DNA of 59,155 bases from Acidobacteriota bacterium (GTDB taxonomy: Bacteria; Acidobacteriota; Vicinamibacteria; Vicinamibacterales; 2-12-FULL-66-21): contig JBBWZJ010000208.1 of assembly GCA_039648985.1 (NCBI GenBank), positions 1-59,155 of the forward strand. The letters are read 5' to 3'. Numbering within the stretch: position 1 is the stretch's first letter; each line of letters begins with the position of its first letter. Made by a program: the position numbers and the translations under genes. Shown in pieces: positions 1 to 59,155 of this stretch. The notes beneath the pieces are model-generated. The model made no database searches. It was not told the origin of the DNA and saw only the letters and a list, made by a program, of their open reading frames with translations.

Positions 1-12
1 TGGAGTCACTAA

Positions 13-1356
13 TCAGGATCGCATCAGTCGATGCACTTTGCCGACGATCAGGTCCTCGACGGCGTCGGTGAACGGGCCAGGACGCCCGTAGTAGATCATC
101 GCATCGCCCCCTTCGTACCCGCCTTCATGCAGGATCCGGAGCGAAGGCACGTATCCGAACACATCGTTCGAGTAGCCCGCGATCCAGAGCCGGCGGTTCG
201 GAAACTCGCGATTCAGGCGGATCGCGTAATCCACGACGACTTCTCCGCCCAGTGCGACCAGGGTGAGCTCCGTTCCAAAGCGCCAGACCTGGATGGGGTC
301 ACGCTGGACTGCCGGGAGGTGGCCGTCGCGTTTGATGATCGCCTCCATGAGGGCGGCGTGCCGCCGCAGGTAGACCGGATCGATATCGAGCCGGGCGTGC
401 CACCGCTCGCGCGCGGCCGACCCGGCGAACGGCAGATCGACGGTGCCATACGCGGCGTGCAGCGCCGGCGTGAGGGGAATCGCCTCAGGAAGCGCTCGAT
501 CGACGGCATCCGCGAGAGCCGTCCCATGGGCCTGGACCAGTTCGAGAGTGCCGCGCGGCTTCGGGTTGGCGTCGGCGCCACAGCCGATCATGAAGAGCGT
601 GGTCGTGCCGCGATGGCGAGCCTCGAGGGCGGCCTGGGCGACCCCGGCGTAGTCGCCGTGGTACTTGACGAACCCGTCCTGGAGCGTCGTGTTGTGACAG
701 GCGTACCCGAAGACGACCGCGAGTGGCGCCGTGTCAGCCGCGTCGACGCGCAGCACCGGCACGGAGTGATCGACGGGGCCGTCGGGGCTGAACGCGACCC
801 GCCTGTTCGCCGCGAACCCCGCTTCGCCGCGTGCATACGAGAGGCGGGCGGGCGCGAGCCGCGAGATCGCGACGCCGATTAGCGCCGTCAGCTGGTCTTC
901 GAGGCGGCTCGTGTAGTCCCGGATGGCTTGCCATTGCTCCGGCGACAAGTCATACGCGACAGACAGCTGCTCGTCCACGACCGGCCCGCAATGGGTATGG
1001 CTCGCGTTGAAGAGCAGGTGCGCGCGGGCGATGCCGAAGCGCCGCCGCACGTCCGCCGCCACACGGTCGGTGATACTGCGCGTGACGCCGAGAAGGTCCA
1101 CCGTTACCAGCACGGCCACCGGCGCCCCCGCAGCCTGAAGGGCAAGCGCCTTGGCATGGAGCGGCAGCGCGACTCCCTGCGACGCCTCCTTCCGGAGCGC
1201 GAAGCCCGCCATCCAGAGTGAACGATCCGGGGTGATGTCCACGGCGGCCACCCCCGCCTTCCAGCCAGGGCTCCCCCGCTGAGAGACAAACGGGGCAGGG
1301 GCGGCCAGCGTCCCCGCGACCGCCGCCACGAAGTCACGCCTGCTGATATCCGTCAT
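13..1356 (-). CDS. Neutral/alkaline ceramidase N-terminal-domain family hydrolase, Tat-exported
   Basis: 447-aa ORF; Tat motif SRRDFV; family motifs GVAAVDITP, ASHTHCGP, YACHNT; GGAGG RBS upstream. Confidence 0.8.
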   Translation of the reverse strand: MTDISRRDFVAAVAGTLAAPAPFVSQRGSPGWKAGVAAVDITPDRSLWMAGFALRKEASQGVALPLHAKALALQAAGAPVAVLVTVDLLGVTRSITDRVAADVRRRFGIARAHLLFNASHTHCGPVVDEQLSVAYDLSPEQWQAIRDYTSRLEDQLTALIGVAISRLAPARLSYARGEAGFAANRRVAFSPDGPVDHSVPVLRVDAADTAPLAVVFGYACHNTTLQDGFVKYHGDYAGVAQAALEARHRGTTTLFMIGCGADANPKPRGTLELVQAHGTALADAVDRALPEAIPLTPALHAAYGTVDLPFAGSAARERWHARLDIDPVYLRRHAALMEAIIKRDGHLPAVQRDPIQVWRFGTELTLVALGGEVVVDYAIRLNREFPNRRLWIAGYSNDVFGYVPSLRILHEGGYEGGDAMIYYGRPGPFTDAVEDLIVGKVHRLMRS

Positions 1357-1669
1357 GGGCCTCCGACATCCTATTACCTCCAGGACGCGGGTGCATTGGC
1401 TGGCTCACGCGCGGATGAATCGAAGACGGCGACGCAGGGGCTGAACGGCGGCTCCTCTCGCTCGCGTCCGCGCCCGGTTGATCGGCGCGCCCATTCATAC
1501 GCATCAGCCACGTGACCCACCAGGTTCAGCGGCGCCGGCGGCAGCGCACGTCGCCGAGCAGGCGAAAAGCTGCGCGAGCGTCTCGCGACAGATGTGTAAT
1601 TTTCTACCAAGCTCGTAATCGAATCGGGCACCGTCCTGCAGAAACGGCCCATTCACAGGCCCTCCGCGA

Positions 1670-1685
1670 CGGCATCCGCATTGCC
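1670..1685 (+). promoter_or_regulatory. Candidate sigma54 (-24/-12) promoter
   Basis: CGGCATCCGCATTGCC: GG-N10-GC with GGCA and TTGC, about 65 bp upstream of the 1749 ORF. Confidence 0.45.
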
Positions 1686-1748
1686 TTTGGTCGGACGGGC
1701 GATGACACAATTCACCACGGCGGCACGTTCTGAGGGATCGACGCGAGG

Positions 1749-1991
1749 ATGCCGATGATCGTGGACGCCTCCGCACGATTCGGCTGCCGGCACCGGTTCG
1801 TCGTCACGAACGAGGACGGGCTGATGCTGTTCGTGTGCGAGTCGTGTGGACATCGGACGGATCTGCTGCCGGTGCACCTGCATCCGGTGCGCGGCGAGGT
1901 CATCCCGTTCGCAGCACGCGTCAGTGCACCGGCGCCGGCCGCGGCGACGTCCCGGCCGCGCAGGTCCCGCTCGGGTCATCGCAGGGGTTGA
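1749..1991 (+). CDS. Small hypothetical protein, possible zinc ribbon
   Basis: 80 aa; CRH...CESC potential metal ligands; GAGG upstream; basic tail. Confidence 0.55.
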   Translation: MPMIVDASARFGCRHRFVVTNEDGLMLFVCESCGHRTDLLPVHLHPVRGEVIPFAARVSAPAPAAATSRPRRSRSGHRRG

Positions 1992-1996
1992 ACAAT

Positions 1997-2212
1997 ATGG
2001 GTCTTTTTCGCCATCCGCATCTTGTCCGCGGCATCGTGCACACGTCGGAAGGGGCGTTTCACATCGAGCGGGGGATCGCGGATGTGCCCGACGAAGTCGG
2101 TTCCGCGCTCGGCTGGACGCGCGTCGAAGACGAACCACCCCAGATGATCGAGCAAGTCCGGACAGGCTCCAAACCCGCCGACGCTCCCGCGCGCCACGCC
2201 GGCGCACTCTGA
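1997..2212 (+). CDS. Small hypothetical protein (71 aa, MGLFRHPHLVRGIVHT...)
   Basis: ATG 5 bp after the previous stop, in frame with track ORF 1835..2212; globular-looking N-terminal half. Confidence 0.55.
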   Translation: MGLFRHPHLVRGIVHTSEGAFHIERGIADVPDEVGSALGWTRVEDEPPQMIEQVRTGSKPADAPARHAGAL

Positions 2213-2229
2213 TTCCGGCCACGATATTC

Positions 2230-2253
2230 CGCGGAGCTAAAGCTCCGCGCTAC
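2230..2253 (-). repeat. GTAG-type REP palindrome
   Basis: Minus strand reads GTAG-CGCGGAGC-TTTA-GCTCCGCG; same family at 46013, 46056 and 51358-51518; lies between convergent genes. Confidence 0.8.
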
Positions 2254-2324
2254 GTACGGTCGGCGCGTCGTACGGTCGTTGGTACGTGCGGTCGTAGCGC
2301 CTGTTTGGGTGGCAGCGCGACGCG

Positions 2325-3212
2325 TCAGCCCGCCGGCATCGTGAACGTCCCCCGGACATACTCCACATTCGCCCGTGTATCCGCGATCAAATCGCCTGTT
2401 GGCGCGTCGGTTTCGAGGACGTACCATCCGCGATACCCGATGTCGTGATACTCCTGCGCCAGGCGCGGCCAGTCGAGGATGTCGCGGTCGCGCATCAACA
2501 TCGGCCCGTTCTTCACATGGACCTGGTGGATCCGCTTCCCGAGCCGGGTCGGCTCCCCGTACGGATCGTGCAGCCTCGATTTGATGTTGCGCGCGTCGTA
2601 ATACACCCCCACGAACTCCGACCCGATCGCGTCGAGGAGCCGCAGGTTGTCCTCGGCGGAAATCCAGTCTTCGAGCGCGACAACCACGCCAGCCTTCTCC
2701 GCATACCGCGCCACCTCCTTCATCATCGCGACGAACGTGTCGACCTCGCGCTGGTTCGTCATGGTGATGTGGCTGTCGCCCAGGATCGGCAGCAGGATGT
2801 TCGTCGTCCCGAGCGCGCTGGCCACATCGACCGCTTCGACGAGGAGGATGGCGGCCGCCGGGTTCGTATGCAGCGGCAGCCGGGATTTGCCGGGAGAACC
2901 GATCGCGAGCGAGCAGATCTGCACGCCGTTGTCGAGAGCGGCCTGTTTGAACGCCGCCTGGGTCGCCGGCTCGCGGAGATGGGGGCTGCCGTCAGTCGGG
3001 AACGTGAGGCTGACCTGAATTCCGTCGAGGCCTATCTCGCGCGCAAGGGCGATCTTCGTTACGTCGCCCCGCTTTCCGAGATTCCAGTCCGTCATCCCAA
3101 TCCGCAGCGGCGGCGATCCCGAGCGCTGCGCCTGCCCATGGCCCAGGAGGGAGGGCAGCACCGCCGATGCCATTCCCGCCGTCGCGACGAACTCACGCCT
3201 TGTCATCTCCAT
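2325..3212 (-). CDS. Sugar phosphate isomerase/epimerase (xylose isomerase-like TIM barrel), Tat-exported
   Basis: MEMTRREFV Tat motif; GGAGG RBS supports start 3212; ALED, YYD, HVKN, VLE metal-ligand pattern. Confidence 0.85.
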   Translation of the reverse strand: MEMTRREFVATAGMASAVLPSLLGHGQAQRSGSPPLRIGMTDWNLGKRGDVTKIALAREIGLDGIQVSLTFPTDGSPHLREPATQAAFKQAALDNGVQICSLAIGSPGKSRLPLHTNPAAAILLVEAVDVASALGTTNILLPILGDSHITMTNQREVDTFVAMMKEVARYAEKAGVVVALEDWISAEDNLRLLDAIGSEFVGVYYDARNIKSRLHDPYGEPTRLGKRIHQVHVKNGPMLMRDRDILDWPRLAQEYHDIGYRGWYVLETDAPTGDLIADTRANVEYVRGTFTMPAG

Positions 3213-3346
3213 AGGGCCTCCTGCGGCCGTTGATAACACGTCCGGCGCGGATGGCTGACACAATTCTTTCATCGCACGTCAGCCGCAGCTTTGCTATGTT
3301 CAGCCGCAATGGTTCGCTTTTCGGTATCCCGTTCTCGAGGGCTCTG

Positions 3347-4372
3347 ATGAACTTGAAATCGATCGTGGCGCTGATGGCGTGCGGCGCGGTGGCCCACCTC
3401 GCCGCCCAGGGCACTCCGGCGGGCTCTGTGCTCGTGCTCGCCAAGTCGGATCGGACGCTCTCGGTCGTGGACCCGGCCACGCTTCAGGTCACGGGCACGG
3501 CCCCCTCAGGTCCGGACCCGCACGAAGTGGTTGTCTCGACGGACGGTCGCGTCGCGTACATCTCGAACTACAACGGCGGCGCCAACATCGTGACGGTCAT
3601 CGACATGACGTCCATGAAGCCGCTTGCGCCCATCGACCTTGGCCCGCTGCGGGCGCCGCACGGTCTCGCGTTCGTCGGAGGCAAGCTGTGGTTCACGGCC
3701 GAAGCGGCGAAGGCCATCGGCAGCTATGACCCGGCCGCGGCCAAAGTCGACTGGGTGCTCGGCACCGGCCAGAACCGCACGCACATGATCTTCGTGTCGC
3801 CCGATCTCAAATGGATGGTGACCTCGAACGTGAGCTCCGCGACCATGACATACGTCGAAAAGACCGCGGGTGGCGCGGGACGAGGCGGCGGCGGACCCGG
3901 GCGGGGACCCGGCGGCCAGGGCGACTGGGAGGAGACCGTAATTCCCGTCGGACGCGGCGCGGAAGGGTTCGACGTTTCGCCCGATGCTAAGGAGCTCTGG
4001 GCGGCGAATGCTCAGGACGGCACAATCTCCGTAATCGATCTGGCGACCCGCCGAGTCACCCAGACGATCGCGGCGGGGGTGAACGGCGCGAACCGCCTCA
4101 AGTTCACGCCTGACGGCAAGCTGGTGCTCGTGTCCACCCTGAGCGGCCCCGATGTCTTCGTCTTCGACGCGAGCACCAGGAAGGAAGCCAGGCGGATCCC
4201 GGTCGGACATGGCGCGGCAGGCATCCAGATGCAACCCGACGGAGCCCGCGCATACGTCGCGTGCACGCCGGATGACTACGTGGCCGTGATCGACTTGAAG
4301 ACGTTGGCGGTGGCAGGGCGCATCGTGGCGGGCAAGCAGCCCGACGGCCTGGCGTGGATCGCACACCGCTGA
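3347..4372 (+). CDS. YncE/YVTN-type beta-propeller protein, secreted
   Basis: Signal peptide MNLKSIVAL...AAQ; repeated SPDG/TPDG and VIDL blades; GAGG RBS. Confidence 0.85.
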   Translation: MNLKSIVALMACGAVAHLAAQGTPAGSVLVLAKSDRTLSVVDPATLQVTGTAPSGPDPHEVVVSTDGRVAYISNYNGGANIVTVIDMTSMKPLAPIDLGPLRAPHGLAFVGGKLWFTAEAAKAIGSYDPAAAKVDWVLGTGQNRTHMIFVSPDLKWMVTSNVSSATMTYVEKTAGGAGRGGGGPGRGPGGQGDWEETVIPVGRGAEGFDVSPDAKELWAANAQDGTISVIDLATRRVTQTIAAGVNGANRLKFTPDGKLVLVSTLSGPDVFVFDASTRKEARRIPVGHGAAGIQMQPDGARAYVACTPDDYVAVIDLKTLAVAGRIVAGKQPDGLAWIAHR

Positions 4373-4409
4373 CGAGCGTGCGAACGGAGGCTCCCGGTCG
4401 CCGCGCGCC

Positions 4410-4721
4410 TCAGCGCTGATGCGCGAGGACGGTCAGCACGTGGAGCCAGGGTCCGACGGCAACGACCATGTACACAGTGGCGAGGCCGGCGATGACCCGA
4501 TGGTAACCAGCCTGGTAGAGAAACGTCGCGCAGCCGCATGCGACGAGCTTGGCGCCGAGGAGGGCTGGCCCGGGTCCGAGGATCGCGATCCAGGCCGCGA
4601 GCAGCGGGTTCCCCTCCGCCAGGGGTCCGAAGACCGCCACGGCCTGAAAGGTGATGAGTCCGTCCGCAAGCTGCAGGACGAGAAAAACCGCCAGCACGAG
4701 CCGCGTCGTCAGGTGCTTCAC
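4410..4721 (-). CDS. DUF5658-like small membrane protein
   Basis: Hydrophobic helices with LQLADGLIT and AEGNPLL motifs; GTG start inferred (track start 4790). Confidence 0.7.
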   Translation of the reverse strand: MKHLTTRLVLAVFLVLQLADGLITFQAVAVFGPLAEGNPLLAAWIAILGPGPALLGAKLVACGCATFLYQAGYHRVIAGLATVYMVVAVGPWLHVLTVLAHQR

Positions 4722-4763
4722 TCGCCGGGTCCCGTTCCGCGCGTCCGCATGCCTCAGCAGTAA

Positions 4764-4779
4764 AGCAATAGCTCGGCCC
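4764..4779 (-). promoter_or_regulatory. Candidate sigma54 promoter
   Basis: Minus strand GGGCCGAGCTATTGCT, GG-N10-GC, about 45 bp upstream of the DUF5658-like gene. Confidence 0.35.
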
Positions 4780-4934
4780 CCCATTTCCACCTGGTTTACG
4801 CCTGATTTCGAGGGAATCGCTCCGGATATCGCGCGACGGGAAGACTAAAGAACGCCGGGGCGACAACCGGAGGAAGCTGTGCAATACTGAATACACTCGC
4901 GCGTGCGGTGTGCCTTACCACCGGAGACTGCCAG

Positions 4935-5321
4935 ATGCATGGTCGGGTCCTGATCGTTGACGACGACGAGGCATGCCTGTCGGGCATGAAGCAGCTGGTC
5001 GAAATGGCCGGCCACGAGGCGGTCGCCGTCACCACGTTCGAGGAAGGCCGGCGAGTTCTGCGCCACGGCGCACCCGACATGCTGATAGCGGACGTCCGGC
5101 TGGGCTCCTTCAACGGCCTGCAACTCATCGCCACGAGCGCCTTGAACATCCCCGTCATCGTGATTAGCGGTTTCGACGACGTAGTGCTGCAGGCCGAGGC
5201 ACGGGCGATGGGCGCGGACTATCTCGTCAAGCCTGTCTCCCCCGCCATTCTGATGGAGCGAATCGAACAGAAGCTCGCCGAATACCGGCTGTCGGTCCCG
5301 CCACAGCGGCCGGTTGCCTGA
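4935..5321 (+). CDS. Single-domain response regulator (receiver)
   Basis: VLIVDDD, phosphoacceptor IADVRL, ISG, LVKP; GGAG RBS; no output domain. Confidence 0.9.
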   Translation: MHGRVLIVDDDEACLSGMKQLVEMAGHEAVAVTTFEEGRRVLRHGAPDMLIADVRLGSFNGLQLIATSALNIPVIVISGFDDVVLQAEARAMGADYLVKPVSPAILMERIEQKLAEYRLSVPPQRPVA

Positions 5322-5448
5322 TCCGCGACGGCCAGCCGAATTCTTCTTTCGTCCTTCCTCCGGGATCACGTAGCATCTTTCGAACGCCGTCGTTATTCAG
5401 ACAGAGGGGTACCCGCCGCGGACTCTCCGGCCAACCACTCCAGGAGCC

Positions 5449-5676
5449 ATGGAACTGCCGAAAACTGTGGAAGCGTGTCACGCGATGATCCAGGAACTGC
5501 TCGACGAGAACGCCTCGCTGCGGCAGTCGGGGGCCTCATTCGGGCGCTTGGCGGAACGGCTGAACTCGGAGCTCCAGGAGGAGCGCCGCAACGGCCGCGA
5601 GCGTCGCCTCGCCCGCCACGGCGAAGACCGGCGGGGCGACGCTCCCCCCGACCGGCAGGGCAGCGCGAGCCGCTGA
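5449..5676 (+). CDS. Small coiled-coil hypothetical protein
   Basis: AGGAG RBS; 75 aa; shares a 38-aa motif with the 9080 protein. Confidence 0.75.
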   Translation: MELPKTVEACHAMIQELLDENASLRQSGASFGRLAERLNSELQEERRNGRERRLARHGEDRRGDAPPDRQGSASR

Positions 5677-5714
5677 GGGCCGTACCTCATCGCCGGCCCG
5701 GCTCCCAGAGTCAC

Positions 5715-6530
5715 TCAACGCCGCGTGGCGGACCACGTGGACGCACGGCCACCCACCACCGTTCCCTGAATCGCATTCCCCGCGACGTGACCCGTGTACT
5801 TCGCGCCGCCCGCGGTGAATGTCATCTCGCTCCCCCGCATCGCTCCATCGGTTATCGGTGTCCCTCCGAGGGATCCCGAAAGCTTCTGGAACTGCTGCGT
5901 GAGCACCAGGTCCTGGTCCCCCACCCGCCACGTCCCCTCGACCTTTGCCGGCACGACCCAGAAGAGAGCGGTGCACCAGGTCGTGCACCCCTCGGTCACT
6001 GTGGCCGTCTCGTCGGGCTGCCAGTCGTCCATCGTGAACGAATTCGACACGATGCGCGTGCCGGGCGCGAGACCGAGCAGCGTCGGACGGAGCTTCAGGT
6101 TCAGCTGCGGCAGCAGGAACAGCGTGATGACCGTCGCCTTCGAGAAATCGCTCTCGAAGATGTCGGCCTTGACGAAGGTCGCCTTGTCAGCCACGTTCGC
6201 CGCGGCCGCATTGCGCCGGGCGAGCTCCACCATGTCGGGGTTGTATTCGATCCCGAGTGCGCGCACGCCGCGCCGCGCCGCGGTGATGACCGTCCGGCCG
6301 TCGCCCGACCCCAGATCGATCAGGTAGTCCTGCGGCGTGACCTTGGCCATGTCCAGCATCTTGTCGACGAGGGCCTGTGGCGTCGGCACCCACACGACAT
6401 CCTTGCCCGCCTGCCCCACTTTTGGTTCGAACGGCGCCTGCGGCGTCGCGGCCGCCTGCGCCCCGGCCGCAGCGGCGACGAGCCACATCGAGATCGTCAG
6501 TCCGGGCCATCGACTCACTCGTCCGATCAT
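5715..6530 (-). CDS. Class I SAM-dependent methyltransferase with signal peptide
   Basis: DLGSGDGR motif I, GIEYN, KADIF; N-terminal Sec-like signal ending AQA; GGAGG RBS. Confidence 0.88.
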   Translation of the reverse strand: MIGRVSRWPGLTISMWLVAAAAGAQAAATPQAPFEPKVGQAGKDVVWVPTPQALVDKMLDMAKVTPQDYLIDLGSGDGRTVITAARRGVRALGIEYNPDMVELARRNAAAANVADKATFVKADIFESDFSKATVITLFLLPQLNLKLRPTLLGLAPGTRIVSNSFTMDDWQPDETATVTEGCTTWCTALFWVVPAKVEGTWRVGDQDLVLTQQFQKLSGSLGGTPITDGAMRGSEMTFTAGGAKYTGHVAGNAIQGTVVGGRASTWSATRR

Positions 6531-6688
6531 GATTGCCTCCCGCGTGAGACACGCGCGACGTGTGACAGTGCGGCACTGCGAACGTGCTACGTTCTGGGCT
6601 CAGTCTACGGAGATCGGCGCCCAAAAGTCTAAAGCCGCCGGCCGCTGCGATCCGCCGGACTGCGCCGCTCCTGAAAGGACCCGCTGCC

Positions 6689-8245
6689 GTGAGACGACGA
6701 CGCTTTCTGAAGGAGACCGCCCGCGCGGCCGCGGCGCTCGCCGTAGCAGGCCCGCTCGGGCCCACGCGCACGGCACTGCGCATCGACGAGGCCGCGGACC
6801 CGTCGATTGCCGTCGACCCGACGCCGGCGTTCGAGCTGTCGCCGTACCTGTACATGCAGTTCATGGAGCCGCTGGGCGCCACGGACGGCTCCGTCGAAGC
6901 GGCGTGGGATCACCTTCGCGGTGCGTGGCGCGAGGACGTGCTCGACGTGACGCGCGATCTCGCGCCGACAATGATCCGGTGGGGCGGGATCTTTTCGGAT
7001 TACTACCGCTGGCGCGAGGGCGTGGGCCCGCGCGCCGCGCGGCAGCCGATGATCAACCTGCTCTGGGGCGGTATCGAGTCGAACCAGGTGGGCACGGGCG
7101 AGTTCGTCGACTTCTGCAGGGCCGCCGGAGCCGAGCCGCTGGTGTGTGTCAATTTCGAGTCGGACGGCCGGCGACAATACATGAACGCGGGCGGCAGCGT
7201 CCGCACGGCGGACGCCAGGGAAGCCGCCGGGTGGGTCGCCTACTGCAACGCCGCCGCGAGCCCCGAACGCGCCGCGCACGGTCGGGCCGCTCCGTTGAAC
7301 GTCAGGCACTGGCAGATCGGCAACGAAACGTCCTACGACCGGAACGGGTTCGACCTCGAGACAGCCGCCCTCAAGACCGTCGGGTTCGCGACGGCGATGC
7401 GGCAGGCCGATCCCGCACTCCGGCTGATCGCCTGGGGCGACAGCGGGTGGGCCGCACGGATGGCGGAGATCGCCGGCGAACACGTGCAGTATCTCGCGTT
7501 CCACCACATGTTCGATCCCGACGATCCGGCGCACCCCGTGCTCCGAGGCGAGCTGTACCGGCACGATCCTGACGCCACCTGGGCGCAGTTGATGAAGGCC
7601 TGGGAGATCACGGACGCGAAAATTCGCGGGATGCGCGACGCGCTCGGCGGCCGGTCCCTTCCGCTCGCGCTGACGGAGTGCCACTTCACGATCCCGGGAC
7701 GCCACCGTGGTGACGTCCTCTCGACCTGGGCGGCGGGCGTCTCATACGCCCGCATCCTCAACAACCATCAGCGGCACGGCGCCGTCCTGAAGATTGCCAC
7801 GGCGGCGGACTTCTGTGGAACCCGCTGGCAGAACAACGCCGTTATGATCCCGGTGCCGAGGGGAAACAACCGCGCGTACCTTCAGCCCGTCGCGCGCGTG
7901 ATGCGCCTGTACCGCGCGCACATGGGCAGCCACGCCGTCCGGGTCACCGCCGCACCAGACGCGCTCGACGTCGTCGCCAGCCGGCGCGACGACACGCTGT
8001 TTGTCCACGTGGCGAACACGCGGCGGACGGCGTCCGTGCGTGCCGCGCTGGCGGTGCAGAATCGGCAAATCAGGAGCGGCCGCGTGTTCCAAATCGCTGG
8101 CGACACGACCGAAGAAGTTTCGTATCTCAACAGCGGCGACGTGATGATCACGACCGAACGGGCGTTCGAACGAGGGGGCGCGTGGGAATTTCCTCCCGCC
8201 TCTGTGTCCGTCCTCGAGCTGCAGCTTTCGCCTGCCCTGCCCTGA
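6689..8245 (+). CDS. Alpha-L-arabinofuranosidase (GH51), Tat-exported
   Basis: RRRRFLK Tat motif; RWGG, WQIGNE (acid/base), LTEC (nucleophile); C-terminal FPPASV; AAAGGA RBS before the GTG. Confidence 0.85.
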   Translation: MRRRRFLKETARAAAALAVAGPLGPTRTALRIDEAADPSIAVDPTPAFELSPYLYMQFMEPLGATDGSVEAAWDHLRGAWREDVLDVTRDLAPTMIRWGGIFSDYYRWREGVGPRAARQPMINLLWGGIESNQVGTGEFVDFCRAAGAEPLVCVNFESDGRRQYMNAGGSVRTADAREAAGWVAYCNAAASPERAAHGRAAPLNVRHWQIGNETSYDRNGFDLETAALKTVGFATAMRQADPALRLIAWGDSGWAARMAEIAGEHVQYLAFHHMFDPDDPAHPVLRGELYRHDPDATWAQLMKAWEITDAKIRGMRDALGGRSLPLALTECHFTIPGRHRGDVLSTWAAGVSYARILNNHQRHGAVLKIATAADFCGTRWQNNAVMIPVPRGNNRAYLQPVARVMRLYRAHMGSHAVRVTAAPDALDVVASRRDDTLFVHVANTRRTASVRAALAVQNRQIRSGRVFQIAGDTTEEVSYLNSGDVMITTERAFERGGAWEFPPASVSVLELQLSPALP

Positions 8246-8357
8246 GATCGCGCGCGGCCTGCGCAATCGGCTACCATGTCGCGGGGCGGGAGCGGCCTGA
8301 GGCCGGTGCGCGCTTCCGCGGGGGCCCGGCGTCAACCTCCCCCCGATAATCCAGCAG

Positions 8358-8801
8358 GTGAAGTTCCGCATGACCGTCAACGAGGCTCCGCGCAAGCCGC
8401 CTGTCGTCCTGGTCGTGGACGACGAAACGGCGATCGTCAGTGCATTCACTGAGACGCTGCAGCTCGATGGCTACGAGACCGTGCCAGCGCTCAGCGCCGA
8501 AGCCGGGTTGCGCCTGCTGGACGACGGCTTGATGCCGGATGCCGTGCTGCTCGATCTGCGGATGCCCGGGATGGGCGGATTGGGATTTCTGCTGTCGCTG
8601 CGTGCGCACCCGGAGCGGCGCCAGATTCCCGTCGCGGTGGTCACGGCCGACACGCACCTCGACGACACGGCGCAGCAGGCCGTGCAGGCCCTCGGCGCGC
8701 AGCTGTGCTTCAAGCCGCTGACCATGCAGGACGTGCTGTCACTCGCGGCGGCGTTGATCGCTCCGAATCCCAGGTTCCAGAACCGCCGCGTCGTTCACTG
8801 A
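8358..8801 (+). CDS. Single-domain response regulator (receiver)
   Basis: VLVVDDE, LLDLRMPGMGG, VVTAD, FKP. Confidence 0.9.
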   Translation: MKFRMTVNEAPRKPPVVLVVDDETAIVSAFTETLQLDGYETVPALSAEAGLRLLDDGLMPDAVLLDLRMPGMGGLGFLLSLRAHPERRQIPVAVVTADTHLDDTAQQAVQALGAQLCFKPLTMQDVLSLAAALIAPNPRFQNRRVVH

Positions 8802-9049
8802 CGCGGCCCTGCGACGCTGCGTCCTCCTCACCCTCGCCGCCTGATGGCGGACTCGCGGAGCGGCTCGGGCGACCGATCTGCACGTCCCGCAACCCCGTCC
8901 CCACGACTCACCCGTAACGACAACAACGGACTCTAACGAACTTGCACATCGGTGTACGTTTGTCCCGTTTAGGAACATCCTTGCTCCGGTGGGAATTCGG
9001 CGGAACGCATAACGCGTGCGTTCTCACTCATTTGCGGACGTCTGTCAGC

Positions 9050-9065
9050 CGGACCGTTCCTTGCT
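9050..9065 (+). promoter_or_regulatory. Candidate sigma54 promoter
   Basis: CGGACCGTTCCTTGCT, GG-N10-GC; TCCTTGCTCCGG is repeated at 8978. Confidence 0.35.
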
Positions 9066-9079
9066 CCGGGGTGACCACC

Positions 9080-9559
9080 ATGTCGCTTCATGCATTCGGT
9101 GCTCACAGCGGAAGGAACGCCCAGGCGAAAGACGGTCGCGTGGAAGATCGCGACGGCCACGACGATCTGCCGTCGGGAGCCGCGGAACTCGCGGAACACC
9201 GCGCGTGCGTCGGGAGGATTCGCGAGCTCCGGGAAGAGAACGAGCTGCTCCGGAAGTCGGCGGACGAATTCGCTGCACTGGCGGAGCGGCTGCAGCGCGC
9301 CCTGGTGCGCGAGCGCGCGCGCGGCGGACGCGCCGGCACGAACGGGCATTTCCACGGGAGTGACGGGAATCGCATCCTGACGATCTCGATGCAGATCGAA
9401 GCGGAGTACCGGGCGATCCCGAACCTCCGGCTGACGCGATGGCAGGCCGCGCGTCTGTGGGATCTGAACCAGCAGGAGTGCGACGAAGCGATCGCGAGCC
9501 TCGTGAAGAACCGCGTGCTGCGCGAGACCCCGGGTGGTTTCGTCCGCCGCGACAAGTAA
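9080..9559 (+). CDS. Hypothetical protein: coiled-coil motif plus C-terminal winged-helix-like domain
   Basis: Motif shared with the 5449 ORF; C-terminal IEAEYRAIPNLRLTRWQAARLWDL...LVKNRVLRETPGGF; start uncertain. Confidence 0.75.
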   Translation: MSLHAFGAHSGRNAQAKDGRVEDRDGHDDLPSGAAELAEHRACVGRIRELREENELLRKSADEFAALAERLQRALVRERARGGRAGTNGHFHGSDGNRILTISMQIEAEYRAIPNLRLTRWQAARLWDLNQQECDEAIASLVKNRVLRETPGGFVRRDK

Positions 9560-9584
9560 GCCACGCGAGGACGCCGGGAACCGT

Positions 9585-10343
9585 ATGCCATTCGAAATCA
9601 GCGCCACCGACGAGCCGAAGACAATCCTGCTCCGTGCGTACGGCGCCGGGAATGCCGGTGAAGGACAGCGGGCACTGCAAGCGGTCCAGGCGCACGAGGC
9701 GCACAACCAGGGGATCGGCATCCTCATCGACGCCGTGGAGCTGGAATTTCGCCCCTCCGACGGCGAATCCCGCGTATTCGCCGGCCTGTTCGCGACAGCG
9801 TTTCCCTGTTCGCCAATCGCGATAATCGCGAAGTCCGGCCAGTGCTACGAATCCGCCGTGTGCATCACGACGCTCTCGGTCGACCGCGGCGCCAGAGTCG
9901 CCGCATTTACGGACCGGCACGAAGCGATCGCGTGGCTCGCAGCGTGCGCCCCGGCGGCGCCAATCGAGTTTCCCGAAAGCGGCCTGCTGTCGGACGCGAA
10001 ACTCATCCCGGAAGAAGTCGTCATCCCTTACGCGCTCCGCGAAAGAATCGAGACGACCCGCGTGGACGTGGACGGGCACGACTGCGCCCTGCGCCTCGAC
10101 TCCGCACAGGGACGTCCCGTGCTCGAGCCCGAGGTCGCGGAAGTGACAGTGAGCACGGAGTACCGAGGATCGGCCCGGCGTGCGACGGTCGACCTCCGGG
10201 TGAGCAGCCTGGACGACGAGGAATACGTGGTCTCGGCCGTCGTCAACGCCATGCGGGTCGTCCTGGCAGGTGCCCCGCCGCGCCGCGCACGCTACCGCAT
10301 CAGCTGCCCACCGTTGACTTCAATCGTCTCGCCGACGACATAG
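9585..10343 (+). CDS. Hypothetical protein with N-terminal SpoIIAA/STAS-like domain
   Basis: ILID, IAII, and terminal FTDRHEAIAWL pattern typical of SpoIIAA-like domains; extra C-terminal domain. Confidence 0.65.
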   Translation: MPFEISATDEPKTILLRAYGAGNAGEGQRALQAVQAHEAHNQGIGILIDAVELEFRPSDGESRVFAGLFATAFPCSPIAIIAKSGQCYESAVCITTLSVDRGARVAAFTDRHEAIAWLAACAPAAPIEFPESGLLSDAKLIPEEVVIPYALRERIETTRVDVDGHDCALRLDSAQGRPVLEPEVAEVTVSTEYRGSARRATVDLRVSSLDDEEYVVSAVVNAMRVVLAGAPPRRARYRISCPPLTSIVSPTT

Positions 10344-11059
10344 CCGGCCGCTCGCGACGCCAGGAACGCGATCACCGTCGCGCATTCGGCGGCGGTTCCC
10401 ACCCGGCCGAGCGGAATCGCGGACACGAACGCCCGCATCATCTCCGGTGTCGAAAATACTTCGTGGAACGGTGTGTCGATCACGCCCGGAGACACGGCAT
10501 TGACTCGAACGCCGTGCGGCGCGAGCTCTTTCGCCAGCGCCTTGGTGTACGACGTGAGCGCCGCCTTCGAGGCGGCATACGCCCCCGCCCCTGGTCCGCC
10601 CCCGTTATGGCCCGCGATCGAGACGACGTTGACGATCGCGCCGCGACGCCGCTCGATCATCGACTCGGCAACCGCCTGGGATGCGAACACCGCGCTCTTG
10701 AGATTCACCGCAAGAATGTCGTCGAGCTGCTCAGCGGTGATCTCGCGGATGCCGCGGCGCACGACGAGCGAGCCGGCGTTATTCACGAGGATGTCGATGG
10801 GTCCGAGCTCCGTCCGTACACGATCCACCAGCGACCGGATGTCGTCGCCGCTCCGGACATCGGCCGCTACCGTGATCGCCCGCCCTCCTGCGGCGCCGAT
10901 CGCGTCCCGCGTCGCCTCGGCCCCCTTCTGATTGCGATGGTACGCAAGCGCGACAGACGCACCCAGGTCCGCCAGGGTGGCGGCCGTCGCGGCCCCGATC
11001 CCGGACGACGCACCGGTGACGAGCGCGGTGCTGCCGGTGAGGTCGAGGTAATTGTGCAT
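10292..11059 (-). CDS. SDR family NAD(P)-dependent oxidoreductase
   Basis: TGASSGIG, NNAG, YAASK, VNAVSPG. Confidence 0.95.
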   Translation of the reverse strand: MHNYLDLTGSTALVTGASSGIGAATAATLADLGASVALAYHRNQKGAEATRDAIGAAGGRAITVAADVRSGDDIRSLVDRVRTELGPIDILVNNAGSLVVRRGIREITAEQLDDILAVNLKSAVFASQAVAESMIERRRGAIVNVVSIAGHNGGGPGAGAYAASKAALTSYTKALAKELAPHGVRVNAVSPGVIDTPFHEVFSTPEMMRAFVSAIPLGRVGTAAECATVIAFLASRAAGYVVGETIEVNGGQLMR

Positions 11060-11119
11060 GGCCGCAGTCTACAACGTGGTCGCCGCAGGAGCCGGCAGGC
11101 GTTCCGGTGATAATGACGC

Positions 11120-12127
11120 GTGGCTGACGCGACGCACGCGAGTGGCCGGCGCCGGTTCCTGACGTCCCTGGGGGCGGCCGCGCTCGCCGGCCGGTGCCAA
11201 TCCCGCCGTGGCGCCGGCCCCATCGTCCTGCGACTCTCGCATTCGATGTCCGCGGGGTCGACCGCGCTGCACGTCTTTGGAGACAGGTTCCGCGCGCTTG
11301 CCGAAGCGGCGACCGCGGGAGCCGTCACCGTGCGGCTCTTTCCGAGCGGCACGCTTGGCCAGGAACGCGAGGTCGTCCAGCAGCTGCAGGAAGGGCTCGT
11401 AGACTTCATGGTCTCGGGGACCGCCATCTGGGGAAGTGTCGCGCCCAAGCTGCAGGCGTTCGATTTTCCGTTCCTCTGGCGCGACTGGGCCCACGTGCAC
11501 CGGGTGGTGGACGGACCCACCGGCCGCGACGCCGCGGAGTATCTCGAAGCCGCGGTTCACATCCGGCCGATTGCGTGGGGGGACTCGTTCGGCTTCCGCC
11601 AGGTCGTCACCCGGTCGCGCGACATCACGGAAGCGGGTCAGCTGACCGGGTTGAAGATCCGGACCATCCAGTCGCCGATCTACGTCAAGGCGGTCGAGCT
11701 GATGGGCGGCAGCCCCACGCCGATGGCGTTCGGCGAGGTCTACACCTCGCTGCAGACCGGCGTGATCGACGGATATGAGCATGATGCCAGCACGACCTAC
11801 CAGCAGCACTTCTACGAAGTCGCGCGGTACATGGCGCGCACGCGTCATATCGCGGGCGTGCTCGGTCTGTTCGCGTCGACAGTCGGTCTCGCGCGCCTTC
11901 CTCCCGAGATCCGCAACGCTGTCGAACACGCGGCACAAGAGGCGGCGAAGACGCAGCGGACGATGGGCCCCGCCGAGGACACGGCTGCGTCAGCCGAGCT
12001 CATGGCCCGCGGCATGACAATCCGCGACATCGACGTCACCCCCTTTCAGGCCCCGGCGGCGCGGCTGTGGGAGGCCGAAGCCGACGCGCTCGGTGTCAAC
12101 GCGTGGTTGAAGGCCATTCGCGAGTGA
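11120..12127 (+). CDS. dctP: TRAP transporter substrate-binding protein
   Basis: FPSGTLGQE, GLKIRT, EVYTSLQTGVIDG; twin-Arg N-terminus. Confidence 0.92.
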   Translation: MADATHASGRRRFLTSLGAAALAGRCQSRRGAGPIVLRLSHSMSAGSTALHVFGDRFRALAEAATAGAVTVRLFPSGTLGQEREVVQQLQEGLVDFMVSGTAIWGSVAPKLQAFDFPFLWRDWAHVHRVVDGPTGRDAAEYLEAAVHIRPIAWGDSFGFRQVVTRSRDITEAGQLTGLKIRTIQSPIYVKAVELMGGSPTPMAFGEVYTSLQTGVIDGYEHDASTTYQQHFYEVARYMARTRHIAGVLGLFASTVGLARLPPEIRNAVEHAAQEAAKTQRTMGPAEDTAASAELMARGMTIRDIDVTPFQAPAARLWEAEADALGVNAWLKAIRE

Positions 12128-13980
12128 CGGGGGGCGTCCTCGATCGGCCGGCACACGCCTCACTGCCCCGCCGCGCGCTCCAGTTGTCGATCGCCTTCCT
12201 TGTCGTTGCACAGGCAGTCGTCGTCGCGCTGCAGGTGATCGGGCGCCACGTCCTGCGGGAGCCGATCCCCTGGACCGAGGAGATCGCACGACTCCTGCTC
12301 GTCTGGCTCATGTGCGTCGGCGGTATCTCCGCGGTTCGCGATGGACAGCATCCCCGCGTCACAGCGCTGCTGCGGCTTCTGCCAGACTCGCGCCGCCGCG
12401 CGGCAGACCGCGGGTTGCGCCTTGTGCTCATCGCCTTCTTCGCCTGTCTCGTGATCCCGGCCTGGCGGCTGACTGTCGCGAGCGCCGGTGAGCGCCTGCC
12501 CGCGAGTGGCCTTTCCGGAGCGGCCATCTCCGTGGTGCTGCCCGTGTCGCTCGTCCTGATGTCGCTCGTCCTCCTGCAGCAGCTTCGGCACGAGGGCTAT
12601 GAGGTCTGGCGTGACAGGGCGTCGCAGGCATGGGCCGCGGGCGCAGCGGCCCTCGCGCTTGCGTCCGTGCTCGTGCCCCTCGTCGCCGGGGCCGCGCCAA
12701 TCGTGATCCTCGTCTCCGGCTTCCTCGTAACCGCGGCGCTTGGTGTGCCCCTGGCGTTCACACTCGCGCTCACATCGCTCACCTACCTGCTCGGCATCGG
12801 CGGCGTCAGCCTCATCATCCTGCCCATCAAGATCCTCGGCGGGGTGGACTCGTTCGTGCTCCTCGCCATCCCGCTCTTCATCGTCGGCGGCGCGCTGATG
12901 GAGTCAGGCGGCATCTCGGAACGGATTGTCGATCTTGCGATGGCGATCGTGGGACGCGTGCGCGGAGGCCTGGCCATGGTGGCCGTCGTCGCCGAGATCC
13001 TGTTTTCGGGGATCTCGGGATCGACGGCCGCGGACGTGTCGGCGATCAGTGCCCTCCTCGTGCCGTCGATGCGGCGGGCGGGCTACTCCGGACCAGAGGC
13101 CGTCAGCATCGTCGCCGCCGCTTCCGCGATGGGCATTCTCGTGCCGCCGTGCCTGACGATGGTCGTGCTCGGGTCACTCGTGAATTTGTCCATCGTCACG
13201 CTGTTTCTGGCGGGGTTCGTGCCCGCCTTCATCCTCGCGGCGGTCCTGCTCGTGCTCATCGCCATCCGTGCGCGGCGTCAGCACTGGCCGCTCAGCCCGC
13301 CGGTGAGCCGCGCCGACGTCGCCCGCGCAGCCCGCCGCGCAGCGGTCCCGCTCGGGTTGCCCGTCATCCTCTTCGGCGGGATTTTCAGCGGCGCAACGAC
13401 CGTGACCGAGGCAGCTCTCATCGCCGTCGTGTACGCACTTGTCGCAGGGATGTTGATGGGAGGCATCCGGGGCGCCGAGCTCGCCGGTCAGCTCGCGCAG
13501 AGCGGCATCGTGACGGCGACCACGTTGTGGGTCCTCGCAGCGGCCTCCGCCTTCGCCTGGATCCTGGTCCGCGAGTGGGTGCCGCAGATGCTGGGCGAAT
13601 GGATTGGCGGGATCGGCGCCGGCCGAACCGGGGTCCTCGCCATGACCGTCGTGCTGTTCGTCGTCGTCGGCGCCTTGCTCGAGGGGCTGCCGGCGCTCCT
13701 GATCTTCGGGCCGATCCTGTTCCCGATCAGCCGCGTCGTGGGCATCGACCCTGTGCACTACGGCATCGTCATCGTCGCCGCGATGGGCATCGCGTTCTTC
13801 CTGCCGCCGGTCGGCGTGGGGCTGTCGATTGCGGCAGGAATCGCGCGCGTGGACATCGACGACGTGAGCCGGACGTATGTGCCGTATCTCGTCGCGCTGC
13901 TCGTCGGGCTCGCGCTCATTGCCGCCTTCCCGCTGCTGACGCTCGTTCTGCCGCGAATCCTCCTCGGGTACAAGGGCTGA
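12124..13980 (+). CDS. TRAP transporter fused small/large permease (DctQ-DctM)
   Basis: WTEEIARL (DctQ), LLAIPLF, SGISGS, PPVG (DctM); GTGA overlap with dctP. Confidence 0.92.
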   Translation: MTGGVLDRPAHASLPRRALQLSIAFLVVAQAVVVALQVIGRHVLREPIPWTEEIARLLLVWLMCVGGISAVRDGQHPRVTALLRLLPDSRRRAADRGLRLVLIAFFACLVIPAWRLTVASAGERLPASGLSGAAISVVLPVSLVLMSLVLLQQLRHEGYEVWRDRASQAWAAGAAALALASVLVPLVAGAAPIVILVSGFLVTAALGVPLAFTLALTSLTYLLGIGGVSLIILPIKILGGVDSFVLLAIPLFIVGGALMESGGISERIVDLAMAIVGRVRGGLAMVAVVAEILFSGISGSTAADVSAISALLVPSMRRAGYSGPEAVSIVAAASAMGILVPPCLTMVVLGSLVNLSIVTLFLAGFVPAFILAAVLLVLIAIRARRQHWPLSPPVSRADVARAARRAAVPLGLPVILFGGIFSGATTVTEAALIAVVYALVAGMLMGGIRGAELAGQLAQSGIVTATTLWVLAAASAFAWILVREWVPQMLGEWIGGIGAGRTGVLAMTVVLFVVVGALLEGLPALLIFGPILFPISRVVGIDPVHYGIVIVAAMGIAFFLPPVGVGLSIAAGIARVDIDDVSRTYVPYLVALLVGLALIAAFPLLTLVLPRILLGYKG

Positions 13981-14754
13981 CTACTTCAGGAAGCCGCTGC
14001 GGACCACGGGGGCGGAGCTCAGCTCGTCGTTCAACGGATCATCCAGCGCCAGGAGCGTTCGCAATTCCGGAGACAGGGCCGACTGCACTTCTGGACTGAG
14101 CAGCCGCTTCTGATACTGCTGCTGGGGTTTGTCACGCCGGCAGTAGAAGGCGTGCATCGCCAGTCGAGGAGCCGCGGTCCGGTTGGCGGTGCCGCCGTGC
14201 CACAGGTGGGCGTTCATCACGGCGATGCTGCCGGCCTGTCCGGTGAGGAGGATTTCGTCGGGATGCGGAGCCATCGGATCCGCCAGGACGTCCTGGGGCC
14301 GCGTGCCCCACAGGTGCGAGCCGGGGACCATCCGCGTCGCGCCGTTCTCGGTCGTGAACGGGTCGAGCATCCACACGGTGTTGCACACCCAGTAGCCCTT
14401 CTCGTCGGCCACCGCACCCATGTCGACGTGCAGCGGCTGTCCCTCCTCGGAATGCGGATCGGCCGATCGCGCGTTCAGGCTGCTCAACTTCATTGCAGGG
14501 CCAAGCACGTGCCGCACGCACTCGAGCACGTCCGGCAGGGCGATGGCCCGGCGGAACACCTCGCCCTTGTCCACCAGGTTCGACAACCTGTGCGCGTTCA
14601 CTTCCTGCTTGAACTCATGGCCAGCGCGGAGTCCCTCCTCGGCGAACACCTCGGCGATGCGAGTCGTCAGCCCGTGCAGCAGATCCGTGTCGATCCGCCC
14701 GCGAAGCACCACGTATCCGTGCTCATCCAGGTGGCGACGTTCGTCCTCGGTCAT
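13981..14754 (-). CDS. Phytanoyl-CoA dioxygenase (PhyH) family Fe(II)/2OG oxygenase
   Basis: HVD iron motif, [17 protein letters not shown]; likely leaderless start at 14754. Confidence 0.9.
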
Positions 14755-14821
14755 GCGGTCAGCATACAACCGGACAGCCGGGGTCGGGAACGACGGCAGC
14801 CCTCTCAGCTACACTGGTGCC

Positions 14822-17248
14822 ATGCAGGATCTCCGGCTCGCGGTTCGCAACCTGCGGCTTCGGCCAGCCTTCTCGGCCATCGTCATCCTGACGCTGACGC
14901 TCGGGATCGGCGCCAACACCGCGGTCTTCACGGTCCTGAACGCCGTCGTCCTCGCGCCCCTGCCCTATGCGCACCCGGAGGAAGTCGTCGTCCTGAACGA
15001 GCAGACGCCGGAAATTCCGCTGCTCTCCGCGACGAGGCAGAACTACGAAGCGTGGCGGGATCGGGCGCAGTCGTTCACCGGCATGGCCGCAGTTCGGCCG
15101 ACCGGCATGACCCTGACAGGCGCGGGAGAACCCGAGCGCGTGCAGGTCAAGATGATCTCCGCGACCGTCCTGCCGCTGCTCGGTGTGTCGATCGCGGATG
15201 GCCGGGGATTCGGCGACGCGGACGATCGCCCCGGCGCCGAAGGCGTCGCGCTCGTCGCCGCGGGCTTCGCGGCGCGCCGCTTTCCGGGCGTGCGGCCGCT
15301 CGGGCGCAGCCTGCAGCTCGATAATGTGTCCTACACCGTGGTGGGCGTGCTCCCGGACGGATTCGAGCTGTTCCAGCCCGCTGACATCTACGTCCCGTTC
15401 GGTCCCTGGGCGGCGACACTCCCGGACGATCCCGGGTGGCATCCCGGTATTCTGCCCGTGGCACGCCTGAAGCCAGGCGTCTCGCTCCAGCAGGCGCGCG
15501 TCGAGATGGACGGCATCGCGCGGCAGCTGGAAGCCGAGCGGCGCGACTCGAACACGAACGTGCGCGTGATCGTCAGCCGCGCGCAGGACCAGCTCGTGCA
15601 GAACGTCAGACCTGCGCTGCTGGCGCTCTCGGCCGCGGTGATCCTGGTGATGCTCATCGCGTGCGCCAACGTGGCGAACCTCCTGCTCGCCCGCGCAGTC
15701 GGCCGGCAGAGAGAAATCGCCGTCCGCCTGGCCCTCGGCGGGAGCCGAAGCCGGATCGTGCGGCAGCTCGTCCTCGAGAGCATCGTCCTCTCGTCGGTCG
15801 GCGGGGCCGCCGGACTCCTGCTTGCGTGGTGGGGCGTCACGTTCCTGACGCTGTCCGGCGCCATCGGCGCCGCGCTCCCCCGCGCGCATCGCGTGGGGGT
15901 TGCATGGCCGGTCGCCTTTTTCGCGCTCGGCCTCTCGCTCGTGACCGGTCTCGCGTTCGGCCTGTTCCCGGCTGTCCAGAGCACGCGCGTCAACGTGCGC
16001 GGTTTCCTGCACGAGGATGGCCGGGGAGCCTCGTCGAGCCGCCGCCATCGCGGCATGCGCGCGGCGCTCGTCGTGGCCGAAGTCGCACTCGCTCTCGTGC
16101 TCCTCGTCGGCGCCGGGCTGCTCCTGCGCAGCTTTTCGGCGCTGACGCACGTCTCACCCGGGTTCAACGAGGCCGACCTGCTGGTCGTCAACCTCCCGAT
16201 GTCTCCGCTCACGTACCCGGACAACCTGGCACGGACCACGTCCGTCGAGCGGATCGTCGCACGCGTCCAGGCGCTGCCGCGCGTTCGCAGCGCCGCGATG
16301 ACGACGATGGTGCCCATGGCTGGAGCGGGCGCGACGATTCACTTCAACCGCGTCGCGCACCCGCCGAAGGGACCCGAGGACTACGTGATGGCGGGCTTCC
16401 GCGCCGTCACCCCGGGCTACCTCTCTGCACTGGGTGTCCCGCTGCGCCGGGGGCGTATGCTCGCGGCCACTGACGACGAGCGGGCGCCCCGCGTGGTCGT
16501 CGTCAACGAGTCGATGGCGCGCCAGTTCTTCCCCGACCGCGATCCGCTGGGTCAGTGGATCCAGCTGGGCACGGAAGCGTCCGAGGATTTTCCCAAGATG
16601 GAAATCGTCGGGATCGTCGGCGACATGAAGCAGTCGTTCGAGACCGGAGCGAAGGCGGAGATGTTCGTGCCGTACAGCCAGTACCCGGATCCGATCCTCG
16701 CGTCGCTCTACCTCAACACGGCGCTTGTCGTTCGGACTGACGGCGATCCGTCGGCCCTCACGGCCTCCGTGCGGGCCGCGGTGCGCGAGGTCGATCCCGG
16801 CCAGCCGCTCGTCAACGTCCGGACGATGGAAATGGCCGTCGCGGGCAGCGTCGCCCAGCGCCGCCTCGAAACAATCCTGCTCGTGGTCTTCGCCGGCGTC
16901 GCGGCAGCGCTCGCGATCGTCGGCGTGTACGGCATGATGGCTTACAACGTGTCGCAGCGCATCCCGGAGATCGGCGTGCGGATGGCGATCGGCGCGTCGC
17001 CCGGGCGGGTGGTCGCAATGGTCGTGTGGCAGGGCGCGCGGCTGACGCTCGTGGGCATCTGCCTCGGGCTCGGGGCGTCGGCGTTCGCCGGCGCGGCCGT
17101 GCAGCACCTGCTCTTCCAGGTCCACGGGATCGATCCGGCCACGTTCATCGTGGCACCCGTGATGCTGGCGACTGCGTCCGTACTGGCGAGTTACATTCCG
17201 GCGCTACGGGCCGCGCGGATATCGCCGTCACAGGCGCTCAACCGCTGA
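14822..17248 (+). CDS. ADOP family duplicated ABC permease (MacB/FtsX-like)
   Basis: MQDLRLAVR...LTLTLGIGANTAVF, LIACANVANLLLAR, EIGVRMAIGA, PALRAARISP. Confidence 0.93.
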   Translation: MQDLRLAVRNLRLRPAFSAIVILTLTLGIGANTAVFTVLNAVVLAPLPYAHPEEVVVLNEQTPEIPLLSATRQNYEAWRDRAQSFTGMAAVRPTGMTLTGAGEPERVQVKMISATVLPLLGVSIADGRGFGDADDRPGAEGVALVAAGFAARRFPGVRPLGRSLQLDNVSYTVVGVLPDGFELFQPADIYVPFGPWAATLPDDPGWHPGILPVARLKPGVSLQQARVEMDGIARQLEAERRDSNTNVRVIVSRAQDQLVQNVRPALLALSAAVILVMLIACANVANLLLARAVGRQREIAVRLALGGSRSRIVRQLVLESIVLSSVGGAAGLLLAWWGVTFLTLSGAIGAALPRAHRVGVAWPVAFFALGLSLVTGLAFGLFPAVQSTRVNVRGFLHEDGRGASSSRRHRGMRAALVVAEVALALVLLVGAGLLLRSFSALTHVSPGFNEADLLVVNLPMSPLTYPDNLARTTSVERIVARVQALPRVRSAAMTTMVPMAGAGATIHFNRVAHPPKGPEDYVMAGFRAVTPGYLSALGVPLRRGRMLAATDDERAPRVVVVNESMARQFFPDRDPLGQWIQLGTEASEDFPKMEIVGIVGDMKQSFETGAKAEMFVPYSQYPDPILASLYLNTALVVRTDGDPSALTASVRAAVREVDPGQPLVNVRTMEMAVAGSVAQRRLETILLVVFAGVAAALAIVGVYGMMAYNVSQRIPEIGVRMAIGASPGRVVAMVVWQGARLTLVGICLGLGASAFAGAAVQHLLFQVHGIDPATFIVAPVMLATASVLASYIPALRAARISPSQALNR

Positions 17249-17263
17249 TCCGGCCGCTATCCC

Positions 17264-18730
17264 TCAGGCGAGAATTTTCGTTGCGACCTCGCCGTGGACG
17301 TCGGTCAGACGGAAGTCCCGACCCTGGAACCTGTAGGTCAACCGCTTGTGGTCGATTCCGAGGACGTGCAGGATCGTGGCCTGCAGGTCGTAGACCGACA
17401 CGGGGTCCGACACCACGTTGTAGCTGAATTCGTCGGTCTCGCCGAGCACGAACCCGCGCTTCGTCCCGCCCCCCGCAACCCACATGCAGAAATTGCGCGG
17501 ATGATGATCCCGCCCGTAGTTCACGTCCGTGAGCTTGCCCTGGCTGAAGACCGTCCGACCGAACTCGCCGCCCCAGACGACAAGCGTATCGTCGAGGAGT
17601 CCGCGCTGCTTCAGGTCCGTGATCAGTGCCGCCGTCGGCTGGTCGGTCCCCTTGCACTGGAGCGCGAGATCCCGCGGCAGATCCTTGTGCTGGTCCCACC
17701 CGCGGTGATAGAGCTGGATGAACCGCACGTTGCGCTCCGCCAGTCGCCGGGCGAGCAGGCAGTTCGCCGCATACGATCCGGGCTTCCGCGACTCGGGCCC
17801 GTACATTTCGAAGATCGAGTCAGGCTCCTTCGACAGGTCCATCAAATCGGGCACCGAGGTCTGCATCCGGTACGCCATCTCGTACTGCGCGATGCGCGTC
17901 TCGATCTCCGGATCGCCGTAGGCCTCGTGCGTGAACGTATTGAGCTTCGCGACGGCGTCGAGCATCTGGCGGCGCGTCGTCTTGTTGATTCCCGGCGGAT
18001 CGTCGAGGTACAGCACCGGCGCGCTCCCGGTCCCGAAGCGCACCCCCTGGTAGCTCGATGGCAGGAATCCACTGGCCCAGAGCCGCGAGAAGAGCGGCTG
18101 GTCGGTGTTGATCGCGTGGGCCTGCGACAGCAGCACCACGAACGACGGCAGGTTCTGGTTCTCGCTGCCGAGTCCATAACTGAGCCACGCACCCATGCTG
18201 GGCCGCCCCGGCTGCTGGAAGCCGGTCTGGATGAACGTGATGGCGGGATCGTGGTTGATGGCCTCGGTGTTCATCGTCTTGATGACGGTGATGTCATCGA
18301 CGATTTTTGCCGTGTGCGGCAGCAGTTCACTCACCCACGTGCCCGACTGCCCGTGCTGCGCGAACGAATAGAGGGACCTGGCGACCGGCAGCGACGACTG
18401 CCCCATCGTCTGCGCCACCCGCTGCCCCTGCCGGACGGAGTCGGGGATCTGCGTGCCCTGGTACTGCGCGAGCCCCGGCTTGTAGTCGAACGTCTCGAGC
18501 TGCGAGGGGCCACCCGACTGGTGGAGGAATATGACCCGCTTCGCCTTCGGCGCGAAGTGCGGAAGGCCGACGAGCCCGCCGCTCCTGGCCGCCGCGGCCT
18601 GACCCTCAGGCCCCGCGGCAAGCAGTTCCGGGCCGAGCAGGGACGCGAGCGCCGCGATGCCGATGCCCTGCGCTGACAGCCCGAACAGCTGTCGACGCGT
18701 CATCTCGAGGGCGCGGTTGTATTCGGTCAT
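17264..18730 (-). CDS. DUF1501 family protein (sulfatase-like), Tat motif
   Basis: TRRQLF; APKAKRVIFL, GGPSQLETFDYKP, GWDQH, GEFGRT, GRDH. Confidence 0.92.
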   Translation of the reverse strand: MTEYNRALEMTRRQLFGLSAQGIGIAALASLLGPELLAAGPEGQAAAARSGGLVGLPHFAPKAKRVIFLHQSGGPSQLETFDYKPGLAQYQGTQIPDSVRQGQRVAQTMGQSSLPVARSLYSFAQHGQSGTWVSELLPHTAKIVDDITVIKTMNTEAINHDPAITFIQTGFQQPGRPSMGAWLSYGLGSENQNLPSFVVLLSQAHAINTDQPLFSRLWASGFLPSSYQGVRFGTGSAPVLYLDDPPGINKTTRRQMLDAVAKLNTFTHEAYGDPEIETRIAQYEMAYRMQTSVPDLMDLSKEPDSIFEMYGPESRKPGSYAANCLLARRLAERNVRFIQLYHRGWDQHKDLPRDLALQCKGTDQPTAALITDLKQRGLLDDTLVVWGGEFGRTVFSQGKLTDVNYGRDHHPRNFCMWVAGGGTKRGFVLGETDEFSYNVVSDPVSVYDLQATILHVLGIDHKRLTYRFQGRDFRLTDVHGEVATKILA

Positions 18731-18748
18731 GATTTCTCGATCTCGGTA

Positions 18749-18923
18749 CGAGGGTTCTACGTTTTACGGGTTCTACGTGGGTTCTAGGGTTGGGTTTTAG
18801 GGTTGTAGGGTTCTAGCGTGTAGGGGCCTCACACCAGGCCTCTAGAACGCATCGAACGTAGAACGTAAAACGTAAAACGAGACCCTATAACCCGTAAAAC
18901 CCCTAGAACCTTAAAACCCCTCG
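18749..18923. repeat. Degenerate octamer inverted-repeat element (long imperfect hairpin)
   Basis: Left arm GGGTTCTA/GGGTTTTA units, right arm TAGAACC/TAAAACC units, central GGCCT..AGGCC hairpin; AT-richer than flanks. Confidence 0.8.
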
Positions 18924-18928
18924 ATTGA

Positions 18929-21900
18929 TCACTTATTCACCGTCTCATCGAGATTGAAGATCACACTCGTCACTGTCGTCCAGGCTGCGAGCTCGACTGG
19001 ATCCAGCCTGGGGTTTCTGGGAGACTCGCCAACCGACACGAGCTGCAGCGCGGCCGGACGATCGGCCTTGAACGAGACGAGCCGCTGATCGAGGAGCGTG
19101 CGCAGCACCTTCGTTTCTTTTCCGCTCGGTTTGCGCGTCGTCGCCAGCCGGAACGCGTACGCCAGCCGGGCCTCCGGGTCGGCGCCGCCTTCGAGCAGAG
19201 CCCGCTGCGCGAGCGCGCGCGCCGCTTCGACGTACGTCGGATCGTTCATCAGCGCCAGCGCCTGGAGCGGCGTATTCGTCAGCGCACGGCGCGCCGTGCA
19301 CTTCTCCCGATTAGGGGCGTCGAATGTCGCGAGCGACGCCGGCGGGACGGTGCGCTTCCAGAGCGTATACATGCCGCGCCGGTACAGGTCGCGCCCGTGG
19401 CTCTGTTCGTACGCCTGGGCGGAAAAGCCGTCGCCGAAGGCCATCTCCTCCCAGAGCCCCTTCGGCTGATACGGCAGCACGCTCGGCCCGCCGATCTGAT
19501 CGTTCAACAGCCCGCTCGCCGCAAGCGCGGTGTCGCGGATCATCTCCGCAGGCAGGCGGTAGCGCGGTCCCCGGGCGAGCAGCCGGTTCTCCGGGTCTCG
19601 TTCGAGAAGCGCCGGCGTCACTTTCGGCGACTGGCGGTACGTGGCGGAGGTCACGATCAGGCGCTGCATCGCGCGGATGTCCCACCCGGTCCGCACGAAT
19701 TCGGTGGCCAGCCAGTCGAGCAGCTCCGGGTGCACGGGTGCCTCCCCCTGCACGCCGAAATCTTCCTGCGTCTTGACGATGCCGATGCCGAAGTACATCT
19801 GCCAGAACCGGTTGACCGCGACCCGCGACGTGAGCGGATGATCCAGCTGCACGAGCCACTTCGCCAGCGTGAGCCGGTTGAGCGGCGCGTTGTCGGGCAG
19901 GGGCGGCAGCATGGCCGGCACGCCGGGCTGCACTTTCTCCGTCTGATTCCGGTAGTCGCCGCGCGCGAGCACGAACGTGTCCCGCGGCTTCTTCATCTCC
20001 GCCATCACCATCGTCGTCGGAATGACGGCGTCCAGCTGCTCCTTCTGCCGGCGCAGCGCCTTGAGCTCGGTGTACACCGTGCGCAGCGTCGGCGGCGCGG
20101 CGTAGGTGAGGAAGTACTCGCGCACCTGTTCCGCTTCGTCTTTCGAGCGCTTGCCGTGGACGCCCGACACGATCACGCGGACGCTGTCGTGGATCGCGAG
20201 CTGCTCGATCTGCGCGGGCGTGAGCACCCGGTCATACAGACGGAGGTCATCGAGCTGGCCCGTGAACGGCACGCCCAGATCCTTGCTGCCAACCCGCAAG
20301 GGGGCATCCGTTTTCACGGCGCCGGCGAGCGTGTCGGTCACAATGTCCGTCTCGGACGGCTTGCCGTTGACGAAGATGCGCAGACCAGACGCCTTGCCGG
20401 AACCGTCGTACACCAGCGCGACGTGGTACCAGTCGCCAAGGCGCAGCCGCTCGCGGGTACGGACCTGGATCCGTTGCGAGGGCGCGGACGCGAGCGTGAC
20501 GGTGAGCCGCGCCGCCCAGCGCTGGATCCCGACGAGCGTGATGTCTTCGAACGCCCATTCGTAACCACGACGGTGCGTCCCGTCGTCCAGTTTCTGGAAG
20601 ACCGACATCGGCAGGTTGCCGCGGCCCTTCAACCAGACCGCCAGGCTGAACGGGTCCGTTCGATCGAATGCGCCGACGTTCCCGAAGCTGACCTGGGTAT
20701 CGCCGTCGAACGACACCGCTCGCCCGATTTGCCCGGGATCGAACGTCGGGTCGCCGGTCACGGTCCGCCCGTGCTGATATCGGCCGGAGATGTCCGAGAA
20801 GCTGCCGTCCAGCTCGTAGTGGGCGACGAGCCCCTCGCCCGACGGCGCCGCCCTCTCGGGCAGGGTGGCCTCCCACGCGGCCTGGAGCGGTGCGACGACG
20901 GGATCAGCCACCGCGGCCTCGCGGGTCCGGATCGCGGCCGTGAGCTCGTCGAGACGTGCCTGCTGCTCGGGCGTTGGCAGCTGGATATACGGCTGCGCGT
21001 TACCCGTCCGGCCGTCGAGCCCCAGCTCGGGGACGTTATTGAAGAAGGCGAAGAACTGGTAGAACTCCTTGTGCGTGATGGGGTCGTATTTGTGCGAGTG
21101 GCACCGCGCGCACCCCATCGTCAGCCCCATGAAGGCGCCCGATGTCGCCTCCACCCGGTCGATGACGTACTCCACCTGATATTCGTCGGCGATGGCCCCG
21201 CCTTCGAAGTTGATCATGTGATTGCGGTTGAAGCCTGAGGCCACCTTCTGATCGCGCGTGGCGTTCGGCAGCAGGTCGCCGGCGAGCTGCTCGATCGCGA
21301 ACTCGTCGTACGGCATGTTGCGGTTGAACGCGTCGATCACCCAGTCGCGCCAGGGCCACATGCCGCGCAGGCTGTCGATGTGATAGCCGTGCGTGTCCGC
21401 GTAGCGCGCCGCGTCGAGCCACGGCATGGCCATGCGCTCTCCGTACCGGGGCGACTGCAGCAGCGCATCCACCCGCTTCTCGTACGCATCCGGCGATCCA
21501 TCCGCGAGGAAGGAATCGATCGCCTCCGGCCCGGGCGGGAGTCCCGTCAGGTCGTACGTCACCCGCCGCAGCAGCGTCGTCTTGTCAGCTTCCGGAGAGG
21601 GCTTCAACCCCTCGCGCTCGAGCCGCGCGACGATGAATTGATCGATCGGGTTGCGCACCCAGCGCGCCTGCGCGGAGGTGACGACGGGCGGCTCGGGGCG
21701 CTTCGGGGGAATGAACGCCCAGTGCGTGTCCCACTTCGCGCCGTCGTCAATCCAGCGCCGCAGCAGGTCGATCTGCTTCGCCGTCAGCGTGTGGCCGGTC
21801 TCGGCCGGCGGCATCCGTTCGTCGGGATCGGGATTGGTGATCCGCTGGACGAGAAAACTGCCTTCCGCATTGCCCGGGACGATCACGCCCTTCTTGGCGA

Positions 21901-22129
21901 ACGCACCGTCATGCGTATCGAAGTGGAACTTCGTTTCGCGCTTGTTCTCGTCGGGACCGTGGCAGGCGAAGCAGTTGTTCGACAGAATCGGCAGGATGTC
22001 GCGGTTGAAGCTGACCGGGGGCGACGGGGCTCCCTGCGGTCCGGGCGGCGCCGTGGGGCCGGATGCCCGCGCGATTCCGATGCAGGACATCGCGAGGCCG
22101 AGCGCCCAGGCAGGGCGGGCAATGCGCAT
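18929..22129 (-). CDS. Planctomycete cytochrome c / DUF1549 / LamG / DUF1553 (PSCyt-PSD1) protein
   Basis: [29 protein letters not shown], LamG insert ([17 protein letters not shown]), [12 protein letters not shown]. Confidence 0.92.
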
Positions 22130-22165
22130 GCGCGCATATTAATGTAAAACGAGCGGCAGGAGGCG

Positions 22166-22528
22166 TCAGGTCCTGGCCTTTGGCGATTTCGGCTGCCCGC
22201 TGTCCTGGCGGCCCCACAGCCAGCCGACGACCCCGACCGCCGCGAGCCCCATGACGCCCTTCTTGAGTAAGTGCCGCCCCTTCGGGGCAGGGATCTCGCC
22301 TGTCGAGAAGCGGCGATACGCGTCGAGCTCGCCCTGCGCATGCGTGGGCATTTCGGCCGTGCGGCCGGCCGCGACCACCGGCGCCTCCGTGCGCGGGCGT
22401 CGGCGGCGCTCATCGGAGGGGACCCAGCGACTCAGATATGTGAATGTCTCGGACGCACACACCGGGCATTGGCCCTCGTCGTGCACTTCTTCGCAATCCA
22501 GGCAGAGCCTGGCGGTTCGCAGCTGCAT
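22166..22528 (-). CDS. Hypothetical zinc-ribbon protein with C-terminal membrane anchor
   Basis: CLDC..CPVC; C-terminal GVMGLAAVGVVGWLW; TACACT 6 nt before ATG. Confidence 0.75.
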   Translation of the reverse strand: MQLRTARLCLDCEEVHDEGQCPVCASETFTYLSRWVPSDERRRRPRTEAPVVAAGRTAEMPTHAQGELDAYRRFSTGEIPAPKGRHLLKKGVMGLAAVGVVGWLWGRQDSGQPKSPKART

Positions 22529-22605
22529 GGTTGCAGTGTACTCCGCAGCCCGGAGAGCGGGAGCGGACGGCTGAGCTGCCCGCCCCGTGACGAAGGAGCG
22601 ATCCC

Positions 22606-23340
22606 ATGAACGTCGGAACGCGACTGCAGGCGGCAAGAGAAGCCCGGGGCCTGTCAATCGACGACATGGCTGCCGCGCTGCGAATCCAGGCGCGTTACCT
22701 TACCGCCATCGAGCAGAACGACTGGCGCGCGTTGCCGCCGCGGCCGTACGGACGCGGCTTCGTTCACGCCTACGCGTCCGAGGTCGGCGAAAGTCCCTAC
22801 CAGACCGTCCAGGAGTTCTTCGCGCAGTTTGCCCCGCCACCGCCGCCCGCCCCCGTGCCTGCGGCACAGCGCACACGCATCCCGCAGCTGGCGAGTACGG
22901 GGTTCCAGATGCCGCGAGCGGCAGGGATTGTCGCCCTCTTCTGCGCCGTCGTGGCAGTCGTCGTCGCCACGACGTTTCGGAGAATGCCCGAACGCCAGGT
23001 GCGATCGCGTCCGGAGATCGGCACCGGGGGAACCACTACGCCGCGCGTCGTGGGTAATACAGGTTCCGCACCGGCGCCCGTGCCGGTCCAACCACCGCGC
23101 GCTCCGGTTGCCGTCGAACTCGAGGCCACAGGGCGGGCGTGGGTGGCCGGGACGGTGGACGGCAAGCGGGCGATTTACCGAACGATGCAGCCGGGCGAGC
23201 GCCAGAGCCTGGCGGGGCACGACAGCATTTCGCTGAGGGTGGGCAATGCGGGTGCAATCCGCTGGCGCGTCAACGGCCGGCCCGAAGAGATGATGGGACC
23301 GCCGGGGACTGTCAAGTCGGTGCGAGTGACCCCGGAATAA
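22606..23340 (+). CDS. rodZ: RodZ-like protein (HTH + TM + DUF4115)
   Basis: VGTRLQAAREARGLS...YGRGFVHAYA HTH, TM helix, VGNAGAI C-terminal domain; AAGGAG RBS. Confidence 0.82.
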   Translation: MNVGTRLQAAREARGLSIDDMAAALRIQARYLTAIEQNDWRALPPRPYGRGFVHAYASEVGESPYQTVQEFFAQFAPPPPPAPVPAAQRTRIPQLASTGFQMPRAAGIVALFCAVVAVVVATTFRRMPERQVRSRPEIGTGGTTTPRVVGNTGSAPAPVPVQPPRAPVAVELEATGRAWVAGTVDGKRAIYRTMQPGERQSLAGHDSISLRVGNAGAIRWRVNGRPEEMMGPPGTVKSVRVTPE

Positions 23341-23388
23341 CCACGGACCCGGGTTCGCCCGCGGGCGGAACCAGTTACAATCGAGCCC

Positions 23389-23571
23389 ATGGCTGCGATT
23401 CCGCTGATCATCGAAAACCAGCACGACGGGCTGTGGTACGTCGTCGACCTGCCGGACAACTGGGTTCCGCAGGGCGGCATCATCACCATATCGCCGTCGG
23501 ATCGCCCGTTTCCCACGCGGAACGCCGCCCAGCACGAACGTGCGAAGCGGACCCAGGCCCGGCGCAAGTAG
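23389..23571 (+). CDS. Small hypothetical protein (60 aa)
   Basis: TACAAT 7 nt before ATG (leaderless pattern); non-repetitive globular composition. Confidence 0.6.
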   Translation: MAAIPLIIENQHDGLWYVVDLPDNWVPQGGIITISPSDRPFPTRNAAQHERAKRTQARRK

Positions 23572-23883
23572 GACCGCGTCACACTCGGCCCCCGCGCGAG
23601 TCACCTTCGGCCCGAACAAACGCCTCTCACCCAGCTCCGCGGAACGATCGTTCCAAAGTAGAGCAATTCCACGCCGCGCCCGTCCCCCGGGCGGAATATC
23701 AGCCAAAACTGCCCAATTCAGCATCGTTTGACAGTGTTCCACGACGGGGCACTTCGAGGCTCGCGCGCGGCGCTGCACCAGGCCGCCTGGTGTTCCGCGA
23801 CGACCGAAGCACCTGATACGGGCCCCTTTGAATACAAGCGGTTAGCGCGACGTTCGGCTGCGGCGGTGGCTTGCGAACGGCGG

Positions 23884-23899
23884 CGGTACCGCGCTTGCG
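23884..23899 (+). promoter_or_regulatory. Candidate sigma54 promoter
   Basis: CGGTACCGCGCTTGCG, GG-N10-GC with TTGC, upstream of the GGDEF gene. Confidence 0.35.
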
Positions 23900-24012
23900 T
23901 GATTTCTGACCGTACAGTCGTAAAAAGTCATGTATTCGCTCAACTCGCACCACGTCGCGCCTGACATGTCATCAACCGGGACTCCGCCGCCGCGGGTCCG
24001 AGGGTCTGGCCG

Positions 24013-26379
24013 ATGAAGTCGTTCACGTCCACGCTGCCGACGTTGATGTCGCTGCCGCGCGCGGCGCGGGTCTATGTCGCCGCAGTCATCGGCGCGGGCG
24101 CCGGCTGCATGATCGCCGCGGCCATGCATCTGCGGTTCGAACACCCGTGGCTCTTCGGGGCGCTGCTCGCGCTTGGCGCGGCGACGTCCACCGCGAAGAT
24201 CGAACTGCCGCTTGGACGCAGCCAGTCGAACCTCTCGCTTTCCCACGCTGTGAACTTCTGGGCGCTGTTTGCGATCGGGTCCGCTCCGGCGGTCTGCATC
24301 GCGGCCGTGAGCGCGTGGGCACAGTGCACGTTCGGGCGGGGCGCGCGCAACCCGCTGCACCGAATCGTGTTCAGCATCGCTTCGCTGACGATCACGGTCT
24401 GGGTCGCCGGCATTCCGCTCGGGCTGCTCCTCGGCGCCGATCCCGCGAGCGCCGCCGCACTGGCGCGCGCCGCGGCCGTCGTCGGGCCGCTCTACTTCTT
24501 CGTCAACGCCTCGCTCGTGGCGGGCGCCATTGCGCTCTCGACGCGGGAGCCGCTGGGGCGAGTGTGGCGCCGCAATTTCCTCTGGAGCGCGCCGAGTTAT
24601 CTCGCCGGTGCCGCGCTCGCCGCCGTCGCGACCGCCGCGACCACACGGGGCGCATTCGGGTGGTTGATCCTGCTGGCGCTGCCCCTGTATCTCGTCTTCA
24701 GGAGCTATCACAGCGTTGTCGGACGCCTCCGCGAGGAGCAGGAGGAAACACGGCGGGCGATGGAAGTGCAGCTGGCAACCGTCGAGGCGCTGGCGCTCGC
24801 GATCGAGGCGAAGGCGGGATCCACACCCGAGCATATCCAGTCGATCCAGCAGTACGCGGCCCTGCTGGCCGAAGCCAGTGGTCTGTCGGATGTGGAAGTC
24901 CAGGGGGTGCGGACCGCCGCCCTGCTCCACGACATCGGCAACATGGCCGTACCGGAACACATCCTCGCCAAACCGACACCGCTCACACCGCAGGAGTTCG
25001 AACGGATCAAGAACCACCCGCGGGTCGGCGCCGAAATCCTGCGGAATGTGCCTTTCGGCGCGCCGGTTGCCGACATGGTGCTCTGCCATCACGAACGATG
25101 GGACGGCCTCGGCTACCCCGGCGGCCTCCGGGGCGCGGACATCCCGATCGGCGCGCGCATCCTCGCGATAGCGGATTGCTACAGCACGATGCAGTCGGAT
25201 CGCCCGTATCGGCGCGCCCGGACCGAGGGAGCGGCGATCGCGGCGCTGCGGGAACAAGCGGGTGCGGCGTTCGATCCGGCGCTCGTGGATCTCCTCATCG
25301 CGCGCGTGCATCGCTCGCAGGCAGCGCGCAGCGGGGACGAAACCGGGGAGGACACCTGGACGCAGGGCGAAGGCATGGTCGCGCTCCAGGACATCGCACA
25401 GACCCACCGGGAAGAGCAGATGCTCTATGAAATCGCGCAGGCGCTCGGATCGAGTCTCGGCGTCGCGGACGCGATGGCGCTCGTCGGAGAAAAGGTGCGC
25501 CGCCTGGTGCCGTTCGTGACCTGTGCGCTCTTTCTCGGCGACGACGCCGACGGATACGTCTGCCGCTATGCCCACGGACCCGGGACGGAGGCGCTGCTCA
25601 ACTGGGCGCCGCGATCGTGGAGCGAGATCGCGCTCAGCTTGCCGGCGTGCGCGGATGGCCGTGGGATTCACGGCGAGGAGTTGGCGGCGATGCTCCCCTG
25701 CCCGCTCACGTTCGACGGGGTGCTCATCGGCGGCATTGCGCTCTATCACACAGTCCCGGGGCATTTCACGGACGAGCACCGCCGGCTGCTGGCGCGGGTC
25801 AGCGAGCAGACCGCCGCCGTCATCTTCAATTCGACGCGGTTCGAGCAGACGCAGCACGAATCCCACACGGATCCGTTGACGGGCCTTGCGAACCGCCGGT
25901 CGCTCGATCGCCAGTTCGAGGCCGGGCTCGAGCGCGCCGCGCGCAACCAGGGAACCGTCAGCCTCGTTGTGCTGGACCTCGATCGCCTCAAGGAAATCAA
26001 CGACACGTACGGGCACGAAGCGGGCGACCGGGCGCTCCGCGCTGTCGGCACCGTTCTGGGATCGACCGTCGGCGAGGACGATTTGTGCGCGCGGTTCGCC
26101 GGCGACGAGTTCGTCGTGCTGCTGTGGGACAGCACGCCGGAGCAGGAAGCGCACCGGGTGCGGCAGCTGCAGAACGCGATCGCCGCGTACCCGTTCGAAC
26201 CGCGGCCGGGCGTGCGGGTCTCGCTGTCGATCAGCGCCGGCCCCGCGCGATTCCCGGTGGATGGCAGCACGTTCGAAGAACTGCTGGCCGCTGCGGACGA
26301 GCGGATGTATCACGACAAGGCGGGCCGCCGCTCCAGGAACTCGGGCCGCCATGCGGCGATCGTCCAGGAACGGGCATAG
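24013..26379 (+). CDS. Membrane HD-GYP / GAF / GGDEF c-di-GMP turnover protein
   Basis: Multi-TM N-terminus; LHDIG, HHERWDGLGYP; DPLTGLANR, DLDRLKEINDTYGH, RFAGDEF. Confidence 0.92.
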   Translation: MKSFTSTLPTLMSLPRAARVYVAAVIGAGAGCMIAAAMHLRFEHPWLFGALLALGAATSTAKIELPLGRSQSNLSLSHAVNFWALFAIGSAPAVCIAAVSAWAQCTFGRGARNPLHRIVFSIASLTITVWVAGIPLGLLLGADPASAAALARAAAVVGPLYFFVNASLVAGAIALSTREPLGRVWRRNFLWSAPSYLAGAALAAVATAATTRGAFGWLILLALPLYLVFRSYHSVVGRLREEQEETRRAMEVQLATVEALALAIEAKAGSTPEHIQSIQQYAALLAEASGLSDVEVQGVRTAALLHDIGNMAVPEHILAKPTPLTPQEFERIKNHPRVGAEILRNVPFGAPVADMVLCHHERWDGLGYPGGLRGADIPIGARILAIADCYSTMQSDRPYRRARTEGAAIAALREQAGAAFDPALVDLLIARVHRSQAARSGDETGEDTWTQGEGMVALQDIAQTHREEQMLYEIAQALGSSLGVADAMALVGEKVRRLVPFVTCALFLGDDADGYVCRYAHGPGTEALLNWAPRSWSEIALSLPACADGRGIHGEELAAMLPCPLTFDGVLIGGIALYHTVPGHFTDEHRRLLARVSEQTAAVIFNSTRFEQTQHESHTDPLTGLANRRSLDRQFEAGLERAARNQGTVSLVVLDLDRLKEINDTYGHEAGDRALRAVGTVLGSTVGEDDLCARFAGDEFVVLLWDSTPEQEAHRVRQLQNAIAAYPFEPRPGVRVSLSISAGPARFPVDGSTFEELLAAADERMYHDKAGRRSRNSGRHAAIVQERA

Positions 26380-26393
26380 CGGCTGCTCGCAGG

Positions 26394-26505
26394 TATCAGC
26401 TATCAGCTACTCGCTTCCAGCTTCCGGCTTCCGGCTTCCAGCTTCCAGCTTCCAGCTTTCAGCTTTCAGCTCTCAGCTCTCAGCTCTCAGCTCTCAGCTC
26501 TCAGC
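26394..26505. repeat. Heptamer tandem repeat array
   Basis: TATCAGC x2, then GCTTCCR, GCTTTCA and GCTCTCA units. Confidence 0.9.
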
Positions 26506-26590
26506 GCGGTTCACAGGCTGGCGGCGCCGCATCTGCAGCTGCCAGTTCTCTCCAGTTCGCCGCTCGCCGTGATTCGCGCTCAAATGCCTG

Positions 26591-26886
26591 TGAGCTATCA
26601 GCCATCAGCTATCAGCTGTCGGCTGCGAGATGGGAGCTGCGAAGACGTGAGCTTCAAGCCGGAGCGGCGTCGCTGGTAGCGTCGCTTGTCCCCGGCAGGG
26701 CGTCGTCGACAACGGGCAGCGGGGAGCTGCCGAATAACGCGTAGCGCGTCGCCGACAACCGGTAGCTCGACCGGGAAGCGGATAGCGAGTAGCGGGGAGC
26801 GAGTAGCAGGGAGCGCGTCGTCGATAACCGGAAGCCGGAAGCTGACAGCTGACAGCCTGACAGCTGAAGTCTGAGACCTGATAGCC
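26591..26886. repeat. Degenerate heptamer repeats (both orientations) with three 21-nt direct repeats
   Basis: GCTATCA units near 26595; inverted units CCGGAAG/GCTGACA/CTGATAG at 26828-26886; GCGTCGYCGAYAACSGNAGC-type repeats at 26700, 26746, 26815. Confidence 0.7.
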
Positions 26887-26919
26887 TTGCGCTATGGTCC
26901 CATAAGCCTCACGCATGGG

Positions 26920-26949
26920 TTGACCCCGAAAATCATCGCCGCTTATACT
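26920..26949 (+). promoter_or_regulatory. sigma70 promoter of the thr/ilv operon
   Basis: TTGACC-18 bp-TATACT. Confidence 0.75.
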
Positions 26950-26958
26950 AGAACCCTG

Positions 26959-27054
26959 ATGTCACCGCAGATCATCACGACCAGCATTCGCCAGACCCGG
27001 ACCCGGACGACGAGGATTCGGGCTGTCGGCGGGGCTTGCGCGCTGGCCGGATAA
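26959..27054 (+). CDS. thrL: Thr/Ile-rich attenuator leader peptide (31 aa, [31 protein letters not shown])
   Basis: 6 Thr and 4 Ile in the first 20 codons; lies between promoter and terminator upstream of thrC-thrA-ilvA. Confidence 0.85.
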
Positions 27055-27076
27055 GACATCGTCCCGGACACCACGC

Positions 27077-27112
27077 AACCCGCCGGCCTCCACGGGCCGG
27101 CGGGTTTTTTTT
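27077..27112 (+). terminator. Attenuator (rho-independent terminator)
   Basis: AACCCGCCGGCC-TCCACG-GGCCGGCGGGTT followed by a T run; alternative pairing possible with GTCGGCGGG in the leader. Confidence 0.9.
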
Positions 27113-27193
27113 CGCCGCGCGACGCGCGGCCGCTCGAGGGTGAGCAGCAGCCATGGTCTTCACATCCGCCGCATTGGCGCGGGCGCTCCCGTC

Positions 27194-28570
27194 ATGATCG
27201 GCGCCGCCCGGGGATACCGCGCCGTCTTTCGCTGCACCGCCGGTTGCCCGGGCGACCACAGCATCTGGCAGCCGCTCTATCGCTGCCCCTCCTGCCGCTC
27301 GCTGCTGCAGGTCGTGCACGACGTCGAGGCGCTGCGCGATCGCACGGCTGCCGAGTGGCGCCGTCTCTTCGACGACCGCTACAAGCGTACGGCGTGGCCG
27401 TACGGGTCCGGCGTGTGGGGGAAGAAGGAGTGGGTGTGCCCGGAGCTCCGAAACGAGAACGTGGTCTCGATGGACGAAGGCGGCACCAACATGTTCTGGG
27501 CGGAGCGGTTCGGCCGCGAGCTCGGCATCGAGGACCTCTGGGTCAAGCAGTGCGGCAACTCCCACACCGGCTCCTTCAAGGACCTCGGGATGACCGTCCT
27601 GGTGTCGGTCGTCAAGCAGATGGCGGCCGACGGCGCGGGCGTACGGGCGGTGGCCTGTGCGTCGACGGGCGACACGTCCGCGGCCCTGGCCGCGTATGCG
27701 GCAGCGGCCGGCATCCCCGCCATCGTGATCCTGCCGCGGGGCCGGGTGACCCCCGCGCAGCTCGTGCAACCGCTGGCGAACGGCGCCCGGGTCCTGTATC
27801 TCGACACCGACTTCGACGGCTGCATGAGCATCGTGCGCCGGCTCGCCGAAGAGGAGGGCGTGTATCTCGCCAACTCGATGAACAGCCTGCGGCTCGAAGG
27901 CCAGAAGACCCTGTCGATTGAAATCGCGCAGCAGTTCGACTGGGAAGTGCCGGACGTCGTCATCGTCCCGGGCGGCAATCTGGGGAACGTGAGCGCGATC
28001 GGCGCCGGCTTCGACCTGATGATCGAGCTCGGGGTGATTGCCAAACGCCCGCGCCTCGTCGTCGCCCAGGCGGCGGCGGCCAACCCGCTCTACACCGCGT
28101 ACCGCAATGACTGGAAGTTCGAGCCGATCACGGCGCGTCCGACGATCGCGTCCGCCATCCAGATCGGCAACCCGGTGTCGATCGACAAGGCCATCCGGAC
28201 GCTTCAGCGGTTCGACGGGATTGTCGAACAGGCCACCGAGGGCGAGCTCGCCGATGCGGCCGCGCGGGCGGATCGGACAGGCATGTTCAACTGCCCCCAC
28301 ACCGGCGTGGCGCTTGCGGCCCTCGAGAAGCTCGCCGCGCGCGGCATCATCGCGGGCACGGATCGCACGATCGTGATCTCCACCGCGAACGGCTTGAAGT
28401 TCAGCGACTTCAAGGTGGCGTATCACACCGGCACGTTGCCCGGCGTCACGCCGCGGCACGCGAATCCCCCCGTCGAACTGCCGAACGACTACGACGCGGT
28501 GCGTCGGGCGGTGGACAGCCTCGTGACGGCTGCCCCCGCGGAATCGCCTGTCGCCCGGAGCCGCTCGTGA
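27194..28570 (+). CDS. thrC: Threonine synthase (plant-like subfamily)
   Basis: HTGSFKD PLP lysine, [18 protein letters not shown]; alternative GTG start at 27140. Confidence 0.95.
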
Positions 28571-31086
28571 GCGAGGCGCCCGGGGCGCGCACTCGCCCCG
28601 GCGGGCTGGAGATCTGGAAGTTCGGCGGCGCGTCGCTCGCGGATGCGGCGGCGATTCAGCGGGCCGCCGCGCTGATTGGTGCGCACCCCGGTCCACTCGT
28701 GATCGTCGCGTCGGCGCTCGGGGGTGTGACCGACCTGCTCCTGAACGGCGCGGCGCTCGCGGCGTCCGGCAAAGCGGATGAAGCGGGGCGCGTGGCGGCG
28801 GTGTTTCTCCGGCGGCATCACGACGTCGCGAAGGCGCTGCTCCCCGAAGGGGCGTCGCGGCGAGCCCTTCTCCGGACCATCGACGCCGCCGCACGTGAAT
28901 ACCGCGACCTCTGCGGCGCTGTGGCGGTGCTCGGGCATCTGGCGCCGCGGGCGAGCGACATGCTGATCGCGCGCGGTGAACAGATGTCGGCGACCATCCT
29001 GGCCGCCGCGCTCGGCGCCGCGAGGCGGAAAGCTGTCTACGTCGACGCATCGGAGATCGTCGTCACGGACGGTCACCACGGGGGCGCCGCGCCGGATCTC
29101 GCGGAGAGCGGCCGTCGAGCCAAGCGCGCGCTGCGCCCCTTGCTCGCGCGTGGCCTTACGCCGGTCGTGCCGGGGTTCATCGGCGCGGCTCCAGACGGCA
29201 GCATCATCACCCTCGGCCGGGGCGGGTCCGACCTGACGGCCACGCTGCTCGCCCCGCCGCTCGCCGCACGGTGCGTAGTGCTCTGGAAAGACGTGCCCGG
29301 GATTCTCACGGCGGATCCGCGTCTCGTGCCGGACGCCCGCCTGATTCCGCAGCTGCACCATCGCGAGGCCGCCGAGGTCGCGCATTACGGTGCAAAGGTG
29401 CTCCACCCGCGCGCCCTGATTCCACTCGCCGGCACGCGCATCGTGCTCCGGGTCCGATCGTTCATCGATCCCGAGGCGCCTGGAACGGAGGTCTCCGCGC
29501 GCCGGTCGGCCACCGAGTACCCGGTCAAGGCGCTGGCGATCGTGCAGGGCCAGGCGATTGTCACCGTCGCCGGCAAGGGCATGATCGGCGTCCACGGGAT
29601 TGCGGCCCGGACCTTCACGGCCATCGAAGGCGAGCGGCTGTCGGTCTCGACGATTTTCCAGGCCTCGTCGGAGAGCTCGATTGGATTCACGCTGCCGGAG
29701 AGTGAAGCGGACCGCGCGGTCCTGAGCCTTCGGCATGCCTTCCGGACGGAGCTCGCCACCGGACTCATCGACAATGTGACCGCCCGGGCCGGCATGGCGG
29801 TGATCGCTGTCGTGGGCGACGGGATGGCGGGCGCCCCTGGCGTCGCCGCGCGCGTGTTCACCGCGCTCGCGACCCACGCGATCAACGTGGTGGCAATCGC
29901 GCAGGGGTCCTCCGAGCGCAACATTTCGTTTGCTGTGGCCGGTGCGGACGCCGCCGCGGCCGCGCGGTGCGTTCACGCCGCCTTCCAGCTCTCGAAAATT
30001 GGCGGCGGACGGTCCCAGGCCGCGCCGCGCACCGACGTCGTCCTGCTCGGGTTCGGACGTGTCGGACGGGCGCTCGCAGACCAGATCGCCGCGCCGAACG
30101 GCGGACCGGCAGTCCGCGTCATCGGCCTCCTCGATCGATCCGGCTACGTCTTCGAGGCGCGCGGCATCTCCCGGCGGCGCCTCCTGGCCCTGACGCGAGA
30201 GAAGGACGCGGGGGCCCTGCTCACGTCGCTCGGCGGAGAACCAGCCGTCGCGGCGGATGCCCTGACCCTGATGTCGCGCCACGCGGTGTCGCGGCCGGTG
30301 ATTGTGGACGTCACGAGCGACGAGACAGGCGACCTGCTGCGAGCGGCGCTCGGGCACGGGTTCGACGTCGTGCTCGCGAACAAGAAACCGCTCGCGGGCT
30401 CCTGGCGCAGCTACGCGGATCTGCTCGAGGCGATGACCGCGGGCGGGAGGCGGCTGCGGTACGAGGCTACCGTCGGCGCCGGGCTCCCCATCATCGACAC
30501 ATTCGACAAGCTCGTCGAAACCGGGGACCGCGTGCTGCGGATCGAGGGCTGCGTCAGCGGCAGACTCACGTATGGGGTGTCCGCGGTCTCCTCCGGGACG
30601 CCGTTCTCCGTCGCGATCCGCGAGGCCGTCGAACGCGGCTACGCGGAACCGGACCCCCGCGAGGACCTCTCCGGGCAGGACGCGGCGCGCAAGGCGCTGA
30701 TCCTGGCGCGCCTGCTCGGATACAGAGGCCCGTCGCCGAAGCCGGACAACCTGGTCCCTGTCGCGCTCAGGAAGCTCTCCATCGCCGAGTTCCTGACGCG
30801 CGTGTCCACGCTCGACACCGAGTGGGCCGACAGGACGCGTCGCGAAGCCGCCGCGGGGCGCGTCCTTCGCTACGTGGTGACGGCGACCGCACGGGGCGTG
30901 TCCGCGAGACTGACGGCGGTGCCGGCCGGTGGGCCGATCGGCGCGTTGCGCGGCACGCGCAACCTTGTCGCGTTCACCACCAGGCGGTATCGCACGGAGC
31001 CTCTGGTAATCAGCGGGCCTGGCGCGGGCGCGGAGGTCACCGCCGCCGGGATCCTCAATGACGTCTATTCACTGGCGGCGCGGTGA
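28567..31086 (+). CDS. thrA: Bifunctional aspartate kinase / homoserine dehydrogenase
   Basis: [14 protein letters not shown], two ACT domains, [29 protein letters not shown]. Confidence 0.93.
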
Positions 31087-31099
31087 GGTCGCGACCTGT

Positions 31100-32662
31100 A
31101 TGAGACCTGAGTACACGATCCCATCGACGCGCACGTTGCAGGTGGATGCCGACGCCATGCTGCGGCTCATTCTGACGAGCCGCGTCTACGACGTGGCCCA
31201 CGAGACGCCGCTCGACCCCGCACCCCGGCTCTCGAAGCGGCTCGGGAACACCGTCCTGCTCAAGCGCGAAGACCTGCAGCCGATCTTCAGCTTCAAGCTT
31301 CGCGGCGCCTACAACCACATCGCGCATCTCACGCCCGCGTCGCGCGCTGCGGGCGTCATCGCCGCCAGCGCCGGCAACCACGCCCAGGGAGTGGCCTTCT
31401 CGGCGCGGCACCTCGGCATCCGCGCCCTGATCGTGATGCCGCAGACCACCCCGGAGATCAAGGTGGACGCCGTGCGCGACATGGGCGCCGAAGTGGTGCT
31501 GAGCGGCGACACTTACGCGGATGCCAAAGCGCACTGCGACGTACTGGCGCGGCAGACCGGGCTCGCGTTCGTGCATCCGTTCGACGACCCCCTCGTCATC
31601 GCCGGCCAGGGCACCATCGCGAACGAGATCTTGCGGCATCGCCTCGGAGACGTCTCGGCGATCTTCGTGCCCGTCGGCGGCGGCGGACTCATTGCGGGCA
31701 TCGCCAGCTACGTGAAAGCGCTCCGGCCCTCGGTTCGCGTCATCGGCGTCGAGCCGTTCGAGGCCGACGCGATGTTCCAGTCGCTTGCCGCGGGTCGCCG
31801 GATCGTCCTCGACGGCGTCGGGATCTTCGCCGATGGCGTCGCCGTGCGTGAAGTCGGCGAAATCACGTTCCCGATCGTCCAGGCGACCGTGGACGAAATC
31901 GTCCGCGTCTCGAACGACGAGATCTGCGCCGCGATCAAGGACATCTTCGACGAGACGCGATCGATCCTCGAACCCGCCGGCGCTCTCGCGGTCGCCGGCA
32001 TGCGCGCGTGGGTCACGCGGACGGGCACCACCGGGGCGCGCCTCGCCGCCGTGCTGAGTGGGGCCAACATGAACTTCGACAGGCTTCGGTTCGTCGCCGA
32101 ACGCGCGGAGCTCGGCGAAGCGCGTGAGGCGCTGTTCGGTGTCACGATACCCGAGCGTCCGGGGGCCTTCCGGGAATTTTGCGCGGCAATTGGCCGCCGC
32201 GTGGTGACGGAGTTCAACTACCGGCTGAGCGGACGCGATCACGCGCACATCTTCGTTGGAATCGCGACCCGCTCCAGGGACGACGCCGCGGAGCTCGAGG
32301 CGGCCTTCGAGGCCCGCGGGTACCGGACGGCGATCCTGACCGACGACGAGACCGCGAAACTGCACGTCCGGCACATGGTGGGCGGCCGCAGTCCGGAGGT
32401 CGCGAACGAGCAGCTGTGCCGGTTCGAGTTCCCGGAGCGCCCCGGGGCCCTCATGGCGTTCCTGGAACAGCTCGGCGGCCGGTGGAACATCAGCCTGTTC
32501 CACTACCGCAACCACGGCGCCGATTTCGGCCGGGTGCTCGCCGGATTCGAGGTCCCGGCCAGCGACATGCTGCGCTTCGAAGAGTTCCTCGACGGCCTGG
32601 GCTACCGCTATCAGCGCGAGATCGGCAACGCCGGGTACGAGCTGTTCCTGGCGGGCCATTGA
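31100..32662 (+). CDS. ilvA: Threonine ammonia-lyase, biosynthetic
   Basis: KREDLQPIFSFKLRGA, SAGNHAQG, two C-terminal PERPG regulatory repeats, FHYRNHG. Confidence 0.96.
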   Translation: MRPEYTIPSTRTLQVDADAMLRLILTSRVYDVAHETPLDPAPRLSKRLGNTVLLKREDLQPIFSFKLRGAYNHIAHLTPASRAAGVIAASAGNHAQGVAFSARHLGIRALIVMPQTTPEIKVDAVRDMGAEVVLSGDTYADAKAHCDVLARQTGLAFVHPFDDPLVIAGQGTIANEILRHRLGDVSAIFVPVGGGGLIAGIASYVKALRPSVRVIGVEPFEADAMFQSLAAGRRIVLDGVGIFADGVAVREVGEITFPIVQATVDEIVRVSNDEICAAIKDIFDETRSILEPAGALAVAGMRAWVTRTGTTGARLAAVLSGANMNFDRLRFVAERAELGEAREALFGVTIPERPGAFREFCAAIGRRVVTEFNYRLSGRDHAHIFVGIATRSRDDAAELEAAFEARGYRTAILTDDETAKLHVRHMVGGRSPEVANEQLCRFEFPERPGALMAFLEQLGGRWNISLFHYRNHGADFGRVLAGFEVPASDMLRFEEFLDGLGYRYQREIGNAGYELFLAGH

Positions 32663-32741
32663 GTGGGCAACTGAACTCTCTCGTCCACACCGGCGCGCGA
32701 AGCTGGGCGATCCCGCGCTGATCAGGAGCCCCCGTTTACGG

Positions 32742-33959
32742 ATGTCGTACCCTCCCGAGACCATCGCGCCACCCAGGGACAGCCGCACCGCGTTTCCGGT
32801 CCTCGGAGCGCTCAGCCTCTGCCACCTGCTGAACGACATGGTGCAGTCCCTGCTGCCCTCCATCTATCCGATCCTGAAAGCGTCGCTCCATCTCGACTTC
32901 AGTCACATCGGACTGATTACCCTCGCGAACCAGCTCACCGCGTCGCTGCTTCAGCCCGTCGTCGGTTACTACACCGATCGTCGTCCGCAGCCGCAATCGC
33001 TCGCGGTCGGCATGACGTTCACGCTGTCCGGTCTGCTGCTGCTCGCGTGGGCCGGCCATTTCGGCACGGTGCTCGCGGCGGCGGGACTCATCGGGATCGG
33101 GTCCTCGATTTTTCACCCCGAGTCCTCACGCATCGCGCGGCTCGCCTCCGGCGGACAGCACGGCCTGGCCCAGTCGCTGTTCCAGGTTGGTGGCAATGCC
33201 GGATCCGCCATCGGTCCGCTGCTCGCGGCGTTCATCGTGCTGCCGCGTGGCCAGGGCAGCCTGTCGTGGTTCGCCGTTGCGCCGGTCGTCGCCATCACGA
33301 TGCTGTGGCGTGTGGGTGGGTGGTACGGCCGCCGCGCGCACCGGGTGACGGGGCCGCGGGCCGCCGGACATGCGGCGCACCATCACCTCACGAACCGGCA
33401 GGTGACGCGCGCGCTGATCGTGCTGCTCGTCCTCGTGTTCTCGAAGTATATCTACCTCGCGAGTCTGAGCACGTACTACACGTTCTACCTGATCGAGACC
33501 TTTGGCGTGTCGGTCCGCAGCGCCCAACTGCACCTGTTCGTCTTCCTGGGCGCGGTCGCGGCGGGCACGATTCTCGGCGGCCCCGTCGGCGATCGCGTCG
33601 GACGCAAATACGTGATCTGGGGATCGATTCTCGGCGTCCTGCCGTTCTCGCTCGCGCTGCCCCACGCGAATCTGGCGATGACAGGCGTCCTCAGCGCCGT
33701 CATCGGCCTGATCCTCGCCTCGGCATTCTCCGCGATCATCGTCTATGCCCAGGAGCTGGTCCCGGGGAAAATCGGGATGATCTCGGGAATGTTCTTTGGT
33801 TTTGCCTTCGGAGTGGGCGGCCTCGGGGCCGCGGCGCTGGGCGCTCTCGCCGACCGGACGACGGTGACGTTCATCTATCAGATATGTGCGTGGCTGCCGG
33901 CGCTCGGTCTGCTGACCGCCTTCCTGCCGGACGTGGAGCCGAGACGCGACAGACCGTGA
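32742..33959 (+). CDS. MFS transporter, Fsr (fosmidomycin resistance) family
   Basis: HLLNDMVQS, FHPESSR, AQSLFQVGGN, 12-TM pattern. Confidence 0.9.
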   Translation: MSYPPETIAPPRDSRTAFPVLGALSLCHLLNDMVQSLLPSIYPILKASLHLDFSHIGLITLANQLTASLLQPVVGYYTDRRPQPQSLAVGMTFTLSGLLLLAWAGHFGTVLAAAGLIGIGSSIFHPESSRIARLASGGQHGLAQSLFQVGGNAGSAIGPLLAAFIVLPRGQGSLSWFAVAPVVAITMLWRVGGWYGRRAHRVTGPRAAGHAAHHHLTNRQVTRALIVLLVLVFSKYIYLASLSTYYTFYLIETFGVSVRSAQLHLFVFLGAVAAGTILGGPVGDRVGRKYVIWGSILGVLPFSLALPHANLAMTGVLSAVIGLILASAFSAIIVYAQELVPGKIGMISGMFFGFAFGVGGLGAAALGALADRTTVTFIYQICAWLPALGLLTAFLPDVEPRRDRP

Positions 33960-34250
33960 GCGTCAGACGTGCTCCCTGAATACGAGGAGGGGACTCGGGC
34001 GCGGCGCGGACACCGACACGCAGTCTGGGTAGGATGACAGCGGTACGTGGCCCCATTGACCTGGCTGGTATAGATGGCCACCAGCGTCGCAGGATCCTGA
34101 ACGCCGGCCGCCAGATGGAAGAGCAGGGCGTCGGTCCCGCGGCAGGCATGGCGCCGGCCGACGCTGTCGAAGATGCGTGCCGCCTCGGAACGGGGCGGGC
34201 CTGAACCTCAGGATCGACAACTTACGCTACAGTTGAGTGTCCGCATTTTC

Positions 34251-35312
34251 ATGGCCAGCATCGACGCGGTACGCCGACAGAATCCGTTGCGCGGGGTGCT
34301 CGCGTCACAGCAGGCCGGGCTCGTGCTCGTCATCCTCCTGCTCGCCGCGGTGCTGACGCTGCTCGCCGGCTCTCATGCGGACCGCGTGACCGGCCGAACG
34401 GTCAATAACTTCCTGAACTCCTACACGCTGATCCAGACAGCCACCGACGCCAGCTTCTTCGCGATCATGGCCGTCGGCGCAACGGTCGTCATCATCTCGG
34501 GCGGCATCGATCTGTCGGTCGGGTCGATCTATGCGCTCGCGGGCGTCGCGGCCGCCATGGCGCTGCGCGCGCACGGGCCGGCCGACGCCGCCGGCGCCGT
34601 GGCGCTCGGGCTTGCCGTGACGATCGGGGTGGGCCTCGCGTGCGGGTTGATCAACGGGCTGATGGTCGTCTGGCTGAACGTGCACCCGTTCATCATCACG
34701 CTCGGGACCATGTGGATCCTGCGCGGCGTCGCGTTCGTCGCGAGCAACGCCGAGAGCATCCTGCTGCCCCGCGCCCTGACGAACGTCGCGAAGGCGTCGC
34801 TCGGCCTGAGCGCGTCGCTCTATCCAGTGCCGATGCTCGCGATGATCACGGTCACCGTACTCGGCGCGATCTACCTGCGGCAGACGGTCATGGGTCGCCA
34901 CGTGTTCGCAGTCGGCGGCAATCCGGAGGCCAGCCGGTTCTCCGGACTCTCGCTGCGGCGCATCCAATGCAGCGTCTTCGTGATCTCCGGACTGACGGCG
35001 GGGATCGCGGCCTTCATCGGCGCCAGCTTCTACGGATCGGCCTCGTGCGTCGACGCGACCGGCTACGAGCTGTATGTCATCGCGTCGGCTGTCGTCGGAG
35101 GAGCCAGCCTCGCGGGCGGCAAAGGCAGCGCCATCAGCGCCATGCTCGGCGCGCTCCTCATCGTCCTCATCCGGCAATCCATCCGGACCCTGCACTTCGA
35201 TCAGAATTACGAGTGGATCATCATCGGCTGCGCCACAATCATCGCGGTCGTGCTCGACCGCGCCAGCGCCAGCTTCACGGCGCGGCGGCTCGCGCGCGCG
35301 GCCACGCGGTAG
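34251..35312 (+). CDS. Sugar ABC transporter permease (RbsC family)
   Basis: GGIDLSVGS, PFIITLG, GRHVFAVGGN, YELYVIASAVVGG. Confidence 0.92.
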   Translation: MASIDAVRRQNPLRGVLASQQAGLVLVILLLAAVLTLLAGSHADRVTGRTVNNFLNSYTLIQTATDASFFAIMAVGATVVIISGGIDLSVGSIYALAGVAAAMALRAHGPADAAGAVALGLAVTIGVGLACGLINGLMVVWLNVHPFIITLGTMWILRGVAFVASNAESILLPRALTNVAKASLGLSASLYPVPMLAMITVTVLGAIYLRQTVMGRHVFAVGGNPEASRFSGLSLRRIQCSVFVISGLTAGIAAFIGASFYGSASCVDATGYELYVIASAVVGGASLAGGKGSAISAMLGALLIVLIRQSIRTLHFDQNYEWIIIGCATIIAVVLDRASASFTARRLARAATR

Positions 35313-35336
35313 GCCCCCACAACACGGGAGAGACAC

Positions 35337-36368
35337 ATGACGAATCGAGTATCCGCGGCCGTGGCGCTGCTGCTGGCCGCCGGAATCCTGGCGGGCTGCG
35401 GCGGCGGACAACAGGGTGCCACCGTCGAGAAGACCCTGGTCTCGAGGGGCGGCCCGCTGAAGATCGCGATGATCGCGAAGAGCTCCACCAACCCGGTCTT
35501 CCTGTCGGCCCGCACCGGCGCGGAAGCGGCAGCCCGCGAGCTCTCCAAGAAGCACGGCATCGCGATCGACGTCGTCTGGATGACGCCGCCGCAAGAGGAC
35601 GGGCAGGTCCAGGCCCAGCGCATCGCCCAGGCGGTCAACGAGGGGGCGAACGCCATCCTGATCTCGTGCTCGGATGCCGGCAAGGTGACCGGCGCGATCA
35701 ATGATGCCGCCGCGCGCGGCGTGCCGGTCATGACCTTCGACAGCGACGCGCCGCAGTCCAAGCGCTTCGCCTTCTACGGGGTGGACGATGTCCGCACCGG
35801 GGAGACGGTGATGCGGGAGCTCGCACCGCTGATGAACGAGAAGGGGGCGGTGGCCATCCTCGCCGGCAACCAGAATGCGCCGAACCTGCGCAACCGCGTC
35901 CTCGGCGTCAAGCAGGAGGCCGCGAAGCATCCGGGCATCAAGATCGTGGACACCTTCTATCACATCGAGACCCCACAGGACGCCGCGGCCGAAGTCGTGC
36001 GGGCGCAGAACGCCAATCCGCAGATCCAGGGGTGGGCCATGATCGGCGGGTGGCCGCTCTTCACACCGACCCTGCTCACCGACCTGGATCCATCGAAAGT
36101 GAAGATCGTCGCGGTTGACGCGCTGCCGGTGGAGCTCGTCTACGTCGAGAAGGGGCTCGCGCCCGTGCTGCTGGCACAGCCGACATACATGTGGGGCTAC
36201 GTATCGGTGCAGCGGATCGTCGACAAGGTGCATCTCAAGCAGGACGTACCGACGATCATCCCCATGGATGTCGTGCGGGTCACCAGGGACAACCTCGGCA
36301 CCTGGGCGCGCCAGCTGCAAACGTGGGGCTTCACCGACGTGCCCGACGCCTATCTGAAGATGCAGTGA
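35337..36368 (+). CDS. Sugar ABC transporter substrate-binding lipoprotein
   Basis: LAGC lipobox; Peripla_BP pattern (GVPVMTFDSD). Confidence 0.92.
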   Translation: MTNRVSAAVALLLAAGILAGCGGGQQGATVEKTLVSRGGPLKIAMIAKSSTNPVFLSARTGAEAAARELSKKHGIAIDVVWMTPPQEDGQVQAQRIAQAVNEGANAILISCSDAGKVTGAINDAAARGVPVMTFDSDAPQSKRFAFYGVDDVRTGETVMRELAPLMNEKGAVAILAGNQNAPNLRNRVLGVKQEAAKHPGIKIVDTFYHIETPQDAAAEVVRAQNANPQIQGWAMIGGWPLFTPTLLTDLDPSKVKIVAVDALPVELVYVEKGLAPVLLAQPTYMWGYVSVQRIVDKVHLKQDVPTIIPMDVVRVTRDNLGTWARQLQTWGFTDVPDAYLKMQ

Positions 36369-36371
36369 CGC

Positions 36372-37877
36372 ATGTCCACGCCTGAGCCCGCGATCCGCTT
36401 CGAGGGGGTGACCCGTCGATTCCCTGGCGTGCTCGCCCTGGACGACGTGAGCTTCGACGTCGCGGCCGGCTCCTGCCACGCGCTCTGCGGGGAGAACGGC
36501 GCCGGGAAGAGCACGCTTGGCAAGATCCTGGGCGGCATCCATCCGCCGGATGGCGGGCGTGTGATCGTCTTCGGCGAGCCGGTCAGCTTTGGGAGCCCCG
36601 AGCAGGCGCTCGCGGCCGGTGTGGCGATCGTCCACCAGGAGCTCGCGTTCTGCGAGAACCTGTCAGTCGCCGAAAACCTGTGCCTCGGGTCCCTGCCCGG
36701 TCACGGACCGTTCGTGTCGCGCGACGCGATGCGGCGCCGCGCGGCGGAGATGCTGGGGACGATTGGGGCCGACGTCGACCCCGACCGCCTCGTCGGCGAG
36801 CTGAGCACCGGGCAGCAGCAGATGCTGCAGATTGCCGCCGCCGTCAGCCGCGGCGCCCGGGTCATTGTCTTCGACGAGCCGACGAGCAGCCTGTCCCAGC
36901 ACGAGGCCGAGCGGCTGTACTGCCTCGTCGCCGACCTGCGCCAACGCGGCGCCACGCTGATTTACGTCAGCCACCGGATGGACGAGATTTTCCGGCTCTG
37001 CGACACGATCACGGTACTCAGGGACGGCCGCCACGTGAGCACGCAGCCCGCTGCGGCACTCACCGAGGCAGCGCTGGTGGAAGCGATGATCGGCCGCCCG
37101 CTCGGGGAGTATTTCCCGAAGCATCTGCACGCGGTTCCCGGGAAAGAGCTGCTCCGTGTGGCAGGACTGACCAGCGAGCCGTCGTTTCGGGACGTGTCGC
37201 TGTCGCTGCGCGCTGGCGAAGTCGTCGGCCTCGCGGGCCTGGTCGGCGCGGGACGATCGGAAATCGCACGGGCGCTCTTCGGGCTCGACGCGAACGCAAC
37301 GGGACGTGTGTGGATCGACGGGGTGGAAGGCATCCCGCGCTCCCCCGTTGCCGCGATGCAGGCGGGCGTCGCCCTTGTGCCGGAGGATCGGAAACGGCAG
37401 GGGCTCGTGCTGAGCATGTCGGCGCTGGCCAACACGACGCTGCCGACTCTGAACGCGCTCTCCCGATTCCTGTTCATCAGGCGCCGTGCGGAACGCGGCC
37501 TCGCGCGCGCCTACTTCGAGCGTCTGCGAGTGCGGGTCTCGGCGCTCGACGCGCTGGCGGCGGGGCTCTCGGGGGGCACCCAGCAGAAGCTCGTGCTCGC
37601 GAAATGGCTCGCCGCCCGCTGCCGCATCCTGATCCTGGACGAGCCCACGCGAGGCGTGGACGTCGGCGCAAAGGCGGAAATCCACGTCCTCATCGACGAG
37701 CTTGCGTCAGCAGGCAATGCGGTGCTGCTGATTTCGAGCGAGCTGCCCGAGGTTCTCCATCTGTCCACGCGCATTATCGTGGTCCGCAGCGGCCGGATCG
37801 CGGGGGAGCTGCCCAGGGCGGAGGCGACGCAGTCGGCATTGATGCGCCTGATGGCCGGAACGGCCACGCAGGGGTGA
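36372..37877 (+). CDS. Sugar ABC transporter ATP-binding protein (RbsA family)
   Basis: GENGAGKST, DEPT twice, GLVGAGR, LSGGTQQK. Confidence 0.95.
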   Translation: MSTPEPAIRFEGVTRRFPGVLALDDVSFDVAAGSCHALCGENGAGKSTLGKILGGIHPPDGGRVIVFGEPVSFGSPEQALAAGVAIVHQELAFCENLSVAENLCLGSLPGHGPFVSRDAMRRRAAEMLGTIGADVDPDRLVGELSTGQQQMLQIAAAVSRGARVIVFDEPTSSLSQHEAERLYCLVADLRQRGATLIYVSHRMDEIFRLCDTITVLRDGRHVSTQPAAALTEAALVEAMIGRPLGEYFPKHLHAVPGKELLRVAGLTSEPSFRDVSLSLRAGEVVGLAGLVGAGRSEIARALFGLDANATGRVWIDGVEGIPRSPVAAMQAGVALVPEDRKRQGLVLSMSALANTTLPTLNALSRFLFIRRRAERGLARAYFERLRVRVSALDALAAGLSGGTQQKLVLAKWLAARCRILILDEPTRGVDVGAKAEIHVLIDELASAGNAVLLISSELPEVLHLSTRIIVVRSGRIAGELPRAEATQSALMRLMAGTATQG

Positions 37878-37896
37878 GGCGAGCTGGCGCGCGCGC

Positions 37897-39465
37897 TCAG
37901 GGCTTGAAGCGCTTCCAGTCGATTCCGAGCTTGCGCACTTTATAGTTCACGATCCGCTCCGTGGTGCGGAGCAGCCGGGCGGCCTTGGCGCGGTTGCCGC
38001 GGGCGCTCTTCAGAGCGTCCTGCAGCAGGTCCTTCTCGTACGCCGCCACCGCATCGTCGAGCGCGATGCTCATCACGGTGCCCGATGCCTCGGCGGTCTG
38101 CAGGGTCGGCGAGAGGTGGTGGGCGTGGATGACGTGCCCGTCGCAGACGAGCACCGCGCGTTCGATGACGTTCTGGAGCTCGCGCGCGTTGCCGGGCCAG
38201 TGATACGAGGTCAGCATGTCGATCGCCGGTGTGGCGAGCCGCCGGATGTCGCGGCCGTGCTCGGCTGAGTAGCGCTGGAGGAAGTGGTCGGCGAGCAGCA
38301 GCACGTCAGGCTTCCGCTCCCGCAGGGGCGGGATGAAGATCGGAAACACGTTGAGCCGGTAGAACAGATCTTCGCGGAAGGAGCCTTTTTCGATCGCCCG
38401 TTCGAGATCCTTGTTGGTCGCGGCGATCAGGCGGACGTCGGACTTGAGCGTCTCGTGCCCGCCGAGACGTTCGAACTCGCGCTCCTGGAGAACCCGCAGA
38501 AGCTTGACCTGCGTGGCGAGCTGCACATCGCCGATTTCGTCGAGAAACAGCGTGCCGCCCTCCGCCAGCTCGAAGCGCCCCTTCTTCCGCGCGTCCGCGC
38601 CCGTGAACGCCCCCTTCTCGTATCCGAACAGCTCGGATTCGATGAGCGTGTCGGGCAGCGCGCCGCAGCTCACTTTGACGAACGGCTTCTTCGCGCGTGA
38701 CGAGTTGTAGTGGATGGCGCTCGCGATGAGCTCCTTGCCCGTCCCGGACTCGCCGCGCAGCAGCACGGTGGTGTTCGTGCGCGCCACCTGCGCCACCTGC
38801 TCGTAGACGCGCTGCATCGGTCCGCTGTTGCCGACGATCCCGGCGAAGTCGTACCGCTCGCGGAGCTCCTGCTTCAGGTGCGCGTTCTCGTTGACCAGCC
38901 GTTTGTGCTGGGCGGCGACGAGCCGCTGCACCTTGAGCGCCTGGCCGATCGCGGAAGCCACCACGCTGTAGAAGGCCTTCGAACGTTCGTAGTTCCGGTC
39001 CGCCTTGAACTTGAGGCTGACGCCGAGCGCGCCGACCACGCGGCGATCGAACCCGATCGGCACGCAGATGAAGCTCGTCTCCTCCGCCTGCGCGTCTTCG
39101 CGGCCGTTGGCGCGCAGCACCAGCGAAGGTTCGCGGCTGACGCGCGTGACGATGACCGCCTTGCCGGTTTCGACGACCTTGCCGATGACGCCTTCGCCGA
39201 GGGTGTAGTGGATGTGGTGCGACGGCCGATTCAGCCCGTGCGCCGCCTCCACGTGCAGCTGGCGTCCCTCCTCGTCGAGGCGGACAATCAGGCTCTGCGC
39301 GATGGCGTGCCGCCGCGCGAGCGTCTCGAGCACTTCCTGCAGCGCGCTCTTGGTGTTGAGCGTGCTCGAGAGCGCGTCGGTGATCTGGAGCAGCGTGGCG
39401 AGCCGTTCCTGTTCGGTCGAGGGGCTGTCGGTCGGACTACTGCGTGCGGCAATCTTCGTGGTCAT
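37897..39465 (-). CDS. sigma54-dependent transcriptional activator (GAF-AAA+-Fis HTH, NifA-like architecture)
   Basis: GAF domain; GESGTGKE, GAFTGA, LFLDEIGD, WPGN, HTH; start inferred at MTTKIAA. Confidence 0.93.
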   Translation of the reverse strand: MTTKIAARSSPTDSPSTEQERLATLLQITDALSSTLNTKSALQEVLETLARRHAIAQSLIVRLDEEGRQLHVEAAHGLNRPSHHIHYTLGEGVIGKVVETGKAVIVTRVSREPSLVLRANGREDAQAEETSFICVPIGFDRRVVGALGVSLKFKADRNYERSKAFYSVVASAIGQALKVQRLVAAQHKRLVNENAHLKQELRERYDFAGIVGNSGPMQRVYEQVAQVARTNTTVLLRGESGTGKELIASAIHYNSSRAKKPFVKVSCGALPDTLIESELFGYEKGAFTGADARKKGRFELAEGGTLFLDEIGDVQLATQVKLLRVLQEREFERLGGHETLKSDVRLIAATNKDLERAIEKGSFREDLFYRLNVFPIFIPPLRERKPDVLLLADHFLQRYSAEHGRDIRRLATPAIDMLTSYHWPGNARELQNVIERAVLVCDGHVIHAHHLSPTLQTAEASGTVMSIALDDAVAAYEKDLLQDALKSARGNRAKAARLLRTTERIVNYKVRKLGIDWKRFKP

Positions 39466-39481
39466 CGAGGGTCGATCCGCC

Positions 39482-39655
39482 TGAACAAAATTGTCGCGCG
39501 CATGATCTTCGGCCACCCAATTCTCGCCCGCGCCCCGCCGCCGCGTCAACCGCGAACACCACATCGCAAGCACAAATCCGTGATTCTTCGCCGTGATCAT
39601 GCGTCCGCGCCAGACCTACTTGTCGCTCGACGCACGCGCAATGAACAAAATTGTC
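39482..39655. promoter_or_regulatory. Pair of identical 14-bp operator-like sites
   Basis: TGAACAAAATTGTC at 39482-39495 and 39642-39655; quasi-palindromic ACA-N4-TGT core. Confidence 0.55.
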
Positions 39656-39676
39656 TATTTCGCCCGTGTGGCCCGC

Positions 39677-39933
39677 CATCAGCTATCAGCTTCCCGCTTC
39701 TGGCTTCTGGCTTCGGCTTCCGGCTTCCGGCTTCCCGCTTCCAGCTTCCGGCTTCCGGCTTCCGGCTTCCGGCTTCTGGCTTCCGGCTTCCCGCTTCCGG
39801 CTTCCGGCTTCCGGCTTCCCGCTTCCGGCTCCGGCTTCCGGCTTCCCGCTTCCAGCTCCGGCTTCCGGCTTCCCGCTTCCCGCTTCCGGCTTCCGGCTTC
39901 CGGCTTCCGGCTTCCGGCTTCCAGCTTCCGGCT
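39677..39933. repeat. Heptamer tandem array (VGCTTCC, about 36 units)
   Basis: Begins ATCAGCTATCAGCT, then GGCTTCC/CGCTTCC/AGCTTCC units with a few 6-nt variants. Confidence 0.95.
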
Positions 39934-39969
39934 GAGAGCTCCACAGTGCCGTGTCTGGAGCCGAAGCTC

Positions 39970-40050
39970 GAGTCCCGAGTCCCGAGTCCCGAGTCCCGAG
40001 TCCCGAGTCCCGAGTCCCGAGTCCCGAGTCCCGTATCCCGGATCCCGAGT
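39970..40050. repeat. Heptamer tandem array (GAGTCCC x9 plus degenerate units)
   Basis: Directly visible. Confidence 0.95.
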
Positions 40051-40109
40051 AATATCTAGCATTCAAACCATTTCGGGTCGGTGGCCCGCGGTTGGGAGCT
40101 GAAACGGTC

Positions 40110-40976
40110 GTGTTACGCGGGTACCTGGAACTCCTGCGCCCGCCGAACGTGATGACGGCAGTGGCGGACGTGCTCGCGGGCTATGCCGTCGCGGGGCTCA
40201 GCAATTCCGCAGCGCTGCCCTGGCTCCTTGGAGCGACCGCCTGTCTCTACGCCGGCGGAGTCGTGCTCAACGACTTTTTCGATCGCCACATCGACGCTGT
40301 CGAACGGCCTGAGCGCCCGCTGCCGAGCGGCCGGGTGCCCGCGCGCCACGCGGCAGCCCTTGGCGGCGGGCTGCTGGTGGCCGGCGTCGTCTTCGCCTTC
40401 CGCGCCACGCCTGCGGCGGGAATCGTCGCGACAGCGACAGCGGCCGCGATCCTCCTGTATGACACCTGGGCGAAACACCAGGGCCCGCTCGGCCCGGCCG
40501 TTATGGGGGCGTGCCGCGGGTTGAACCTGCTCCTCGGCATGGCGGCGGCCCCGGCGGTGATCGCCGGCAGCTGGCCGCTCACGCTCATTCCCTTCACCTA
40601 CATTGCCGCAGTCACGGTCGTCAGCCGCGGGGAAGTCCACGGCGGAAAACGGGGAGCCGCCGCGCTGGCTCTGGTATCGTTGAGTGGGGTGATCATTGCG
40701 CTCGCGTGCGTCTCGGCTGTCGCGGCAGTGGGACGCCGGCTCGGGGCCGGTGCCGTCGCGCTGCTGCTCGCGTGGCGTGTGCTCCCTCCGTTCTGGCGCG
40801 TGTTCAAGGACCCGGCGCCCGGCCCGATCCGGCACGCCATCAGGACAGGGGTACTGTCGCTGGTGCTGGTTGACGCGACCCTCGGGGCCGCATATGCGGG
40901 TCCGCTGTTCGGAGCGGTCGTACTCGCGACGGCGGGCGTCGCGGCGGGCCTCGCCCGGTTGTTTGCGGTTACCTGA
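40110..40976 (+). CDS. eboC: UbiA-like prenyltransferase EboC
   Basis: YLELLRPPN, NDFFDRHIDAVERPERPLPSG, LLYD; ebo context. Confidence 0.88.
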   Translation: MLRGYLELLRPPNVMTAVADVLAGYAVAGLSNSAALPWLLGATACLYAGGVVLNDFFDRHIDAVERPERPLPSGRVPARHAAALGGGLLVAGVVFAFRATPAAGIVATATAAAILLYDTWAKHQGPLGPAVMGACRGLNLLLGMAAAPAVIAGSWPLTLIPFTYIAAVTVVSRGEVHGGKRGAAALALVSLSGVIIALACVSAVAAVGRRLGAGAVALLLAWRVLPPFWRVFKDPAPGPIRHAIRTGVLSLVLVDATLGAAYAGPLFGAVVLATAGVAAGLARLFAVT

Positions 40977-40977
40977 G

Positions 40978-42177
40978 ATGGACGCCATCCTTCAGGAGAT
41001 TCAGGTCTCCTTCCGGTATCCGGTGCACTTCACCACGGGCCTGTTCGCCCCTGCCAACACGCTCCTGCGCGACCTCGTCGCCCGGGCGGGCGCCTCGGGA
41101 CCGAGCCGCATGCTCGTGGTCCTCGACAGCGGCGTCGAGCGCGCGCACCCGCATCTCGTGAGCGCCATCAGTGCCTACTTCGACGCGCACCAGCCGTCAC
41201 TGGAGCTGACCGGACCCGTGCTGGTCATTCCCGGGGGCGAGCAGGCGAAGAACGATCCGGCGCATCTCCAGCGCGTGCTGCAGGCGATCCACGGCGCCGC
41301 GCTGTGCCGCCACTCCTATCTCGTGGCAGTTGGCGGCGGCGCCGTCCTCGATGTGGCCGGGTTCGCCGCCGCGACGGCGCATCGCGGAGTCCGGCTGATC
41401 CGCGTCCCCACGACGGTCCTCGCGCAGGACGACTCGGCCGTCGGCGTGAAGAACGGGATCAATGCCTTCGGCCAGAAGAACTACGTCGGCACGTTCGCGC
41501 CCCCATTCGCCGTCGTCAACGATTTCGCGTTTCTGACGACGCTGGCCGATCGGGACTGGCGGGGCGGACTGACCGAGGCGGTGAAGGCGGCGCTCATCAG
41601 GGACGCGCCGTTCTTCGACTTTCTGGAGGCGCAGGCACCCGCTCTCGTCAGCCGCGACAGCATCGCGATGGAGCAGGTGATCCGCCGGTCGGCCGCGCTG
41701 CACCTCCAGCACATCGCGACGTGCGGGGACCCATTCGAGCTCGGGTCTTCCCGGCCGCTCGATTTCGGGCACTGGGCCGCACACAAACTGGAGCAGCTCA
41801 CCGACCACCGCATGCGCCACGGCGAAGCCGTCGGGATCGGCATCGCGCTCGACAGCACCTATTCGTACCTCGCCGGCTACCTGCCCGAGGCGCAATGGCG
41901 GCGCATCATCGGTCTGATCGGCGCGCTCGGGCTTCCGCTCTACGCTCCCGCGCTCGGAGAGAATCCGGAGAGGCCGGGCGAACCGCGCCCCGTGCTGCGC
42001 GGTCTCGCGGAATTCCAGGAACACCTGGGCGGCCGGCTGACAATCATGATGCTCGAGGACATCGGGCGTCCCTTCGACGTGCACGAGATTGAGACCGACC
42101 GGATGCTGCAGAGCATCGAGACATTGAAAGCGCTCGAGGCGGCGCGCGGCGTGACGACCGCGCAGAAGGCTTCGTGA
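40978..42177 (+). CDS. eboD: 3-dehydroquinate synthase-like sugar phosphate cyclase EboD
   Basis: GGGAVLD, PTTVLAQDDS, DFGHWAAHKLE, HGEAV. Confidence 0.88.
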   Translation: MDAILQEIQVSFRYPVHFTTGLFAPANTLLRDLVARAGASGPSRMLVVLDSGVERAHPHLVSAISAYFDAHQPSLELTGPVLVIPGGEQAKNDPAHLQRVLQAIHGAALCRHSYLVAVGGGAVLDVAGFAAATAHRGVRLIRVPTTVLAQDDSAVGVKNGINAFGQKNYVGTFAPPFAVVNDFAFLTTLADRDWRGGLTEAVKAALIRDAPFFDFLEAQAPALVSRDSIAMEQVIRRSAALHLQHIATCGDPFELGSSRPLDFGHWAAHKLEQLTDHRMRHGEAVGIGIALDSTYSYLAGYLPEAQWRRIIGLIGALGLPLYAPALGENPERPGEPRPVLRGLAEFQEHLGGRLTIMMLEDIGRPFDVHEIETDRMLQSIETLKALEAARGVTTAQKAS

Positions 42178-42200
42178 GCGGCTGACCAGAGCGGGACACC

Positions 42201-42515
42201 ATGACCCCTACATCCTTCAGATCGCCCCTGACCACTTCCCAGATCCTGGATGAGTACTTCATCGAGAACCGTACTCGCCTGCTCGAAATCGCCGCGTTCC
42301 TCGATAGGGTCGATCGCACACCGCCGATGACGGCCGCGGAAGACTTCCGCATGAAGGCCTTCGCGGAAGCCGTGGCTGCGCTGTCTGGTCCCGGGGAGCG
42401 CCTGATGCGGATCCAGCTCCTCCTGAGCGATCGAACCACCGCTCCGCTCGAAAGGCTGGACAGGAAGAGTGCGCGCGGGGCGTACGACCGGTGGGACAAG
42501 GAGGCGCGCTCGTGA
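42201..42515 (+). CDS. Hypothetical protein (104 aa) within the ebo operon
   Basis: Helical [25 protein letters not shown]; GTGA overlap with the next gene. Confidence 0.8.
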
Positions 42516-43348
42516 AGTACATCGACCATCACGCGCACATGGTCTCGCGGACGACCGACGACTACCAGCAGATGGCGCTGACGGGATGCGTGGCGGTGAC
42601 CGAGCCGGCGTTCTGGGCGGGATGGGATCGCAGCTGCGGCGACAGCGTGGAAGATTACTTCCGCCAGCTGACCGAGTTCGAGCCGGGCCGCGCGGCGCAG
42701 TACGGCGTGCAGCACTACACCTGGCTCGCCGTGAACCCCAAGGAATCGGACGACCGGGCGCTGTCGCGGGACGTCATTGAGCGTATCCCGAAGTTCCTCG
42801 ACCGCCCGACGGTGCTGGGCATCGGGGAGATCGGGCTCAACCGCATCACGCGCAACGAGATCGCGACGTACACGGAGCAGGTGGAACTGGCCATTGCACA
42901 CCGCCAGTTGATCCTGATTCACACGCCGCATCTCGAGGACAAGTACAAGGGCACGACGATATCGGTCGACGTGCTCCGGCGGTACCGCGAGATCGATCCG
43001 CAGCGGGTCATGGTCGATCACGCAGAGGAGCACACGATCGAGATGATCCTGGAGCACGGATTCTGGGCCGGCCTCACACTCTATCCCCAGACCAAGATCT
43101 CGCCGCAGCGCGCCGTGGACGTCATCGAAAAGTACGGCCCCGAGCGGATCTGCGTTGCCGGCGCCTGCGATTGGGGCCCGAGCGACCCGATTGCCGTGCC
43201 GCGATTTGCGATGGAGATGCGCCGCCGCCGGCACCCGGAATCGCTCATCCACCGGATCGTCTTCGAGAATCCCGTTCGCTTCCTGAGCCAGTCGCCCAAG
43301 TTCGCGCTGCCGGCCGGTGCGACCGAAGCGACGCCCGCGCGAGTCTGA
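42512..43348 (+). CDS. eboB: TatD-family hydrolase EboB
   Basis: [34 protein letters not shown]; AAGGAGG RBS. Confidence 0.88.
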
Positions 43349-43361
43349 CGGGAACGACACG

Positions 43362-44582
43362 GTGCAGGTAGGTCGCGACGGCTTCTTCCATCTGACGTAT
43401 TGCACCAACATCCACCCGGGCAACGGATGGACCGAAGTTGATGCGAACCTTCGGCGCTTCGCTCCGGCGCTGAAGAAGCGCCTCTCCCCCGTGCGGCCTT
43501 TCGGACTCGGCCTCCGCCTGTCCGCACGCGACGCCCGCGAACTGCTCGAGGGGCGGCGACTGGACGATCTGCGGGCCTTCCTCGACGCTGAAGGGCTCTA
43601 TGTGGCCCTCATCAACGGGTTTCCACACGGCTCGTTCCACCGCACGGTCGTCAAGGCAGATGTCTACGCGCCCGACTGGCGCCAAGACGAACGCGTGCGA
43701 TACACGCTCGACCTCGTCGCCATCCTGGGCCGGCTGCTCCCGGACGGGATGGACGGAGGCGTGTCGACGGTGCCGTTGTCCTACAAGTTCTGGCTCAACC
43801 GCCCTGACACGCAGCATTGGCGCACCTTCGTCACGAACGTGGTCCTCGTGGTGACCGCGCTCGTCTCTGCCCGGAGAGAGCGCGGCACCTTCATCCACCT
43901 CGACATCGAGCCCGAACCCGATTGCCTGATCGAGCACAGCCAGGAGTTCGTCAAGTTCTTCGAACAGTACCTGCTGCCTGACGGCGCGCCGATGCTCGCG
44001 GCAGCGCTCGGCTGCAGCGTGGACGAGGCCGGCCGCGAGCTCCACGATCACGTGCGGATTTGCCTGGACTGCTGCCACTTCGCCGTCGAATTCGAGGACG
44101 CCGAGGCGGCGCTCGAGCGCCTGGCGCGCGCCGGCATCAAGATCGGCCGGGTCCAGCTCAGTTCAGCGCTGAAGGTGATGTTTCCGGCTGACGAACAGGG
44201 GCGGCAGGCCGTCGCCGAACGGTTGTACGCCTTCGCGGATTCGACGTATCTTCATCAGGTGATCGAACGCCGGGACGGGCACGAGCTCCGGCATTTTGCG
44301 GACCTCGATCAGGCGCTCGCGGCGGGGCGCCCGCCGGCAGGCGCCGAATGGCGGATTCATTTTCACGTGCCGCTCTTTGCCGCGGCGTATGACGGACTCG
44401 GCTCGACCCAGGACTACGTGCGCACCATGCTGGGGATCGCGGCGCGGACGCGCGTGGCCGCTCACTTCGAGATCGAGACCTACACGTGGGACGTCCTGCC
44501 CGCCGCCTTGAAGGGAGACCTGCTCGACTCGATCGGCCGCGAGTACGAATGGGTGCTCGCACACTTCCCCGCCGAGGCCTGA
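43362..44582 (+). CDS. eboE: Metabolite traffic protein EboE (TIM barrel)
   Basis: HLTYCTNIHPG, GLGLRLS, EPEPDC, RIHFHVP, EIETYTW. Confidence 0.92.
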   Translation: MQVGRDGFFHLTYCTNIHPGNGWTEVDANLRRFAPALKKRLSPVRPFGLGLRLSARDARELLEGRRLDDLRAFLDAEGLYVALINGFPHGSFHRTVVKADVYAPDWRQDERVRYTLDLVAILGRLLPDGMDGGVSTVPLSYKFWLNRPDTQHWRTFVTNVVLVVTALVSARRERGTFIHLDIEPEPDCLIEHSQEFVKFFEQYLLPDGAPMLAAALGCSVDEAGRELHDHVRICLDCCHFAVEFEDAEAALERLARAGIKIGRVQLSSALKVMFPADEQGRQAVAERLYAFADSTYLHQVIERRDGHELRHFADLDQALAAGRPPAGAEWRIHFHVPLFAAAYDGLGSTQDYVRTMLGIAARTRVAAHFEIETYTWDVLPAALKGDLLDSIGREYEWVLAHFPAEA

Positions 44583-44616
44583 CTCTGCGACGCCCGCCGG
44601 CGCTCCTCTCATACCC

Positions 44617-45999
44617 ATGCACAAGACCGTGGTCCTCAACGTCGTCGGATTGACGCCACATCTCCTGGGCGCGTCGATGCCGGCGCTCGCGAGATGGAGT
44701 CGCGAAGGCACGCTGGCGCGGATTCAATCCGCCTTCCCGGCCGTGACGTGCTCCGCACAGGCTGACTACCTGACGGGGACGCGTCCCACGGCACACGGGA
44801 TCGTCGGCAACGGCTGGTACTCGCGCGAGGAGGCGGAGGTCAAGTTCTGGAAACAGTCGAACCTGCTCGTCCAGTCACCGAAGATCTACGAGACGGCCCG
44901 CGCGCTCGACCCGTCCTTCACATGCGCGAACCTGTTCTGGTGGTTCAACATGTATTCGAGCGCGGACTACTCTGTCACGCCGCGGCCGATGTACCCCGCC
45001 GACGGCCGGAAGATCCCGGACGTCTACACCAGGCCTTCGTCGCTGCGCGATGACCTGCAATCCACGCTCGGAACGTTTCCGCTGTTCGAGTTCTGGGGAC
45101 CGAGGGCCTCGATCCGCTCCACGCGGTGGATCGCTGACGCGGCCCGGCACGTGGACCTGAAGTTCGATCCGACCTTGACGCTCGTGTACCTTCCGCATCT
45201 CGATTACAACCTCCAGCGGATCGGCCCCGATGATCCGGCCACCGCGAGCGACCTGCGCCAGGTGGACGAGGTCTGCGGCGATCTGATTACGCACTACGAG
45301 TCGCGGGGCGCCCACGTGATCGTGCTCTCGGAGTACGGCATCCGGGCCGTGTCGAAACCCGTGCACCTCAACCGCGTCCTTCGCGAGCACGGGTTCATCG
45401 CATACCGCGAGGAGCTCGGCCACGAGATGCTGGATCCGGGCGCGAGCGCGGCGTTTGCGGTGGCGGACCACCAGATCGCGCACGTCTATGTGAACGACGG
45501 GTCGAAGCTGCACGTCGTCCGCGACATTCTCGAGCGGACGCCTGGCGTGGAGACGGTCCTCGGACGCGAACAGAAGGCGGCCGTCGGGATCGATCACGCG
45601 CGCGCGGGTGATCTGCTGGCGGTCTCAGCGCCGGATGCCTGGTTCACGTATTACTTCTGGGAGAAGGATGATCGTGCGCCCGACTTCGCGCGGACGGTGG
45701 AGATCCACCGCAAGCCGGGCTACGACCCCGTGGAGCTCTTCCTGGATCCCGCCATCCGCGTACCGGCGCTGACAGTCGGCTGGAAGCTCGCCAAGCGAAA
45801 GGCGGGGCTGCGCTCGCTGCTCGACGTCATCCCGCTCGACGCGACGCTCGTGAAAGGGTCCCACGGCCGGCAGACCACGTGGCAGGAGGAAGGGCCTGTG
45901 TTCATCAGCCGTCAGAAGGCGCTGGTCCCCTCGACGCGGATCACCTCGGTGGACGTTCACGACCACATCCTGCGCCATCTGACGACGCCGCGCAGCTAA
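44617..45999 (+). CDS. eboF: Alkaline phosphatase / nucleotide pyrophosphatase family EboF
   Basis: VLNVVGLT, PAVTC, YLPHLDY, SEYG, DHQIAHVY, KGSHG. Confidence 0.9.
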   Translation: MHKTVVLNVVGLTPHLLGASMPALARWSREGTLARIQSAFPAVTCSAQADYLTGTRPTAHGIVGNGWYSREEAEVKFWKQSNLLVQSPKIYETARALDPSFTCANLFWWFNMYSSADYSVTPRPMYPADGRKIPDVYTRPSSLRDDLQSTLGTFPLFEFWGPRASIRSTRWIADAARHVDLKFDPTLTLVYLPHLDYNLQRIGPDDPATASDLRQVDEVCGDLITHYESRGAHVIVLSEYGIRAVSKPVHLNRVLREHGFIAYREELGHEMLDPGASAAFAVADHQIAHVYVNDGSKLHVVRDILERTPGVETVLGREQKAAVGIDHARAGDLLAVSAPDAWFTYYFWEKDDRAPDFARTVEIHRKPGYDPVELFLDPAIRVPALTVGWKLAKRKAGLRSLLDVIPLDATLVKGSHGRQTTWQEEGPVFISRQKALVPSTRITSVDVHDHILRHLTTPRS

Positions 46000-46079
46000 T
46001 GCTGCGCGCTTCGTAGCGCGGAGCTTCAGCTCCGCGTGGGACGTCCCCGACTTACGTAGCGCGGAGCTTCAGCTCCGCG
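45990..46079. repeat. REP cluster (3 copies)
   Basis: Degenerate inverted copy 45990-46012; GTAGCGCGGAGCTTCAGCTCCGCG at 46013 and 46056. Confidence 0.85.
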
Positions 46080-46095
46080 TCAGGAGGCCGGCAGG

Positions 46096-47682
46096 TCAGC
46101 GCGGGGCTGGATTGAGGACGAAGGCCCAGAGTGTGTCGCCCGCGCCGACGATCACATACTGCAGCCCGTCCAGGGTGTAGCTGATTGGCCCGTTGCTGAT
46201 CGAGGCGTTCAGCCGCGCCTGCCAGAGTGCGTCGCCGGTCGTCGCGTTCAGAGCAACGAGGCTGTTTGTGTTGCCGCCGGTGAAGAGCACATTTCCCGCG
46301 GTCGAAATCACGCCGGAGCGGGCGACCCCCTCCCACTTGTGTGTCCAGCGGATCTTCCCCGTCTTGTAGTCGAGTGCGGTCAGCATCGACTCCGAATAGC
46401 CGCCGCGGTCCGTGCCCCCCCAGCCTTGCGGGTTGTCGCTCGTGTCGTAGATGTACCAGATGCTCCACGCCTGCGTGGTGGGCACATAGAACAGCCCCGT
46501 CCGCGGGCTGAAGCTCGGGGGAGGCCAGTTCGCGGCGCCCCCCTGGTCGGGCGTGACGAGCGCGCCGTCGACCTGCGGCGCCTTGGCGGGATTCGGGATT
46601 GGCCGGCCGTCCGGGCCCACCCCGCTGGCCCAGTTGATCTTCACGAAGTCGCTGACGACCACGGGCTGGCCGTTCGTTCGGTCGAGGACGAAGAACTTGC
46701 CGTTGCGTGACGCCTGCGCGACAAGCTTGCGCGGGCGGCCGTTCGCCGTATCGTCTATGAGCACGGGCGTCTGCGTCGCGTCCCAGTCGTGGGTGTCATG
46801 CGGTGACGCCTGGAAGTACCACGCCATCTTCCCTGTGTCGACGTCGAGCGCCACGATGGACGCCGTGAAGAGGTTGTCGCCGGGACGATTTGCGTACGCC
46901 ACCACCGGCTGGGGATTACCGGTCGCCACGTAGATCAGGTTCAGGTCGGGGTCATACGTGACCGGCTGCCAGGTCATGCCTCCGCCGTGCTTCGCCGCTT
47001 CTTCATTCGGCCAGCTGTCCGACCCCGGGTCGCCCTTCTTCTGCGGGACGACGTACCATCGCCACTGCCGCTCACCCGTGACCGGATCATGCGACTCGAC
47101 GTACCCGGGAATGTCCAGGTCGTCGCCGCTGACGCCGGCAATCACGTGGTTCTTGATCGCGACTGGCGCGGCGGTTCCGAAGTAATACAGATCGAGATCG
47201 CAGATGGGTTTGTGCCAGCGCTCGGTGCCGTCCTTGATGCTGAGTGCCACGAGGTTGCAGTCGGGGGTCTCGAAGTACAGCAACTCGCCGGAGATCGCCA
47301 CCCCGCGATTGCCGATGTGGTCGCCCCCTTTCGAATGCCAGCCGTAGTGCCATCGCTCGCGTCCGGTGCGGGCGTCGACGGCCCACACATGATCGGGTAG
47401 CGAGAAGTACAGGACGCCGTTCACCTGCAGCGGCGTCGCCTTGATCGAGCCGCCGGCCGGCGCCGCGCCTCCGAGGCGGTGCATCCACGCAAGGCTCAGC
47501 GACTGCACGTTCGCGTCGGTAATCTGGTCGAGGGGGCTGAACCGCCGCCCGGAGTAGTCGCCGTTGTAGGTGGGCCAGGAATCCGTCGGCGGCTTCGACA
47601 GCTGTGCCGGATCCACGCCGTCCTGCGCGAACGCTCGGGCCGCACACGTCAGGAGCGCGATCGCGAAAACGAAGCGCGTCAT
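46096..47682 (-). CDS. PQQ-type beta-propeller dehydrogenase (acido-empty-quinoprotein group A-like)
   Basis: WPTYNGDYSGRRFS, KATPL, NRG without vicinal Cys pair, HDTHDWD; signal peptide; ATGA overlap with the cytochrome gene. Confidence 0.88.
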   Translation of the reverse strand: MTRFVFAIALLTCAARAFAQDGVDPAQLSKPPTDSWPTYNGDYSGRRFSPLDQITDANVQSLSLAWMHRLGGAAPAGGSIKATPLQVNGVLYFSLPDHVWAVDARTGRERWHYGWHSKGGDHIGNRGVAISGELLYFETPDCNLVALSIKDGTERWHKPICDLDLYYFGTAAPVAIKNHVIAGVSGDDLDIPGYVESHDPVTGERQWRWYVVPQKKGDPGSDSWPNEEAAKHGGGMTWQPVTYDPDLNLIYVATGNPQPVVAYANRPGDNLFTASIVALDVDTGKMAWYFQASPHDTHDWDATQTPVLIDDTANGRPRKLVAQASRNGKFFVLDRTNGQPVVVSDFVKINWASGVGPDGRPIPNPAKAPQVDGALVTPDQGGAANWPPPSFSPRTGLFYVPTTQAWSIWYIYDTSDNPQGWGGTDRGGYSESMLTALDYKTGKIRWTHKWEGVARSGVISTAGNVLFTGGNTNSLVALNATTGDALWQARLNASISNGPISYTLDGLQYVIVGAGDTLWAFVLNPAPR

Positions 47683-48611
47683 TTCAGGGTCTCCAGGTAA
47701 GCGACGACGTCGTGCATCTGCTTGTCGGTGATTCGCTCGAGCAGGTCGACATGGAACTGGAGCGGGTTGGTGACGACGACGGTTGTGCCCGGCGTGCGTT
47801 TGAACGTCCGCACCGGTCCGGTGGCGTCGCGCAGCGTCACATAGAAATCGTCCTGCTCGAGGCGGACCCCCGTGACGGCCTGCCCGCCGGGAGGCGTGAC
47901 CGTGACCGTGATCGCGGTCTGGGATGGTGCGCCGGTCGCGCCGCCACGGCCACGTCCGCCGATGAACGGGAAGACGAAGCGCTGCTGAATGTTGACGGGC
48001 GTCAGCCGGCTGCCGATGCCGGCCAGATCTCCCGTTGCGGAGTGGCAGGTCGAGCACTTGCCTTCGCCGTTGAAATACTGCGCCCCGCTCTTCGGGTCGC
48101 CCGTCAGGACGTTCTTCACCTCGAACAGCGGCGAGCCGCGCAGCGTGTCGGTCAGGCGCTGCCGGAGAAAGTGTGAGAGCTGGACGACCTGTGCGTCAGT
48201 AAGGGCGGTGCTCGGCTTCCCGCTCTGCATCGGATGGCCTTCCTTCAGGAAGGGACCGAGCCCGCTGCCATAGCGGTCGTGCAGCACCAGGGCGGACCTT
48301 ACGAGGTTGGGGCCCCCGTTCCCGCCACGCGCGTCAGCGCCGTGGCAGCTCACGCACTCGGCGTTCCAGATCGTACGGCCCCGGTCGGCCTCCGCGGGAT
48401 CGACGACCATCTTGTCGTTCGGGCCAGGGCGATCGACGGGCGCGGCATCCCGCCGCTGCGGCGCCGGTCCAGGGGGCGCCTGCGGCGGTCCGCCGGGGGG
48501 CGGCTGCGACGCACCAGGTGCCTGCCCGCGGATTTCGACGGAGGCGAAGGCCAGCGCCCCGGCGACGGCCCAGATCCCCAGGCCCCATGACACGCGCGTT
48601 CGATGACGCAT
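47679..48611 (-). CDS. Diheme c-type cytochrome
   Basis: CVSCH and CSTCH; signal peptide. Confidence 0.9.
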   Translation of the reverse strand: MRHRTRVSWGLGIWAVAGALAFASVEIRGQAPGASQPPPGGPPQAPPGPAPQRRDAAPVDRPGPNDKMVVDPAEADRGRTIWNAECVSCHGADARGGNGGPNLVRSALVLHDRYGSGLGPFLKEGHPMQSGKPSTALTDAQVVQLSHFLRQRLTDTLRGSPLFEVKNVLTGDPKSGAQYFNGEGKCSTCHSATGDLAGIGSRLTPVNIQQRFVFPFIGGRGRGGATGAPSQTAITVTVTPPGGQAVTGVRLEQDDFYVTLRDATGPVRTFKRTPGTTVVVTNPLQFHVDLLERITDKQMHDVVAYLETLK

Positions 48612-48690
48612 CCCTGCTCCCCTGGCCGGCGCCTGCCGGCCTCGCGAAGCATAGGCGAAAATGACGCCGGGTGAAAGAGCGCGGTGTCGC

Positions 48691-48720
48691 TTGACAGCTC
48701 TCGTCCATCACGGCGAGACT
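48691..48720 (+). promoter_or_regulatory. Candidate sigma70 promoter
   Basis: TTGACA-18 bp-GAGACT, 10 nt before the isomerase ATG. Confidence 0.45.
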
Positions 48721-48730
48721 CAGCCTCGCC

Positions 48731-49921
48731 ATGCACTCACCCCAGATCGATCGCATCTGCACAGCACTCGACGAGTTTCGCATCGAGCTCCCGTCGTGGG
48801 GGTTCGCGAACACCGGCACCCGGTTCGGCAAGTTCCTGCAGCCGGCAGCCGCGGCGACGATCGCGGAAAAGTTTGCGGACGCCGGGCACGTGCACGCGCT
48901 GACCGGCGCCTGCCCGACGCTGGCGCTGCACGTGCTGTGGGACTTCGAACACGGCGCACGCAGCGTGGACGCGGTCGCGGCGCTCGGCGAGCGCCACGGC
49001 GTGCAGCCCGGGTCGATCAATCCCAATCTCTTCCAGGACCAGATGTACAAGTTCGGGTCGCTCGGCAATCCCGATCCCGCAGTCCGCCGCGCCGCCGTCG
49101 CGCACATCGTGGACAGCGTGCAGATCGCGGCCGCCCTCCGCAGCCGCGACGTGTCGCTCTGGTTCGCCGACGGCTCGAATTACCCGGGCACCGCCAGCAT
49201 CCGTGCGCGCAAGCACTGGTTCGAGGACGGGTTGCGCGACGTGCATGCCGCGCTCGGACCGGATCAGCGGCTCCTCGTCGAATACAAGCCGTTCGAACCG
49301 GCCTTCTATCACACAGACGTGGCCGACTGGGGGATGGCGCTGCTGTTCGCGCGTGCCGCGGGGCCGCAGGCGCGGGTCCTTGTCGATACAGGGCACCACT
49401 ACCTGGCGCAGAACATCGAACAGATCGTCGCGTGGCTCCTCGCGGAAGACATGCTCGGCGGCTTTCATTTCAACGACCGCCGCTATGCCGATGACGACCT
49501 GACGCTCGGGTCCATCGACCCGTATCAGATCTTCCGCATCTTCCTCGAGATCCGATCGTTCGAGCACGATACCGCCGCACGCGCAGACATCGCGTACATG
49601 ATCGATCAGAGCCACAATCTGAAAGGGAAGATCGAAGCGATGATCCAGACCGTGACCGTCGCGCAGGAGCTCTTTGCGAAGGCCGCGCTCGTGGATCTGG
49701 AGAAGCTGCGCGCGGCGCAGGCCAGCTCGGACCTGGTGGCTGCGGAGTCGCTGCTGCAGGACGCATTCGCAACCGACGTGCGCCCCGCCATCCGCGAGTG
49801 GCGCTCGGCAAAAAAGCTCCCCGCCGACCCGCTGCGGGCGTTTCGTGAAGGCGGCTATCTCGAGCGAATCACCTCGGAGCGCGCGGGCCGCAACGCAGCG
49901 GCCGTGAGCTCGTACGCCTAG
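48731..49921 (+). CDS. L-rhamnose isomerase-like sugar isomerase (xylose isomerase fold)
   Basis: ELPSWGF..TGTRF, LWFADG, EYKPFEP, DTGHH, FHFND, DDDL, MIDQSH. Confidence 0.85.
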   Translation: MHSPQIDRICTALDEFRIELPSWGFANTGTRFGKFLQPAAAATIAEKFADAGHVHALTGACPTLALHVLWDFEHGARSVDAVAALGERHGVQPGSINPNLFQDQMYKFGSLGNPDPAVRRAAVAHIVDSVQIAAALRSRDVSLWFADGSNYPGTASIRARKHWFEDGLRDVHAALGPDQRLLVEYKPFEPAFYHTDVADWGMALLFARAAGPQARVLVDTGHHYLAQNIEQIVAWLLAEDMLGGFHFNDRRYADDDLTLGSIDPYQIFRIFLEIRSFEHDTAARADIAYMIDQSHNLKGKIEAMIQTVTVAQELFAKAALVDLEKLRAAQASSDLVAAESLLQDAFATDVRPAIREWRSAKKLPADPLRAFREGGYLERITSERAGRNAAAVSSYA

Positions 49922-49932
49922 CGGGGGGACTG

Positions 49933-51279
49933 CTAGTCCACCGGCGTCGATGCGGCCTTCCGCTTCGCATCCTTCTGGATCACCTGCAGCAGGCGCGCGT
50001 AGACAGGATCTCTGGGGACACATCCGGCCGCGTACTGGCCAAGCTCGTTGCCTTTCGCGCGCATCAGCGTCGTGCAGTAACTCACCGTGATGCATGCCTT
50101 CCGCTTGTCCATCTGCACGTCGTTGGCGAAGTCAGGATAGGCGATGGCGCCGCGTCCGAGACCCACGAGGGACACGCCTCCCGCGCGGAGGTTCGCTTCG
50201 CCGGCTTCCAGAGCAAAATGGCGCAGGTAGCTGTATCCCGTGCCCACGACTGGTAGGTCCGGGCACGCGCGCTGAGCCGCGTCGGCAAGCCGAAAATGGC
50301 GCTCCACCCCGACGAGCCCCGGCTCCGGCGCGGCGTATCCGTCCGGCGGCTCGCGGTCGGCCGGGCGGCCGACATGAGGATTGAAATACGGGCAGCCGGC
50401 GGTCACGTTGACGAGCTGAAGTCCCGCATCCCGATACATGCGCAGCGCGTCGAGCGCCTCATCGAGCTCCAGATAATTTTCCGTCGCGCCCGGCACCGGC
50501 TCTCCGGCGCCGCTGATTGGATTTTTGGCATACGGGACGCCGTCGAAGAAGTTCATGCGCGTGGCGCGAATCAGGTCGGGCGCCTCGCTCGCAAGCCGCC
50601 CGAGGAGCTCGCGCACGAAGCGCGTCCGGTTCTCGAGGCTGCCGCCGTACTTCCCCGGACGGGTCTTCGCCGCGAGCATCTCCGAGAGCAGGTACCTGTG
50701 GCACTGCTTGATGTCCACGAAGTCCACGCCGATGTCGCGCGCACGGAGCGCGGCCGCGACGTAGCGATCCTGCAGCCGATCGAGCTCCCCGTCCGTCATG
50801 ATCCGGGCATTGTTCCGCAGTGCCGGGTCGTGGAAGAGAACCGCGGGTGAGGGATACGACCACCGGCCGGAATGTGTGAGCTGCAGCCCGATCAGGCACG
50901 TGTCGGCGCCGGGGCCGTACTCCTTGCGCGCGAGGGCGATGAGACGCTCGAGCGCCGGCAGATTCTGTTCCGACAGGAGGAGCTGACGGGTGTTGGCGCG
51001 CGCGTCAGGGTCGAATGCGATCGCCTCGCCCCAGAGGAGCTTCGCGCCGCCGCTCGCGAAACGGATCCACCGGCGAAACGTCAGCTCGTCCGGCGCCCCG
51101 TCGAGCGTGCCGTCGCACCCCTCCATCGGGTGGATCGCGAAGCGGTTGGCGACGGTCCGTCCGCCGATGCGAAGCGGCGTGAGAGCGGTTCTGATGTCCG
51201 GCTCGAGCCGGATCTGCACACCCAGCCGGGCAATCTCTGCTTCGAGCGCCGCCCGATTTGCGAACACCGCAGTGCTCAC
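49933..51279 (-). CDS. NADH:flavin oxidoreductase (old yellow enzyme family)
   Basis: NRFAIHPMEG, QLTHSGR, HRYLLSE, YGGSLENRTR. Confidence 0.9.
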   Translation of the reverse strand: MSTAVFANRAALEAEIARLGVQIRLEPDIRTALTPLRIGGRTVANRFAIHPMEGCDGTLDGAPDELTFRRWIRFASGGAKLLWGEAIAFDPDARANTRQLLLSEQNLPALERLIALARKEYGPGADTCLIGLQLTHSGRWSYPSPAVLFHDPALRNNARIMTDGELDRLQDRYVAAALRARDIGVDFVDIKQCHRYLLSEMLAAKTRPGKYGGSLENRTRFVRELLGRLASEAPDLIRATRMNFFDGVPYAKNPISGAGEPVPGATENYLELDEALDALRMYRDAGLQLVNVTAGCPYFNPHVGRPADREPPDGYAAPEPGLVGVERHFRLADAAQRACPDLPVVGTGYSYLRHFALEAGEANLRAGGVSLVGLGRGAIAYPDFANDVQMDKRKACITVSYCTTLMRAKGNELGQYAAGCVPRDPVYARLLQVIQKDAKRKAASTPVD

Positions 51280-51357
51280 GCGCAGGTCACCACGTCCATC
51301 GTTTCGTGTCTCCAGAATGGTTGCTGTCAGGTCGGGCGGTCCGGGTCAAACCGGTAC

Positions 51358-51518
51358 GTAGGCCGGAGCTTTAGCTCCGGCGGCAGCCACAGAGTATTGC
51401 GGCACTCCGGTGAAAGATCAACACCGGCCGCGCCGCGCAGCTAAAGCTGCGCGCTACGTACGTAGCGCCGGAGCTTTGGCTCCGGCGGCGGTACGTAGGC
51501 CGGAGCTTTAGCTCCGGC
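51358..51518. repeat. REP cluster (4 copies)
   Basis: GTAGGCCGGAGCTTTAGCTCCGGC at 51358 and 51495, variant at 51462, inverted variant 51435-51457. Confidence 0.88.
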
Positions 51519-51522
51519 GGAT

Positions 51523-54500
51523 TCACCGCTCGACGGAGCGCTGCGGCTGCAGATGCGTGAGCGCAGGCTCCGGCTCGCGGACGGTCCGGCGGCCCTGCAG
51601 CCGTTCCTGCAGCTTCTCCATGTAGATGTAGAAGACCGGCGTGACGTAGAGCGTCAGCGTCTGTGAGACGAGCAGGCCGCCGACGACGGAGAGGCCAAGA
51701 GGACGCCGGGCCTCGGCGCCCGCGCCCCAGCCGAGCGCGATCGGCAGCGTGCCCATCAGGGCGGCCATCGTCGTCATCATGATTGGCCGGAACCGCACGA
51801 GGCAGGCCTCGTAAATGGCATCGGCGGCGCTCAGCTGCCGCTCGCGGCGCGCGTCGATCGCAAAGTCGATCATCATGATCCCGTTTTTCTTGACCAGACC
51901 GACGAGCATGATGACGCCGACGAATGCGTAGATGTTCAGATCCTGCTTGAAGATCAGCAGCGTGAGCAGCGCGCCGAAGCCAGCCGAGGGCAGGCCCGAA
52001 AGAATCGTGATCGGGTGGATGAAGCTCTCGTAGAGGATCCCGAGCACGACGTAGATGACGAAGATGGCGAGGGCGAGCACCCAGCCGAGGCCCCGCATCG
52101 ACTCTTCGAACGCCTGGGCGGTCCCCTGGAAGCTGCCGGTGATCGTGCCCGGCAGCGTGGTGCGCGCGAGCTCCTGCACCCGCGCCGCAGCGTCGCCGAG
52201 CGCGACGCCCGGCTTGAGATTGAACGACAGCGTGACCGAGGGCAGCTGGCTGATGTGGTTGATCGACTGGGGGCCGACGGTCTGCCGCGTGGTCGCCACC
52301 GCCGACAGCGGCACGAGCTTGTTACCCGTGGCCTGCACGTACAGCATCGACAGCGCCGCCGGATCGCGCTGGAACTGCGGCGCGACCTGCATGATCACCT
52401 GGTATTCGTCTTCCGGCGCGTAGATCTGCGACACCTGACGCGTGCCGTACGCCGAGTTCAGTGCGAGCTGCACCTGATCCACAGTGAGTCCAAGTGCCGC
52501 AATCTGCTCGCGATCCAGATCGACCGACAACTGCGGATTCCGCACCTGCAGGTCTGACGTGACGTCCTGCAGCCCTTCGACGTTGCGCAGCGCGGCTTCG
52601 AACTGCGGCGCGAATTTGTACAGTTCGTCCGTGTCCGGCCCCTGCAGCGCGAACTGGTACTGGCTGCGGGACATCATGCCGCCGATGCGGATCGCCGGCG
52701 GGTTCGTGAGGAACACGCGCACTCCGGCCACCGACGCCAGCTTCGGCCGCAGCTCCTCGATGATCTCGTCCGCGGTCAGCTTCCGCTGATTGCGAGGCTT
52801 GAGATCGATGTCCAGCCGCCCGCCGCCCATCCCGCCGATGTTCGCCGTGTACGCCGCAACGTTCGGATCGTTCGCCAGGATGTTGATGACTTCGAGGTTG
52901 TGCTTGACCGCTTCGTCGAACCCGATCCCCTGGATCGTTTCGATCTGGCCGCCCACCTGCCCGGTGTCGACGCTCGGAATGAAGCCGGTGGGCACGACCC
53001 GGAACAGGTACACGGTGCCCGCCAGCAGCAGGAACGAGATCACCATCGTGATCCCCTTGAACCGGATCGTCTGCCGCAGCGTCCAGCCGTAGCTGTTCAC
53101 CCACGCATCGAACACGCGCTCGATGCCGTTGTACAGCCGCCCGTGACTGACCGAATGCGGCGCCTTGAGGAACCGGCTGCAGAGCATCGGGGTAAGCGTC
53201 AGCGACACCAGCCCGGAGACCAGGATGGACGACGCGATCGTGACGGCGAACTCGTGCATCAGCCGGCCGACGATCCCGCCCATGAACAGGATCGGGATGA
53301 AGACGGCCGCGAGCGACAACGTCATCGACACGATTGTGAAGGCGATCTCGGCCGAGCCGTCGAGCGCCGCCTGCATCCTCGTCTTGCCCATCTCCATGTG
53401 CCGGACGATGTTCTCCAGCATGACGATGGCGTCGTCCACGACGAACCCGACCGAGAGCGTGAGCGCCATCAGCGACAGGTTGTCGATGCTGTACCCGCAC
53501 GCCCACATCACCGCAAACGTGCCCACGATGGAAAACGGCAGCGCAAGGCTCGGGATGATCGTGGCCGACAGGTTCCTCAGGAACAGGAAAATGACGAGGA
53601 CGACGAGGGCGATCGTGAGTTGCAGCGTGAACTTGACGTCGTCCACCGACTCGCGGATCGAGACGGATCGATCGCTCCGGATGGCGAGCTGAATCGGGGC
53701 GGGCAACTGCGCCGTGAGCTCGGGCAGCAGCTGCTTGATCGCATCGACGACTTCGACAGTATTCGTGCCCGGCTGACGCTGGATCGCGAGATAGATCGCA
53801 CGCGTGCCGTTGTACCAGCTGACGTTCCGCTCGTTCTCGACGCCGGCGTACACGTGGGCGACTTCATCGAGCCGGACCGGGCTGCCGTTACGATACGCAA
53901 CGACGATGTCCTTGTAGCCTCCGGCATCGAGGAGCTGCCCCTGCGCCTGCACGACATAGTTACGGTTCGGACCGTAGAGGGTCCCTGTCGGACGGTTTGA
54001 ATTCGCGCCCGAGATGGCCTGGGCGACCTGGTCTACACCGACAAGGCGCGAGGCGAGCTGCATTGGGTCGAGGTCGATGCGAACCGCAGGCTTCTGCGCG
54101 CCGAACACGTTGACCTGCGCCACACCCGTGACGGTGGAGAGGCGCTGTGCGAGCACTGTCTCCGCATAGCGATCCACCTGCGGCAGCGGGAGCGTGGCCG
54201 AGCTCAGCACCAGAAAGAACACGGGCGCGTCCGCCGGGTTGGTTTTCTGGAACGACGGCGGCGACGGCATGCCGGGCGGAAGGCTCCGCTGCGCGCGGGC
54301 GATCGTGGCCTGCACGTCCTGCGCGGCGGAGTCGATGTCGCGGCTCAAATCGAACTGCAGGGTGATGCTGGTCTGCCCCTGCGAGCTGCGCGAACTGATC
54401 GACGTGATGCCCGAGATGGTTGAGAACTGCTTTTCGAGCGGCGTCGCGACCGACGAGGCCATGGTCTCGGGGCTGGCGCCCGGGAGACCCGCACCGACCT

Positions 54501-54636
54501 GAATGGTGGGGAAATCAACGGTAGGCAGATCGCTGACCGGCAGCAGCCGGTAGCCCATCACACCGAAGATGAGGATCGTCGTGACGAGCAGGGTGGTCGC
54601 GACCGGCCGCTTGATGAATGGTTCCGCAACGTTCAT
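51523..54636 (-). CDS. RND efflux permease (MdtB/MdtC-like)
   Basis: FIKRPVAT, GFVVDDAIV, GLVKKNGI, RFRPIMMT; 1037 aa. Confidence 0.95.
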   Translation of the reverse strand: MNVAEPFIKRPVATTLLVTTILIFGVMGYRLLPVSDLPTVDFPTIQVGAGLPGASPETMASSVATPLEKQFSTISGITSISSRSSQGQTSITLQFDLSRDIDSAAQDVQATIARAQRSLPPGMPSPPSFQKTNPADAPVFFLVLSSATLPLPQVDRYAETVLAQRLSTVTGVAQVNVFGAQKPAVRIDLDPMQLASRLVGVDQVAQAISGANSNRPTGTLYGPNRNYVVQAQGQLLDAGGYKDIVVAYRNGSPVRLDEVAHVYAGVENERNVSWYNGTRAIYLAIQRQPGTNTVEVVDAIKQLLPELTAQLPAPIQLAIRSDRSVSIRESVDDVKFTLQLTIALVVLVIFLFLRNLSATIIPSLALPFSIVGTFAVMWACGYSIDNLSLMALTLSVGFVVDDAIVMLENIVRHMEMGKTRMQAALDGSAEIAFTIVSMTLSLAAVFIPILFMGGIVGRLMHEFAVTIASSILVSGLVSLTLTPMLCSRFLKAPHSVSHGRLYNGIERVFDAWVNSYGWTLRQTIRFKGITMVISFLLLAGTVYLFRVVPTGFIPSVDTGQVGGQIETIQGIGFDEAVKHNLEVINILANDPNVAAYTANIGGMGGGRLDIDLKPRNQRKLTADEIIEELRPKLASVAGVRVFLTNPPAIRIGGMMSRSQYQFALQGPDTDELYKFAPQFEAALRNVEGLQDVTSDLQVRNPQLSVDLDREQIAALGLTVDQVQLALNSAYGTRQVSQIYAPEDEYQVIMQVAPQFQRDPAALSMLYVQATGNKLVPLSAVATTRQTVGPQSINHISQLPSVTLSFNLKPGVALGDAAARVQELARTTLPGTITGSFQGTAQAFEESMRGLGWVLALAIFVIYVVLGILYESFIHPITILSGLPSAGFGALLTLLIFKQDLNIYAFVGVIMLVGLVKKNGIMMIDFAIDARRERQLSAADAIYEACLVRFRPIMMTTMAALMGTLPIALGWGAGAEARRPLGLSVVGGLLVSQTLTLYVTPVFYIYMEKLQERLQGRRTVREPEPALTHLQPQRSVER

Positions 54637-55997
54637 GATGTGCCCCCGCTACGCCGTCCCCCCGCGCCTTGCGCGGGCGCGCCCTCGCCGCCCTGTCCAC
54701 CCTGTCGGCCCCGGCCGGCACCTGTCCCACCGCGTCCCCGTCCACCAGAATCCGCCGCCGTCGTGACGCGCGCACCGGGCGTCAGGCGCAGATGACCGTC
54801 AGTGACGACCTCCTCTCCTGCCGTGAGCCCCTGCGCGATGACCGTCTCCTCACCCTGCTGGCGATCGACCTGCACATTGCGCATTTCCGCGGTGCGGTCG
54901 GGTTTGATGACGTACACGTACGTGCCCTGCTGCGACTCCTGCACGGCGGTGGCCGGCACGACAAGCGCGTTCGCGTCTGTTGTCAGCAGCAGCGTGACCT
55001 GCACGAACAGGCCCGGCCAGAGACTGTGGCTGGTGTTTGGAAACGTGGCTTTCAGCTTGATGGTGCCGGTCGTCGGGTCGACAGCATTGTCGATGAAACT
55101 GACGACCCCTTGTTCGGGCGGCGGGGCCGAGGGCCCGCTCGGCAGTGCCGCCGGTCTCGGCGCGTCCCCGGGCCGTGCGTCCGGCGTGCCGACCGCGATT
55201 TGCGTCGGCCCTGTCGGGCTGCCCTGGAGTCTCGCCTGCACCTTGAGGGACCGCTGCGCCTGATAGCGACGGATGTCACCGAGAAACCGGCCCGGCACCG
55301 AGAAGCCCACATAAATTGGCGCCATCTGATTGATGACGAGGAGCGGCGTGGTGTCGTTCTGCCGGACCAGGTCCCCCTGGTGGACCGTCAGCGCACCGGC
55401 GCGGCCGGAAATCGGCGCCGAAATGCTCGTGTACTGAAGATTGAGCTGCGCGGTCTCGACAGCGGCCTGATCGGCGGCCAGCGTGGACTGCTGCGCCGAG
55501 GCCGTCGCTGCCTGGGTTTCGTACTGATCGCGCGGAATCAAGCCGCGCTTGTACAAGTCCTCGTACCGCGCCTGCTGCGACTGGGAATTCTTCGCGGTTG
55601 CTGTATCGCGCGCCAGTACGGCCTGAGCCTGCTGGAGTGCCGCCTGGAACGGACGGGGATCGATCGTGAAGAGCAGCTGCCCCTTCCGGACCTCCTGCCC
55701 CTCGGCGAAATGGATTCCACTCAGCTGTCCCGTAACCTGGGCGCGGACCTGGACCGTCTGGAGTGCCTCTGCCGTGCCCACGGCAGGGATGGTGACCGGG
55801 ATGGCCTTCTTCTGCACGCGTCCGGTGACGACCGGGACCGGACCGCCACCGCCCCGACCGCCGCGTCCCCCGCCGCCCCCGGCGCCCGCAGGCGACGCAC
55901 CGCCGGTCCCAGGCTCAGCCGCCTTCTGCGAGGAACAGGCCGTGACCAGCACGATCAGGAGGCTGGCGGCAAGAAGGCGCTTCGTTTTTCTGGGCAT
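54633..55997 (-). CDS. RND efflux periplasmic adaptor (MdtA-like lipoprotein)
   Basis: VTAC lipobox, EGQEVRKGQLL, APISG, DPTTGT; start 55997 or 56033 (track extension to 56756 rejected). Confidence 0.9.
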   Translation of the reverse strand: MPRKTKRLLAASLLIVLVTACSSQKAAEPGTGGASPAGAGGGGGRGGRGGGGPVPVVTGRVQKKAIPVTIPAVGTAEALQTVQVRAQVTGQLSGIHFAEGQEVRKGQLLFTIDPRPFQAALQQAQAVLARDTATAKNSQSQQARYEDLYKRGLIPRDQYETQAATASAQQSTLAADQAAVETAQLNLQYTSISAPISGRAGALTVHQGDLVRQNDTTPLLVINQMAPIYVGFSVPGRFLGDIRRYQAQRSLKVQARLQGSPTGPTQIAVGTPDARPGDAPRPAALPSGPSAPPPEQGVVSFIDNAVDPTTGTIKLKATFPNTSHSLWPGLFVQVTLLLTTDANALVVPATAVQESQQGTYVYVIKPDRTAEMRNVQVDRQQGEETVIAQGLTAGEEVVTDGHLRLTPGARVTTAADSGGRGRGGTGAGRGRQGGQGGEGAPAQGAGGRRSGGTS

Positions 55998-56218
55998 CAA
56001 GGCACAAGGGGACAAGAATGGAGCGGCATCCATATAAACGACACCGGTCCGCGACGCGTTTACCGTCGAACGGCGTGGCGACCGGTGACCGGGGACGTGC
56101 CGCCGGAGAGCTGCCGCGAGCACGCAAAACCAGCCCTGTACGATAACACGCGGCGGACGGCAGGATCGGGTGGAGAGTGGCCCGTGCCGCGCGACGGCCG
56201 GGCCACCGTGCAGAAGAG

Positions 56219-59080
56219 TTAGCGGGTGCCGACGCTCCGCGGCGTTTCGTACAGCCGCAGCCGTTCGACCGACCATGGGGCATCCGCCGCGGCGGCGGTT
56301 TGTGTAATGCGGACGAATTTCGCCCGTGTCGGAGTGAAGTTTACGTCCGTGCGGCTCCCAGTGCCTTTGCCCTCCGCCAGGGGCTTGCTCCAGGTCGTGC
56401 CGTCCAGCGATAGCTGGACCTGGTATGCGCGCGGGAATCCCGGCAGCAGTGCGGGCGGGGGTGGCGCGCCGGGAGCGCCGCGGCCGCCGAATCCGCTGCG
56501 TGTGGGAGCGCCGGGAACCGCCGGCTCGGTCGCGAGCGGCACGGCGCTCGACAGGAACTCGACTTCCGTCAGCTGCACGGGCTGGGGCAATTCGATCTGG
56601 AGCCACATCCCGGCGTGTTGCGGGCCACCGGAGGTCCATGGGCGGATCGTCAGCGCATCGGACGCTGTCGCGGTGTTGTGGCTCGCCGTGAGCTTCCATC
56701 CCGAGTCCACGACGACGAGCCGCGGCAGCGAAGCCTCGAGCTCCGCGGTCGACCACGGGGTCTTGCGTCCCGCCGTCGCGGCGCGCGCGCGGGCTACGTC
56801 AGCCGCGGCGATGAGCGCGGCACGGTTGCCGAAGGCGTTGCGGATGTACGAGCCGATGGCGGCGACCCATTCGTCCGGGCTCTGCCCCATCGGCACCATG
56901 ACCTCGGCGTACGTCGTGCCGTTCACAGGGCCTGTGAGCCCGTGCAGCAGCGTCTTGATCACATAGTCCTGGTGCCCCGTCACTCGCGGAGACGAGGCGA
57001 GCGCAGGCGCTCGCGTGGCGCCGGGGGCTCCGCCCGGCATGGGCTCCCCGCGTCCGTCGTCCGCGTGGCAGGCGAAACAGACTTCCTTGTAGATCGCCTG
57101 TCCCTTGTCGAGGACCGCCTGTTCAGCAGGCGTGAAAGGCGCCACGGCGCCGAGACCGCCTCCGCGCCCGGCTGTCGCGGGAGGATTCAGGATGGTGCCG
57201 GCCACGAGCTGCACGCCCCGGGCCTTGTTCGTCTCGAGTGCGGCCTTGATCGCCGCCGGCGCGTCGGGCACCTTCAGCGTGTTGAGCGTCATGATGGCCT
57301 GCATCGCGACTTCGACATCCGCGTCCTTGACCCGGGCCTTGTAGTCGGTCGCGAGGGTGCGGTCGCCGGCTTTGTAGACGGTTTCGCTCGCGCGAATAGC
57401 CTGGATGCGGATCTGCGGATCGCGATCTTCCATGAGTTCCCGCAGCAGCGCCGCGTCGGCGGATGCGAGCCCCTCGAGTGTCCAGATCGCGTGGATCCGG
57501 GCAAGTTGATTCGAATCGGCGCGCGCCATCTGCCGCAGCGCCGGCACCACCGCCTTGTCCTGCTCGAGAACGAGCAGCTGCTGCGCCGTGTCGCGCCACC
57601 ACCCGTTCGGATCCGACAGGTGAGCGACAAGCTGCGCCGCGCTTTCGTTCAGCATGCGGGGCGCATCCGTGCGCCTGCCCATTCCTTCGTACGTGAGCCG
57701 CCAGATCCGCCCGTGCCGCACGACCTTGTCGAGGCTGTATTGCTCGATCCTCGAGCGCAGGTACGTGCCGGGTCCCGACCACTGCGATTCCTGGATGATG
57801 CCTCGATACATGTCCGTGATGTAGAGCGTGCCGTCGGGCGCCGTCGTGACATCGACAGGACGGAAGAGCGGGTCCGTGGATCGCAGGAACTCGGAAAGGG
57901 GGTAGACGTTGCGCAGCTGCGTGAGCCCCTCCGTTTTCACCGGATGCAGGCGACGGACGATTCGAGCGACGGCCTCGCCGTAGAAATAGTCACCGACCAT
58001 CTCCGCCGGCAGTCGATCGCCGCGAAACACATCGTTGCCCGCCCCCGCGGTCGCGCGCGCCAGAGACCCGTCAGGCATGCGCGTGGCGTTCATCCCGCCC
58101 TGCATGTCGGCGATGAGCACCGGGGCACCCCAGGTGATGTTGAGATCGGGCTCGAACTGTTCGGGATAGGCGAAGTTGCCGTACTCGATCGGAAGCTGGA
58201 AATACCCGGGCATCCCGCTCGCTCCGGCCTGGAACCAGATCTTCCCGTAATTGTCCTGCGTCGTGCCCCACTGGCCGCCGTTCGACCCGGTCGGTTCGCG
58301 CAGCACGCCGCCGGGCGTCCAGCGGACGCGCGCGGAATTGATCGTGCTGTAAATCCAGTTGTCGAGGCCCCATGTGAATCCGCTTTCCTGGTGTTCGACG
58401 TTCAGCAGCCGTCCGAGCCCGGACGCGAAGAGCTCCTTCTTGTCCGCCGTGCCGTCGCCATTCGTATCCGTGAACTTCCACACGTCGTCTGAATTCGATT
58501 CCTTGGTCAGAATCGCATTCGGTCCGAAGGGCAGCACGAACCTCGGAAAGATCAGCCGATCGACGAACACATGATGGGTCTCGTAGACACCGTCGTTGTC
58601 GCGATCTTCGTGGACGGAGATCCGTCCGACAGGATCGAGCTCGCCGGCGGCGTCGGCGTTCTGCATGTACCCGCGCAGCTCCAGCACGAACATCCGGCCG
58701 TTGCCGTCGAACGCGATTTGCGCGGACTCCTCGATGTCGGGATCCGTGAGCACCGGCTCGAGCTTGAAGCCGGGCGGCAGCAGGAACTTCTTTGCTTCCT
58801 CCGCAGGGGTCAGCGGGAGCACCGGCCGCTTCTTCGAAAAATCGGGCTCCATCATGGAAGCGCCGCGGCCCTGGCCGGCCGGCGTGCCGGGAGGCGCGAT
58901 GCCACCCTGCGGGCTGGCCGGCGGCGGAGCCTGTGGCGTCGTTACCAATTCAGCCGGGGGAGGTGTCGCCGGCTGGCTGGCCGGCGCGGGACTCTGAGCG
59001 ACCAATGACAGCGTCGCCGCGGCGAGCGCGATGCCGAGGAGGAGCGAGACCCGCCGGACGCGAGCACGGGAGATGGCCAT
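56219..59080 (-). CDS. PVC-type membrane-bound dehydrogenase-like propeller + HEAT + cytochrome c + F5/8 discoidin protein
   Basis: LPPGFKLE, FRPVD..PDGTLYITDMY, HEAT repeats, CFACH, C-terminal discoidin (SLDGTTW, AKFVRITQ); alternative GTG start at 59113. Confidence 0.85.
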   Translation of the reverse strand: MAISRARVRRVSLLLGIALAAATLSLVAQSPAPASQPATPPPAELVTTPQAPPPASPQGGIAPPGTPAGQGRGASMMEPDFSKKRPVLPLTPAEEAKKFLLPPGFKLEPVLTDPDIEESAQIAFDGNGRMFVLELRGYMQNADAAGELDPVGRISVHEDRDNDGVYETHHVFVDRLIFPRFVLPFGPNAILTKESNSDDVWKFTDTNGDGTADKKELFASGLGRLLNVEHQESGFTWGLDNWIYSTINSARVRWTPGGVLREPTGSNGGQWGTTQDNYGKIWFQAGASGMPGYFQLPIEYGNFAYPEQFEPDLNITWGAPVLIADMQGGMNATRMPDGSLARATAGAGNDVFRGDRLPAEMVGDYFYGEAVARIVRRLHPVKTEGLTQLRNVYPLSEFLRSTDPLFRPVDVTTAPDGTLYITDMYRGIIQESQWSGPGTYLRSRIEQYSLDKVVRHGRIWRLTYEGMGRRTDAPRMLNESAAQLVAHLSDPNGWWRDTAQQLLVLEQDKAVVPALRQMARADSNQLARIHAIWTLEGLASADAALLRELMEDRDPQIRIQAIRASETVYKAGDRTLATDYKARVKDADVEVAMQAIMTLNTLKVPDAPAAIKAALETNKARGVQLVAGTILNPPATAGRGGGLGAVAPFTPAEQAVLDKGQAIYKEVCFACHADDGRGEPMPGGAPGATRAPALASSPRVTGHQDYVIKTLLHGLTGPVNGTTYAEVMVPMGQSPDEWVAAIGSYIRNAFGNRAALIAAADVARARAATAGRKTPWSTAELEASLPRLVVVDSGWKLTASHNTATASDALTIRPWTSGGPQHAGMWLQIELPQPVQLTEVEFLSSAVPLATEPAVPGAPTRSGFGGRGAPGAPPPPALLPGFPRAYQVQLSLDGTTWSKPLAEGKGTGSRTDVNFTPTRAKFVRITQTAAAADAPWSVERLRLYETPRSVGTR

Positions 59081-59155
59081 GGCGTTGACTCTTTCGGAAC
59101 GGGAGATGGACACGGAGGGTGCGCGACTGACGAGCGACGCGTCGATGCCGGAGCG

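Follow-up and report, generated by a model that had tools for sequence, protein, structure and literature searches.

A large share of bacterial response regulators consists of a receiver alone, and most of these stand-alone receivers lack a known downstream partner. The locus described here raises the question of what two such receivers act on, each being encoded upstream of a protein with the same coiled-coil motif. It lies on contig JBBWZJ010000208.1 (GCA_039648985.1; C124 in our genome numbering), of which positions 1 to 59,155 are considered (hereafter the window), all kinds of evidence reported here being computational. The receivers are termed RR1 and RR2, the motif and its family Z, the two zipper proteins Z1 and ZF, and the protein encoded behind ZF is termed X (Table 1). 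Z is a family with its own heptad signature, fusions to receivers and to a winged helix (wHTH), and conserved gene order. Together with a complex model, these features suggest, at about an even chance, that Z is a parallel dimeric zipper which docks receivers, and that the cluster encodes response regulators in pieces with their output in trans.

Table 1. Features of the cluster; positions refer to the window.
Feature	Position	Strand	Remarks
YncE-like beta-propeller	3230..4372	+	Pfam YNCE 58 bits; N-terminus resembles a signal peptide
RR1, receiver-only, 128 aa	4935..5321	+	Pfam Response_reg (PF00072) 63.8 bits, cut-off 30.2
Z1, 75-aa zipper protein	5449..5676	+	Core C10-R47 (nt 5476-5589); signature and heptads
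Z1 Arg-rich (D/E)RR-repeat tail	5581-5673	+	C-terminal to the zipper core
SAM methyltransferase	5715-6530	minus	Pfam; between Z1 and RR2
Arabinofuranosidase-like glycosidase	6584-8245	+	Pfam; between Z1 and RR2
RR2, receiver-only, 147 aa	8358..8801	+	Pfam Response_reg (PF00072) 63.2 bits, cut-off 30.2
Conserved imperfect palindrome TGTCCCGTTTAGGAACA	8961..8977	+	ZF 5' region; candidate operator
ZF, 159 aa	9080..9559	+	Disordered N-terminus, zipper core, linker, winged helix; 58 homologues
ZF zipper core C43-R79	9206-9316	+	
ZF winged-helix domain, residues 94-156	9359-9547	+	AF2 and Foldseek
X, 252 aa	9585..10343	+	AF2 mean pLDDT 84.6; gap to ZF 25 nt
X STAS/SpoIIAA-fold domain, residues 1-122	9585-9950	+	VIA, Foldseek
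X conserved C-terminal alpha/beta domain, residues 145-230	10017-10274	+	

A preliminary description of this DNA had placed each zipper gene in the same orientation behind a stand-alone response regulator, and Pfam indeed finds no second domain, sigma-like or other, in RR1 or RR2. RR1 carries the acidic pocket D9-D11, the phospho-acceptor D53, S78 and K99; in the orthologue alignment (A5), D9-D11, D53 and K99 show no variation and position 78 remains S or T. The RR2 translation contains the corresponding DDE, the D of LLDLRMPG, the T of VVTAD and the K of FKP. The same description had seen no kinase in the window, and none of the 61 HATPase_c matches of the genome lies on contig C124 or adjoins either receiver, so that RR1 and RR2 are orphan receivers. 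The start codons at 4935, 9080 and 9585 are consistent with orthologue alignments. Receiver and zipper genes are separated by 127 nt (RR1-Z1, 5322-5448) and 278 nt (RR2-ZF, 8802-9079); given these lengths and the poorly conserved sequence of the RR1-Z1 spacer, which ranges from 48 to 259 bp across genomes, they are possibly transcribed separately.

The methyltransferase and glycosidase genes (5715..8245) are an insertion that splits one cluster and lies outside the system. In the relative G003 the propeller, RR1, Z1, RR2, ZF and STAS protein genes follow each other contiguously with no insertion, which identifies the two halves as one cluster; the methyltransferase gene alone is inserted in G016, G017 and G022, and both genes are present in G020, G010, G011 and the source genome. 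The YncE-like propeller is a conserved upstream neighbour, probably context rather than a component, and is found in front of RR1 in 8/9 RR1-Z1 loci, the match in the ninth (L031) being a fragment only. An RR2 orthologue lies upstream of ZF in seven of the nine other genomes; none was found in G016 and G017 (100% and 98% complete), though both keep ZF and X, and their best RR2-like matches (44-48% identity) are located elsewhere. The earlier term “duplicated module” proved misleading, as the receivers are only ~32% identical and the motif belongs to an eight-copy family. Since RR1 also has closer paralogues elsewhere (58-61% identity), the cluster did not arise by recent duplication of a whole module.

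The ungapped match first noted between the proteins encoded from 5449 and 9080 (19 of 38 positions) is correct by direct count, and pairwise BLASTP aligns a shared 41-residue core with 20 identities, also ungapped (E 1e-7). Chance does not account for it, since a profile of this core finds eight copies in the source genome and, in a search of 1.84 billion metagenomic proteins, 528 cluster representatives at E≤1e-3, the family being found in one family of Vicinamibacterales only. The module had been presented as undescribed, and for the motif no curated family is significant in Pfam, NCBIfam or PDB sequences: among 13 members scanned the best Pfam match was ZapB (E 8.8e-4, two members) and the others were generic coiled coils, NCBIfam gave YabA at E 0.1, nothing in the PDB sequences fell below E 0.02, and the ESM Atlas returned unnamed or generic helices only (scores ≤0.87). 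By sequence comparison, Z is an unnamed family without a relative in Pfam, NCBIfam or the PDB.

The reading of the motif as a zipper stands as well, with conserved residues at a and d positions and an exact 7-residue insert in one paralogue. Across 150 diverse representatives, the d positions are C10 (134/143), L17 (146/151), L24 (150/151), F31 (150/151) and L38 (146/151), the a positions include N21 and A35 (both 151/151), and a g-e' pair is kept (E20 and R25, 149/151 each). As a core Asn at a and a Glu(g)-Arg(e') pair favour parallel, in-register dimers, the Z heptads with their Cys at d fit a parallel dimeric zipper. With the N-terminal Cys at d, the two Cys of such a dimer would face each other, and they may act as a disulfide or redox staple. 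The canonical heptads, the a-position Asn, the Glu-Arg pair and a basic segment adjoining the zipper resemble GCN4-type bZIP proteins; unlike these, Z is bacterial and lineage-restricted, carries its basic tail C-terminal rather than N-terminal to the zipper, and has an invariant exposed face that is modelled to bind a receiver. Classification of Z as a bZIP was rejected on the position of the Arg-rich segment and because no bZIP appeared among Pfam hits at E≤1 for the 13 members. Z1 has 33 further homologues of similar length (72-127 aa, 25 of exactly 75 aa; 67-89% identity), its GC3 of 0.85 is like that of the adjoining genes, and its tail is strongly conserved (R46 135/144, R60 75/81). The zipper core alone leaves one feature unexplained, the conservation of the exposed residues L34(g) (151/151), E36(b) (146/151) and R37(c) (151/151).

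Receiver complexes, suggested earlier as a check, were modelled with two Z1(1-60) chains and one RR1. The median ipSAE was 0.69 compared with 0.00 for the best of three controls, a mark met by 116 of 157 solved complexes and by two of 215 mismatched pairs; with three chains and custom shallow alignments the score lies outside the tool's calibration, and what it describes is modelled rather than measured. The runs had at least 97% of their contacts in common, and partner pLDDT was ≥86. As the PDB contains no sequence relative of Z, the model is unlikely to be reproducing a solved Z complex. RR1 is predicted to dock beside D53 onto the invariant zipper surface, with contacts at 35-36, 55, 57-63, 66-67, 79-80, 82, 84-85 and 88; positions 55 and 57-63 come after D53 and 79-80 after S78. 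Among them are F59, N60 and Q63, invariant residues of the RR1 family that lie within its specific loop, D53-V-R-L-G-x-F59-N60-G-L-Q63-L. On the zipper, residues 19-39, the most conserved stretch, make the contacts, and N21 is absent from them. Over a common residue range, e/b positions come from one Z1 copy and c/f/g positions from its partner, which we read as the expected pattern for the groove of a parallel dimer. RR2 has M, G and G (read from its translation) at the positions of F59, N60 and Q63, so docking of the RR1 type cannot be assumed for RR2-ZF.

An interface around the phosphorylation site (RR1 55, 57-63 and 79-80) is also what would be expected if Z acted on the receiver itself, as a phosphatase helper akin to CheZ or CheX, as a phosphotransfer bundle or as a blocker of the active-site face. 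The helical bundles of CheZ and Spo0B dock on that face and, like the modelled Z dimer and kinase DHp domains, contact the loops surrounding the phospho-Asp; E20 and N21, moreover, are almost invariant. We nevertheless regard such a role as very unlikely, as N21 occupies a core a position outside the modelled contacts, Z has no Pfam match to CheZ, CheX, HPt or HisKA, and the fusion or coupling to winged helices would be left unexplained. Unlike CheZ, Spo0B and DHp domains, Z offers neither a conserved His nor an accessible catalytic Gln or Asn. The only candidate for a phosphotransfer His, H11 beside the Cys, is invariant among Z1 orthologues only and occurs in 31/143 representatives, so that Z as an HPt/Spo0B/DHp phosphotransfer helix was rejected. 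Kinase-receiver contacts are dominated by helix alpha-1 and the beta5-alpha5 loop; in contrast to docking of the DHp type, both are absent from the modelled RR1 contact list.

Gene neighbourhoods bear on whether receivers are the partner in the family at large. A co-oriented receiver lies 86-259 bp upstream of all nine Z1-type genes among the fetched loci and 48 bp upstream in G023, and RR1-Z1 adjacency holds in 10/10 genomes, unpublished G022 included. In the source genome, three of eight Z copies lie no more than ~450 bp downstream of a receiver domain (rough binomial P 5e-6, with 95 receivers in 4.72 Mb), and on contig C84 a Z gene follows the receiver of a hybrid kinase. Natural fusions occur in P0136 (receiver 67.1 bits in Pfam, fused to Z) and P0083, which has an identical architecture with a receiver at 29.5 bits, just below the cut-off of 30.2. 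The proposed receiver association is thus upheld by conserved RR1-Z1 adjacency, fusions and the complex model and weakened by 49 of 59 Z hits (loci L027-L082) with no receiver within 1.5-2.5 kb. Conserved genes next to other Z paralogues encode an ECF sigma factor, an MFS transporter together with an oxidoreductase, or a CRP-type regulator.

These 49 hits could mean that Z is a general small coiled coil, structural or with a partner outside two-component signalling, the adjacency being inherited and the fusions accidental. The ten receiver-positive hits all represent one orthologous locus in related, non-independent genomes, co-occurrence across the order is imperfect (Z with an RR1-like receiver in six genomes, Z only in two, the receiver only in six), and the only resemblances found are to generic coiled coils. 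This explanation is distinctly unlikely when set against several independent receiver links (RR1-Z1, RR2-ZF, C84 and the two fusions) and against a model that separates from its controls on an invariant family surface. The invariance of N21, L34, A35 and R37 in 151/151 further points to a specific conserved partner.

The second half of the cluster suggests what a docked receiver might control. AF2 models ZF with a single helix (33-84, pLDDT >90) followed by H94-112, H120-126, H131-143, E147-150 and E153-156 at pLDDT ~90. The earlier call of a wHTH-like domain holds at the level of fold: the best Foldseek match was 6za7_B (E 0.016, probability 1.00, rmsd 2.7 over 66 columns), and the top rows were winged helices of GntR, CRP, IclR and SelB proteins (probability 1.00, rmsd 2.5-2.9 A over ~65 columns, E only 0.016-0.06), with no match at E≤0.001 and no Pfam or NCBIfam model. 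The C-terminal part is thus predicted to fold as a winged helix and is a putative DNA-binding domain. Upstream of ZF, the palindrome columns TGT..C.TT...G.ACA are invariant in 9/9 genomes (alignment A7), and the element occurs once in the window against 0.01 expected. Zipper and winged helix are combined in three ways: ZF is a fusion of the two; on contig C130 the winged helix has a gene of its own, which overlaps the stop codon of Z by 4 nt (an order kept in L061); and in a different genus (G110) the winged helix is encoded upstream of Z. Of 26 genomes in the genus of the source genome, 10 encode full-length ZF, and true RR1 orthologues are found in exactly these 10.

Two zipper proteins in one cluster also invite a titration model, in which Z1, a zipper-only decoy, pairs with ZF as a heterodimer and strips it from DNA while the receivers set the choice of dimer. 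Dominant-negative bZIP and HLH proteins act as such decoys. All core a/d residues and the E-g/R-e pair are common to Z1 and ZF, which makes mixed dimers sterically plausible; by our reading, R46(g) of one ZF chain would face R51(e') of the other in a homodimer, where Z1 has M and L, and the same 10 genomes carry both genes. We consider titration unlikely, given that eight paralogues with the same core cloud pairing specificity, that the strongly conserved Z1 tail (R46, R60) would be needless for a pure decoy, and that invariant exposed E36 and R37 and the receiver-Z fusions are left unexplained.

Under the preferred reading, response regulators in pieces, Z would form a parallel, in-register, dimeric leucine zipper whose exposed invariant surface (F31, L34, E36, R37 and neighbours) docks a CheY-like receiver domain; if this surface is the docking site, it follows that the cluster encodes response regulators in pieces. 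Kinases encoded elsewhere would phosphorylate RR1 and RR2, and each receiver would then bind a zipper dimer, presumably in a phosphorylation-dependent manner, with the output on a separate polypeptide. For ZF the output would be the winged helix, held as a dimer by the zipper, which may bind DNA and probably acts at the palindrome upstream of its own gene; for Z1 it would be the conserved Arg-rich (D/E)RR tail. X would be co-transcribed with ZF and probably modulate it. A broader version, which we hold only tentatively and do not expect to prove right, makes Z a portable receiver plug, with a few RR1-type receivers addressing eight zipper-tagged outputs combinatorially under a Cys redox gate. 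RR1-type receivers would be recognisable by the D-V-R-L-G-x-F-N-G-L-Q-L loop, and the tagged outputs would comprise basic (D/E)RR tails, fused or coupled winged helices and other C-termini. Output would be assembled in trans and combinatorially as opposed to hard-wired domain fusion, and a disulfide or redox gate at the near-invariant d Cys would merge redox and phosphorylation inputs.

As in OmpR/PhoB-type regulators, a phospho-receiver would control a dimeric winged-helix output, and the natural fusions show that the pieces belong together; here, however, receiver and winged helix reside on separate polypeptides joined by the zipper in the model, the zipper rather than the receiver provides dimerisation, and the ZF winged helix is similar in fold to the GntR type and has no Pfam model. 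In the PhyR-NepR-EcfG and RssB/Ira systems, as proposed for Z, a response regulator is bound by a small helical protein and an output changes as a result. NepR binds the sigma-like domain of PhyR. According to PMC4428439, IraD docks on the RssB receiver domain and IraP has a predicted N-terminal coiled coil. Unlike these proteins, Z carries its own output domains, and it shows no sequence relationship to them. The reach of the finding is limited to one family of one order. Within it, the Z cluster offers a concrete, testable partner family for stand-alone receivers, defined by a sharp signature, by naturally occurring fusions of Z to receivers and to winged helices and by a modelled interface in which the residues are named. 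If the reading is right, receiver and output of a response regulator can reside on separate polypeptides that a dedicated zipper holds together, which would provide a first handle on signalling in Vicinamibacterales, abundant and almost unstudied soil Acidobacteria.

Finally, X lies directly downstream of ZF in 9/9 other genomes, and its earlier description as SpoIIAA-like is borne out at the level of fold. Its N-terminal domain matches the anti-sigma-factor antagonist 4qtp_A (VIA Z 12.3, rmsd 2.3 A, 106 residues), RsbS (Z 11.2) and SpoIIAA (Z 10.5), and Foldseek gave a best E of 2.3e-3 (TM 0.72, normalised by target). Unlike SpoIIAA, RsbV and RsbS, X has no Pfam STAS match at E≤0.1 and has an extra conserved C-terminal domain; no SpoIIAB-type kinase was found on the contig, nor a PP2C phosphatase among the window ORFs scanned against Pfam. 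The “partner switching” of the preliminary description would derive from this modelled STAS fold only. It returns in the proposal that Z is an anti-sigma-like or partner-switching element which binds a sigma factor or X, the receivers being upstream inputs, in the manner of NepR in the PhyR-NepR-EcfG system. We rate this as highly improbable, in view of a kinase missing from the contig, a phosphatase missing among the scanned window ORFs and receivers that lack a sigma-like domain. Only one of the eight paralogues adjoins a sigma gene: the C26-type Z gene closely follows an ECF sigma gene (Pfam Sigma70_ECF 194.8 bits), an order kept in L057 and L059, whereas 1.8 kb separate the two in L058 and L060. 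Besides the STAS fold, the proposal can draw on S58 at the start of helix 2 of X, which we take to be the position of the SpoIIAA phospho-Ser; most but not all of 32 orthologues have S or T there.

The cluster lies on contig C124 of a 4.72 Mb source genome (an uncultured MAG, 67% GC) and comprises two orphan response regulators (RR1 and RR2), a short zipper protein (Z1), a zipper protein fused to a predicted winged-helix domain (ZF) and the protein encoded 3' of the latter (X; see table). Its genes have a GC3 of 0.78–0.86, similar to that of neighbouring genes, and their start codons are consistent with orthologue alignments. Response_reg is the sole Pfam domain of RR1 (63.8 bits) and RR2 (63.2 bits), each scored against a cut-off of 30.2 bits. 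Both are regarded as orphans because none of the genome's 61 HATPase_c matches falls on this contig, which bears out the remark in the preliminary description that the window holds no kinase. A scan of positions 4700–10500 returned no sigma-70-like promoter site. Every terminator-like site that it detected is on the minus strand, such sites being at least as frequent in shuffled sequence, and the RR1-Z1 spacer exhibits no conserved element across eight genomes. A gene for a DUF5658-like membrane protein (23.4 bits, below the 25.2 cut-off) separates the propeller gene from RR1 and is missing from the equivalent place in genome G003. Other signalling genes in the window encode an HD-GYP, GAF and GGDEF protein and a GAF-containing sigma-54 activator.

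Features of the cluster and of the surrounding window
Feature	Position	Strand	Description
DUF5658-like gene	4410-4790	-	membrane protein
RR1	4935-5321	+	receiver only
Z1	5449-5676	+	75 aa
Z1 tail	5581-5673		spaced (D/E)RR units
Z1-RR2 insert	5715-8245		methyltransferase and glycosidase
SAM methyltransferase	5715-6530	-	
Glycosidase	6584-8245	+	arabinofuranosidase-like
RR2	8358-8801	+	receiver only
Conserved block	8917-8994		upstream of ZF
Palindrome	8961-8977		TGTCCCGTTTAGGAACA
Direct repeat, first copy	8978-8994		17 nt
Direct repeat, second copy	9058-9074		17 nt
ZF	9080-9559	+	159 aa
X	9585-10343	+	252 aa
X, C-terminal part	10017-10343		includes second domain (residues 145-230)
SDR gene	10292-11059		convergent with X
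Signalling gene	24013-26376		HD-GYP + GAF + GGDEF
Signalling gene	37900-39600		GAF-containing sigma-54 activator

The zipper core common to Z1 and ZF, here termed Z, had been noticed as 19 identities in 38 positions; this count is correct, and the full ungapped match is 20 of 41 (E 1e-7). The motif is a family rather than a pair. Eight copies occur in the source genome (two on C124 and one each on C322, C26, C19, C130, C84 and C169), and when 1.84 billion representatives were searched exhaustively with a profile, 528 matched at E<=1e-3 and, of these, 140 at E<=1e-10. The 150 of these 528 matches that were listed have a median length of 82 aa, and seven of them reach at least 150 aa. Within the genus, 20 of the 24 other genomes encode Z, as against none of 16 sampled from other families of the order; a wider draw detected it in 8 of 151 genomes, all of one family (five genera), and in none of 139 genomes of 18 other families. 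The exact nine-residue core, searched on the basis of the narrowed alignment A4, has 26 confirmed loci in 185,579 species genomes, all from Acidobacteriota or Vicinamibacterales MAGs. Z1, ZF and X match nothing in Pfam or NCBIfam, and adding PDB-sequence and ESM-Atlas searches returned no family for Z, the winged-helix part or X. The Z zipper thus belongs to none of the curated families searched (Pfam, NCBIfam, PDB sequences), and full-text literature searching, going by the search results, yielded nothing on it.

Conservation over 150 representatives (151 aligned stretches, numbered after Z1) is 151/151 for N21, L34, A35 and R37, 150/151 for L24 and F31, 149/151 for E20 and R25, 146/151 for L17, E36 and L38, 144/151 for G32 and 134/143 for C10. 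These computed alignments reveal a heptad pattern with C10, L17, L24, F31 and L38 at the 'd' and V7, I14, N21, A35 and L42 at the 'a' positions, while the spacing of E20(g) and R25(e) suits a g-e' pair. By the rules of coiled-coil pairing, an Asn at 'a' together with g-e' pairs marks a parallel, in-register dimer, in which the two C10 residues would therefore stand face to face. A redox role for C10 may be inferred; in distant genera the residue is in some cases Tyr or missing. The copy on C84 carries an insert of exactly seven residues and hence stays in register, and residues 33-84 of ZF form a single helix in the AF2 model (pLDDT >90). Most members end in an Arg-rich tail with the pattern ERR, ~3 residues, (D/E)RR, ~3 residues, R, 1-2 residues, DRR (R46 in 135/144, R52 in 77/115 and R60 in 75/81 representatives), for which no known motif or ligand was identified.

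Three of the eight copies in the source genome follow a co-oriented receiver domain at a distance of no more than ~450 bp; these domains are RR1, RR2 and, on C84, the C-terminal receiver of a hybrid kinase (rough binomial P = 5e-6, given 95 receiver matches in the genome). Furthermore, a receiver is fused to a C-terminal Z in two of the seven long representatives: P0136 (67.1 bits), whose receiver has loop features in common with RR1 (M/F-N-G-I/L-E/Q-L and T/S-G-W/F), and P0083 (29.5 bits, narrowly under the cut-off). A metagenome scan with P0136 recovered 80 loci with generic receivers of at most 41% identity and neither Z nor winged-helix matches. Within the genus, Z and RR1-like receivers occur together in 19 genomes, Z without the receiver in one (64% complete), the receiver without Z in none and neither in four (Fisher P 5e-4, related genomes not being independent); across the order the corresponding numbers are 6, 2, 6 and 137. 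In the fetched loci L027-L082, however, a co-oriented receiver lies within 700 bp upstream of just 10 of 59 Z matches, all ten being a single locus in different genomes, which runs against a general link. Elsewhere, C19-type Z genes are flanked by an MFS transporter and a Gfo/Idh/MocA oxidoreductase (11 loci), and C130-type genes follow a CRP-type regulator. Weighing these loci against the adjacent and fused receivers, we consider it unlikely that Z is a coiled coil independent of receivers. C26-type genes follow an ECF sigma gene, and an anti-sigma-like role for Z appears very improbable.

A complex of two Z1(1-60) chains with RR1, modelled with an alignment for each, reached a median ipSAE of 0.69 as opposed to 0.00 for the best of three controls. 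In the calibration, 116 of 157 solved complexes attain this ipSAE, as do 2 of 215 mismatched pairs; the present job differs from it in its three chains and own alignments. The runs have at least 97% of contacts in common, with partner pLDDT of at least 86. The predicted contacts of RR1 (35-36, 55, 57-63, 66-67, 79-80, 82, 84-85 and 88) correspond to the loops after D53 and S78 and to helices 3 and 4. Here, F59, N60, Q63, G79, F80, D82, V84 and L85 are invariant in the RR1 family, including paralogues without an adjoining Z. The modelled Z1 contacts fall within residues 19-39, one copy contributing mostly e/b positions (25, 29, 32, 36, 39) and the other c/f/g positions (19, 20, 23, 26, 27, 30, 33, 34, 37), so that RR1 can be read as sitting in one groove of the parallel dimer. 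As key loop residues differ in RR2, the same fit cannot be assumed for RR2-ZF. A phosphotransfer His on Z was ruled out (H11 in just 31/143), and a catalytic Asn as in CheZ was considered improbable, N21 being a core 'a' residue outside the modelled contacts; a CheZ/Spo0B-like role for Z is quite unlikely.

In the reading we favour, at about even strength, Z forms a parallel zipper dimer and would use its invariant surface to dock a receiver adjacent to that receiver's phosphorylation site, in a manner that may depend on phosphorylation. RR1 with Z1, and RR2 (or RR1) with ZF, would each amount to a two-piece response regulator, ZF being the putative DNA-binding output and X its presumed modulator. 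Computation establishes the zipper, the fusions and the synteny, and predicts the docking. This proposed working is similar to that of a split OmpR-type regulator or of a single-domain receiver with a protein partner. Among RssB anti-adaptors, IraD docks on the RssB receiver domain, whereas the main binding site of IraP, which has a predicted coiled coil, is the C-terminal domain (PMC4428439).

Residues 94-156 of ZF are modelled by AF2 as three helices and a hairpin, and the best Foldseek rows are winged helices of the GntR, CRP, IclR and SelB types (prob 1.00, ~65 columns aligned at an rmsd of 2.5-2.9 A, E just 0.016-0.06). The source genome encodes four copies of this small domain. On C130 it forms a separate gene overlapping the Z stop codon by 4 nt, an order conserved in locus L061, and in G110, which belongs to a different genus, 340 nt separate it from a Z gene downstream. 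On the grounds of this fusion, coupling and adjacency we argue that Z and the winged-helix domain act as a single unit. The earlier suggestion that the short zipper copy may titrate the DNA-binding copy keeps a fairly low probability. Stand-alone winged-helix copies are found at C309:21568-21846 and C7:19985-20230. The C309 copy follows a histidine kinase gene (HATPase_c 20472-20783) at a distance of ~800 bp, and a receiver is 2 kb away.

Comparison across genomes reveals the compact order propeller, RR1, Z1, RR2, ZF, X in G003, with no intervening genes. Between Z1 and RR2, G016, G017 and G022 carry just the methyltransferase, and G020, G010, G011 and the source genome both the methyltransferase and the glycosidase, so that this gap looks like a local insertion hot spot within the regulatory cluster. 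True RR1 orthologues (at least 69% identity) occur in 10 of 26 genus genomes, every one followed by Z1, and full-length ZF occurs in the same ten (nine without the unpublished G022). X lies 3' of ZF in 9/9 other genomes and RR2 5' of ZF in 7/9; an RR2 orthologue is missing from G016 and G017, where the best matches reach 44-48% identity and are located elsewhere. The preliminary description had proposed a duplicated module, yet RR1 and RR2 are only about 32% identical, and RR1 is closer to paralogues at C193:11673-12119 and C33:6654-7106 (58-61%), which lie in other signalling clusters with no Z nearby. These values argue against a recent module duplicate and rule out a simple tandem duplication of receiver plus Z. 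The RR1-type subfamily (at least 58% identity, three members in the source genome) exhibits the invariant loop D-V-R-L-G-x-F-N-G-L-Q-L and an S/T-G-F-D/A-D segment.

The gene following ZF had been called SpoIIAA-like, and residues 1-122 of X indeed adopt a STAS fold (Z-score 12.3 to 4qtp_A, 106 residues being aligned at an rmsd of 2.3 A); RsbS and SpoIIAA follow closely. For the second conserved domain, fold searches gave no assignment (Atlas TM <=0.60), the hit lists being filled by the STAS domain. The last ~20 residues of X in the source genome are unlike those of all orthologues, and its gene overlaps the convergent SDR gene by 52 nt. The G010 orthologue (L114, G010:C7, 1992-2748) matches in three pieces, each in a different frame, owing to frameshifts in a 9-contig assembly or else to breakage of the gene.

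Upstream of ZF, a block conserved in nine genomes holds a palindrome whose columns TGT..C.TT...G.ACA are invariant in all nine and which occurs once in the window against 0.01 expected. In the same number of genomes, TCCTTGCT is conserved ~15 nt before the ZF start codon; in the source genome it also occurs 80 nt earlier, and the second copy of the direct repeat, together with TCCTTGCT, ends 5 nt before the ATG. Judged from these patterns, the region could be an operator combined with a translation or leader element.
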